Shown: positions 1 to 64,000, counted from the stretch's first letter. The stretch is 64,000 bases of DNA from Centroscyllium fabricii (GCA_051313645.2 JBNRSN020000002.1:319858001-319922000); one strand, 5' to 3'. Translations and numbers: made by a program. The notes: a model not told the origin generated them from the sequence alone.

Positions 1-151
1 TGAGCCACGAGGAGCAGGCTCTTTTAAACTGCCCGCTCGCTTCTGACCTCATCACGCCGAGAGACGTGGTGACGTCATCGCGTCACCCGGTGGGCGGGGC
101 TATGCCCCGCAGTACTCCCGAGGCGGATTCGCCAGCCGGCGGTCCGCTACA
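1..151 (-). mobile_element. LTR (5' portion, runs off the window), related to the CsRn1-type LTR at 62895-63139
   Basis: Minus strand starts TGTAGCGG at 151. Shares CGAATCCGCC, CCGGGTGACGCGA.GACGTCA.CACGTC and GTTTAAA blocks with 62895-63139. CR1 RT sequence (YINDLD) resumes at 152. Confidence 0.75.
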
Positions 152-1122
152 CTACATTAATGATCTGGATATGAATGTAAAAGGTATGATCAGTAAGTTC
201 GCAGATAACACGAAAATTGTTGGGGTGGTAAATAGTGAGGAAGGAAGCCTCAGTCTACAGGACAATATAGATGAGTTGGTCAGATGGGTGGAACAGTGAC
301 AAATGGAATTTAACCCTGAAAAGTGTGAGGTGATGCATTTTGGAAGGATTAACAAGGCAAGGGAATACACAATGAATGGTAGGACGCTAGGGAAGACAGA
401 GGATCAGAGGGACCTTGGTGTGCATGTACATAGATCCTTGAAGGCAGCAGGACAGGTGGATAAGGTGGTTAAAAAGGCATATGGGATACTTGTCTTTATT
501 AGCCGAGGCATACAATATAAGAGCAGGGAGGTTATGATGGAGCTGTACAAAACGCTGGTAAGGCCACAGCTGGAGTACTGTGTGCAGTTCTGGTCGCCGC
601 ACTATAGGAAGGATGTGATTGCTTTGGAGAGGGTGCAGAGGAGATTCACCAGGATTTTACCTGGGCTGGAGTGCTTCAGCTATGAAGAAAGACTGGACAG
701 GCTGGGGTTGTTTTCCTTGGAGCAGAAAAGGCTGAGGGGGGACCTGATTGAGGTGTACAAAATTATGAGGGGCATAGATAGGATAGATAGAAAGGAACTT
801 TTTCCCTTAGTGGAGGGGTCAATAACAAGGGGGCATAGTTTCAAGGTAAGGGGCAGGAGGTTTAGAGGGGATTTGAGGAAGAATTTTTTCACCCAGAGGG
901 TGGTTGGAATCTGGAACTCACTGCCTGAAAGGGTGGTCGAGGCAGGAACCCTCACAACATTCAAGAAGCATTTAGATGAGCACTTTAAATGCCATAGCAT
1001 ACAAGGCTACGGACCAAATGCTGGAAAATGGGATTAGAACAGACAGGGCTTGATGGTCAGCGCGGACGTGAGGGGCTGAAGGGCCGCTTTCTGTGCTGTA
1101 TAACTCTATGAATCTATGACTC
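152..1122 (+). mobile_element. CR1 LINE, 3' part of ORF2 plus 3'UTR
   Basis: [36 protein letters not shown] and FFTQRVVGIWNSLP motifs (ORFs 66..299, 303..1037); ends in CTATGA-type tandem tail. Confidence 0.92.
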
Positions 1123-1127
1123 AATAT

Positions 1128-1310
1128 CTATCAACCAACATCATTAAAACAGATTATCGTGTCATTATCTCATTGCTGTTTGTGGGACCTTACACTGTGC
1201 AATTTGGCTGCCACATTTCATACATTTGAACAGTGACTACACTTCAAAAATGATTTGATTGGCTACAAAGCGCTTTGGGAGGTCGTGAGTTCGTAAAAGG
1301 CACTATATAC
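1128..1310 (+). mobile_element. Deu-domain SINE (AmnSINE1/SacSINE1-like) 3' fragment
   Basis: Contains CATTGCTGTTTGTGGGA..AATTTGGCTGCC..ACAGTGACTACACTTCAAAA..ATTGGCT..AAAGCGCTTTGGGA..AAAGGCACTATATA, recalled as the AmnSINE1-type 3' region with L2-like tail. Confidence 0.65.
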
Positions 1311-3940
1311 AGAGAGGGTTAATGAGGACAATGCGGTTGACGTGGTGTACATGGACTTCCAAATGGCCATGGAATAAAAGGGACAGTGGCAGCATGGATA
1401 CAAAATTGGCTAAGTGACAGGAAAGAGAGAATAGTCGTGAACGGTTGTTTTTCGGACTGGAGGAAGGTATACAGTGGTGTTCCCCCAGGGTCGGTACTCG
1501 GACAACTGCTTTTCTTGATGTATATTAATGCCTTGGACTTGGGTGTACAGGGCACAATTTCAAAATTTGCAGATGAAACAAAACTTTGAAGTATAGTGAA
1601 CAATGAGGAGGATAGCGATAGACTTCAAGAGGACACAGCCAGGCTGGTGGAATGGGCGGACACATTGCAGATTAAATTTAATGCACAAAAGTGCGAAGTG
1701 ATATATTTTGAAAGGAAGAACGAGGAGAAGCAATATAAACTAAAGGGTACAATTCGAAAGTGGGTGCATGGACAGAGAGACATAGAAACATAGAAGATAG
1801 GAGCAGCAGTAAGCCATTCAGCCCTTCGAGCCTGCTCCGCCATTCAATTAGATCATGACTGATCTTTCAGATTCAGTACCCTGTCCCTGCCTTCTCCCCA
1901 TATCCCTTGATCCCTTCAGCCTGAAGAAATATATCCAACTCCTTCTTGAATATGTTTAATGAACCGGCCTCTACCACCCTCTGTGGCAGAAAATTCCACA
2001 GGTTCCCCACTCTCTGGGTGAAGAAATTCCCCCTCATCTCAGTCCGAAATGGCTTTCCCCTTATCCTTAGACTATGGCCCCTGGTTCTGGACTCCCCTTT
2101 CATCAGAAACATTCTTCCTGCATCCAGTCTGTCCAGGCCTGACAGAATTTTATAGGTTTCGATGAGATCCCCTCTCAATCGTCTGAACTCCTGTGAGTAT
2201 AAGCCCAATCGACTCAAACTCTCTCCATACGTCATTCCTGCCATCCCAGTTATCAGCCTGGTGAATCTTCGCTGCACTCCTTCCATGGCATGAACGTTCT
2301 TCCTCAGATGAGGCGACCAAAACTGCACAATACTCGAGGTGTGGGCTCACCAAGGTCCTGTAGAGCTGCAGCAAGACATCCTTATTCTTATATTCGAACC
2401 CTCTTGCTACGAAGGCCAACATACCATTTGCCTTCTTAACCGCCTGTTGCACCTGCATGCCTACCTTCAGTGACTGGTGCACAAGAACACCCAGGACTCT
2501 TTGCACTTCCCTATCTCCCAATCTATTGCCATTCAAATAATAATCTGCCTTCCTGTTTTTGTCACCAAAGTGGATAACCTCACATTTATCCACATTATAG
2601 TGCATTTGCCATGTATCTGCCCAATCCCCCAACCTGTCCAAATCGCATTGGAGTTTCTCGACATCCTCCTCACAGCATACCCTCCCACCCAGCTTTGTGT
2701 CGTCTGCAAATTTGGAGATATTACATCCAATTCCCTCGTCCAGATCATTCATATATATTGAGAACAGCTGGGGTCCTAGGACCGATCCTTGCGGTACCCC
2801 ACTAGTCACTGCCCGCCACTCGGAAAACGGCCTGTTGATTCCAACTCTTTGTTTTCTATCTGCCAACCAGCTTTCTATCCAAGTCAATACCTTTCCCCTA
2901 ATCCCATAAACCTTAATTTTGCACGCTAATCTCTTATGAGGGACCTTATCGAAAGCTTTCTGAAAGTCCAAATACACCACGTCTACTAGTTCTCCCCTAT
3001 CTATTTTACCAGTTACATCGTCAAAAAATTCCAGTAGATCAGTCAAGCACGATATACATTTTGTAAATCCATGTTGTTCTGTCCGATCCCGTCACTGTTT
3101 TTCAAGTGTACTGCTATTACATCTTTAATAATGGACTCTCGCATTTTCCCCACTACCTATGTCAGGCTTACTGGTCTATAATTGCCCGCTTTTTCTCTAC
3201 CCCCTTTTTTGAATAGTGGGGTAATGTTAGCTACCCTCCAATCCATGGGTACTGTTCCAGAGTCTATCGAGTTCTGGAAGATGATCAGTAATGCATCTGC
3301 TATCTCCAGGGCCACTTCCTTAAGTACCCTAGGATGTAGATTATCAGACCCTGGGGATTTGTCGGCCTTCAATCCCTTCAACTTCCCCAACACCATATCC
3401 CTACAAATACTGATTTCTATCAGTTCCTCCCTCTCATTAGTCCCTATGTTTCCCGACATCTCTGGGAGGTTATTTGAGTCCTCTTTTGTGAAGACAGAAC
3501 CAAAATATGTATTTAATTGGTCTGCCATTTCCTTGTTCCCCATTATATATTACCCTGATTCAGACTGCAAGACCTGGGGATATATGTACACAAATCGTTG
3601 AAGGTGGCAGGGCAGGTTGAGAAAGCAGTTAAAAAAGCATACGGGATCCTGGGCTTCATAAATAGAGGCAAAAGCAAGGAGGTTATGATGAACTTTATAA
3701 AACACTGGTTTGGTCTCAACTGGAGCATTGTGTCCAATTCTGGGCACTGCACTTTAAGAAGGATGTGAAGGCCTTAGAGAGGGTGCAGAAAAGATTTACA
3801 AGAATGGTTCCAGGGATGAGGGACTTCAATGGTAGACTGGAGAAGCTGGGGTTGTTCTCCTTCGAGCAGAGAAGGTTGAGAGGAGATTTGATAGAGGTGT
3901 TCAAAATTATGAGGGGTCTAGACAGAGTAGATAGAGAGGA
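1311..3940 (+). mobile_element. Degenerate CR1 ORF2 fragment split by an antisense CR1 (about 1780-3568)
   Basis: WIQNWLSDRK, SGVPPGSVLG, SKFADETKL; reading breaks at GQRD (~1780) and resumes GACCTGGGGA near 3570, through LERVQKRFTRMVPG. Confidence 0.85.
1780..3568 (-). mobile_element. 5'-truncated CR1 LINE
   Basis: ORFs 3157..3543, 2150..3046 and 1873..2328 with YLDFQKAFDKVPH, GVPQGSVLGP, KFADDTK; CTATGTTT-type tail at ~1780-1795. Confidence 0.92.
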
Positions 3941-4090
3941 ACGTAAGAACATAAGAAGTAAGAGGAGTAGGCCATTCGACCCTTTGATCCTGCTCCGTCA
4001 TTCAATAAGATCATGGCTGATCATCGACGTCAACTCCACTTTTCCACCGGATCTCCATCTCCCTTGATTCCCTTAGAGTCCAAACATCTA

Positions 4091-4772
4091 TGTCACAGAT
4101 GGCATTCCCCTTTAAGGAATCCATTTTGGAATTCTAGGTTTTGTTTCTCTGTGTTTGTTCATTTGTATCTCAATTAACTGTTTCACATACCTGTGTGTTC
4201 CTGGTTATCAATACCTGCAGCTTATTGGTCAGCACTAAATAATCTGGTTTGCCTGTTTGGCTTATAAGCTGGGTGCTTTGACCAGGCAGGTGCCGGATCA
4301 TTAGACTCTACTTACTACTCATAACTACGAACCATTGGAAGAAGTGGTTGCTGTCTGAGCTGCTGGAGAGGCAATGGGTATGGGCGTTCCCCTGCCTTGT
4401 AGATGATGTATTCTCTTCAGGAAACTCGGGTAGAGTAAAGTCTTAGCTGTGGAGCGGACTTCGGAGAACTACGGTTGTCTACATTCAGGACATTGCACTT
4501 TACCTCCTGAACTCAGGTTTGGACATTCCATTAGTTAAGTAAGGGTGTTCCCCTGCTAAGTTGATTAGGGATTCTTCCTCTGAAGACTCCGTTGGAGTGA
4601 GTTTCGACCGTAGGGCGGACTCGGGAGTATTTGTATGCCATGTAATTATGTTTTGTAACTTCTTGAATGTATGCATGTATGTTTTTTCATTACTGTTTGG
4701 TATATAAAGGATTTGAGACCTAGACAGTTTTATCAGTGTCTTTGCATTTGGGCCCCACACCCCTCCGTTACA
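4091..4772 (+). mobile_element. Solo LTR of a Tf1/sushi-type Gypsy (682 bp)
   Basis: TGTCAC...CCGTTACA termini with 5-bp TSD ATCTA (4086-4090/4773-4777). Shares CCCCTTTAA, TATAAGC, GCC(A/G)GATC(A/G)TT and GCATTTGGGCCC blocks with the LTRs of the two full elements. Confidence 0.9.
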
Positions 4773-5747
4773 ATCTATCTATCTCAGCCTTGAAGATACT
4801 CAACAACTCAGCATTCACAGCCTTCTGGGGCAGAGAATTCCAAAGATTCACAACCCTCTGAGTGAAGAAATTCTTCCTCATCTCGGTCTTAAATGGCCAA
4901 CCCTTTATCCTGAGACTATGCCCCCAGTTCTAGACACTCCAGCCAGGGGAAACAACCTCTCAGCATCTACCCTGTCAATCCTCTTCAGAATCTTATCTGT
5001 TCCAATGAGATCACCTCTCATTCTTCTAAACTCCAGAGAGTATAGGCCCATTCTACACAATCTCCCATCATAGGACAGCCCTCTCATCCCAGGAATCAAT
5101 CTACTGAACCTTCATTACACCGCCTCCAAGGCAAGTATATCCTTCCTTTGATAAGGAGACCAAAACTGTACACAGTACTCCAGGTGTGGTCTCACCAAGG
5201 CCCTGTACAATTGTACCAAGACTTCCTTACTCTTATACTCCAACCTCCTTGCAATAAAGCCAACATGCTATTTGCCTTCCTTATTGCTTGCTGTACCTGC
5301 ATGTTAGCTTTCTGTGTTTCTTGCACGAGGACACTCTCTGAACACCAACATTTGAAAGTTTCTCACCATTTAAAAAATATTCTGCTTTTCTATTCTTCCT
5401 ACCAAAGTGAATAACCTCACATTTCCCTACATCATACTCCATCTGCCATCTTACTGCCCACTAACTTAGTCTATTTATATCCCTTTGCAGACACTTTGTG
5501 TTCTCCTCACAGCTTACTGTCCCACCTAGCTTTGTATCATCAGCAAACTTGGATACATTACACTTTGTCCATTCATCTAGGCCATCAATATAGATTGTAA
5601 ATAGCTGAGGCCCCGACACTGATCCTTGCGGCACCCCACTAGTTACAGCCTGCTAACCTGAAAATGATCCGTTTATCCCTACTCTCTGTTTTCTGTCCGT
5701 TAACCAATCCTCTATCCATGCTACTATATTACCCCCAACCCCATGAG

Positions 5748-6220
5748 ATCGGAGGTGGGAGCAGCGGCTATAAAAGCCGAGAGCACATTGAGGCCCGAGA
5801 CCAGACCGGAGGCGGGAGCAGCGGCTATAAAAGCCGAGAGCACAGTGAGGCCCGAGACCAGACCGGAGGCGGGAGCAGCGGCTTTAAAAGCCGAGAGCAC
5901 AGTGAGGCCCGAGACCAGACCGGAGGCGGGAGCAGCGGAGTAGCGGCTATAAAAGCCGAGAGCACAGCGAGGCCCGAGACCAGACCGGAGGCGGGAGCAG
6001 CCGAGCAGCAGCTATAAAAGCCGAGAGCACAGCGAGGCCCGAGACCAGACCGGAGGCGGGAGCAGCGGAGTAGCGGCTATAAAAGCCGAGAGCACAGTGA
6101 GGCCCGAGACCAGACTGGAGGCGGGAGCAGCGGCTTTAAAAGCCGAGAGCACAGTGAGGCCCGAGACTAGACCAGAGGCGGGAGCAGCGGCTATAAAAGC
6201 CGAGAGCACAGCGAGGCGGG
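5748..6220 (+). repeat. CR1 5'UTR tandem monomers (~8 copies, ~57 bp plus longer variants)
   Basis: Unit GAGACCAGACCGGAGGCGGGAGCAGCGGCTATAAAAGCCGAGAGCACAGTGAGGCCC; some units carry an extra GGAGTAGC. Confidence 0.95.
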
Positions 6221-6689
6221 CTGAGACCCATTCAGCTGCGGGTAGGGAGGTAAAAAATAATCAAAGGGTGATGTCACCAGAAAGCAGGTAAGTGATTGAC
6301 TGGTGAGTATTTTCTCTCTTTTCCCTCTAAATTCTTCTAAACATAAACTTTTGTGGTTTCTTAAGATTACTTAAGCAGTTTAAATAAGCAGTTTAAGTAA
6401 AGGGGAAAAGTTAAATATTTGGGATTCTGTTGGTTTAAGAAGAGTAAAACAAGGAACACTGCAGTAGGAGTAAATTGGCACAGCAGGCAGTGAAAACCAG
6501 TTCTGTAACCAATCAGCAGGGGTGACTCATTTTCTGTGTAGAGTGACTGTTGGTAAACCAGTTAACTGGTGTCATCAGAGGGATTGATGGATTTAATTTA
6601 AATCCTATAAATTAAAGGGGATACTAGCATCAATATTCGGGCAAAGGGTATCCATAACTAACAATAAAACATTTAATTAATTACATAGA

Positions 6690-7643
6690 ATGGAGCAGGT
6701 GATGTGTTACTGTTGCGAGATGTGGGAGCCGGTGGACCCCATTGAGGCTCACGGTGACTATATCTGTGACAAGTGTCTGCTGCTACAGGAACTCCAGCTC
6801 CGTGTTGATGAGATGGAGTCTGAGGTTCAGACACTGCGACACATCAGGGAGGGGGAGAAGTACCTGGACTCTATGTTCGAGGAGGTGGTCACACCTATGA
6901 AGTTAATTAATTCAGATGTAGCCCATGGTCAGGGACAGGATGGTGTGACCACGAGTGAGGCAGGTAGTGGGATCCAGGAGGTTGTGTTGGAGGAGCCGCA
7001 TCCCCTGCTCTTGTCCAACAGGTTCGAGGTTCTTACTCCCTGTGGCGACAGGAGCAGGGACTGCAGGGAGGATGAGCAACCTGGCGACAGCACCATGGAA
7101 CGGGGGGCCATTCAAGAGGGGGGAGTAAGTAGAAATGTTGTAGTGGCAGGGGATAGTATTATTAGGGGGATAGATAGAGTTCTCTGCAGCCGAGAGCGAG
7201 GGTGCCAAAGGCTGTGTTGCCTACCCAGTGCCAGGGTTAAGGACATCTCCTCTGGGCTGGAAAGAAACTTGCAGTGGGAGGGGGTGGATCCAGTTGTTGT
7301 GGTCCATGTTGGTACAAATGACGTAGATAGGACTAGGAAAGAGGTTCTGTTAAAGGAGTATGAGCAGCTAGGGGTTAAATTAAAAAACAGAACCTCAAGG
7401 GTAATAATCTCTTGATTACTACCTGAGCCACGAGCAAATTTGGCTAGGACAAATAAAATTAGAGAGTTGAATGCATGGCTCAAAGGCTGGTGTGGGAGAA
7501 ATGGATTTTGCTTCCTGGGACACTGGCACCAGTACTGGGGCAGGAGGGAGCTGTTCCGTTGGGATGGGCTCCACTTGGCCAGTGCTGGGACTAGAGTCCT
7601 GGCGAATCATATAACTAGGGCTGTAGAGAGGGCTTTAAACTAA
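6690..7643 (+). pseudogene. CR1 ORF1p: Zn-finger/leucine zipper plus SGNH esterase, with in-frame TGA at 7413-7415
   Basis: CxxC..CxxC, heptad coil, VVAGDSIIRG, VHVGTND, DGLHL; ORFs 6690..7415 and 7440..7643 are in the same frame. Confidence 0.9.
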
Positions 7644-8622
7644 CTAGTGGGGGGGAGGTTCCTGGAGAGCAAATAATAAAAATAACAGAGAAGGTCATAG
7701 ACTTAGGTAGCAGTGGGGAAGTTAAAAACCAGATGTGTCAGGAAGGGAGAGAAGGTGTGGACAAAAAAGTAAAGTAATAAAAAAGGAAAAAGCAGGAACA
7801 AAGTGTCACAAAACATATTTGAAAGTTCTCTATCTGAATGCACGTAGCATTCGTAACAAAATAGACAAGTTAATGGCACAAATAACTACATATGGGTATG
7901 ATCTTGTGGCCATTACGGAAACATGGCTGCAGGCTGACAACGCCTGGGAATTAAACATACCAGGTTATTTAATGATCAGGAAGGACAGGCAGGAAGGAAG
8001 GGGAGGTGGGGTGGCTATGTTAATAAAGGAAGGAATCACTGTAATACAGAGAAATGATATTGGGTCAAAAGATCAGGATAATGAAACAGTTTGGGTGGAG
8101 ATAAGGAATAATAAGGGGAAAAAACACTCGAGGGCATAGTCTATAGGCCTCCGAACAGTTGCAACTCTGTTGGACGGAGTATCAATCAAGAAATAGTCGA
8201 GGCTTGTAATAAGGGAACAGCTATAATTATGGGGGATTTTAACTATCATATAAATTGGACAAATCAAATTGGGCAGTGCTGCCTTGAGGATGAGTTCATT
8301 GAGTGTATTAGGGATGGGTTTCTTGAGCAGTATGTAACTGAACCGACCAGGGGGCAAGCAACCTTGGATCTGGTCCTGTGTAATGATACAGGATTAATTT
8401 AAAATGTCCTAGTAAAGGATCCTCTTGGAATGAGTGACCATAACATGGTTGAATTCCATATTCAATTATAGGGTGAGAAGGTTGGATCTCAAACAAGTGT
8501 GCTAAGCTTGAATAAAGGAGACTATGAAGGTATGAGAGAGGATTTAATTAGAGTGGATTGGTAAAACAGATTAAAGGGTAAGACGATACATGATCAGTGG
8601 TGGACATTTAAGGAGTTACTTT

Positions 8623-11600
8623 TGTCATAGGTTGGTTCTTCCCCTTTAACTCTTAGGTTGGCTCTTCCCCTTTAACTGGTTATCACCTCGTTAGCTCCAG
8701 TGCCTGCACCTGATTGAACAGCCCAGATTCACCAGTGGTAATCAAGAGCTGTATATAAGCTCCTACTTTCCACCTAGAGGTTGCCAGATCGTTATTCTTT
8801 CTGACTGTGATACCTGTGTTTAGTTCCTAGCTCTCTGATCCTGTCTGTTCGAGATACTGACCTGCTTACTGGAAATTTGGATTCTCTTCTGCCTGAACTC
8901 TGTTTTGGATTTGTCGCTCCCGTGGACGGACTATCCGGTATTGTACTGTTTCTGAATTTGGATTCTCTTCTGCCTGAACTCTGTTTTGGATTTGTCGCTC
9001 CCGTGGACGGACTACCGTATTGTACTGTTTCTGAATTTGGATTCTCTTCTGCCTGAACTCTGTTTTGGACTTGTTGCCTCCGTGAACTTTCTGCCGTTAT
9101 TGACCCACAAGGTCTCACACCCGAACCCCGGGTCTGGGTCCCGGAGTGTTATGCCGGTGAACCTGAGGAATGCAATCCCTTCCTCACAAACTGTTCCATT
9201 CTTTTTGCATTATCCAGGCGCGTCGACGTGAGAGACGACTGGGAACGACTGGTCGACCTCCTCCGAAACGGTCTCAAGAGATTTTCGTGGCACCCAGGTC
9301 TACTGCGACAGCAAGGTCACAGTCAGTGGAGCCCGAACCTATGCAGTTGGGTCGCACCAGCCTCTCATTGGAGGAGCATGAACGACGCCGCCAGGGGAAT
9401 CTCTGTCTGTACTGTGGCCAGGCCGGCCATTTTGTTTCCCAATGCCCAGCAAAAGGCCGGGCTCAACAATAGATGGGGTCGTACTGGTGAGCCGAACTCC
9501 TACAAGACTCTCTTCCAATCCACGACCCTTGTGCCAGGCCAGACTTCTTCTGCCCAGTGGATCCCAGACTCTCGCCACCTTTATTGACTCTGGAGCCGAC
9601 GTTAACATTATTGATGAGGATCTTGTCACAGAGCTGGAGATTGACCGGGTTCCTCTGCCGCAGCCGGTTCCTGCCAACGCCCTCGACGGTCACCTCCTGG
9701 GAACGGTGACACATCAGACCTCACCGGTTCACATGCTTATGTCGGGTAATCATTATGAAAGTATTCAGTTTCATATTCTGAAATCACCTCGGCTTCCTTT
9801 GATTCTGGGACACACTTGGCTTCGCCGCCACAACCCCCACATTGACTGGAACACGGGAACTATTCTGGGGTGGAGTTCCTACTGTCACCAGGTCTGTCTG
9901 AAACAGGCTACCGTCTCCCGACAGCCATTAACACCTCTTCCCGCTTCTGATCTTTCGGTGGTCCCCACTGAATACCACGATTTTAGGGAGGTATTCAGCA
10001 AGGCTAGAGCCACGTCGCTGCCTCCACATCGCCCCTATGACTGCGTCATTGATCTGCTGCCAGGTTCTTCCCCACCCAAGGGACGCCTGTATTCCTTGTC
10101 TGCACCTGAGAGGGAAGCAATGGAAACGTACATCAGCGACTCTATGGCGGCGGGGATCATCCGTTCCTCTTCATCACCTGCTGGGGCTGGATTCTTTTTT
10201 GTTGGTAAGAAGGACGGGTCGCTGCGACCATGCATCGACTACAGGGGTGTAAGGAGTGTGCATATTGCGACCTTACAGGGGTCTTAATGACATCACGATA
10301 AAGAACCGGTATCCTCTTCCTCTCATCTCTTCTGCCTTTGAGTTGCTACAGGGGGCGATCATCTTTACCAAGCTTGACCTTCGTAACGCCTATCACCTGG
10401 TCCGGATCCGAGAGGGCGATGAATGGAAGACAGCTTTCAACACTCCCTCTGGACATTATGAATACCTCGTAATGCCGTTCGGGTTAACCAACGCCCCGGC
10501 GGTATTCCAAGCCTTGGTGAATGACGTGTTAAGAGACATGCTGAACCGGTTTGTGTTCGTTTACATGGACGACATTTTGATTTTTTCTAAGTCTCGTGAT
10601 GAGCATGTTCACCATGTCCAGACTGTCCTGCAACGGCTTCTCGAGAACTCGTTATTTGTGAAGGCGGAGAAGTGTGAGTTTCACGTCACTACCGTATCTT
10701 TCTTGGGGTACATCATTGCGCAGGGGAGCGTGCAGATGGATCCAGAGAAGGTGTCAGCTGTCGCGTCTTGGCCTATTCCGGAGACACGTAAACAGCTACA
10801 GCGGTTCCTGGGGTTCGCTAACTTCTATCGAAGATTCATTCGCGGCTACAGCACGGTAGCGGCCCCGTTATCGGCCCTTACCTCCTCTAAGGTGCCGTTT
10901 CTGTGGTCTTCTGCAGCGGAGGAGGCTTTTCGAGGTCTCAGGTCCCGGTTCACCTCTGCTCCCATTCTCCAGGTGCCTGATCCGGATCAGCAGTTCGTGG
11001 TAGAGGTGGACGCATCAGATGTTGGAGTAGGGGCTATTCTGTCCCAACATTCTGCTTCCGACCAAAAGCTACATCCCTGTGCCTATTTTTCTAAACACCT
11101 GTCCTCGGCTGAGATGAATTATGACATCGGGAACCGGGAGTTACTGGTGGTCAAGATGGCATTGGAGGAGTGGCGCCATTGGCTAGAGGGGACCAAGCTG
11201 CCGTTCCTAGTCTGGACAGACCATAAGAACCTCGAATACATTCGCACGGCCAAGAGGCTGAATTCACGGCAGGCTAGGTGGTCCCTCTTCTTTACCCGTT
11301 TCAACTTCACCCTCTCCTACCGGCCTGGTTCTCGCAATGTCAAGCCTGATGCTCTGTCCCGCCAGTTCCAGAAGGAGGAGAGTTCCGCTCCTGGATCTGA
11401 CCTCATCCTTCCAGCTCCATGTCTGATTGCTGCCGTTACGTGGGAGATCGAGGAGAGGGTGAGATCAGCCATGGAGAATCAGGCTGGACCCAGCGGTTGT
11501 CCTCCCGACCGTCTATTCGTTCCCAAGGACCTTCGACCTGATGTTCTCCAGTGGGCCCATGCTTCCAAGCTTTCCTGCCATCCGGGGACTCAAAGGACCA

Positions 11601-13543
11601 AGGAGGTTATACTGCGGAGGTTCTGGTGGGATACTCTGGAAGAAGACACCCGGGAGTTTGTCAACGCCTGCTCAGTCTGCAACCAACACAAGCCGTCTCA
11701 TCGGGCTCCCGCTGGTCTTCTGCAACCTCTGCCGGTGCCACATCGTCCTTGGTCCCACATATCCTTGGACTTTGTTACCGGTCTGCCTCCATCCAAGGGA
11801 CTAACCACTATCCTGACAGTGGTGGACCGATTCAGCAAGATGGCTCATTTCATACCTCTGCCTAAATTGCCCTCGGCGAAGGAGACGGCTGAACTTATGC
11901 TGCAACATGTTTTCCGTCTTCATGGTCTTCCTGTCGACGTAGTCTCTGATCGGGGTCCACAGTTTACGTCAGTATTCTGGAGGGAGTTCTGCAGTCTGAT
12001 CGGGGCCACAGTCAGTCTGTCTTCGGGTTTTCATCCGCAGTCCAACGGGCAGTCTGAACGCATGAATCAGGAGATGGAGAAGGCTCTACGATGTATGGTC
12101 TCCCAGAATCCCTCTTCCTGGTCCCAGTTACTCCTGTGGGTAGAGTACGCCCACAACACCCTGACCAGTTCCGCCACCGGACTCTCCCCGTTCCAGTGCG
12201 CCTATGGGTTCCAGCCCCCATTGTTTCCGGACCTGGAGAGGGAGGTTTCCTGTCCGTCCGTCCAGTCATTTATTCATCGTTGTCGCCGGACATGGGACCA
12301 GGCACGGACTTCGTTGCTTCGCTCAGCGGACCGCTACTCTGCTGCTACCAACCGTCGTCGCTCGGAGGCTCCTAACTATCAGGCTGGTCAGAAGGTGTGG
12401 CTCTCCACTAAGGACCTGCCCCTCCAGGTGGAGTCTAAGAAGCTAGCTCCCAGGTTTATCGGTCCCTTCGAGATCCAGAGGGTCATCAACCCAGCGGCAG
12501 TGAGACTCAAGCTTCCTCGATCCATACGGGTTCATCCCACTTTTCATGTGTCACGGGTCAAACCAGCACGAGAGAGTACATTGGTGCCTGTTGCCACGCC
12601 CCCTCCGCCTCCTCGTATGCTCGACGGGGGGTTGGTCTACACTGTTCGCCGCCTACTTCGCTCCCGTCGCCGAGGGAGAGGACTTCAGTACCTGGTGGAC
12701 TGGGAGGTGTATGGACCAGAGGAGAGGTCCTGGGTTCCTGCTCGTCACATTGTTGATCCTCAGCTTATGGCCGACTTCCACAGAAGGCATCCCGACCAGC
12801 CGAGTAGGAGGACTGCGCTCCCTGGGGAGCCTGCGCAAGGGCCCAGTTCCGTGCATCCTCCTGAAACCCTGGACGAGGAGGTGCAATCCTCTGATGAGGA
12901 GAATTCCCTTCATTCTAGTGATGAAATGGACATGGATGAGGGTCCCGAGGAATATTAGTCCCTCCTCCGCACCCCTCCGCCCACCCGACTCCGCCATTTG
13001 GGGTTTGGGACGTCGGGAGCCGTCCCTTGAGGGGGGGGTTCTGTCATAGGTTGGTTCTTCCCCTTTAACTCTTAGGTTGGCTCTTCCCCTTTAACTGGTT
13101 ATCACCTCGTTAGCTCTACTGCCTGCACCTGATTGAACAGCCCAGATTCACCAGTGGTAATCAAGAGCAGTATATAAGCTCCTACTTTCCACCTAGAGGT
13201 TGCCAGATCATTATTCTTTCTGAATGTGATACCTGTGTTTAGTTCCTAGCTCTCTGATCCTGTCTGTTCGGGATACTGACCTGCTTACTGGAAATTTGGA
13301 TTCTCTTCTGCCTGAACTCTGTTTTGGATTTGTCGCTCCCGTGGACGGACTACCCGGTATTGTACTGTTTCTGAATTTGGATTCTCTTCTGCCTGAACTC
13401 TGTTTTGGACTTGTTGCCTCCGTGAACTTTCTGCCGTTATTGACCTACTGTTTCCTATGTCTTTTACTGCTCAGAAATAAAGGAGTTTACTTCTACGTAT
13501 GTTTTCGGTGTATTGCATTTGGGCCCAACCTACAACCGTTCCA
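8623..13543 (+). mobile_element. Ty3/Gypsy chromovirus (Tf1/sushi group), with deletions removing the 5'LTR end, PBS and most of gag
   Basis: 5'LTR 8623-~9105 (truncated), 3'LTR 13042-13543, polypurine tract GAGGGGGGGG before 13042, 5-bp TSD ACTTT (8618-8622/13544-13548), CCHC knuckle [14 protein letters not shown]. Confidence 0.95.
9442..12958 (+). pseudogene. Gypsy Pol: protease, RT, RNase H, integrase, chromodomain; one frameshift from a 34-bp insertion at 10248-10281
   Basis: [49 protein letters not shown], chromodomain [17 protein letters not shown]. Confidence 0.95.
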
Positions 13544-15634
13544 ACTTTACAACTTCCAAAAAATATATATTCCACTGAGAAGAAAAGGGTGTAAAAGAAA
13601 AGACAGCCATCCGTGGCTAAGTAACGAAATTAAGGATAGTATTCGACAAAAAACAAGGGCTTATAAGGTAGCCAAAACTAGTGGGAGGGTGGAGGATTGG
13701 GTAAAATTTAAAAGACAGCAAAAAACAACAAAAGGATTGATTAAGAAAGGGAAGATAGATTATGAAAGTAAATTAGCAAAAAATTTAAAAACAGATAGTA
13801 AGAGTTTCTATAGTTATATAAAAAGAAAAAGGGTGGCTAAAGTAAATGTAGGTCCCTTAGAGGATGAGACTGGGAAATTAATGGTGAGAAATATGGAGAT
13901 GGCAAAAACACTAAATGAATATTTTGTATCAGTCTTTACAGCAGAGGACACTAAGAATATCCCAACACTAGACAAACAGGGGACTATGGGGGGGCAGGAG
14001 CTAAAGATGATCAAAATCACTAAGGAAGTGGTACTCGGTAAAATAATGGGGCTCAAGGCAGATAAATCACCTGGACCTGATGGCTTACATCCTAGGGTCT
14101 TGAGGGAAGTGGCGGTAGGCATTGTGGATGCATTGGTAATCATTTTCCAAAACTCCCTGGACTCAGCAAAGGTCCCAGCAGACTGGAAAACTGCTAATGT
14201 AACACCCTTATTTAAAAAAGACAGTAGACAGAAGGCTGGAAACTATAGACCGGTTAGCCGAACATCTGTCGTGGGTAAAATTTTGGAGTCCATTATTAAG
14301 GAGACAGTAACAGGACATTTGGATAAACATAATTTAATAGGACAAAGTCAGCATGGTTTTATGAAGGGGAAGTCTTGTTTGACAAATTTGTTGGAGTTCT
14401 TTGAGGAAGTAACATATAGGGTGGATAAAGGGGAACCAGTGGACGTAGTGTATTTAGACTTTCAAAAGGCATTTGACAAGGTGCCACACAAAAGATTATT
14501 GCTTAAAATAAAAAATCACAGAATTGGGGGTAATATTCTGGCATGGATAGAGGATTGGCTATCTAACAGAAAGCAGAGAGTTGGGATAAATGGCTCATTC
14601 TCAGACTGGCAATCGGTAACTAGTGGTGTTCCACAAGGGTCAGTGCTGGGTCCCCAGCTCTTTACAATCTATATGAACGATTTGGAGGAGGGGGCCGTGT
14701 GTAACATATCAAAGTTTGCAGATGATACTAAGATGGGAGGGAAAGTGGTGAGTGAGGAGGACATAAAAAACCTGCAAGGGGACATAGACAGGCTAAGTAA
14801 GTGGGCGGAGATTTGGCAGATGGAATACAATACTGCAAAGTGTGAGGTTATGCACTTTGGCAGGAAGAATCGTAGAGCAAGTTATTATCTTAATGGCAAG
14901 AAACTGGAAAGTACTGTAGTGCAAAGGGATCTGGGGGTTCTGGTGCACGAAACTCAAAAGGTTAGTATGCAGGTGCAGCAAGTGATCAAGAAGGCTAATG
15001 GAATGTTGGCTTTCATTGCTAGGGGTATAGAATATAAAAATAGGGAGGTATTGCTTCAGTTGTACAAGGTATTGGTGAGACCGCACCTGGAATACTGCAT
15101 ACAGTTTTGGTGTCCATACTTAAGAAAGGACATACTTGCTCTCGCGTCAGTACAAAGAAGGTTCACTCGGTTAATCCCAGGGATGAGAGGTTGGACATAT
15201 GAGGAGAGGTTGAGCAGATTGGGACTCTACTCATTGGAGTTCTGAAGAATCAGGGGTGATCTTGTTGAAACATATAAGATTGTGAAGGGTTTGGATCGGG
15301 TGGACGCGGGGAGGATGTTCCCAATGATGGGTGAAACTAGAACTAGGGGGCATAATCTTAGAATAAGGGGCTGCTCTTTCAAAACCGAGATGAGGAGAAA
15401 CTACTTCACTCAAAGGGTGGTAGGTCCATGGAACATGCTGCCCCCAAAAGCTGTAGAAGCTACTTCATTACATAAATTTAAAACCGAAATAGACAGCTTC
15501 CTAGAAGTAAAAGGGATTAAGGGTTATGGGGAGCGGGCAGGAATTTGGACATGAGTCTAGGTTCAGATCGGTCATGGCCCTGTGGGTAGTGGAGTGGGCC
15601 CAGGGAACATGTAGCCTGATCCTGCTCCTATTTC

Positions 15635-16193
15635 ATAGCAACATAGAAGATAGGAGCAGGAGTAGGCCATTCGGCCCTTCGAGCCTGCTCCGCCATTCAA
15701 TGAGATCATGGCTGATCATCCAAACCCGGTACCCTGTACCTGCTTTGTCCCTATATCCCTCTCGAGCCTACACCGACACATATCCCACCCTATCCCCGTA
15801 ACATAGAAACATAGAAACTAGGAGCAGGAGTAAGCCATTCAGCCCTTCGAGCCTGCTCCGCCATTCAATAAGATCATGGCTGATCACCCAAACCCAGCAC
15901 CCCGCCCCTGCCCTCTCCCCATATCCCTCGATCCCTATCGAGCCTCCATCGACACATATCCCACCCTATCCCCAGAACCTCACATATACAATCCCCCTAA
16001 CACTAAGGGTCAATTTATCATGGCCAATCAACCTAACCCGCACATCTTTGGACTGTGGGAGGAAACCGGAGCACCCGGAGGAAACCCACGCAGACACGGG
16101 GAGAATGTGCAAACTCCACACAGATAGTACCCGAGGCTGGATTTGAACTCGGGTCTCCAGTGCTGTGAGACAACAGTGCTAACCACTGTGCCA
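15635..16193 (-). mobile_element. HE1-type tRNA/V-SINE plus a second 5'-truncated monomer, inside the CR1 3'UTR
   Basis: A box TGGCACAGTGG, B box GAGTTCAAATCC, V-domain GTGTGGAGTTTGCACATTCTCCCCGTGTCTGCGTGGGTTTCCTCC; CR1-type tails; absent from CR1 copy 2. Confidence 0.9.
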
Positions 16194-16679
16194 TGTGTCT
16201 AATTCTGTTAGATTCAGGAGATGGTTCTGTGATAGTAGATTGGTGGTTAGGATCAGATCAGCCATGATCTTATTGAATGGTGGAGCAGGCTCGAGGGGCC
16301 GATTGGTCTACTCCTGCTCCTATTTCTTATGTTCTTATGAGACATAATCTTGTGTAATAATCTTTTATGTGGCACCTTATCGAATGCCTTTTGGAAATCC
16401 AAATATACTACATCCACTGGTTCCCCTTTATCCAATAAATTTGTCAAACACGATTTCCCTTTCATAAAACCTTGCTGACTCTGCCTAATCATGTTATGAT
16501 TTTCTAAGTGACTTGATACCACTTCCTTACCAATGGGTCCAGCATTTGTCCGATGACTGATGTCCTGCTAACTGGCCTGTATTTCCCTGTTTTATCTCTG
16601 CCTCCTTTCTTGAATAGTGATGTTACATTTGCAGCCTTCCAATTCACTGGGACCATTCCAGAATCTAGGGAATACTGTT

Positions 16680-16960
16680 CTCATTGGTGGAAGGGTCGAG
16701 AACCAGAGGACACAGATTTAAGGTGACACGAGGAAAAACTTTTTTACGCAGCGAGTGGTTAGGTTCTGGAATACACTGCCTGAAAGGGTTGTGGAGGCAG
16801 ATTCAATCATGACTTTCAAGGAAATTGTACAATTACATGAAGGAAAAAGATTAGCAGGGTTATGGGGAAAGATCAGGGGCATGGGACTAGCTAGAGAACC
16901 GGCATGAGCTCGACAGGCTGAATGGCCTCCTCCTGCACTGTAACCATTCTATGTTTCTAT
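16680..16960 (+). mobile_element. Short CR1 3' fragment
   Basis: FFTQRVVRFWNTLPERVVEA-type sequence and TTCTATGTTTCTAT tail. Confidence 0.8.
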
Positions 16961-17137
16961 ATAAAGTCTTTCATTCTTACTTAGAGGGAATGGTTAGATA
17001 CAAAAGCACTTTTTGAAATAATACATGAGATTGATATTTGAGAAAAAAATAAAAAGCTGGAGAGATAATTAAATGGAAATTGCTCTAATTTATCTAATAT
17101 TGCTTTTAAAACATCACCAGTATGAAAAATAACTTAC

Positions 17138-19373
17138 GACACGTGTCTTTTAGTTTCTGTGGGTAAAATATTCCAGTGCCCATAATTCTCTCTATGAGCC
17201 ATTCATGGGTTACACCTGCAAATAACATTTTATAATCTTCATCAGTTATAACACGTCTCTCAAATGCCTGGTTCTTTCTTGAAAGAAACACAAAGGAGCT
17301 GCTGCTTGAACTCGCTGCTGGACTCACATAGTCCAATTCTGAGCCACTGCTTGAAAAAAAAGGTGATTTGTACCAGGATGTAAAGGAGGTGTTGGAGTTC
17401 TGGCTGCTGTTAAGAGGCTGGTTACTCAAGCTGTCACCTCCATTTTCACCTTCTGTTGGTGACACTTTGTTGCACCCTTTGTCAGATTCCTTGTTGGGTA
17501 GCAAACATTGAGTCGAACTATTCTTCCTAAGGATTGCACCATGATTATGTGTCTCTTGTTTCTTGTTTTCATTTGGATGTTCATGTACAATCTCAGAAGC
17601 TCCTCCGGTAGTTGGAAAATTATTGCTTTCTTCTGTGCCATCAACAGTCTCTGCTGTAGGGTCAATGTCTATCATTTCAAATGACCCACTTTCCTCTGAT
17701 AAAGACAGGCTTTTCTTCGTAAAACTCATTAAATTATTGCTGCCAATTGAGGTAGGCTTTGCAGCATTTGAACCTGGCTGCAAACAAGAGGATTTGGCCT
17801 GGCCATATTCACTTGTGACTGGAAGCATCTTGTTCACATCATCTTGTATGTCATCAGCTGTCTCAGCATCAGAGTCAACTATCTCAAAGGAGCCACTCTC
17901 TCCTGGAGAAGAGGAGGTAATTTTTCTAATGTTCTCTGCATCTGAATGAGCTGTTGAAGTTTGATATGCAGTTCTACAAGTTGGATCTGAGGTAGAGTAA
18001 GGACTTTGATCATGTCCAGGGGTCTTTATATAACTGTCTGTTATGTTATCCCCTTCATTGTCATCAGCAGTCTCGCCATCAGGGTCAACCATTTTGAATG
18101 ACCTGTGCTCTTCTGAGGATGAAAATGAAGGAGTTTTCTTCCTCATATTGCCTGGATTACCATCAGTGTTTGAAGTGGCTGAAGAATCTTTAACTTGTGT
18201 ATACTGTAGGGACAACTGATGCATTGCTGGAATGATGGACTGTAAAGTACTATTATTTAAATTACAATCTTTGCTCTCCATATTGTGACCTCTCTGCTGA
18301 TGCACTCTGACTTCATCAGTTAAGATTGTTGAGCATTCTGTGTCCACAGTGAGCAGATATGGTTTCCTTCCATCCTCGGGTAGCTCATTGCCTTTGCTGC
18401 TGATCACTTCCTCCCAGATGCCAGAAGATCCTGACCCATATGCTTTGAACCAGGATTTCAAGGAGGAGCTGGAGCCATGGCTGTTGCTCAGAGATTCTGT
18501 GCATCCTTTATCGGCGTTGCCCTTGCCCTCTGATGTTAAATCATCCAATTCTGTCTCAGCATCTGTTGACACATGTGATGGGTCATTTCTTAAACAGCCA
18601 TGGGGAACTCTACTGTATTTCAAAGAGTCTGCATTTTGTTTCTCTGATTTGCTTGCACTCGATAATTCAATGCTCCTGTACTGTAACCCTTCATTGTTTT
18701 TTCTCACTGTTGTCCCTTTTGGTAGAGGATGCTGAGGAAGATCATGGTCACTGGGGTGGGGTGTGCTTACTTTGGCATCAGCAGTATCAAATTCTTTTGT
18801 TTCGGTCTTGAAAGCAGTTATACAGGTATGTGCTGAGGTCTCTCTGCTACATTGTGGTCTTCTGCAAGTACTTTCAAATACTGTGCATATTGTTGTGTGA
18901 TACTGTTTGTGTCTTTCAAGGATTTCATCTAAGGTCATCCTTCCCTTTACTATCGGCTTATTCCAATAATGCTTATAGTGGTCTGGGACATAAGACTTAA
19001 CATCAGAATTGCAGAGATCTTTTATTTGCAAATTAACTTTGACTTGGCTGATCAGTTTCATGATTTCCTGTGCCAAAGTTTCCTGGGTTTGAGTGCTGTA
19101 CAGGTACAATTTTTCCATTGCTTCTTTACATATTTGTCTTGTCTCTGTAAGATTTTCACTGTTATCCGTGAGCCACTTGTGCACCGTTGTAAGAGAGAAG
19201 GCTGCTTTAACAAACCCATGCAGTTCTTGCTTACTTGTTATCACTTCACCATCTTTCATGGTAGAGAGAGCTATTTCAAAGGCCTCCTTTGCTTGTGAAA
19301 GGTAGAATTGTCTTTCTTCCTCTGACCTTTCCTTCTTAAAACTATATGAAAGGAGACATGTTCCATAAATGTT
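17138..19373 (-). CDS. ALPK1: ALPK1 large exon (end of ADP-heptose-binding domain, Ser/acidic linker, start of kinase region); 2236 nt, phase 0 to 1
   Basis: NIYGTCLLSYS..AKEAFEI..KQELHGFVKAAFSLTTVH..CKEAMEKLY..SYVP..CITAFKTE..VDTECST..AGVTHEWL..TGIF match recalled human ALPK1. Acceptor ttcttcctccccag at 19374; donor gtaagt at 17137. Confidence 0.95.
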
Positions 19374-19559
19374 CTGGGGAGGAAGAAATAAAGAGTTGCA
19401 GTTACAGCGATCTACTTCAAACTTTGATAATAGGTAAGGACACTTATTCCCCAGTAACAATATCAATGGCTTAAATATGGTAGCTGATTGCACTGGAAAT
19501 ACTCACATCATTAACTAGGTCAAAGGCAGCAAATACAGCATACTAAATTGCAAGAAGTA

Positions 19560-20145
19560 CAGGTTCACAATCCCTTACCTGAAACCCTTGGGGCCAGATG
19601 TGTTTCGGATTTTGGAATTTTTCGGATTTCGGAACGGTATCTGCAGCTGTTACCCATTGAAAGAAATGGTGAGTTCAGAACCCGACATACTTACCTGGCA
19701 TGATCACTGAGCGACGAGAACCTCGTGGAAAACTTGGCAAAATGCTTTGGAACTGGAAAAATGTGGATTTAATTACTTTAAACACCCTCCTAACAAGCAC
19801 AATTCAATGACTTGTCGCATAGAGTGCCGTGTCTGCAAAGCGCAGGCAGAAACGGCACTTGCGAAATTGACAAGGAGGCGGGCTCAGAGCGGGTTACCGG
19901 CTCGCTTTCAATCTTTGTGATTTTGACAGCGGCCCCATCTCCAAACCTGCCCTCTGAACACCGGCAAAAATCAGCGTTAGGGCTATTACCATTCTTGTGC
20001 ATTGTTTAGATATCATAATTAAAGCTTCGAGTAGGAAGTAATTCTTCATTCAACCCATTCAGGTCATGTGACACTCCACGAAAAAAACTTTCGGTTTTCA
20101 GAGCTTTTCGGAATTCGGAATTGCGGATAAGGGATTGTGTACCTG
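19560..20145. mobile_element. Tc1/mariner (Tigger-like) MITE
   Basis: Terminal inverted repeats (TIRs) CAGGTTCACAATCCCTTA / TAAGGGATTGTGTACCTG flanked by TA on both sides. Confidence 0.85.
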
Positions 20146-20149
20146 TACA

Positions 20150-20630
20150 ATAAATTGCTGTTTCACCTGCAATTTAGTATACTGTATTCGCTGCTCACGA
20201 TGCGGTCTCCTCTACATTGGGGAGACCAAACGCAGATTGCGTGACCACTTTGCGGAACTCCTCTGTTCAGTCCGTAAGCGTGACCCCGAACCTCCGGTCG
20301 CTTGTCACTTTAATTCTCCGCTCCACTCCTACTCTGATCTCTCTGCCCTCGGCCTCCTACATTGTTCCAACGAAGCTCAACGTAAACTCAAGAAACAGCA
20401 CCTCATCTTTCGATTAGGCACTTCACAGCCTTCTGGACTCAACATTGAGTTCAACAATTTCAGATCATAATCTCTGCCTCCATTTTTTTCAGATAGAATC
20501 AGCAACAGCTGCCGTCATTGGCATTTACACCTCTTCTAGACTCATCTTTTGTTTCTTTACTTGTCCCATTACCATCTCCTTTTGCTTTGTACAATCATAC
20601 CTTTTGTCATTTAATCACTCCTGCCTTCCA
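20150..20630 (+). mobile_element. Penelope-like element 3' fragment (GIY-YIG endonuclease)
   Basis: NLVYCIRCSRCGLLYIGETKRRL..VACHFNS..LIFRLGT..PSGLN in ORF 20135..20470. Confidence 0.9.
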
Positions 20631-21540
20631 CCTAAAGTTGAGGGTGGAAGAGACAGGAGAGAGGTGTTTGAGAATACGTTTGTAGTAGAGAAAAGAAGCC
20701 GCAGGTTATCTTTGCATTCCAGAATCATCCTGGAATAGTGAACAGTTTTGGCAGATGAGACAAGGGCCTGATAGTGCTTTATGTAGTCCAACCAGATCTG
20801 GTGATCAATGGCTAAACCAGTTTTTCACCATATATGCTTAAGTCTGCGTCCTTTGCAGTTAAGGGAGTGGAGATGAGGACTGTACATGGGGGAATGACCA
20901 GGGTGAGAGAAAGCAATGGTTTTAATGGGGTCTAGGGCATCAAAGGTAGAGGTGAAGGTGCGGTTGAGCAGATCGGTAACTGCAGAAATGTCTAAGCGAA
21001 TGGAGGGCCAAAGGCTAGACTGTTGCGACTTTGAAAGTGCGGATGTAAGTGAATTGGGAGAGCGTTTTTTCTGGGATGTACACAGAAGGAAGTAGGGCTG
21101 GGAGGGGCCATGGGATGTGGGTGGAGAGCTATACAAGGAAGTGATTAGAGAAGGCCTTATCTGTGATTGACACGATGGGAGCAGCGAGGCATTGTGAGAT
21201 GGTAAGGTCAAGGGGATGGCCATGAATATGAGTAGGGGAGTTTATATGGTTTATATGCGTGATTAAGGGAGGACAAGAGGGCAGTGAACTCAGAGGAGAG
21301 CGTCGCTCGATGCAGAGACTGAGAGAGGAAATCAGTGAAGATATCTCATTGAGAAAATTGGCATGGTACTTGGGTTGACAGTAGAGAACGAGGATTTTAA
21401 ATGAGAGACGAAAGGGGTGGAACAAGATGAGATGTTTAAAGGAGGAGAAGGTGCCAGAGGAGTAGGGGAACAGACCAAGGTGTGATTTGGTGATAAGAGC
21501 CACATCGCCACTGTGGCAGTTTGGGCGGAGCAAGTGCTGG
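20630..21540 (-). mobile_element. L2-like LINE fragment (APE endonuclease region), degenerate
   Basis: GDVALI and PTHIHGHPLDL..ITDKAFSNHFLV motifs (ORFs 21129..21557, 20825..21223). Confidence 0.75.
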
Positions 21541-21547
21541 AAGGTAT

Positions 21548-21780
21548 ACAAAAGCAAAATACTGCGGAGCTGGAAATCTGAAATAAAAGCAGAAAATGTT
21601 GGAAATACTCAACAGGTCAGGCAGCATTTGTGGAGAGAGAAACTGAGCTCACATTTCAGGTTATTGATCCTTCGTCAGAACTGGAAGGTGATGAAAGCTC
21701 ATCGACCTGAATTGTTAACTCTGTTTCTATCCACAGATGCTGCCTGACCTGCTGAGTATTTCCAACATTTCCTGCTGTTA
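21548..21780. mobile_element. Inverted pair of Penelope terminal-repeat fragments with minimal hammerhead cores
   Basis: Arms AAATGTTGGAAATACTCAACAGGTCAGGCAGCAT / ATGCTGCCTGACCTGCTGAGTATTTCCAACATTT; minus-strand CTGACGA-AGG..CCT-GAAA core. Confidence 0.75.
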
Positions 21781-22431
21781 TCTAAACTAGTTATACTTGT
21801 TTCATCAAGCAACTCACCTTGCAACATTTTATTATTTGCAATGCTTTATCACAAATATTACAGAAAAGATAGAAAACCAAATTATAGACATCAACACACT
21901 CTTATAATGAGTAAAACTCAAAGTTATTGATAGCTTACACCATATATAGACATAGATAGACAGTACCCACAATCAAAAACCTTCCAATTCAATTAACCTA
22001 CGACAAGTAGCATTTATTGTGAACAAAAACTAATTTTGTTGCATGAAGGATTTGTTCCACATTACAAAACCACATGGCTGAATATATTGGGAATGCAAGT
22101 GCAAACAACTGAATTCATAATGGCCACCATTAAACGAGATCAGATTTCCAGAGGCGACAATACATAAAATGATTCTGGTTAATAAAAGCTTTTGTAAATT
22201 ATTAACACATTTAAATAATCCAGTAACAGTTTTCAAGCACTAAAGCACTATTAAAGAACGCTCCATCTATACCTGAGCTGTGTTTTCTTTTCAGGGTTCA
22301 TTTCCTCTGGTCAAAGTTCAAAATGTTGTCACGTGAAAGCAATTTAGGTGGACTTAAAAATAAAGGCCCGCCCTCTATTTGGCAAGTGAATTAAAATAGA
22401 GCTCCAGTCCTGCTACAGATCCCATACTCAC

Positions 22432-22536
22432 CAAGTTTGTCAGTACAAAGAGTGGGGTGTACTGACTGAGCACAGCAGCCAGTTTGCCTGCTTCAGCAGC
22501 TGACAAGAGTCGGTCAGTGCAATCTTCAACCAGAAT
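22432..22536 (-). CDS. ALPK1: ALPK1 internal exon (105 nt): [35 protein letters not shown]
   Basis: Matches recalled human [24 protein letters not shown]; acceptor tttctttctcag, donor gtgagt; phase 0/0. Confidence 0.93.
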
Positions 22537-22552
22537 CTGAGAAAGAAACAGA

Positions 22553-23392
22553 GGGGGTGATTTTCATTGAGAAGTCGGGAAGGAGGCGGGACTACAACTT
22601 TCGGGCGTGTAGTCCCACCTCCATCGAGATGCGGCCAATGCACGTGAATTTAACTTGATTGACCTGGTTGAGCCCACCCAGCGGGCTAAGCAGGCCAATT
22701 AAGGGCCACCCGGCAACAGGTGATGTCACAGACTGAAATTTCATCTGTCAAGACGCTTTGACAGATGAAATATCAGCGTTTCACAGCTGTTTGAAGCTAT
22801 CAAACACCGATAGTCTTACATCTAACCTGAGTCCTTCTACACAGACTCAGTTAGAAATCTCCCCTGCACAGAAAGCTGCAGGTTGTCACTTTTGATAGAT
22901 CACAGCCATTCTGCTTTCTGTGCCGGTGAGATGAGGCACTCCCGAAGCCTAAAGAAAGGCTGAAAAGGTAAGAAAAGGTATGTTAAACTTATTTAATCAC
23001 TTTAGACACACCAAACACACTTAACCTTTGCACTCCTGCACACATCACTCACCTGAACACTGACATTTTGACCCCTCCAAGTCCTTCAACCCGACGGCCC
23101 AACTCCTCTAACTTGGTGTGGTTTGGAGCCATCGGGAAACTCACACTTCAATGTTTAAAATAGGGATTAGGCTAAAACCTGCCTGTTAACTACCTGTTAA
23201 CAGGCAGTTAATTGGCACTAATCCCTTCCTGCCTCGGGTAGGCGGGTCCCAGTGTGGGGCGGGTGCCCGCCTCCTTTGAAACTGACATGGAGGCGGGTTG
23301 GGTGCAGGATGGTGACGAGATCCCCGAATTCGGGACTTTAACCCCCCGCACGCCTCCAATCCTGACTCCACGGGTCAATGAAAATCACGCCC
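22553..23392. mobile_element. PIF/Harbinger-type MITE (840 bp)
   Basis: TIRs GGGGGTGATTTTCATTGA / TCAATGAAAATCACGCCC; 3-bp TSD AGA. Confidence 0.88.
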
Positions 23393-24811
23393 AGAGAGTC
23401 AGGCTGCATTAGTTTAATCACTAAATACATTATGAAATGCTTTTTTATCGCATTTTGTATTGCTCAATAAACATTAAAAGATGGGCAACTCATTGTAGTA
23501 TCAGCAGGGTTACTGATTGCACCTCTATTGTCATTCAGACCCGCTGTAACCTATATGAACCAAAAGGAATCTCATTCTCTCAGGTCCAGCCAGAGCTCAC
23601 AACAAAAGAGAGCGAGCGAGGGCAGGAGGAGAGACAGCCTCATTAGCCCACCTGACCCGCTGGGAGGAGGTGGTATTGGAAATTATGGGAATAGAGGATG
23701 ATGCGCACGTGGCGGACAGACAGACGGGTGCAACACAGCAAGCTGGTGACAGAAAAGCTTCCCATCTCTTTGACATTGCATTAGTCACTGATAATGATTG
23801 TGAAGCTCTAACAGATGGACTTATGAGCATCTGTAAAAATCTATGTGCATGTCGCCTTGGCTTCACATCTCTAACTCTTTCCTTTACTCCCCCACAGGGC
23901 CATCACATGCATCCAGTCTCCCCTAGCCAGGAAGAACAGGCTGAGCTCCAGACTCCTCAGAGGAAGCTGCAACATCTGAGGGCGCAGTGTCAGCAGAATT
24001 CTGCGCACTCAGCACCAGCGCATTCACACCTTGGTGGGGCCTTCGGGACATAGAGTAGTGTTGTCACCTGGTGTAACACAGCTCACAAGTGAGCATCAGC
24101 AGGCTGTGGAGACAGGGACAGCAGTGGCGAGTCCCAGTTGGAGGGCGCAGGACTCTGCCAGCTTGGCTCAGCAGCATATCGACCCTCTGTTCTGGGTCCA
24201 TCCATGAGATCAGAGGTGATGGAACTCCAGGCACAGATGCAGGAGAGTCTGGCAGGTTTTATCTCTAGGGTCGCTGCGAGTGTGGAGCAAATGGAGGAGT
24301 CCATAGCGAACATGAGCAGAGCCTTTGTGGAGTCATTGGCACATGAACGCATCACCACAGAAAGGATGGCTACCTCCGTGGAATGGATTGCTACCTCCGT
24401 GGTAAGGCTGGCTACTGTAGAGGAGAGGATTGCTATGGTACAGGAGAGGATGGCTACGACCATAGAGGAGCTTGGACGCCAGGGTATGGAAAACATGGTC
24501 ATTGTTCAGAATAGAATGACCTCTCTTGAGGAATGATGGGCATCTATTGAACAGCGAAACCAGATCATCATGGAACTTCTTCTGAGTAGGACTGCCATTG
24601 CAGATACAGGTCCCCATGGCCCCCCCTGATGTGCAGCAAGGTGCTCTCCAGCCACTTGCAGGCACGGAAGGGAACCTGACCCATGCGAGGGAGGTTGGTA
24701 GCAGACCTCAAGGAAGTGGGGGATCCTCTCCAAGCGCTCACACTTCCATGACACTGCAGAGCCCTCGGTCAGAGCCCCACTGGAGTCCACACCCAAGTGA
24801 GATAGGCATCT

Positions 24812-25060
24812 CACAGAAACACAGAAGATAGGAGCAGGAGTAGGCCATTCGGCCCTTCGAGCCTGCTCCGCCATTCAATGAGATCATGGCTGATCATCCA
24901 AACCCAGCACCCCCCTCCTACCCTCTTCCCATATCCCCTGACACACCCTAATTCTAAGAACTATCACATATCCTACCCTATCCCCGTAACCCCCAGATAT
25001 TCAACCCCCCTAACACTAAGGGTCAATTTATCCTGGCCAATCAACCTAACCCGCACATCT
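24812..25060 (-). mobile_element. 5'-truncated HE1-type SINE with CR1 tail
   Basis: GATGTGCGGGTTAGGTTGATTGGCCA..GACCCTTAGTGTTAG and the tail shared with 46364-47006. Confidence 0.85.
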
Positions 25061-25494
25061 CAACCCCTGCACAGCCACAAGAGCAGCAGACTGTTGACGA
25101 GCCCTCACAGGCTTGCAACCCCAGAGGACGCCCGCCAAAGGTGTCGAGACAGGAGCAGCAGGAAAGTGAGCAAGGGGCCTCCACATCTGCTGAAGCCACA
25201 GGGGAGGCACCACGTAGGAGCACGCGCAAGAGGAAAATTCTGCACAAATAGTCACAAGTGTAGTAATTTTGTGTTTAGTGCAAAAATGCCATCACGTTGT
25301 TATTGAATATAAAAATTTTGATAGCAAATGTTGCAGTTGAGGCGTCTGTCATTTCGCTATTGGGACTTCCACATTGAGGCCTTAGGAATACATGCAATTG
25401 TCAGTATGATAGTCAGAGTGCTAGGAATCCTCTGGTTCTTGGCCATTGTCAATGATCTGGTAAGCTGCAAGGCAAAAGTGTTTGATTGACTAGG

Positions 25495-26760
25495 CTAAGC
25501 AAATCTGGCCAGGATGGGTGTGTTTCTTGCATTCCGGGCAGCAATGTTCTCGCGTAATGCTGCCGCTGGTTGATGGGCCTCTGCAGGATGTTCATTTTTG
25601 AACACCTCCTCCTCCTCCTCATCTGAGGAGGATATGTGATGAGCCACTTGGTCCTCAGGAATCTGCAAGCCACGATGCTGTGCCATGTTGTGAAGTGCAC
25701 AGCAAACCACAATGATTCTGGAGACCCTGGCTGCTGAGTACTCTAGGGCTGCATCTGAAGCGCATCTTCAGCAAACCATGGTTTGCTCGATAATGGATCT
25801 GGTGGAAATGTGGCTGGAGTTGTAGCGTTCCTCAGCTTCGTTGGCTGGCCTCCTCAACGGCGTCATTAGCCACGTCCTCAGGATATAGCCCTTGTCTCCG
25901 AGTAGCCATCCGTTAGGTTGGTCTGGTGGACTGAGGAGCGGAGGCACACTAGACTGGCGCAGTATGAAGGAGTCATGGCAACTGGCGGAGTACGTGGCAC
26001 AAACATGCAAAATTTCCTTTTTGTGGTCACACACCAGCTGAACGTTGAGCGAGTGGAAGACCTTGCGATTGACATAAATAGCTGGATTGCGATGGGGTGC
26101 CCTAAGGGCCACATGTGTGCACTCAATGATGCCCTGCCCTTTTGGAAAGCCTGCCAGATGAGCTAATCCAACCGCTCGCGCCGTGACACTTGCTCTACCC
26201 TTGGTGACATGGATGTGATTGTGCGCGAGGGCAAAGAGGGCATCGGTTACCTGCATGATGCAAATGTGTACAGCAGCCTGGAAAATGCTGCTGATGTCTG
26301 CTGCTGATCCCTGGAATGAGCCTGAGGCAAAAAAGTTGAGTGCGGTGGTGACTTTGATGGCCACTGGTAAGGGTTGTCCACCTGGTCCTCTGGGCAGCAG
26401 GTCTTGCTGTAGCATTGCGCAGATGTCAGTCATTAACTGTCGCGAAAATCGGAGCCACCTTTGGCACTGCTGCTCAGACATGTTGAGGTAGCTGACTCTG
26501 CATCTGTAGACCCTGTTTGGGGTTATCTCCTGTGCCGATGGGCTTCCAGGCGCTGGCCCTTTCTGGCCTGTGCAGCCTCAGGTGGGTGAGCAGCAGCCTG
26601 GTGCTCCTGCTGCTGTTGTTGGTGCTGCTGTTGTTCCAGGTTCTGCTGGTGCCGCAGCTGGTGTTCGAGCACGTCTAATGCCCAGATGGGAAGGAAATAA
26701 ATGGCTTCCTTGCTTCTGGTGTCTGCCTCTGCTGAGGAAGCGCTGAATAAAGGTGGCAAG
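25495..26760 (-). pseudogene. Harbinger DDE transposase (HARBI1-like), degenerate
   Basis: LNFFASGSFQ, GFP..GIIECTHV, YVNRK.FHSLNVQLVCD, HDSFIL, WLLGDKGY, YN..H..TRSIIEQ, CCALHN; first catalytic D reads E and frameshifts are present. Confidence 0.9.
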
Positions 26761-27259
26761 AGGGGTCTCCCAGGAGGTCACACTGGAGATGGGTGTGAGG
26801 CTCCAACCTTCCACAGCTGTGGTTATGCCTTTTAAAACTTGCCCCAGACCTGAGGCCACTAAGTCCTGCCACCTGCAAATGATGGCTGATCAAATCTCCT
26901 CTTTAATGGTTGACCTGCAGTTGCTAGTCAGCAATCCAATAGTGCTCCCGCCAGGTTTCACATCCGTGTTTCCCACCAGGCGTGTTTCACGTGGGAAAAG
27001 GGTTATATTCGCAAGGGCCTTTCAAAATAGGAATATAGAGGCCATTTAGTGCTTGTTGAGGGCCTTAGCGACCAGTCCCGCCTGTTGGATGCGGGACGCA
27101 GTCGGGACCATCAGACACGACTGAATTAAAATTGCTCGGAGTCGGGAACCAGGTGGGGGGGGGGGGGGTCCCGCACACCAGCTTTTACAATTTTAACCCC
27201 CCGCAAGCCTCCAATCCTGCCTCCGCGGCTCAATGAAAATCGAGCCCATTGGCTGCAAC

Positions 27260-27750
27260 TGGAAGGCCACTGAGCACACCACTTGCTCCCAGTTACGGGG
27301 GCTCTACTTGCAGTCTGCCTCATGCTGCAGCATGACAGGGAGATGGAGCAAAGGCAGCAAAATCACGCTGCTCTGAGGGGGGAGGAGAGGGAGGAGGGCT
27401 CTCAGCAGGAGGCTTTACCCGCCGAGGGTCTTCAGGGGGCACTTCTCCGACCAGCATCTAAGCCAGGAGCAGTGTGTTTGGTGGCTCCACTTCACCAAGG
27501 AGGTGGGCACAGAAGTCTTCCATCTCTTGGAACACGACCTGCAGCCTCAGAGCAGGGAGACGATGGCCCTGCCAATGGCCCTCAAGGTGACCAGTCAGGG
27601 CCCTGACTTTTTTCACCAGGGGATGGATCCTTCAAGGCTCAAACAAGCGGCATAGCTAATATCTCGCAGTTCGCCATCCAACGCTGCATCCGGGAGGTTA
27701 TAGAGGCTCTGTACACCAGGAGAGGAGATTCCACTGTCTTCTCTCTAAAC
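27260..27750 (+). pseudogene. N-terminal fragment of a second Harbinger transposase
   Basis: Hand translation PPRVFR..LSQEQC..LHFTKEV..HDLQPQ..ALPMALKVT..NISQFAIQRCIREVIEALY. Confidence 0.75.
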
Positions 27751-27960
27751 AGAGGGTTGTGGATCGGGGAGGGGGTGGGGGAAAGCAAGATGTGCATGCT
27801 AACACCATCAGCAGCTTATAAGTGAGAAGAGATTGTGGAATGAGGGAGGATTAGGATGTGAAAAGAAGGATTAGGTATGAGCATACCGTCATCATCAATG
27901 CTTTCAGCCTCACTGATCACCATGGCCTCAGTGACAGCTCCTCCAATGATCTCCAACACA

Positions 27961-28790
27961 GGCGGCGATTTTGCCAGACCTGTGGAGATGAGTCTGGAGG
28001 CGGGACTGCCGGGAAAATGGCAGAACCTGGGGGAGGGTACCCATCCCGCCCCCAACCCGCCTCCGTGCCATCTTACCAACCCTCGCCGGGTCCCATCACC
28101 TCAAGGCAGGAAGGGGATTAGTGCCAATTGACTACCTGTTAACAGGTAGTTAACAGGCAGTTTTTTGGCCAATCCCGATTTTAAGCCCTGAAGTATGGGC
28201 TTCCCAACTGCTCCGAACCTCGCCAGGGTCAGCGAGGTGGACCGTCGGTCTGCGGGGGTCAGAGGGGCTGAAATGTCTGGTGTGCAGGTGAGTGATGGGT
28301 GCATGTGTGCAGAGGTAAGTGTGTGATGTGTGTGCAAAGTGTTTTAATAAGTTTTACTTACCTTTACTATCTCCTGCAGGCTTCCTCCCTTCAGGTCTTC
28401 GGAGTCCGTCAGCTCACTGGCACAGAAAGCAGAATGGCCACTAAACTGTCAAAAGCTGCAGCCTTCTGCTTTCTGCTCATGAAGCTTTTCGAATTGAGTC
28501 TTGAGTAAAGACTCAACTTAGAAGACAGATTGCCAGTGTTTGACAGCTTCACAGAGCTGCCAAATGATGACATTCCATCTGTCAAAAGCTCTTGACAGTT
28601 GAAACGCCACTCACTGACGTCACCTGTAACCGACTTTCCCTTAATTGGCCTGCTAAGCCAGTTGGGCGGGCTTAATGAGGTCAATCAAGGGAAAACAGCG
28701 TGGGTTGGCCACTAGTCGATGGAGGCGGGACTAAAACCCGACAAGTGGGAATCCCGCCTCCAAAAGCTCCCCATTGACAAAATCCAGCCC
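27961..28790. mobile_element. PIF/Harbinger-type MITE related to 22553-23392 (opposite orientation)
   Basis: Imperfect TIRs GGCGGCGATTTTGCCA / TGACAAAATCCAGCCC; TSD ACA; shared CTACCTGTTAACAGG.AGTTAA block. Confidence 0.8.
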
Positions 28791-29752
28791 ACAGTCTCCT
28801 CCAGCTGAGGCAGGTTCTGCAGCCGTGCTTGCCCCCTGCCTGTTTTTTCTTGCTCATGTCGGTTGTAGAGCCACCTTGGCCTGCAAGAGAATGGAAGGTG
28901 TGTCAGTGAGTGTGGTACACTGTGTTTGGGTGATTGCCTTTCATGGTTGAATAGCTGATACTTTGTGCAAAGTGTGAAATGTGGGTAGGAGGCGTGCAGC
29001 AGTGGTAAGTGTGTGAGCGTGAGGTGAAGCTCTGATTGTGAGGTATGTGTCATGATTACAAGAGATTGTTGGTAGGTGACTGATGAGGGTGTGATGAACT
29101 GAGCATTGTGTGAGGTTAATGGTGCAGTTGGTGGGAAACAGCATTTGAGGATGCATTCACTCACCTTGACCACTCGTGTGAGGACATGAGTACATAGGAA
29201 TTAGAAGCAGGAGTAGGCCATATGGCCCTTCAAGTCTGCTCCACCATTCAATATGATCATGGCTGATCTTCGACCTCAACAGACCGGAGGCGGGAGCAGC
29301 GGAGCAGGATCGGCCTTAAAAGCCGACTCAGCAGCGAGGCCCGAGAGCAGACCGGAGGCGGGAGCAGCGGAGCAGGATCGGCCTTAAAAGCCGACTCAGC
29401 AGCGAGGCGGGCTGAGACCCATTCAGCTGCGGGCAGGGAGCTAAAAAATAATCAAAGGATGATGTCACCAGAAAGCAGGTAAGTGATTGGCTGGTGAGTA
29501 TTTTCTCTTTAAATTCTTTTAAACGTAAGTTTTTGTGGTTTCTTAAGATTAAAGTTACTTAAGCAGTTTAAGTAAAGGGGAAACGTTAAATATTTGGGAT
29601 TCTGTTAGGGGCCCTTCACAATTGTCAACATTTTCACGAGCGTACAAACCGTACGCTGGGGGGGAGGGGGTCCGACGTGTCCGTACGCTTTTTTTTGCGT
29701 TTAAATGTCGATTTTTTTTTTGATTTTTTGATTTTTTTTTTGATTTTTTTTT

Positions 29753-30387
29753 TGGTTCCGGTTCCGGTTCTGGCAGGACGGCTGCCATCGGGCGGCTGTA
29801 CCTCGACTCCTCTTCGTGGAGTCAATCCGTTCTGGTCGACCGCCATTTGACGTCGGCAGAGCCGGTGAGATGCGGGGCACAGTTCAGCCCCAGGACGCCG
29901 CATCAGTTCAGCCTCGGTCCAGAGTTCGGACCTCCGGGGTGTCGGGACGGCCTTGGCTTGGCGTTCCGGGGAGCCTGCGTCGAGCGCTGGAGCCTGCGTT
30001 GAGCGCTGGAGTTCGGAGCTCAGGGGAGCTGGGATGGGGCACTCGGAGAGGGCTAGGCTTCAGGCCTCAGGACGCTGTGCCCAGAGTTCGGAGCTCCGTG
30101 GATTCGGGGAGTCGGGCTGAGAGTGGCCACGGAAGGAACAGTGGCAGAGCGAATTGACTGGGCGAGAGAGGACAATTTTACCAACGGTTGAGTGGCCAGA
30201 GCAGGAACGGGATCCACGATGATGGCGCCGAAGGATGGCTGACGTCTTGCGGGCTCGTTCGCGCCGGGCAGCTTAATTGTTGCGCGGTTGTTGTTGTTGT
30301 TGCACGGTGTGTCGGGTAGCAGTAAGCATTTTGTTGTATGGTGTTTGTTCGCTGTACAATGACAAATAAAATTGAACTTGATTGAAA
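29753..30387 (+). mobile_element. GC-rich non-coding retroposon with Rex1-like 3' tail (element A)
   Basis: Short internal repeats, core GATGGCGCCG..GACGTCTTGCGGG, end CAATGACAAATAAAATTGAACTTGATTGAA. Confidence 0.6.
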
Positions 30388-30493
30388 TTCCGCCGGTTTG
30401 AGAAGTGAAAAAAACAGGTTTAAAGGTAATTTAAAAAAAATTCCTTTGGAGGTATTTGTTTGTGGTCTTACAGGTTGTAAATGTGAAGGTTTT

Positions 30494-30619
30494 TATATAT
30501 TTTGGTGATAGTGAAAAAAATCGGCAATTTGAACGCGATGTCGAGAGCTGCGAGAGCTCTGAGAGCTGGAGAGATCGCGTTCAAATCCCCGATTTTTTTC
30601 ACTATCACCAAAATATATA
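30494..30619. repeat. 126-bp near-palindromic mini-element
   Basis: Arms TATATATTTTGGTGATAGTGAAAAAAATCGG..ATTTGAACGCGAT / ATCGCGTTCAAAT..CCGATTTTTTTCACTATCACCAAAATATATA with GAGAGCT repeats in the loop. Confidence 0.85.
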
Positions 30620-30908
30620 GGGAGGAAAAAGGAGGAAGACATAAAGCAGGAATTTAAGGAACTAGGAAGGAAACTGAGAGACAAAACGAATAATGCCACG
30701 ATTTCTGGGATCCTACCAGTGCCACGGGATAGGGAGTGGGAAAACAAAAAAAGAATGAGAATAAACGCGTGGCTACAGGATTGGTGCAGAAGGGAGGGCA
30801 TGAGTTTCGTGGACAATTGGGGATCGTTCTGGGGAAGGTGGGATCTGTATGACCGGGACGGCTTGCACCTGAACCGAAGGGGCATCAACATTCTGGGTGG
30901 GAAACTCG
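30620..30908 (+). pseudogene. Fragment of an SGNH-esterase ORF1 from a different LINE family
   Basis: ELGRKLRDKT..TISGILPVPR..INAWLQDWCRREG..FWGRWDLYDRDGLHLN; followed by an antisense CR1 tail (~30910-31052). Confidence 0.85.
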
Positions 30909-31715
30909 CCCATAGAGCTTTACAGCACAGAAAGAGACCCTTCGGCCCATCATGTCCGCGCCGGCCATCAAGCCCTTTCTATTCTAATCCCATTTTCCAG
31001 CACTTGGTCCGTAGCCTTGTATGCTATGACATCTCAAGTGCTCATCCAAATGCGGTCGGGCTGCGCCTTGGGCCTTGCTGCCGCGGTTGAGGTTTGTCCT
31101 CCCGGAGGAGCCGGGGCCAGGGCCGGGGATGGGGATTGCTGTGCGGCTGGTCAGTCAGTGTGTTTACTGTCATCTTGTGCTGATTTTTACAGATCTGAAG
31201 TTCCATCAACACACAAGGCCGCCGGCCCCCCGGCCCATGACCGCAGACAGTGACTCTGAGTAACGAGGATCTCCCTGATGAGTCTGCAGTCACTCTGGTT
31301 CCTTTCTAAACCTCCCTGTGCTAATTAAATTCAATGGATGATGTTGGAAAAAATCAACATTTTTGGTGTACACTTCCAGGGGGGGGGGGAGGGGGTAGCA
31401 AAAAAGAGTACTCTTTGTACACTTGTGAAAATGTTGACAATTGTGAAGGGCCCCTTAGTTTAAAAAGGGTAAAATAAGGTAACACTGCAATAGGAGTTAA
31501 TTGGCACAGCAGGCAGTGAAAACCAGTTCTGTAACCAATCAGCAGGGGTGACTCATTTCCTGTGTAGAGTGACTGTTGGTAAACCAGTTAACTGGTGTAA
31601 TCAGAGCGATTGATTGATTTAATATAAATCCTATTAAGTAAAGGGGATACTAGCATCTATATTCGGGCAGAGGGTGTCCATAACTAACAATAAAACATTT
31701 AATTAATTACATAGA

Positions 31716-32669
31716 ATGGAGCAGGTGATGTGTTACTGTTGCAAGATGTGGGAACCGGTGGACCCCATTGAGGGTCACGGTGACTATATCTGTGACAAGT
31801 GTCTGCTGCTACAGGAACTCCAGCTCCATGTTGATGAGCTGGAGTCTGAGCTTCAGACACTGCAACACATCAGGGAGGGGGAGAAGCACCTGGACTCTAT
31901 GTTCGAGGAGGTGGTCACACCTATGAAGTTAATTAATTCAAATGTAGCCCATGGTCAGGGACAGGACGGTGTGACCATGAGTGAGGCAGGTAGTGGGATC
32001 CAGGAGGTAGTGTTGGAGGAGCCGCAGCCCCTGCTCTTGTCCAACAGGTTCGAGGTTCTTACTCCCTGTGGCGACAGGAGCAGGAACTGCAGGGAGGATG
32101 AGCAACCTGGCCACAGCACCGTGGAACGGGGGGCCATTCAAGAGGGAGGAGTAAGTAGAAACGTTGCAGTGGTAGGGGATAGTATTATTAGGGTGATAGA
32201 TAGAGTTCTCTGCAGCCAAAAGCGAGAGTCCCGAAGGCTGTGTTGCCTACCCGGTGCCAGGGTTAAGGAAATCTCCTCTGGGCTGGAAAGAAACTTGCAG
32301 TGGGAGGGGGTAGATCCAGTTGTCGTGGTCCATGTTGGTACAAACGACGTAGATAGGACTAGGAAAGAGGTTCTGTTAAAGGAGTATGAGCAGCTAGGGG
32401 TTAAATTAAAAAACAGAATCTCAAGGGTAATAATCTCTTGATTCCTACCTGAGCCACGAGCAAATTTGGCTAGGACAAATAAAATTAGAGAATTGAATGC
32501 GTGTCTCAAAGACTGGTGTGGGAGAAATGGGTTTTGCTTCCTGGGACACTGGCACCAGTACTGGGACAGGAGGGAGCTGTTCCGTTGGGACGGGCTCCAC
32601 TTGGCCAGTGCTGGGACTAGAGTCCTGGCTAATCATATAACTAGGGCTGTAGAGAGGGCTTTAAACTAA
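31716..32669 (+). pseudogene. CR1 ORF1p copy 2 (Zn-finger/coil plus SGNH esterase), in-frame TGA at 32439-32441
   Basis: Near-identical to 6690..7643, including the stop position. Confidence 0.9.
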
Positions 32670-32763
32670 CTAGTGGGGGGGGGGGGTTCCTGGAGAGCAA
32701 ATAATAAAAATAACAGAGAAGGTCACAGACTTAGGTAGCAGTGGGGAAGTTAAAAACCAGAGC

Positions 32764-35598
32764 GTGTTAGGAAGGGAGAGAAGGTGTGGACAAAAAAGTA
32801 AAGTAATAAAAAAGGAAAAAGCAGGAACAAAGTGTCACAAAACATATTTGAAAGTTCTCTATCTGAATGCACGTAGCATTCGTAACAAAATAGACGAGTT
32901 AATGGCACAAATAATTACATATGGGTATGATCTTGTGGCCATTACAGAAACATGGCTGCAGGGTGACAATGCCTGGGAATTAAACATACCAGGTTATTTA
33001 ACGATCAGGAAGGACAGGCAGGAAGGAAGGGGAGGTGGGGTGGCTATGTTAATAAAGGAAGGAATCAATGTAATACAGAGAAATGATATTGGGTCAAAAG
33101 ATCAGGATAATGAAACAGTTTGGGTGGAGATAAGGAATAATAAAGGGAAAAAAACACAAGTGGGCGTAGTCTATAGGCCTCCGAACAGTTGCAACTCTGT
33201 TGGACGGAGTATCAATCAAGAAATAGTCGAGGCTTGTAATAAGGGAACATCTTTAATTATGGGGGATTTTAACTATCATATAAATTGGACAAATCAAATT
33301 GGGCAGGGCTGCCTTGAGGAGGAGTTCATTGAGTGTATTAGCGATGGGTTTCTTGAGCAATATGTAACTGAACCGACCAGGGGGCAAGCAACCTTAGATC
33401 TGGTCCTGTGTAACGAGACAGGATTAATTAAAAATGTCCTAGTAAAGGATCCCCTTGGAATGAGTGACCATAACATGGTTGAATTCCATATTCAATTAGA
33501 GGGTGAGAAGGTTGGATCTCAAACAAGCGTACTAAGCTTGAATAAAGGAAACTATGAAGGTATGAGAGAGGAATTGATTAGAGTGGACTGGGAACACAGA
33601 TTAAAGGGTAAGACGATACACGATCAATGGTGTACATTTAAGGAGTTACTTTACGACTTCCAAAAAAAAAAAATTCCACTGAGGAGAAAAGGGTGTAAAA
33701 GAAAAGACAGCCATCCGTGGCTAAGCAAAGAAATTAAGGATAGTATTCGACAAAAAACAAGGGCATATCAGGTCGTCAAATCTAGTGGGAGAATGAAGGA
33801 TTGGGAAATCTTTAAAAGACAGCAAAACAAAACAAAAAGATTGATTAAGAAAAGGAAGATAGATTATGAAAGTAAATTAGCAAAAAATATAAAAACAGAT
33901 TGTAAGAGTTTCTATAGTTATATAAAAAGAAAAAGGGTGGCTAAAGTAAATGTTGGTCCCTTAGAGGATGAGACCGGGAAATTAATGGTGGGAAATATGG
34001 AGATGGCAAAAACATTGAATGAATATTTTGTATCAGTCTTTACAGCAGAGGACACTAAGAATATCCCAACACTGGACAAACAGGGGACTATAGGGGGGAG
34101 GAGCTAAACACGATCAAAATCACTAAGGAAGTGGTACTTGGTAAAATAATGGGGCTCAAGGCGGATAAATCACCTGGACCTGATGGCTTACATCCTAGGG
34201 TCTTGAGGGAAGTGGCGGTAGGCATTGTGGATGCATTGGTAATAATTTTCCAAAACTCCCTGGACTCAGCAAAGGTCCCGGTAGACAGAAGGCTGGAAAC
34301 TATAGCCTGGCATCTGTCGTGGGTAACATTTTGGAGTCCATTATTAAGGACAGTAACAGGACATTTGGATAAACATAATGTAATAGGACAAAATCAGCAT
34401 GGTTTTATGAAGGGGAAGTCTTGTTTGACAAATTTGTTAGAGTTCTTTGAGGAAGTAACATATAGGGTGGATAAAGGGGAACCAGTGGACATAGTGTATT
34501 TAGACTTTCAAAAGGCATTTGACAAGGTGCCACACAAAAGATTATTGCTTAAAATAAAAAATCACAGAATTGAGGGTAATATTCTGGCATGGATAGAGGA
34601 TTGGCTATCTAACAGAAAGCAGAGAGTTGGGATAAATGGTTCATTCTGAGACTGGCAATCGGTAACTAGTGGTGTTCCGCAGAGGTCAGTGCTGGGACCC
34701 CAACTCTTTACAATCTATATCAACAATTTGGAGGAGGGGGCCGAGTGTAACATATCAAATTTTGCAGATGATACTAAGATGGGAGGGAAAGTAGTGAGGG
34801 AGGAGGACATAAAAAACCTGCAAGGCGACATAGACAGGCTAAGTAAGTGGGCAGAGATTTGGCAGAGGGAATACAATACTGGAAAGTGTGAGGTTATGCA
34901 CTTTGGCAGGAAAAATCGTAGAGCAAGTTATTATCTTAATGGCAAGAAACTGTAAAGTACTGTAGTACAAAGGGATCTGGGGGCCTGGTGCACAAAACTC
35001 AAAAGGTTAGTATGCAGGTGCAGCAAGTGATTAAGAAGGCCAATGGAATGTTGGCTTTCATTGCTAGGGGGATAGAATATAAAAATAGGGAGGTATTGCT
35101 TCAGTTGTACAAGGTATTGGTGAGACCACACCTGGAATACTACATGCATTTTGGTGTCCATACTTAAGAAAGGACATACTCGCTCTCGAGTCAGTATAAA
35201 GACGGTTCACTCGGTTAATCCCAGGGATGAGGGGTTGGACATATGAGGAGTGGTTGAGTAGATTGGGACTCAACTCATTGGAGTTCAGAAGAATCAGGGG
35301 CGATCTTATTGAAGCATATAAGATTGTGAAGGGGCTGGATCTTTTGGACGCAGGGAGGATGTTCCCAATGATGGGTGAAACTAGAACTAGGGGGCATAAT
35401 CTTACAATAAGGGGCTGCTCTTTCAAAACTGAGATGAGGAGAAACTGCTTCACTCAGAGGGTAGTAGGTCCATGGAACATGCTGCCCAAAAAAGCTGTAG
35501 AAGCTACATCATTACATAAATTTAAAACAGAAATAGACAGTTTCCTAGAAGTAAAAGGGATTAAGGGTTACGGGGAACGGGCAGGAATTTGGACATGA
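32764..35598 (+). pseudogene. CR1 ORF2 copy 2 (APE + RT), disrupted
   Basis: YLNARS, VYRPP, MGDFN, LDLVL, SDH, then RT motifs; deletions and frameshifts after 34100. Confidence 0.92.
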
Positions 35599-38500
35599 GT
35601 CTTGGTTCAGATCGGTCATGGCCCTGTGGGTAGTGGAGCGGGCCCAGGGACCGTGTAGCCTGATCCTGCTCCTATTTCGTGTGTCTAATTCTGTTAGATT
35701 CAGGAGATGGTTCTGTGATAGTAGATTGGTGGTTAGGATCAGATCAGCCATGATCTTATTGAATGGCGGAGCAGGCTCAAAGGGCCGATTGGCCTACTCC
35801 TGCTCCTATTTCTTATGTTCTTAACTCCACTTTCCTGCCTAATCTAGATTCCCCTAGAGTCCAAACATCTATCTACCTCAGCCTTGAATATACTCAAAGA
35901 CTCAGCATTCACAGCCCTCTGGGGCAGAGAATTCCAAAGATTCACAACCCTCTGAGTGAAGATATTCCTCCTCATCTCAGTCTTAAATGGCCAACCCCTT
36001 ATCCTGACTCTGTGCCCCACTAGTTCTAGATACCCCAGCCAGGGAAAACAACCTCTCAGCATATACCCTGTCAATCCCCTTCAGAATCCTATATTTTTCA
36101 ATGAGATCACCTCTCATTCTTCTAAACTTCAGCGAGTATAGGGCCAATCTACTCAATCTCTCCTCATAGGACAGCCCTCTCATCCCAGAAATCAATCTAC
36201 TGAACCTTTGTTGCACCTCCTCCAAAGCAAGTATGTCCTTCCTCAGATAAGTAGACCAAAACTATGTACAGTACTCCAGGTGTGGTCTCACCAACGCCCT
36301 GTACAATTGTAGTAAGACTTCCTTACTCTTGTACTCCAACCCCCTTGCAATAAAGCCAACATGGCATTTGCCTTCCTAATTGCTTGCTGTACCTGTATGC
36401 TAACTTTCCATGTTTCCTGTATGAGGACACCTAAATCTCCTTGGACATCAACATTTAATAGTTTCTTACCATTTAAAAAATATTCTGTTTTTCTGTTCTT
36501 CCTACCAAAGTGAATAACCTCACATCTCCCCACATTATACTCTATCTGCCACCTTATTGCCCACTCACTTAACCTGCCTATATCCCTTTGCAGGCTCTTT
36601 GTGTCCTCCTCACAGCTTACTGTCCCACCTTCTCAATCTCTGTCTCATTAGCAAACGTGGATACATTGCACTTGGTCCCTTCATCTTTGTCATTAATATA
36701 GATTGTAAATAGCTGAGGCACCAACACTGATCCTTGTGGCACCCAGCTAGTTACAGCCTCCCAACCAGAACATTACCCATTTATCCCTACTCTCTGTTTT
36801 CTGTCTGTTAACCAATCCTCTATCTATGCTAATAGATTACTCCCAACCCCATGAGCCCTTATCTTGCATAACTACCTTTTATGTGGCACCTTATCGAATG
36901 TCTTTTGGAAATCCAAATATACTACATCCACTGGTTCCCCATTATCTACCCTGTTAGTTACATCTTCAAAAAACTCCAGCAAATTTGTTAAACATGATTT
37001 CCCTTTCAGAAAACCATGCTGACACTGCCTAATCATATTATAATTTTCTAAGTGCCCTGTTACCACTTCCTTGATAATGAATTCCTGCATTTTCCCGATG
37101 ACTGATGTCAGGCTAACTGGCCTGTAGTTCCGTTTTCTCTCTCACCACTTTCTTGAATAGCGGAGTTACATTTTCTACCTTCCAATCCACTGGGACCGTT
37201 CTAGAATCATGGTAATTTTGGAAGATCACAACCTATGCATCCACTATCTCTGCAGCCACCTATTTTAGAACCCTAGGATGTAGGCCATCAGGCCATGGGG
37301 ATTTCTTAGCTTTTAGTCTCATTAGTTTCTCAAGTACTTTTTCTCTACTGATATTAATTTCTTTAACTTCCTTACTCTTATTAGTCCCTCGGTTCCCCAC
37401 TATTTTTGGTATGCTTTTTGTGGCTTCTACTGTGAAAATGGATACAAAATATTTGTTTAAAGTTTCTGCCATTTCCTTATCCCCCATTATAATTTCACCT
37501 CTCTCAGCCTCTAAGGGACCAATGTTTATTTTTGCTAATCCTTCCTTTTTACATTTTAGAAGCTCTTACAATCTTCCTTAAACTTCTTCTGGCACTGGAT
37601 CCATGTCCTGGGGGAAAAACTGGCGGTACTGACGGCTTCAGCGATCCCCTCCCACTGCCTTCAGACAGTGTATCTGGAAAGCCTCCTGCACCCCCCTCTA
37701 GGTAGAGGATCTGTCTCCTCCTGTAGACCGCTTGCACCAAGACCTCCAGTGCTGCATCGGAGAAGCGAGGTGCCCTTTCTCTCCCCTGTTGAGAGTTTGC
37801 TCTAGCTCCAGTCACAATGAGGTACATCTGTAACAAAGCACCTCCCCTTTAAAAAGTGCAGACAGCCTTTCACTCTGCAGGCAACCTTTAAATAGAAAGC
37901 AGACTCCTCACGATATTGGGCTCCCTCTTGAGCGTGAGCCAACTAGATGCGCATTTAGCACTGGGCTCAACGCTGCAATCATGGTAATGAGCACGCACCA
38001 TGAATTTCGCGTGCTGTCTGCACTACTTTCAGTGAGCGCAGGCAGATCGCGCATCACGATCCCTGTGCCCATTTTCAATCTTATCCAATTTAGGTCTACA
38101 GCACAGAAACAGGCCTTTTAGCCCAACTGGCCTGTGCTAGTGTTTATGCTCCACACGAGTCTGCTCCCTCCCCTCTTCATCTAACTCAATCAGTATATCC
38201 TTCCATCCTTCTATTTCTTTCTCCCTCATGTGTTTATCTAGCTTCCCCTTAAATGCATCCATGCTATTTGCCTCAACTACTCCTTGTGATAGAGAGTTCC
38301 ACATTCTTGCCACTCTTTGGATGAAGACATTTTCCCTGAATTCCCTATTGGAGTTATTGGTGACTATCTTATATTTATGGCCCCTAGTTTTGATCTCCTC
38401 CACAAGTGGAAACATCTTCTCTATGTCTACCCTATAAAACTCTTTTATAATTTTAAAGACCTCTATTAAGTCACCCTCATAGCTGAAGTCATGCTTCAGC

Positions 38501-38702
38501 TATACAAAGCCCTAGTTGGACCATACCTGGAGTACTGTGTACAGTTCTGGGCACCACTCCTTAGGAAGGATATATTGGCCTTGGAGGGGGTGCAGTGTAG
38601 GTTTACCAGAAAGACTCCAAGGGTTAAGTTATGAGGAGAGATTACACAAACGAGGGTTGTATTCCCTGGAATTTAGAAGGTTAAGGTGTGATTTGATCGA
38701 AG

Positions 38703-38981
38703 TGATACCTTATCAATAACCTCGGAGACGAGAAGTTATGGAGTGAATAAAAGGCTTTTATTCGCTAAGACATGAGCATGCCCTAGCTAGTCGACTGCTC
38801 CCGGAATGATTGGAGGGAGGGAGACAGTCACCTATATACCTGGGTCCGGGGAGGAGGAGCCACAGGCGGAGTCAGCACGGGCATGCCCAGACAAGCTATA
38901 CATGAAGAACTATGTACATACAGTGAAGGTCATACACGCAATGCTAACGGGTACAGATATATATTACAGTGGTTTACCACA
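38703..38981 (-). mobile_element. Solo LTR (279 bp)
   Basis: TG..CA ends; 5-bp TSD CGAAG (38698-38702/38982-38986) interrupting CR1 DLIEVFKI; TATA then AATAAA in order on the minus strand. Confidence 0.88.
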
Positions 38982-39765
38982 CGAAGTTTTCAAGATATTA
39001 AGGGGAACAGATAGGGTAAATGGAGAAAAATTATTTCTGCCGGTTGGTGAGTCTCGGACTAGGGGGTATAGTCTAAAAGTTAGAGCCAGACCTTCCAGGA
39101 ATAAAATTAGGAAACACTTCGACACACAAACTGTGGTAGAAGTTTGGAACTCCCTTCCTCAAACAGCGATTGATGCTAGGTCAATTGTTAATTTAAAATC
39201 TGAAATTGCTAGATTTTTGTCAACCAAAGGATATGGGGCAGAGGCGGGAATATGGAGTTTGACTGCAGATCAGCCATGATCTCATTGAATGGTGGAACAG
39301 GCGTGAGGGGCTCAATGGCCTACTCCTGTTTCTGTGTTCCCTCCACCTTCTCTTTTCTAGAGAAAAGAGCCCCAGCCTGTTCAACTTGTCCTGATAAGTA
39401 TATCCTATCAGTTCTGGTATTATCTTTGTGAATCTCCAGTGCTTCCATATCTTTTTTATAATATGGAGACCAGAACTGTGCACAGTACTCCAAGTGTGGT
39501 CTAACCAAGGTTCTATATTAGTTTAACATAACTTCTCTGCTTTTCAATTCTATCAGTCTAGAAATTAACCCCAGTGCTTTGTTTGCTTCTTATGGCCTTC
39601 TTAACCTGCATCTCTACTTTTAGTGATTTAACTGTACCCCTAGATCCCTTTGCTCCTCTATCCTATTCAGTCTCTTATTATCCAAGCAGTCTGTCATCTC
39701 CTTATTCTTCCTACCAAAATGTAGCACCTCACATTTATCTCCTTCTTCTTCTTAGCCAGTCCCTT

Positions 39766-40085
39766 GGACATTACGGTGGCATAGTGGTTAGCACTGTTGC
39801 CTCACAGCGCCAGGGGCCCGGGTTCAAATCCGGCCTCGGGTGACTATCTGTGTGGAGTTTGCACATTCTCCCCGTGTCTGCGTGGGTTTCCTCCGGGTGC
39901 TCCGGTTTCCTCCCACAGTCCAAAGATGTGCGGGTTAGGTTGATTGGCCGTGATAAATTGACCCTTAGTGTAAGGGGGATTAAATATGTGGGGTTGCGGG
40001 GATAGGGTGGGATATGTGTTGGTGCAGGCTCGATGGGCCGAAATGGCCTCTATCTGCACTGTAGGGATTCTATGATTCTATGATT
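39766..40085 (+). mobile_element. HE1-type V-SINE with short tail
   Basis: A/B boxes, V-domain, tail GGCTCGATGGGCCGAAATGGCCTC..CTGCACTGTAGGGATTCTATGATTCTATG. Confidence 0.9.
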
Positions 40086-40415
40086 TATCTATACTGAAAT
40101 TCATTTGACAATTACACAGCCATTCTGCAAGTTGATTAATGTCTTCTTGTATTTTGTTGCAGTCTTTTTCAGCATTAACTATACCCACCCCCCCAATTTG
40201 GTGTAATCCACAAATTTTGTAACTGTACTTCCGATTCCCAAGTCCAAATTGTGAACAACAGTGATCATGATCCTTGTGGAACACCACTTCCCACCTTTTG
40301 CCAGTCTGATTAGCTACCATTAACCCTTAAACTCTGTTTTGCATGCGGAGTGCCATGTGCACTCCCTAACAGTAACTATTAGAATAATTCCAACGTGTCT
40401 CCAATCAAACAAAAC

Positions 40416-43400
40416 GGGCAAGAAATTCATTATTGTCCAGGAATGGGTGCTAACTTTGGAAAAGTTTGAGGTTTAGCATCAGCCACTAATGAATCTCGCT
40501 GCACACAAAATTCTGTGTAATCACTCAAAGAAAGGAGCGGAACGCTAAATCAAGCGCTAACGGCCTAGCTCAGTGGCATTAGACCCAAAGCGCTAACCAA
40601 TAGTAGATGCAGTCTAATCGCAAGCCATCATTGCCACAGGCTTTTTCCAGTTCTTAAAGGGGAGGTTCATTCATGCTGCAGAACCTCATTCTCAGCATTG
40701 CTGCCTATGAACCGGTGTCAGCAAGCAGGAGCAGGCCAAGTCCAACGAGCCGGGCGACTCAACCAGCTTCACTCATGGCAGATCCATGCCCCAGGGAAGG
40801 AGCCTGGAGATTTTCAGACCAAGCACTGGAGGAGTTGGTAGAGAGATGGAAGGCGGTGCTCTGCCCGACAAGTGGCAGGAGGCCCTCAACGCAAGTCTTC
40901 CGCACCATGTGGAGGGAGGTAGCCCATCAGGTCTCGGGCAGCACAAAGGTCCCCAGGACCAACACAGAGTGAAGGAAGAAATTTAACGACCTCACTCGGG
41001 TGGTCAGGGTGAGTCAGTGACTCAACAAATGCTACATACCACCATCTGAACCACATTCTGCATACACTGGCCAAAGCACCACTCTCCCAGCACTCACCCA
41101 CCAACAATCTCTGCCTACCAACACTCACACCCACATCTCACACCTTGCGCACAATTGCAGCTATTCAACTATTGCAGGCACATCACCCAAACATATTGCT
41201 CCACACTCTCACTTTCCTTTCTCTTGCAGGCCAAAGTGGCTCACAACAGGAGGGAGCAGGAACGCACAGGCAGGGAACAAGCTGACATCCAACCACTGTC
41301 TGCGCTGGAAAAGAGAGTGCTGGAGATTATTTGGCACCAGGTGGTGGTTGCCGTGGCCACCGGCGACACTGACCCCCTTGGGAGCAACAATGGCATGTTC
41401 ATCCCTACTCCTTTTCACATCCCACTTCCCCCTCACCCCACAAGCCTTTTGCACTTTCCAGCTAATCATGCTGCATACATGCATTTCTCCCTTCCTGCTC
41501 CCCTCCCCTTAACCTGTTTCTTGTGCCTTTATGCTTTCAGATAATGCACCTGAGCAGCCTGTCCCTGGGGGTACCATAGAGAGCGAGGCGGGAGAAGAGG
41601 AGGAGGAAGAACACACCACGTCACTGCATGTCACACCCGCAGACACCAGCTCAGATACTGGCTCTACATGTTCTTTAGAGGCTAGTATAATAGCGGGATC
41701 TGCACAGGGTGATGCACCAGGGACGAGTAGGCTGCAGCAAGGCCAGGGGGAAAGGTTAGCTCAGGGGACAGCTTCCTAAAGAGCAAGTTTGCATGCGAGT
41801 TCTGCTGCACAGGACTCAGATAGGGAGGGGTTTAGAAGAAGGGTGATGGGCATGGACACGGAGATGATAGGTGCAATGGCAAGGGTGCCCGAGAGCCTGT
41901 CAGCAATGGTAAGGAGCGTGGAGGAGTCCGCCTCCAACATTGAACAGAGCTCTGCGCACACCATGGAGCCCATTATTTCCAGTCTGCATAGGATGGTAGA
42001 CTCCCAGAGAGACCATGGTGATCCAGACCTGATGCTGTGTGTGATGGGCGATCTGGCAGCTTCCATTGCAGCACAGGCAGAAGCGACACAATGACTTAGT
42101 GCTGTAATGCAGTCTATGGTTGGTGCCATCCAATCTCAGACTGCTCTCATGCAGTTTCATTTTGATGTCATGCAAGCAAGCACCGACTGCTGCCATCATG
42201 GCAGGGTCTACCACCGTCGACTGGGGCTTTCACGGTGTTGCAGCAGGCCAGCAATCTATGCTCCAACAGATTGCTAGGGATGCTGAGGTGCTGCCCCGGG
42301 GGAGTGGCAGTGGGTCAGTGGAGCAGGAACCTACTGTCCTCTCTCACAATGATAGCATTCCTGCTCCAACTGCTGCCACTCCACCATTGCTTTTGTCACT
42401 GCCTGTCATCCAGCCATCCCAGACTGCTGCCGCTCATGCTATGGTGGTGCAGTCTACAGCCGGGCCTTCCAGGCCCAGAGCTGGTCGAGGGCATCCTGCA
42501 AGGCCATCTTAAGTCTCCCACACAGGCACTCAGCAGCTTTCCACCATGCTGCAGCCACTGGGCCAACACTTCATAGGAGCACTAGAGTAGGCAAAGGCAT
42601 AGTAACGCAAGGCACTAAGGGTGAATAGTAAATATTGTTGTTATAAAGATTATTGATAAATTTATTTATTCACTTCGGATAATTTTGTACTGTCTCTCAT
42701 TTCAGCTGTGCACTGTGATATGGCCTGCGACAGGGATGGAATGATGGGGATGTGGTGAGCAACGGGGATCTGGGGTTTGATTTATTGGCACTGCAGTCTG
42801 ATGCGGTTCCAATTAATGCCGATTGATGATCGAGATCTGGTTGCAGGAGGTGGCAGAGTTCTGTGACCACCTTCTTGCCTCAGAGGGTGAGGCCTCCTGT
42901 TGAGAGCACCCTCTGGCCACATATTCCAATCTTTCTCACTGCCTGTGCTCCCTCTGCAGTAGGTCCTGGAGGGTGAGGTCGACTGCCAGTACAGCTCCCA
43001 TTAATGTAAAGAAGTCCAGCACTTTGATATTTTGTGAGAATAAATTAAACTAATTTTTAGTAGCCACAACACTCCTGATACTAAACAACCTTTGAATGAC
43101 TGATTTAAACTGTTCCACAATGTGAAACTGACAAAGAAGTAGTGAAAGAGCGCTAACTGAGAGCTGCGACTCATTACTAATGATCCCTTCAAGCAGCGCC
43201 CCTGGAGACGGCTACCGACTGCTTCACGCCTCCTCTCCCTGTTGCTGCCGGGGTGAGGTGCTAAGGCAGGGGGCAATACTCAATTTGGCAGATAGGGCGC
43301 CCAGTGAGCATTGCACGCTCATTGATGTCATGATCTGCCTGGTGCTGAAGTCCCCGGTGCTAACTTGTAGCAGTGGCGCTATGCGGGGGGCTGAATTTGG

Positions 43401-43505
43401 CATGCAGCGCTGGATTCACCTCGCCGCTGCGCTACTGCCTCAGCGCCCTGTTATCGCCCCCACCAGGCGCTAACTGGAGGCGCTAACCTACTGAATTTCT
43501 CCCCC
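40416..43505 (+). mobile_element. Internally deleted PIF/Harbinger transposon retaining a spliced Myb/SANT-like (NAIF1-like) gene relic
   Basis: TIRs GGGCAAGAAATTCA / TGAATTTCTCCCCC; TSD AAC. RFSDQALEELV..WREVA..RKKFNDLTRVVR|gtgagt, then ag|AKVAHNRREQERTG. Confidence 0.85.
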
Positions 43506-44321
43506 AACATTCCTTAACTGGTTCTATAATGGCAACACTGCACCTAGGTAACCTTGTTTCACTGCTTAGCACCTTCCCTCATTAAAGGATTAAACTGTCA
43601 GCAGAGAGGACAATCATTCATGTGTACCTGGTCATGTGCTTGTCATTCAGATCAATTCTGTCGTCTTACTTGAGCAGATTTCTTTAGGTATGTCATCTTG
43701 GACACTATGAGGGATAACTTATCTCTGGAGCGTAAAACTAAAGTCAATGGAAAGGAAACTTGGGCGGTTTCTATAGCGGGCGCCTGACCTGCATGGTTTT
43801 ACACTCCAGCAGTAAGTTGACAATTACTCCCTGCATTCACCCTTTCTGCCACCTTGTCCCATGCCTGTTGCGCTAACCATTTCAGCGGGGAGGGGATCTA
43901 ACTGTCATTCCCCTACAGTCTGCTTGTCCTCTCCCTGACTTTCCAGTCAGGTTTCCAGCACCCGGTCAGTAAACCTGGCTTTCTTCACTCAATGCTCCAT
44001 TCTTCACCAGTATTGCTCAGTGGACGGCTGCCCTGGCTGCCCTAGCAGCATTTCAGCAGTTAAAATGGCTCATAATTGCAGGTCTCAACTGATTGTCAGT
44101 GTTATTGATTCTGCCCCTTCACTATGTGGCCACTAAAGCATTGCTCTAGAAAACAGTAAAACCGGGGATTAATCAGCATGCTTAGCAACTCTCAAAAAAA
44201 TAAGGTAACTTATCACAGCAATTTCTAGATATACGTATGCTCGGCTCATTGGTTTCATTCCATAATTCAGAAAAACTTGTACTTAATCTTGTAGAAGCAT
44301 CAACAGTCAAAAATACTTTAC

Positions 44322-44417
44322 CATATCCATCTGAGGGTCGTCCTTAAATCGGTTGTAATCCTCATCACTCATTGAAACCAGCACATCAGCCAAAATGCCC
44401 AGTGAAGTGGAAATTCC
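44322..44417 (-). CDS. ALPK1: ALPK1 internal exon (96 nt): [32 protein letters not shown]
   Basis: Matches recalled human [32 protein letters not shown]; cag acceptor, gtaaag donor; phase 0/0. Confidence 0.94.
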
Positions 44418-44442
44418 CTGTAATTACAAATAACTTAACATA

Positions 44443-44825
44443 CAGGAAACTCTCTTTTAACCAGCACCTAAATAACTGCAAATCTCTTAATCAGCAAAAT
44501 TCAGGAGTAGGTTCAGGTAAGTTTTACTGTATATTAGTGGCCGTGTAACCGGGGTTCCTGGATCTGTGGCTGTGTAACCGGGGTTCCTGCACCTGTTGTC
44601 GTGCAACAGGGACTCCTGGATCTGTGGCCGTGCAACTGGGGTTCCTGCACCTGTGGCCGTGTAACCAGGGTTCCTGGATCTGTGGCCGTGCAACCGGGAC
44701 TCCTGCACCTGAGGCCGTGTACGGGGCTCTCGTACCTTAGTAAGTATACCTCTCTGTAATCCGGACCTTTTGATCAACCGGCACCACACCGGTCCCGTTG
44801 GTGCCGGATACAAATGAGGTTCCTG
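44443..44825. mobile_element. Tigger-like MITE with internal 29-30 bp minisatellite (~44537-44720)
   Basis: TA|CAGGAAACTC ... GAGGTTCCTG|TA; about 6.5 copies of GTGGCCGTGTAACCGGGGTTCCTG(GATCT/CACCT). Confidence 0.75.
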
Positions 44826-45319
44826 TACATTGGTTTTAACTCCAATTAATAGCAGAAATGTCATCCTTGCTCATTTACGTTTTTTTTAAGTACATCCATA
44901 TCTTCTACCATTTTGTGCTCACACCAATAGCTATGTCTCAGCACAACTTCAATTTACACAGATCCTGGCAACATATTGGCTGTTTTAATTATAGGTAAAG
45001 GATGGAGGATAGATCTCTCGCACCAAAGAGTACAGGGAGAACCTGCTTTTCATTCAATCATGACCTGTAACCTTTAACACTACAAGGACTCATGTTCATA
45101 AAGATTTGTCAGAAAAAATAAATTACATCATTGTATCTCACTTAAAATATGTTCTCTGTCATTTCCATTCCCAACAAAAATGATCAAACCAGTCACCAGT
45201 TTTTCTGTTGTAACTAAATATACAAAATTATTCAGCAAATTTGAGCATCCTGATGATAAATCGATGTGAAGTAATTAAGGAATGTGTCCTTAACTCAATT
45301 GACAACTTCTTGGAGGAGA

Positions 45320-45840
45320 CCATAAGAACATAAGAAATAGGAACAGGAGTTGGCCAATCGGCCCCTTGAGCCTGCTCCGCCATTCAACAAGATCATGGCT
45401 GATCTGATCCTAACCTCAATTTTATTTTCACTCTCCATCCCACCCAAACCCATGTGATCACCCGAGAGAGGCGAAAAACCAGATAAAAAACCCAGTGGCC
45501 AATTTGGGAGAAAAAATCTGGGAAATTCCTCTCCGACCCATCTAGGCGATCGAAAACTGGTCCAGGAGATCACATGGCCGATCTGAACCTAGCCTCACGT
45601 CCACTTACCTGCCCGCTCACCATAACCCCTAATTCCCTTTACTTCCAGGAAACTCTATCTCTGTTTTAAATTTATTCAACGTAGTAGCTTCCACAGCTCT
45701 CTGGTGCAGCAAATTCCACAGCCCCACCCCCCTCTGAGTGAAGAAGTTTCTCCTCATCTCAGTTTTGAAATGGCAGCCCCTTATTTTAAGATTATGCCCC
45801 CTAGTCCTAGTTTCACCCACCATTGGGAACATCCTGCCGG
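45320..45840 (-). mobile_element. CR1 3' fragment with a structured 3'UTR cassette
   Basis: MFPMVGETRTRGHNLKIRG..FFTQRGVGLWN; tail TTCTTATGTTCTTATG. Confidence 0.9.
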
Positions 45841-46363
45841 GCAGCCAGGGCCCCTGCCTGTTTCAGGCGGTAGTTTTTTTTAATATACAAATTGTGGTCC
45901 GATGCCATACATAGGACCTGATTGCCATTTTGAGAGACAACTGCCCATGGTGCCACCTCTGCCAGGTAGGACCAAAAAAGATTAAGTTTACAATTATTTT
46001 TGTGGGACCAGAAGAGCAGGAGTGTTTACCTGGGCTCCACATGATTACTGTAGGTCACAGGTAACTGTCTCCCTGGGCTGTCCTCACTGTGGTCGCCAAC
46101 CTCCCATTGGACCGACATTGCTGCCAACTGCTTTGGCCTCCAGCCCGCTCAATTTTACGGCGTCCTGGAGCCGGCGAGTTTCAGTCGGGCATCTACTTGA
46201 CATGCGCGGTTCACCAGTAACATGGACTGCGTCTTCTACCAGCACTACTGGGCAGCAGGCTGGCTGGTATATCACCTGACATGCTCCACTGGTTGGCTGC
46301 ACGATAATTAAATTCTACCGTATCTCAATATGTTCCTATTAGGCAATAATGATGACGTTTTCT

Positions 46364-47006
46364 GGGCGGCACGGTGGCACAGTGGTTAGCACTGTTGCCT
46401 TACAGCACTGGAGACCCGGGTTCAAATCCGGCCTCGGGTACTATCTGTGTGGAGTTTGCACATTCTCCCCGTGTCTGCGTGGGTTTCCTCCGGGTGCTCC
46501 GGTTTCCTCCCACAGTCCAAAGATGTGCGGGTTAGGTTGATTGGCCATGATAAATTGACCCTTAGTGTTAGGATGATTGAATGTGTGGGGTTACGGGGAT
46601 AGGGTGGGATATGTGTTGGTGCAGGCTCGATAGGGATCGAGGGATATGGGGAGAGGGCAGGGGCGGGGTACTGGGTTTGGATGATCAGCCATGATCTCAT
46701 TGAATGGCGGAGCAGGCTCGAAGGGCTGAATGGCCTACTCCTGCTTCTAGTTTCTATGTTTCTATGTGCGGGTTAGGTTGATTGGCCAGGATAAATTGAC
46801 CCTTAGTGTTAGGGGGATTGAATATGTGGGGTTACAGGGATAGGGTGGGATATGTGTCGGTGCAGGCTCGATAGGGATCGAGGGATATGGGGACAAGGCA
46901 GGGACAGGGTACTGGGGTTGGATGATCAGCCATGATCTCATTGAATGGCGGAGCAGGCTCAAAGGGCCGAATGGCCTACTCCTGCTCCTATCTTCTATGT
47001 TTCTAT
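46364..47006 (+). mobile_element. HE1-type V-SINE with long CR1 tail plus a second truncated monomer
   Basis: GGGCGGCACGGTGGCACAGTGGTTAGC..GGTTCAAATCC, V-domain; second unit starts ~46766. Confidence 0.92.
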
Positions 47007-47757
47007 AGTAGAACTTTAGTACAAAAAACTGGCATGAGGTGAAGCTGTGTCCTTTGTTTGGTATTATGGGAGGTAGAACTGTAGTATTAGGAACCCTACT
47101 ATCAACAGCCTGCACATTTTTTTATTTTTTTTAAAGGGATGAATCCCTTTGCTTCTGCTCAGTTCCCCTTGTGTTCCAGGGCCACAGTCAGAACTGCTCC
47201 CTGACACAGGAATACATGGGACAAAGCTCGGTCTAATTCTCTCAAGGCCCTGAGCAAGACAGCTGGAACTGCCCATTGTGGCTAAAATCCGGTTGGGACC
47301 TTCATCCAGCCGCTCCTGGCAATGCTTATTCACTGGTGCTGTGACGCATTGCTCTGCCATACTGCTCTAAAAATATTTAATAACATTCTCAAATGTGTAA
47401 TTCTCAAAAATACAGATTTAAGAAATAAGTAAGTGGAAGAATGCTTGTGTTACACCATCATTCTACATGTGGTCTGGAAGAGCAGACTACAGTTATATGT
47501 TCCACCTGAAGGCTGACCTTGGTTCCCATGTGTTCAGCGACAGGTGTAATGAGATAGTTTCACTGAATACTTCTCAAGTCAAAATATACAATTAAACTAT
47601 ACCGAGTATAAGTTCACCGTAGCATTTCTTTCAAAACAGAAAATAGCACAGCTCCAATTTTTAAGAAGTGCCATTAAAAAAAGGCACCAGATCCTCTGAA
47701 GGAATAAGTAATGCTCTTTTCTAATGTATTTTACTTTACTTATAACTATAAGGCTAG

Positions 47758-47881
47758 AGCCCTGAGTTTCTGCGGGGGTTTTTCTGATCTGCCATTGAAA
47801 ACAGCCATTTATACCATTTTTACGTGAGTTCCGCCAAAATTACGGCTGTAGAACGGGATAACCCTGCAGAAATTCAGGGCC
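47758..47881. mobile_element. Small MITE-like inverted repeat
   Basis: GCCCTGAGTTTCTGCGGGG / CCCTGCAGAAATTCAGGGC; no clear TSD. Confidence 0.5.
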
Positions 47882-50108
47882 AATATATTTAGCTACAACT
47901 GTGTGTTGTGGCACTGAGACATGAAAATCAAGAGAGTCTTGCGTCCTGTACCTGGTTTGTACTGAGAAAAGTAGTCAGAGTAGTAAGGGGGAGGAAGGAG
48001 GGTTGGAACTGCTCTCAGTATATCTAGCTTAGGGAGAAGGAACAAAATGGAAGTGTAGATATGTCCTGCTAGGCAAGAATAAGATGGATCTTGGCTGTTA
48101 TGCGCCCCATGATATTGTTATCCAATGACTGTTGCTAGAAATAGTGCATGTGTGGATGCTGCATACAGACAGGATTAGACTCAGCAGCTATGATGCTTAT
48201 CATGATTGAATAGCCCCCAGACACTTGCACTGTCTAACATGACACATAAAAAATGACCACTTGTATGAGGTACCAAAGGACTGATGTCATCCATGGAGCC
48301 AAAGGAGAGCTGGAGTTAGCTCCTTTCGGGTGGGATAGCAGAAAATTTGAAAAGAACTGCTTTAACATTGTGGGCGTGATCTTACCTTTCGGTGCAAGTT
48401 GGTAGCGGGTCAGCTGACTTGCGGGTTCCGATCCCGCCTCCAACGATGCCCAATGCACAGACGTAATTTTGCATCCATTGACCTTGTTAAGCCCACCCTG
48501 TGGGCTTGCTGGCCAATTAAGAGAAAGCTGGTGTCAGATGACATCAGTTGATGATGTGTCAGATGACATCAGTTGATGATGCGTCATCTGCCCATTTTCT
48601 TAAAGGGGACACTCATTTTTTTTGACAGATGAATACATTTAAAATGATTTTCCCAACATGTGCTTACCTCTGAAACTCACCAGTGTACCATTGGAGCTTT
48701 CACACCACTTCTGCAGCTGTCATCAATGAAGAAACATTACAGTAGGCCCACAGCATGCCACACTTATGGGGGGCGCTGTGCTCCGGCTGGAGCGGTAGTT
48801 GCGATGGCGTGCTGTTCAAGAATTGATTTGAAATAATGTTATACATCATTTTTGAGTTTAGATTTAAAACATTGGCCCTTGGGAAAGTCATCTGAGAGTT
48901 TGGCCAATGTTTTGAATTTAAATTTAGATTTGAATTTTGATTTTTTTTTAGTCCTCAATGTTTTCAGGAGTGAATGAGAAAATGTCGTTGGTCCTACCGT
49001 TGGAAGCTCGAGTTTCGTCGGGCCGTGGTCGGGCCTCTCCACTCCCGTGGGCGGGAGCTCGAAGTTCGTCGGGCCGTGGTCGGGCCTCTCCACTCCCGTA
49101 GGCGGGAGCTCGAAGTTCGCCGGGCCATGGTTGGGCCTCTTCACTCCCGTGGGCGGGAGCTCGAAGTTCGTCGGGCCGTGGTCGGGCCTCTTCACTCCCG
49201 TGGGCGGGAGCTCGAAGTTCGTCGGGCCATGGTCGGGCCTCTTCGCTCCCGTGGGCGGGAGCTCGATGTTCGTCGGGCCTCTCCACTCCCGTGGGCGGAG
49301 CTTGGAGTTTCGTTGGGCCACGGTCGGGCCTCTCCACTCCCGTGGGCGGAGCTTGGAGTTTCGTCGGGCCATGGTCGGGCCTCTCCACTCCCGTGGGCGG
49401 AGCTCGATGTTTGTCGGGCCGTGGTCGGGCCTCTCCACTCCTGTGGGCGGAGCTTGGAGTTTCGTTGGGCCATGGTCGGGCCTCTCCTGTAACGGTTGGT
49501 GGTAGGGCCCAAATGCAGAACACCGGAATTCAGTGTAGAAATAAAATTCTTTTATTTTTGAGTCATCAAAGATATATAAACATAAAGTCAGTAACTGCAG
49601 TGTTCACAGAGAATAAACAAGTCTTTAAACCAGAGTTCAGGTAATAGAGGTTAACAAGTCCAAACCAGAGTTCAGGTGATAGAGAGCAATAAGTCCAAAT
49701 GTAGAAACAGTAATTCTCCAGGTAGTCCGCTTCACCGAAGCGACAAAACCCCAGCACAGAGTTCCAGCAGTAGAATCCAATTCTTCTGTAGCAGGTTAGA
49801 AACACAATTCGACTGGATCAGAGAGTAGAAACAGAACACAGGTATCATAGTAACAGAAATAACGATCTGGCAAACTCCTGGTGCCAGGTGGAAGCTTATA
49901 AACAGCTCAAGCTATATTGGTTGATTAGAGCTGTCCAATCCGGTGTATGCAATACTAAACAAGGTATTGGCCAATTAAAGGGAGAAGAAGCATCTAGAAT
50001 TTAAAGGGGAATCCCACTCATGACAGAACCCCCCCTCAAGGGACGACTCCTGACGTCCCAAAACCGCAAATGCCGGAATCGGGTGGGTGGAGGGGTGCGG
50101 AGGAGGGA

Positions 50109-53100
50109 CTAACAGTCCTCGGGACCCTCCTCTATGTCCATCTCATCAGCAGACTGAAGGGAATCCTCCTCATTATCAGATTCTACCTCCTCGTTATTAG
50201 ATGCTATCTCCGCGTTCAGGGTCTCCTGGAACTGCACGGGACCGAACCCTTGTCCAGACTCCTCAGGGGTCGCAGTCCTCTTACTTGGCTGGTCGGGATG
50301 CCTCCTGTGAAAATCAACCATGAGTTGAGGATCCACTATATGGCGAGCAGGAACCCAGGACCTCTCTTCTGGACCATACCCCTCCCAGTCCACCAGGTAC
50401 TGAAGTCCTCTCCCTCGACGACGGGAGCGCAGTAGGCGACGAACCGTGTAGACCAACCCACCGTCGAGCATACGAGGTGGAGGGGGCGCGGCAACAGGTA
50501 CCAAGGCACTCTCACGTGCTGGTTTGATGCGTGAGACGTGAAATGTGGGATGAACCCGCATGGATTGAGGGAGCTTGAGTCTCACAGCAGCTGGGTTGAT
50601 GATTTTCTGGACCTCGAAGGGTCCGATAAACCGGGGAGCAAGCTTCTTCGACTCCACTTGTAGAGGCAGGTCCTTGGTGGAGAGCCACACCTTCTGCCCA
50701 ACCTGATATTCAGGAGCCTCCGAACGACGACGGTTGGCAGCAGCCGAGTATCGATCCGCCGAGCGAAGCAACGAAGTCCGCGCCTGGTCCCATGTTCGGC
50801 GACAACGCTGAATAAATGCCTGGACGGACGGACAGGAAACCTCCTTCTCTAGGTCCGGAAACAATGGAGGCTGGAATCCATAGGCACACTGGAAAGGGGA
50901 GAGTCCGGTGGCGGAGCTGGTCAAAGTGTTGTGAGCGTATTCTACCCACAGGAGTAACTGGGACCAGGAAGAGGGATTCTGGGAGACCATGCATCGGAGC
51001 GCCTTCTCCATCTCTTGATTCATCCGTTCTGACTGCCCATTGGACTGTGGATGAAACCCCGACGACAGACTGACTGTGGCCCCGATCAGACTGCAAAACT
51101 CCCTCCAGAATACCGATGTAAATTGAGGACCTCGATCGGAGACTACGTCTAACGGAAGCCCATGAAGTCGGAAAACGTGTTGTAGCATGAGTTCCGCTGT
51201 CTCCTTCGCAGAGGGCAGTTTTGGTAGAGGTATAAAGTATCTTACTGAATCGGTCCACCACAGTCAGGACCGTGGTTAGTCCCTTGGATGAGGGCACACC
51301 GGTGACAAAGTCCAAGGATATGTGGGACCAAGGACGATGTGGTATCGGTAGAGGTTGCAGAAGACCAGCAGGGGCCTGACGAGACGGCTTGTGTTGACTA
51401 CATACCGAGCATGCGTTAACAAACTCCCGGGTATCCTCCTCCAGAGTGTCCCACCAGAACCTCCGCAATATAACTTCCTTGGTCCTTTGAGCCCCCGGAT
51501 GGCAGGAAAGCTTGGAAGCATGGGCCCATAGGAGGACTTCCGGTCGAATGTTCGTGGGAATGAATAGACGGTCGGGAGGACAACCGCTGGGTCCAGCCTG
51601 ATCCCCCACGGCTGATCTCACTCTCTCCTCGATTTCCCACGTAACCGCAGCAATCAGACAAGGAGCTGGCAGGATAAGGTCCGATCCAGGAGCGGAGCCC
51701 TCCTCCTTCTGGAACTGGCGGGACAGAGCATCGGGCTTGACGTTGCGGGAACCAGGCCTGTAGGAGAGGGTGAAGTTGAACCATGTAAAAAAGAGAGACC
51801 ACCTAGCCTGTCGTGAATTCAACCTCTTGGCCGTGCGTATATATTCCAGGTTTTTGTGGTCAGTCCATACTAGGAACGGCAGCTTGGTCCCCTCTAGCCA
51901 ATGGCGCCACTCCTCCAATGCCATCTTGACCGCCAGTAATTCCCGGTTCCCGATGTCATAGTTCATCTCAGCCGGGGACAGGCGCTTGGAGAAATAGGCA
52001 CAGGGATGTAGCTTTTGATCTGAAGCCGAATGTTGAGATAGAATAGCTCCTACTCCCACATCAGATGCATCCACCTCTACCACGAACTGTTGATCCGGAT
52101 CAGGCACCTGGAGAATGGGAGCAGAAGTGAACCGGGACCTGAGATCTCGAAAGGCCTCCTCCGCTGCGGGAGACCACATGAACGGCACCCTTGAGGAGGT
52201 AAGAGCCGATAACGGAGCTGCTACCGTACTGTAGCTACGAATGAATCGTCGATAAAAATTGGTGAATCCCAGAAACCGCTGTAGTTGTTTGCGTGTCTCA
52301 GGATTAGGCCATGACGCAACCGCTGACACCTTCTCTGGATCCATCTGCACGCTCCCTTGCGCAATGATATACCCCAGGAAAGAGACGGTAGTGACATGAA
52401 ATTCACATTTCTCTGCCTTTACAAACAATGAGTTCTCCAGGAGTCGTTGTAGGACCGTCTGGACGTGGTGCACATGCTCCTCCTGAGATTTGGAAAAGAT
52501 CAGAATGTCGTCCATGTACACAAACACAAATCTATTCAGCATGTCACGTAGAATATCATTAACCAAGGCCTGGAATACCGCCGGAGCGTTGGTCAACCCG
52601 AACGGCATAACGAGGTACTCATAATGTCCAGAGGGGGTGTTGAAAGCAGTCTTCCATTCATCGCCCTCTCGTATCCGGACCAGATGATAAGCGTTACGGA
52701 GATCCAGCTTAGTAAATATGGTCGCCCCCTGTAGCAACTCAAAAGCCGAAGAGATGAGAGGAAGAGGATACCGGTTCTTCACCGTAATGTCATTCAGTCC
52801 CCTGTAGTCGATGCATGGTCGCAGCGACCCGTCCTTCTTGCCCACGAAAAAGAATCCAGCCCCAGCTGGTGATGAAGAGGAACGGATGATCCCCGCCGCC
52901 ATAGAGTCACCGATGTATGTTTCCATGGCCTCCCTCTCAGGTGCCGACAAAGAATACAGACGTCCCTTGGGTGGGGAAGAACCTGGCAGCAAATCAATGG
53001 TGCAGTCATAGGGGCGATGTGGAGGCAGCGACGTGGCTCTAGCCTTGCTGAACACCTCCCTAAAATCATGGTAATCGGTGGGGACCACTGAAAGATCTGA

Positions 53101-53605
53101 AGCGGGAAGAGGTGTTACTGGCTGCCGGATGACGGTAGCTTGTTTCAGACAGACCTGGTGACAGGAGGGACTCCACCCCAAAATGGCTCCCGTGTTCCAG
53201 TCAATGTGAGGGTTGTGGCGGCGAAGCCAAGTGTGTCCCAGAATTAGAGGAAGCCGAGGTGATTTCAAGATGTGAAATCGAATGCTTTCATGATGGTTCC
53301 CTGACAGAAGCATATGAATCGGTGAGGTCTGATGTGTCACCGTTCCCAGGAGGTGGCCGTCAAGGGCGTTGGCAGGAACCGGCTGTGGCAGTGGGACCCG
53401 GTCGATCTCCAGTTGTGTGACCAGATCTTCATCGATGATGTTGACGTCCGCTCCAGAGTCAATGAAGGTGGTGAGCGTCTGGGATCCACTGGGAAGAAGA
53501 AGTCTGGCCTGGCACAAGGGTCGTGGATTGGGAGAGAGTCTAGTCAGAGTTCGACTCACCAGTACGACTCCATCTACTGGTGAGTCCGGTCTTTTGCTGG
53601 ACATT
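50109..53605 (-). pseudogene. Gypsy Pol (PR-RT-RH-IN-chromodomain), one frameshift near 51240
   Basis: ORFs 50710..53664 and 50109..51188; small deletion after VDRFSK relative to the plus-strand copy. Confidence 0.95.
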
Positions 53606-54542
53606 GGGAAATAAAATGGCCGGCCTGACCACAGTACAAGCAGAGATTTCCCCTGCGGCGTCATTTATGCTCCACCAATGAGATACAGGTGCGACCCAAC
53701 TGCATTGGTTCGGGGCCCACTGGCTCTGACCCTGCTGTCGCAGTATTCCTGGACGCCACGAATATCTCCTGAGTCCGTTTCGGAGGATGTCGACCAGTCG
53801 TTCCCAGTAGTCTCTCACGTCGACGCGCCTGGATACGGAGATCGATCCTAGTGGCAAGACTAATAAGTTCATCCAGGGTGGAAGGGAGATCATATGAGAC
53901 CAGTTTGTCCTTGATGCAGCCTGCAAGCCCATGAAGAAACACGTCACATAAAGCAGCCGCATTCCAATTACTCAGCCGGGCCCTGATTCGAAAGTCTATT
54001 GAGTAATCAGCAACTGTCTGATTGCCCTGGCTCAGATTCATGAGTCCCCGAGCTGCTTCAGAGCCGAAGGTTACCATGCCGAACACCCTTCTTAATTCAG
54101 TAGCGAATCCCTTGAAAGAAGTGCAAGCCTGAGTCTCCCTCTCCCACTCGGCGGTTCCCCAAAGACGAGCTCTTCCAGTGAGGTGGTTAATCACAAAGGC
54201 TACCTTTGCCGTCTCATTGGCAAAGGTGCGGGGCTGTAATGAGAACAAAATGGAACAGTTAGTGATAAAGGGATTACATTGCTCCGGTTCACCGGCATAA
54301 CGTTCCGGTACCCCGACTCGGGGTTCGGGTGTGAGGCCTTGTAGGTGAGGCATGGGTGCCGACACCGATGCTGAAGCCGGTTCTGGTGGTGGTGAAATCT
54401 CTACCGGATCCGACGCTGCTCGCGAGTTCCAGGCGGCGGTTAGCTGCTCCATTTGGGTGATCATATTCCCCAAAGCCTGCCCCTGGTGTGATAGGGCGTC
54501 TTCAATGTGTGCCAGACGCTTCGGTGTGTCTGCTGGGTCCAT
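53574..54542 (-). pseudogene. Gypsy Gag (PEG10/sushi-like capsid plus CCHC knuckle), premature TGA at 53661-53663
   Basis: MDPAD..PERYAG..HLTGRARLW..LSQG..VADYSIDFR..PEPMQLG, then [14 protein letters not shown] after a CGA>TGA-type stop. Confidence 0.92.
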
Positions 54543-56149
54543 TCTTGGCCAGATCATTCTGTAACGGTTGGTGGTAGGGCCCAAATGCAGAACACCGGAA
54601 GTCAGTGTAGAAATAAAATTCTTTTATTTTTGAGTCATCAAAGATATATAAACATAAAGTCAGTAACTGCAGTGTTCACAGAGAATAAACAAGTCTTTAA
54701 ACCAGAGTTCAAGTAATAGAGGTTAACAAGTCCAAACCAGAGTTCAGGTGATAGAGAGCAATAAGTCCAAATGTAGAAACAGTAATTCTCCAGGTAGTCC
54801 GCTTCACCGAAGGGACAAAACCCCAGCACAGAGTTCCAGCAGTAGAATCCAATTCTTCTGCAGCAGGTTAGAAACACAATTCGACTGGATCAGAGAGTAG
54901 AAACAGAACACAGGTATCATAGTAACAGAAATAACGATCTGGCAAACTCCTGGTGCCAGGTGGAAGCTTATAAACAGCTCAAGCTATATTGGTTGATTAG
55001 AGCTGTCCAATCCGGTGTATGCAATACTAAACGAGGTATTGGCCAATTAAAGGGAGAAGAAGCATCTAGAATTTAAAGGGGAATCCCACTCATGACATCT
55101 CCACTCCCGTGGGCGGGAGCTCGAAGTTCATCGGGCCATGGTCGGGCCTCTCCACTCCCGTGGGCGGAGCTTGGAGTTTCGTTGGGCCTCTCCACTCCCG
55201 TGGGTGGGAGCTCGAAGTTCGCAGGGCTGTGGTCGGGCATCTCCACTCCCGTGGGCGGGAGCTCAAAGTTCGCCGGGCCGTGGTCGGGCCTCTCCACTCC
55301 CGTGGGCGGGAGCTCGAAGTTCGCCGGGCCGCGGGTCGGGCCTCAGTATCTTCACTCCTGTGGTGATCCGGCGTTTCGTTGGGGTCTGTCCTCGGGCCGA
55401 CGGTCGGACATCAGGCCTCTAGTTTTTTTTTTTCTCGCTCCCGTAATCATTGAGGACCTCGAATCAGTAGTTATCGTTACAGTTATCGTTATGGTTGTTA
55501 GTTAACAACATCGAGCTCTGGAGCCGGAGCACTAGCGGACCCTCAACGATGGCGCCGGAAAATGGCTTGACGTCTTGCGGGTTCCGGGCGTGCTATGTTT
55601 CTAGTGTTTTTTTTGTTGTTAATTGTTATGTAGCACGTGGAATAGCAGTAGGCATTTCACTAATTGAATTTGTGTTCTTTTATGTGACAATAAAATTTAC
55701 TTTACTTTCCTTTACTTTACTTACCCTGGCGTGGTGTCCGGATGTCGGGATGCCCACAGTTGACCTGGCAAAATTGAAAAAAGCCTCTTAACTGCCTGTT
55801 AACTACCTGTTAACAGGCAGTTAAGTGCCTATAATCCTCTTCCTGCCGCTAGGTGTCGGGTCCCTGTGCAAATCGGGGACCCGACACTTGGGAAGAATGT
55901 ATGGAGGCGGGCTGACAGCGGGTTCGGGACCTGCTGTCAATCTTTGCAATTTTGTCAGCAGTCCCGCCTCCAAACCTGCCCCCTGAGCGCCGGCAAAATT
56001 CCCCCCTTTAGTTTCCAGTCATGCAGGTGAAGAATGGTCATTTAGCTGAGGGGGCCAGTGGTGCCTGTGAAACCATACTACAGGAGAGGAGGGTTAAGAG
56101 AAGAAATTCTTCAGGGAAAATTAGAAGAGGAAAAAAGATCATCACAAAC

Positions 56150-56226
56150 CTTTTTATCTGGGTGAGGAAGCTCATAAAATCCCACAATGGAAGCCCAGAT
56201 CAGCTGTGCAGCCTCATACCACAGTC
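56150..56226 (-). CDS. ALPK1: ALPK1 internal exon (77 nt): (G)[25 protein letters not shown]
   Basis: Matches recalled human [26 protein letters not shown]; ttttag acceptor, gtttgt donor; phase 1 to 0. Confidence 0.94.
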
Positions 56227-56639
56227 CTAAAATTCATCAGAATAAAAAACAGCAACATGAAGAAGTCTCCAGATCCTTTCCCTGAATCTAGAATTCTATT
56301 TGCAGCTCAGCTGGACATACTGTACGATCACAAGCCCCAAAGTCTCACATTCTGCCCACAAAGGATCACATTCGGTTACATTTTCTGTTTCTGGTTCCAG
56401 GAATGTTAATAACTCTGTTTTTTGGGTTTACTGATGCGATCGCTCTTCCATGTGAAATTCCACTCGCTTTCTGCTGGGACCAATCTTTCACCACCTTGGT
56501 GTTAGTACTGCCAACACAGGTTTGAGACCAGCTCTGGTGATTTGTTTGTGGTTTAAATGCCCTGTTGACTCTATGACATGATGTAAATATGATGTGACAT
56601 TTGAAATAGTGCAGACCTTCACGCATGCAGTAAACTTGG

Positions 56640-58560
56640 CTATTATTGTGAACTCATATTTGTAAGGAAAGCACCACCACATCCAGTCAAGAATGGTGGT
56701 GACCTACCAGGCAGTTAACAGGAGAAGGATGTCCCATTAACATTCCCATCTTCAATTAAGGCAGAGTCCAGCACAAGTACAAGAGACAAGATTGAAGCAT
56801 TTGCAAACATCTTCAGCCAAAAGTGAGAAATGAATGATCCCACTCACTCTTCACCCACCATGATAGATGCCAGTATTGAGCCAAGTTCATTCCAAGTGAC
56901 ATTAAAAAGCAACTGAGTGCACTGGATTCTGGCAGCTGAGTGAAGGCTATGGGCCCTGACAATATCCCAGCTGTAGTGTTGAAGACCTGTGCATCAGAAT
57001 TAGTCACCCCTCCAAACACCGTGTTTCAGTGCAGCTATGACATTGTTATTGACCGACAAAAAAGATGCATCTAGTCCAAGGGCTCATGGGGTGGGAGGTA
57101 TTATATTAGCATGGATAGAGGATTGGTTAAAGGACAGAAAACAGAGAGTCGGAATAAACAGATTATTTTCAGGTTGGCAGGGTGTTACTGGGTGCGGGGG
57201 AGGGGGTGGTGGTGCCGCAAGGATCAGAGCTGGGGCCTCAACTACTTACAATTTATATTAATTACTCAGCTGAAGAAAGTGAGGGTTTGCTGACAATACA
57301 AAGTTAGGTGGGAAAGTAAGCTGTGAGGAGGACACAGTCTGCAAAGGGATATTGACAGGTTACGCAAGTGGGCAAGAAGGTGGCAGATGGAGTATAATGT
57401 GGGGAAATGTGAGGTTATTCACTTTGGTAGGAAGAATAGAAAAACAGAATATTTTTTAAATAGTTGAGAAACTTAAATGTTGGTGTTCAGATGGATTTGG
57501 GTGTCCTTGTACATGAAACACAACACGTTAACATGCAGGTACAGCAAGCAATTAGGAAGGCAAATGTTGGCCTTTATTGCAAGGGGGTTGGAGTACAAGA
57601 GTAAGGAGGTCTTGCTACAATTATACGGGGCCTTGGTGAGACCACACCTGGAGTACTGTGCACAGTTTTGGTCTCCGTACCTAAGGAAGGATATACTTGC
57701 CTTAGAGGGGGTGCAACAAAGGTTCAGTAGATTGATTCCTGGGATGCGAGGGTTGTCCTATAAGGAGTGATTGAGGAGATTGGGCCTATACTCTCTCGAG
57801 TTTAGAAGAATGAGAGGTGATCTCATTGAAACATATAAGATACTGAGTGGGCTTGACAGACTAGATCCTGAGAGGCTGTTTCCCCTGGCTGGACAGTCTA
57901 GGAGTAGGGGGCATAGTCTCAGGATAAGGGGTCGGCCATTTAAGACTGAAATAAGGAGAAATTTCTTCACTCAGAGAGTTGTGAATCTTTGGAATTCTCT
58001 ATCCCAGAGTGCTGTGGATGCTCAGTCGTTGACAATATTCAAGGCTGAGATTGATAGATTTTTGGACTGTTGGGGAATTAAGGGATATGGGGATTGGGTG
58101 GGAAAGTAAAGTTGAGGTTGATGATCATCCAAGATCTTATTGAATGGCAGAGCTGGCTCAAAGGGCCATATGGTCTACTCCTGCTCCTAATTCTTTTGTA
58201 CTTATGTGGTCTTGAAGCCTCCTTCCAACCATCAGTAAAGCGATGGAAGGGGTTATTCAGTGCCATCAAGTGACACCTACTCACCAGTATTCTGCTCACT
58301 GATGCTCAGTTTGAGCTCCACCAGAACCACATGGCTCTCAGCACCATCACAGCCTTGAACCAGACACTGACAGAAGAGTTGAGTGTCAGAGGAGAGGTGA
58401 CAGTAGCTGCCCTCAACATCAAGGCAGTATTCGACTGAGTATAGTCCGAACGAGCCCTGGCAAACTGATGTCAATGGGGGTCAAAGGGAAAACCCTCCAG
58501 TGACTGGAGTAATATCTCATACAAAGAAGATGGACATAGTTGGTGCCCAGATATCATAGC
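56640..58560 (+). mobile_element. Old LINE RT fragment (CR1-group, other family) split by a CR1 3' fragment at ~57070-58205
   Basis: KAMGPDNIPAVVLKTCA before and LLTDAQF..ALNIKAVFD after; inserted CR1 has [40 protein letters not shown]. Confidence 0.75.
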
Positions 58561-58705
58561 TCCAGAACATCTGTTATGCGGTACAGAACTGAGTAAGTTG
58601 GACACTTCTCAACTGGAAAGAAAAGGCTCCAAATAAAATCAACTGAACACGTCACAACATTATTCAACATGGTACCAAAGTCCTTAAATCTATCTTTGAT
58701 CTTAC

Positions 58706-58792
58706 CGAGTTTTTGTAGTATCTGTCCCCTGATCTGAATACTGACAGCCTGAACCAGTATTCGGTCACTCTTTTTCTCATAGACCCAAGTAC
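58706..58792 (-). CDS. ALPK1: ALPK1 internal exon (87 nt): (G)[28 protein letters not shown](G)
   Basis: Matches recalled human [30 protein letters not shown]; cag acceptor, gtaaga donor; phase 1/1. Confidence 0.94.
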
Positions 58793-58941
58793 CTGCATGT
58801 CACAATGAGTAATGTAAAAGTCAGCAGCAAAAGCAAAAGCAAAATGCATATATCAACCTGTCATGTGGTTGGTTTACTCTGCACTAGCAGCTCTGCACTT
58901 TTCAAACCAATTACAGCACATTTCAGAAAGAGATTAAATAT

Positions 58942-61365
58942 AGGGTTGATTTTCCCGGGCGGATGCTGTTTCGGGTGGGGGAATGGTTGGGGCCGCAGGG
59001 AACACATTGAGTGCTAAGCACCAGAAACGTTCTGTGCCCCAGGAAGCACTGAAACAGGTGGATTTTAATGTATTTGTGACTAAAGTCTGTGCTGGAATGT
59101 ATGGCCTCGCTACTGACAGGGGTGGCTTGCATAGGTGGGAGGCGGCAGACGGAATGTTGGGCGGGAGGTGGCAGGTGGAATTTTGGGCGGGAAACCTGAA
59201 ATTTCCCCAGAGGCTGTGGAGTTTTAACTTTTCTCCTTGACAAATTCCCTGCCTGGAAGTCAGCATGATTGACAGCTTTGTCTTCCAGTCGGGCAGGGGG
59301 GACTTTGGAGCAGGCCACAGGAACAGGTAATTCAATTCAATTCAATTCAAGTTTTATTGTCATTGCAGAGTACTAGTACAATACAACGAGACGAAGACTC
59401 GACTCTCCCGAGAGTAGTGCAAATAAAATAAATAAATTACATGCAAATTGCATACAGTAAAGTACATTATCAGGCATGCAGGTACCGGAGTTTCTTTTTA
59501 GAGTTCAGGAGGCTGACAGCCCTGGGGAAGAAGCTGTTCTGAAATCTAGTCGTGCGGGTGCAAATTGCTCTGTAGCGTCTCCCGGAGGGCAGGGGGGCGA
59601 ACAGACTGTGGCTGGGGTGTGTGGGGTCTTTAATAATGTTCATAGACCTCCGTAAGCAGCGTTTGAGGTAGATGCTTTCCATTGACGGTAGTTGTGTACC
59701 GGTAATTCGTTGGGCAGTTTTGACTACCCGCTGCAGGGTTTTCCGGTCCGAGATAGTGCAATTACCATACCAGACTGTGATGCAGCTTGTCAGTATGCTT
59801 TCTATTGTGCAGCGGTAGAAGTTGGAGAAGATGCCGGATGACAGCCTGGCTTTCTTCAGCTTCCTTAGGAAGTACAGGCGCTGTTGGGCCTTCTTAACCA
59901 GAGAGGAGGTGTTTAGTGACCAGGAGAGATCTTCCGAGATGTGGACCCCGAGGAACTTGAAGCTGGACACCCTTTCCACCTCAGCCCCTTGGATGAAGAT
60001 GGGGGTGTGTCTTCTGCCTCCAGTCCTCCGGAAGTCCACTATGATCTCCTTGGTTTTCTTGGTGTTCAGTGCCAGGTTGTTGTCGGCACACCAACCCACA
60101 AGGCGCTGGATCTCATCCCTGTAGGCTGACTCGTCGTTGTTGGTGATCTGGCCAACCACCGTGGTGTCATCTGCGAACTTGATGATCGTGTTGGAGCCAT
60201 GGACAGCCGCACAGTCGTGAGTGAAGAGGGAGTAGAGGAGGGGGCTGAGCACACAACCTTGTGGGGCCCCCGTGTTCAGGGTAAGGCGGGGGGAGGTGAG
60301 GTTGCCTAACTTCACAGACTGTGGTCTGTTGGTTAGGAAGTCCAGGGTCCAGGGTCCAGTTGCAGAGGGAGGTGTTCAGGCCGAGGGTGAGGAGTTTGGT
60401 AGACAATTTGCTGGGGACGATGGTGTTGAATGCTGAGCTGTAGTCAATAAACAGCATTCTGATATATGTATCTTTGCTATCCAGGTGGTTTAGTGCAGAG
60501 TGAAGAGCCGTAGTGATAGCATCCTCTGTAGATCTGTTCCCACGGTAGGCGAACTGGTATTGGTAAGGAGCCTGCAGCTGTTACTGGAATCCCGGGGGCG
60601 AGGGATCCGATCGCAGGGGGGTCTGTTACCGGGGGGGTGTCCAATCCCCGACCCAGTGGGTGTTTGTATGGTGGCATGTCTGATGGGGGGAGCCTGGGGG
60701 GCCAGGGTGGGGTAGGCACTCCTGCTCCTCCTGGCCCACAAGCAGCGATGTGAAGGCACTTACCTTCTCCCCGAAGCTGTCCTTGTTTCCCTTCAGCAGC
60801 CGATAGCTGCAAAGCAGGTTAAATCAGAGGCTGCCAAACCCATTAGAATATTTAAATTGCCAACCCGCCTCCTGGGAGCAGGTTGTTTTCCCTCCCTTTG
60901 TCCCACCTCTGTTAAATCCGGAAGCAGATGAGTTGGAGGCGGGTTGGGGTCAGGTTCGAGATTTTTAAAATTATAGGCGGGAATTTTCTCAAAGGGAGGC
61001 GGATGGGACCTGGGGGTCCTCCGAGGTGGGTGGGAAACCCGGGAGGCCTGGTTTTCCACCGGCCCTGCTGACTTTAACGGCAGGGCCTGATTTGAATGAG
61101 AGGTCTCAGATTCCTGCCTGGAGTCAGCCAGATTGAGAGGCTGGCTGGCTGGCTGCAGGCAGGTAGGCCTCAGAAGCGAGGGGGCCGGCGGGGGAGGCAA
61201 AACCAGAAGTGAGTGGGTTGGAGGCGGGATTATGTCGGGAATTCCATTTTTAATACTTTAACTGGCCCCACCTTCCAAATCCACCTGTTCTTTTAGGGTA
61301 AGATTCAGGCCATAATGTCTGACCTGACCCTAACCCACCCGTTTTTGGGAGTTAAAATTCACCCC
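58942..61365. mobile_element. Degenerate Harbinger-type MITE containing the Rex1 insertion and a nested smaller MITE (~60976-61311, TSD ATA)
   Basis: AGGGTTGATTTT ... AAAATTCACCCC ends with possible TAT TSD; GGAGGCGGG-rich interior. Confidence 0.5.
59329..60561 (-). mobile_element. Rex1/Babar LINE, 5'-truncated
   Basis: [67 protein letters not shown]; (GAATT)n tail; 7-bp duplication frameshift at ~60341-60359; GGTAA at both junctions. Confidence 0.93.
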
Positions 61366-62178
61366 TATGCTTTTCACGTTGAATTCCTTGATAATGTTTC
61401 TTCTTATGCGCCTTTGGCAGGATACATTGACAGTAGTATGGTGAGGAAGGTAAGTGTCTCCACAGTTAAGTGAGGTGAGCACAGAAGTGCTGCTGTAAGC
61501 TGTGGACAGGCAGAGGGAGGTGCTGCATTAGGAAAATAGCATCAAAACAACTGGATAAAATATGTGGCAGCACATAGCTGATGAAAATCTCCAGCTGTAC
61601 TCTCCAATGCACATGGATACAGTGTTGGAAGGAGTACACTGACCTCGTCAGAAGGGGCAAGGTGGCTGGCTATGCGCTGCATCTAGGAAATGGTGATTAT
61701 TATTTGCATCTCAGCACATTCTGTGCCCCACGAATCCTAAAAGCCTCCTGTCTACACTCTTCTAAATCTTCTTTCACCATCATTCGTTCTCACAGCACAA
61801 GCACGTCCACTGTTCCAAAGCCTGAATGCCTCCTCATCTGCATGAGACACATCTCTCTCTTATCAGAGATAGGCCTCTTAAATGTCATTTGTCTGTTTTA
61901 ACCCTCATCCCCATTTTGTTTCTGTAATGTGTTCAACTCACAGACAGACACAGGATGTATGGGTTCAGCCATTAATTGAGGCCAGCTGTTTATTTATACT
62001 TTCACTTTCGGTTTACCCTACATTGCCCCCTACTGGGCGGAGGGTAACTATCACCACATCTCCCTTTCTAAACAGACTTTGAATACTATTCCTTTACTGT
62101 TAACATTTCAAAAAACCTTCTTTCAAATCATTACTTTTTTACTGTGCTTAAGAAATAACAAACTCTAGCAAACATAAC

Positions 62179-62867
62179 AGCCCAGAAATTAGGATTGGAG
62201 GCTTGCCACGAGTGCAAGCCTCCAAAGTGCACTTACGGAGCGCACAGGCCTTTTTGACTTTTACTTACCTGAAATCCCAATCCTCTGGCCTGCTGAGAGG
62301 CCGGCGCGACACGCTTGGGCAAATGAAAGGCGCAGATAGTGGGAAGCTTCCCGCGGAATCACGTGGTCCGCGGGGAGCCAATCGGAGCAAAGAATGCTCC
62401 ATTCGTAAGTTTGACAGAAAGATCTGTCAAACTGATGAAAAGCTAGACCCCCAAAAACACACTAAACCTTAAAATATTTTTTTTTTAAACATCACATTTT
62501 TTTAAATTACTATCACTAACATAAATTAACTATTTTAAACAAAAAATAAAAATTTTGAAAAAAATAATTGAAGTGTTTAACTGGTCTAAAAACAACTTAC
62601 CTTTGTTTAAATTATTTAAAAATGAAAAACCTAAGGAAAAAAATGTTTACATTGAATAAAATAAAGACTTACCTGATGAAATGGGGTCGTTACGGCTGAT
62701 AGTTTCATCCGTAACTTTCCTGATACTTACCCTGATAAAAAACTCAGGAAAAAAATCGGGATTTCAGTCTGCACCTCCTACTGCGCAGGCCAACGTGCTC
62801 CGGCTCCTGACCCCTTCTGACAGGGGGTCCACGCGTTGGACCCAGGGGCCATCGGAATTTCTGGGTC
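62179..62867. mobile_element. Harbinger-type MITE
   Basis: TIRs AGCCCAGAAATT / AATTTCTGGGTC with 3-bp TSD AAC. Confidence 0.7.
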
Positions 62868-62894
62868 AACATCTCTAATGCACAATGTATCTCT

Positions 62895-64000
62895 TGTGGC
62901 GGCACGCCCACTGAGACATCGAATCCGCCACGGGGACTCCGCGGAGCAAAGCACCGCTCATCCGGGTGACGCGACGACGTCATCACGTCAGCTGACGCGA
63001 TGACGTCACCAACCGCGGGACTGTTTAAATACGATTGCTGCGAGTGGTTCACTCTCTTTCTTGTTTTGACTTAGTGTAATAAAGCTGTGTTTTCTCTAGC
63101 TCTGGCTCATGTGTGGTTCCTAGGCCTGCCGGCGCTACAGTGGTGACCCCGAACTGGAACGACTTCCAGTGAAGAAAAAGCTGCCGCAGGATCTGGGACC
63201 ACCAGCCAAAGACTTTTTTAAGAAAGCATGGTAAACCCAAGAAACCAAGCTCCACGAATGCAGGGAGCTGGACAGAACGCCGGACGTGGACTAACTCTAC
63301 CCGAGTTCTGGGAGCAACGGCCAGCGGCCTGGTTCATGTGCATTGAGACCAGCTGCCGCACACATGGCATTCAAGGGGACGACCGCTACGACCTGGTGTT
63401 CTCAGCCCTACCACAGACGACGATTGATCGGATGTGGTCAAAAATACAGCGCGTGCCCGTCGCAGGCAGGTATGAAACTCTTAAGGCCGCGCTTATCAAA
63501 AAATTTACCCCCTCCCAATTTGAGCGCGACTGCCAGCTCCTCGACCTCCCCGAGCTCGGGGACGCAGACCCATCGGACCTCTTAGGTCAGATGCAAGCGC
63601 TCACACCCAACCCGGCCTCCCTCTTCCGCACCGTCTTCCTCCTTAAACTGCCCCGCGCCATCAGACCGGCCTTGGCGGCCCTTGGCCATCGGAGCGATGA
63701 CGAGCTCGGAGAGGAAGCCGACAGGATCATGGAGGCCCAGCGCACCCGCTCAACCACATGCGACCCTAACTCCGCATCGGTAGAGCGCAGCCAATCACCC
63801 CCCAGGCATAACTTTATGCCTGAACCTAGGGCCCCATGCACACCTAGACAACCACGTCCCTCTAGCACTGGCTGGTGCTACTACCACACGCGGTTCGACC
63901 ACAAAGCGCACCGCTGCGTCCAGCCATGCGCGTTTAAGCCACGGCCCAACCCAGCCCCCACCATGTCTGTAGGCCACACAGGAGCACTGCTCTTCACCAC
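62895..64000 (+). mobile_element. 5' end of a CsRn1-clade Ty3/Gypsy element (245-bp LTR 62895-63139, tRNA-Trp PBS 63141-63152)
   Basis: TGTGGCG..CGCTACA LTR with AATAAA; PBS TGGTGACCCCGA is complementary to the tRNA-Trp 3' end; CHCC gag follows. Confidence 0.9.
63228..64000 (+). CDS. Gag with CHCC knuckle, open to the window edge (not in the ORF track)
   Basis: Hand translation: LPEFWEQRPAAWF..RYETLKAALI..ELGDADPSDLL..FLLKLP..ADRIM..WCYYHTRFDHKAHRCVQPC (C-x2-H-x9-C-x3-C); no stop codon. Confidence 0.9.
   Translation, partial: MVNPRNQAPRMQGAGQNAGRGLTLPEFWEQRPAAWFMCIETSCRTHGIQGDDRYDLVFSALPQTTIDRMWSKIQRVPVAGRYETLKAALIKKFTPSQFERDCQLLDLPELGDADPSDLLGQMQALTPNPASLFRTVFLLKLPRAIRPALAALGHRSDDELGEEADRIMEAQRTRSTTCDPNSASVERSQSPPRHNFMPEPRAPCTPRQPRPSSTGWCYYHTRFDHKAHRCVQPCAFKPRPNPAPTMSVGHTGALLFT

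Follow-up and report, generated by a model that had tools for sequence, protein, structure and literature searches.

ALPK1 is a sensor of bacterial ADP-heptose, and ROSAH syndrome is caused by ALPK1 mutation. Between its ADP-heptose-binding N-terminal domain and its kinase domain runs a linker of ~480 residues. A stretch of 64,000 nucleotides from the shark Centroscyllium fabricii (the window), in which three similar peptides are spaced along this linker, raises the question of what the linker does. It has been called unstructured (PMC10221265, PMC12765290), the available portions of PMC13283784 and PMC8419686 gave no data on it, and the two folded domains associate in its absence (PMC12420824). 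Autophosphorylation of ALPK1 depends on ADP-heptose and on kinase activity, and its residues are stated as yet to be identified (PMC10113258); autophosphorylation is also supported by PMC9704527. No description of the motif array set out below was found in the open literature searched, though phosphosite databases or MS tables may already record some of the sites.

The linker is encoded by one large exon on the minus strand (17138..19373; 745 codons, from whose start residues are numbered here), which ends the N-terminal domain, spans the whole disordered linker and begins the kinase domain. Its borders, read from 19373 down to 17138, are an acceptor ccccag and a donor GTAAGT. Both ends matched ALPK1 structures (8zd3_A, E = 7e-35; 8zd3_B, E = 1e-4), and the best database matches were shark ALPK1 proteins, the top named one being 85% identical. 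Four more ALPK1 exons lie in the window upstream of the large exon.

The three peptides of the initial annotation were recovered as given, on the minus strand and in a single open frame within this exon. Each unit joins two separable motifs, a LIR-like element and a core threonine. Unit 1 (18060..18143, minus strand) carries F-K-M-V followed by V-D-P-D-G-E-T435; unit 2 (17850..17927, minus strand) carries F-E-I-V and V-D-S-D-A-E-T505; and unit 3 (17637..17717, minus strand) carries F-E-M-I and I-D-P-T-A-E-T576. Units 2 and 3 aligned to T791 and T850 of the chimpanzee protein. The period of 70 residues first proposed holds approximately in the window and is not exact, because the Ser of the SF pair recurs at 18101, 17891 and 17684 (70 and 69 residues apart) and the first bases of the Thr codons are 18071, 17861 and 17648 (70 and 71 residues apart); unit 3 has two additional residues between F and DP. 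Unit-versus-unit alignments scored 76, 65 and 75, values reached by none of 2000 shuffles in all three comparisons, for segments that were centred on the motif and hence picked after the fact. The spacers have diverged, as had been claimed: six spacer comparisons revealed no similarity (shuffle fractions 0.20–0.98). Tandem Repeats Finder reported no ~210-nt array at the units, and Pfam reported no family at the motif with E < 0.1.

Further sites were found along the same linker, all on the minus strand. A fourth copy of the core, missing from the initial list, reads V-D-T-E-C-S-T349 (18327..18347) and corresponds to chimpanzee T623; tarpon, eel and bonytongues have amplified this Cys-type form. 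Upstream of it lies a Ser-rich, LIR-like W-E-E-V element (18405..18428), whose W320 was invariant in an alignment of 71 orthologues, and Ser-rich-W and acidic-Thr blocks have been amplified jointly in teleosts. Both acidic Thr sites noticed earlier in the upstream part, TDAETELDD and EFDTAD, are present. The first, D-A-E-T274-E-L-D-D (18540..18572), does not have the core spacing. The second, E-F-D-T197-A-D (18777..18794), stands at the linker start, has Thr in 69/71 orthologues and makes another core copy in many tetrapods. Towards the other end, S-P-T640-E-G-E (17445..17462) has an aligned Thr in 65/71 orthologues, and in sturgeon and bowfin this stretch is a close, in-register look-alike of the TIFA Thr9 site. 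The motifs initially listed for human ALPK1 (AFEII, WVDPEGETAE and IDPDASTVD) were found in chimpanzee ALPK1 (P0429), the sequence checked.

Enrichment of the core was determined in 45 linkers, about one per lineage, chosen from ALPK1 proteins in database searches (5 cartilaginous, 16 lobe-finned, 12 ray-finned, and 12 jawless or invertebrate) and delimited either manually or with a pattern. The motif [VILM]-D-x-x-[AGC]-x-T occurred 108 times against 2.1 expected by shuffling, for a pattern whose final form was written after viewing all sequences and in species that are non-independent samples. Its Ser form occurred 3 times against 5.0 expected, though Ser outnumbers Thr 2.4-fold. The looser hD-x4-T was found 139 times (14.9 expected), compared with 17 for hD-x5-T (14.6 expected), 14 for hE-x4-T (17.0 expected) and 28 for hD-x3-T (15.4 expected); for the last, the non-jawed group gave 12 against 3.4, and Thr-Thr pairs are common there. 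The folded domains of 11 proteins, used as a control, contained 6 hD-x4-T sites against 3.6 expected. The core is specific in both spacing and residue. Among 182 jawed-vertebrate proteins (isoforms counted), 466 Thr forms of the core were found against 7 Ser forms, a strictness that is weaker evidence than it appears because conserved Ser columns of the linker show nearly the same strictness (at most one Thr in 20 of 27 Ser-majority columns). In two AlphaFold2 models, of shark (P0003) and amphioxus (P0218) ALPK1, linker pLDDT was below 50 and every copy of the core was undocked, in models without phosphates. The core is a spacing-fixed, multi-copy Thr motif, and the models predict disorder for the linker that carries it.

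Since the core pattern was defined post hoc, a profile was built from 39 cartilaginous-fish sites only and applied to held-out sequences (24 tests, p values uncorrected). It was significant in lamprey (p = 0.005), amphioxus (p = 0.005), the nemertean Lineus (p = 0.010) and Owenia (p = 0.045), and reached p < 0.05 in 8 of 12 ray-finned fishes. None of 8 molluscs was significant singly (p = 0.055–0.61), and the best hit was V-D-x4-T in 6 of them. All 12 non-jawed proteins matched sturgeon ALPK1 in both folded domains. Judged by these held-out outcomes, the core motif is secure for chordates, where it extends from amphioxus to apes, and no more than suggestive for spiralians.

Within jawed vertebrates, conservation was assessed in the alignment of 71 orthologues (12 cartilaginous fishes and 59 bony vertebrates). 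That the motif is retained above the flanking linker, as the initial annotation had supposed, was borne out: core columns averaged 0.63 and spacers 0.24 in the bony vertebrates (p = 1.5e-8), against 0.84 and 0.62 in the cartilaginous fishes. Thr was kept in 90% of the 59 bony vertebrates at position 505, 92% at 576, 78% at 349 and 37% at 435, where the median over 41 linker Thr was 5%. Across all 71 orthologues it was found in 64 at unit 2, 66 at unit 3 and 58 at T349, and at unit 1 in 92% of the 12 cartilaginous fishes. The Thr residues of units 2 and 3 are nearly fixed. Some teleosts have lost or reshaped the core, with no strict copy in Solea or Danio aesculapii.

A separate alignment of the window with 40 orthologues placed the three units at the same positions and in the same order in coelacanth, amphibians, turtles, lizards, crocodilians and mammals. 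One catshark has no unit 1. Unit spacings in tetrapods are 38–60 residues, so the 70-residue period is peculiar to cartilaginous fishes, and a fixed period outside them was rejected. The three units are ancestral and occur across jawed vertebrates. A recent tandem expansion in the shark, with copy number raised in its lineage, had been proposed and was rejected, given that the spacers are unrelated, the three units are shared with bony vertebrates and the real expansions lie elsewhere. Four of five aligned batoids have an extra block of ~66 residues, with a spacer that has remained similar to its neighbour (score 77, reached by 0/1000 shuffles). Gar has four blocks of 93–99 residues carrying the motif, mouse lemur a 12-residue tandem of unit 3, and tarpon and eel 5 and 7 strict core copies, respectively. 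Separate duplications in rays, gar, tarpon, eel and mouse lemur carry the core along. In rays and gar, some duplications are recent and their spacers are alike.

The units had been likened to the site at which ALPK1 phosphorylates TIFA, Thr9, and the sequence context initially cited for that site agrees with the peptides given in PMC9704527. In this genome TIFA lies ~293 kb past the window end, on the opposite strand and head-to-head with ALPK1, with its Thr site intact. The profile obtained from 75 of 83 TIFA proteins was F-E-[DE]-A-[DE]-T-E-E-T, with F−5 in 85%, E−4 in 96%, E+1 in 97%, E+2 in 99% and T+3 in 100%, the last by construction of the search pattern. Over positions −3 to +2, core sites scored a median of 4.6 and other linker Thr −0.9 (p = 4e-19), against 18.7 for TIFA itself; over −5 to +3 the core median was 0.9, against 33.4 for TIFA. 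Of the 42 Thr ranked in the window, T274 was the nearest local match, followed by T505, T192 and T435 in ranks 2–4, with T576 sixth.

The likeness is a partial one. Among the 139 core sites, −3 is acidic (D/E) in 38% and −1 in 43%, and −2 is A in 37% and A, C or G in 78%; unit 2 of the window has the acidic −3/−1 pair together with Ala at −2, and units 1 and 3 have it in part. As in TIFA-pT9-type FHA ligands, the acceptor is almost always Thr and not Ser. The TIFA residues F−5, E−4, E+1, E+2 and T+3 were not matched: core sites carry D at −5 and T/P at −4, with E+1 in 27% and T+3 in 9%. The most invariant core positions, the hydrophobic residue at −6 and Asp at −5, are absent from the TIFA site. 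The SFE resemblance proved to be out of register by four, lying at −10 to −8 in the units and at −6 to −4 in TIFA. Because this register test failed, the core should not be classed as a TIFA-pT9-type ligand. A complex prediction of two shark TIFA chains (residues 11–150) with linker units 1–3, made without alignments or phosphate and with controls that were unfolded, scored 0.00 and weighs neither for nor against binding.

The residues around the acceptor also bear on whether another kinase, CK2 or CK1, or a phospho-independent partner, for example in vesicle traffic, has set the motif. T-A-D-D is a CK2-type consensus site. Units 1 and 2 read T-A-D-D, acid occurs within +1 to +3 at 105 of 139 sites, and D, E, S or T occupies −3 at 69 of 139, all of which would suit CK2 or CK1. 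The +3 position is nevertheless acidic at only 40 of 139 sites, and neither kinase explains the fixed −6/−5 pair or the scarcity of the Ser form, leaving this explanation unlikely. The SDT-type repeats of MDC1 are CK2-phosphorylated, FHA-binding repeats with acid at +3. Membership of that class was rejected on the same +3 count, with such an acid only in units 1 and 2 among the units of the window.

Other linear-motif classes were compared at the core sites. The LC8 and KEAP1 consensus patterns were rejected (Q at −1, 0/139; ETGE, 0), as was PxQxT (0). V-D-x-D is a caspase/granzyme-type pattern, and cleavage sites of this kind were dropped with Asp at −3 in just 14% of sites. The TRAF2 major (3/139), TRAF6 (5/139) and PLK1 (5/139) patterns were likewise rejected, the TRAF2 and P-x-E patterns used for comparison being those of PMC9704527.

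The second part of each unit was evaluated in the same 45 linkers. The LIR-like pattern [SDET][FWY][EDV]x[VIL] occurred 89 times against 9.7 expected, and 17 of the 89 elements precede a core Thr by 8–13 residues, where random placement would give 4.5%. Acidic or Ser flanks and a disordered region are among the features by which LIR motifs are recognised. The LIR core, [W/F/Y]-x-x-[I/L/V] (PMC5538626), is fitted by the F-K-M-V, F-E-I-V and F-E-M-I of window units 1–3. Ser and Glu precede it in all three, in a linker modelled at pLDDT < 50 in orthologues. In the 59 bony vertebrates, unit 1 mainly retains F-E-x-[IV], with F in 81%, while F persists in 34% at unit 3, where the aliphatic position is mostly lost, and has been lost from unit 2.

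This enrichment, the fit of all three window units and the persistence of the unit 1 Phe would favour binding of ATG8 or FIP200 through S-F-E-x-[VI] as the selected function, with the acidic Thr tail serving as a phosphorylatable flank. Active ALPK1 raises LC3B lipidation, which also points this way, though the effect is STING-dependent (PMC12236711). The two parts dissociate, however: units 2 and 3 of tetrapods have lost the LIR core and kept the Thr, only 25 of 139 core sites have an adjacent LIR core, and the core copies of amphioxus have no LIR-like element. On this evidence ATG8/FIP200 binding as the selected function is most improbable. The neighbouring S-[FW]-E-x-[VIL] is a separate motif confined to vertebrates, which might be a LIR regulated by phosphorylation; it may still be functional in its own right, although this is less likely than not. 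We found no published report of ATG8 binding by the ALPK1 linker, and the units are not to be classed as LIR yet.

The Thr half of the unit is more readily connected to the kinase itself. From their pattern of conservation, the core Thr are rather probably ALPK1's own autophosphorylation sites, with chimpanzee T623, T791 and T850 as the likely candidates. TIFA T9S is phosphorylated by ALPK1 as well as the wild type, yet does not signal (PMC9704527); a fixed Thr therefore points to a reader of phosphothreonine and not only to the kinase. That reader would most simply be TIFA, which is the FHA-bearing substrate of the kinase and its genomic neighbour, and which would be bound briefly.

We tentatively propose that the linker Thr combine autophosphorylation with transient docking of FHA domains, most plausibly those of TIFA. 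On binding ADP-heptose, ALPK1 would phosphorylate its own core Thr, and these would be bound briefly by the FHA domains of TIFA dimers. Such docking would keep the N-terminal Thr9 of TIFA close to the activated kinase domain, and phosphorylated TIFA would then depart and polymerise away from ALPK1. Provided that the Thr are autophosphorylated, we give even chances to TIFA docking briefly through its FHA domains and then leaving in this way. With the array, signalling would be faster or more sensitive; the array would not be essential for it, and copy number would tune the effect. A linker-less pair of ALPK1 domains reportedly signals, in work attributed to Zhou in 2018, which tells against the proposal.

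Seeding of TIFAsomes by the linker had been suggested initially. Taken as a scaffold role, this conflicts with the report that ALPK1 does not colocalise with TIFA condensates (PMC10865109), and a stable seed is disfavoured because of that absence. Nor is ALPK1 among the proteins named as TRAF6-enriched after ADP-heptose in the available text of PMC9704527. A more elaborate array, in which the phosphothreonines load TIFA and adjacent phospho-switched LIRs later pass the sensor to ATG8 or FIP200, is very unlikely; a two-part module would then have been duplicated repeatedly to tune heptose sensitivity, its Thr half being as old as the bilaterians.

The absence of ALPK1 from TIFA condensates (PMC10865109) would also be explained if the phosphothreonine array served to shut ALPK1 down by recruiting a reader other than TIFA, for example a second FHA protein or an adaptor for a phosphatase or ubiquitin ligase. 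The linker of MST2 acts in this way with SLMAP-STRIPAK (PMC5663475), and the poor match to TIFA at +1 to +3 would be accounted for. The SLMAP consensus, E/D-G-pT-M-x-R/K (PMC5663475), is however unmatched by the core. The invariant −6/−5 pair tells against such a reader as well. To our knowledge, no reader candidate prefers hydrophobic-Asp at −6/−5. We consider recruitment of a different reader decidedly unlikely.

The Thr might, alternatively, be autophosphorylated and act in cis on the kinase. Unphosphorylated, they would be tethered substrates competing with TIFA; phosphorylated, they would make substrates more accessible or occupy an allosteric phosphate pocket of the kind found in other alpha-kinases. 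A phosphothreonine in a flexible tail is used by eEF2K and MHCK-A. An alignment of the ALPK1 kinase domain with those of MHCK-A and eEF2K was too gapped to bear on such a pocket. Action in cis would agree with a TIFA resemblance that lies mainly around the phospho-acceptor, and with a motif that accompanies ALPK1 into animals where TIFA was not found. The TIFA search returned no named match outside jawed vertebrates and missed teleost TIFA as well, so it is too insensitive to judge co-occurrence. In TRPM6 and TRPM7, autophosphorylation of a Ser/Thr-rich region that immediately precedes the alpha-kinase domain increases the phosphorylation of substrates (PMC2267223). These regions have no sequence conservation between TRPM6 and TRPM7 (PMC2267223), whereas both spacing and residues are fixed in ALPK1, and the undocked copies in the AlphaFold2 models (pLDDT < 50) also argue against cis action, weakly, as phosphates were not modelled. 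Overall, action in cis seems rather unlikely.

By this comparison, questions about the linker and its autophosphorylation are narrowed to T623, T791, T850, F744 and W595 (chimpanzee numbering). If these residues dock TIFA or a negative regulator, that would provide the missing link from activation of the kinase to the formation of TIFAsomes or to shut-off, and would give a frame for interpreting ALPK1 linker variants. The array is a real and conserved set of linear motifs in an innate-immune kinase of medical relevance, and no account of it was found in the open literature searched.

Four known systems invite comparison. With the LIR/AIM motifs, the ALPK1 element shares a [WFY]xx[LIV] core, Ser and acidic flanks and predicted disorder; it differs in that tetrapods keep it in only one unit of the three and the amphioxus copies lack it. 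With the TIFA pThr9-FHA pair, the core sites share a Thr acceptor and, in part of the copies, acids at −3/−1 and a small −2 residue, with +2 often acidic as well, and the kinase would be the same, but the hydrophobic-acidic pair stands at −6/−5 in ALPK1 and at −5/−4 in TIFA, and the +1E, +2E and +3T of TIFA are mostly absent. In the Hippo kinases MST1/2, the TM motifs of the linker are autophosphorylated and bound by the SLMAP FHA domain and MOB1 (PMC5663475). Like theirs, the ALPK1 linker is a disordered kinase linker with several copies of one Thr motif, redundant in MST1/2; unlike theirs, it belongs to another kinase fold, its motif is hD-x-x-[AGC]-x-T and not E/D-G-pT-M-x-R/K, its phosphorylation and its reader are putative, and that reader would at the same time be the substrate. 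TRPM6 and TRPM7 offer an alpha-kinase precedent for linker autophosphorylation that aids substrate capture (PMC2267223). Their Ser/Thr-rich region is unconserved in sequence between the two and contains dozens of sites (PMC2267223), whereas the ALPK1 repeats are few, discrete, fixed in spacing and restricted to Thr.

The array of threonine core copies in the ALPK1 linker exon was found to be bordered, one on each side, by two related Ser-rich blocks (17300-17425 and 18390-18495 of the window, minus strand), which follow the pattern S-[HQ]-x-S-x-[ST]-S-[LF]-x-S-W-[FY]-K and form conserved islands in the alignment of 71 orthologues. Similar blocks are amplified in teleosts. Amplification was also observed for a Cys form of the threonine core, V-D-x-x-C-P-T-E, in the ALPK1 linkers of early-branching teleosts (orthologues P0194, P0195, P0189 and P0193). 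Some Cys-form copies fit the TRAF6 pattern P-x-E-x-x-acidic (5 of the 139 hD-x4-T sites in 45 linkers), and these copies resemble TIFA Thr177.

Three stretches of long open frames lie in the introns and flanks of ALPK1, at 13230-15554 and 9442-12958 on the plus strand and at 50109-54557 on the minus strand; in appearance, they resemble genes for LINE reverse transcriptase and Gypsy-like retrotransposons.

Judged by sequence matches, a heptose-sensor-like ALPK1 seems widespread among invertebrates, since its N-terminal and kinase domains were both matched by amphioxus, annelid, nemertean and mollusc proteins (P0218, P0221 and P0223-P0238).

The genome that contains the window carries a second, intact TIFA-type gene of 187 aa (locus L006:1297-1857, contig position G000:C723:67762599-67763159, minus strand). 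Its product shares 46% identity with the ALPK1-linked TIFA within the matched stretch, has Thr at position 9 in less acidic surroundings and a P-x-E motif close to the C-terminus, and, among solved structures, is far nearer to TIFA than to TIFAB. The gene could represent either a paralogue of a fourth type or a TIFAB orthologue that has not been reduced.

The ALPK1-linked TIFA itself lies approximately 293 kb past the window end (locus L013:1492-2055, contig G000:C711, plus strand). Its C-terminal motif reads Ala-Val-Glu-Thr-Asp-Glu, whereas human TIFA has Ser-Pro-Thr-Glu-Met-Asp at the same place, according to PMC9704527; the Pro-x-Glu TRAF6 motif is thus not present in its human form.
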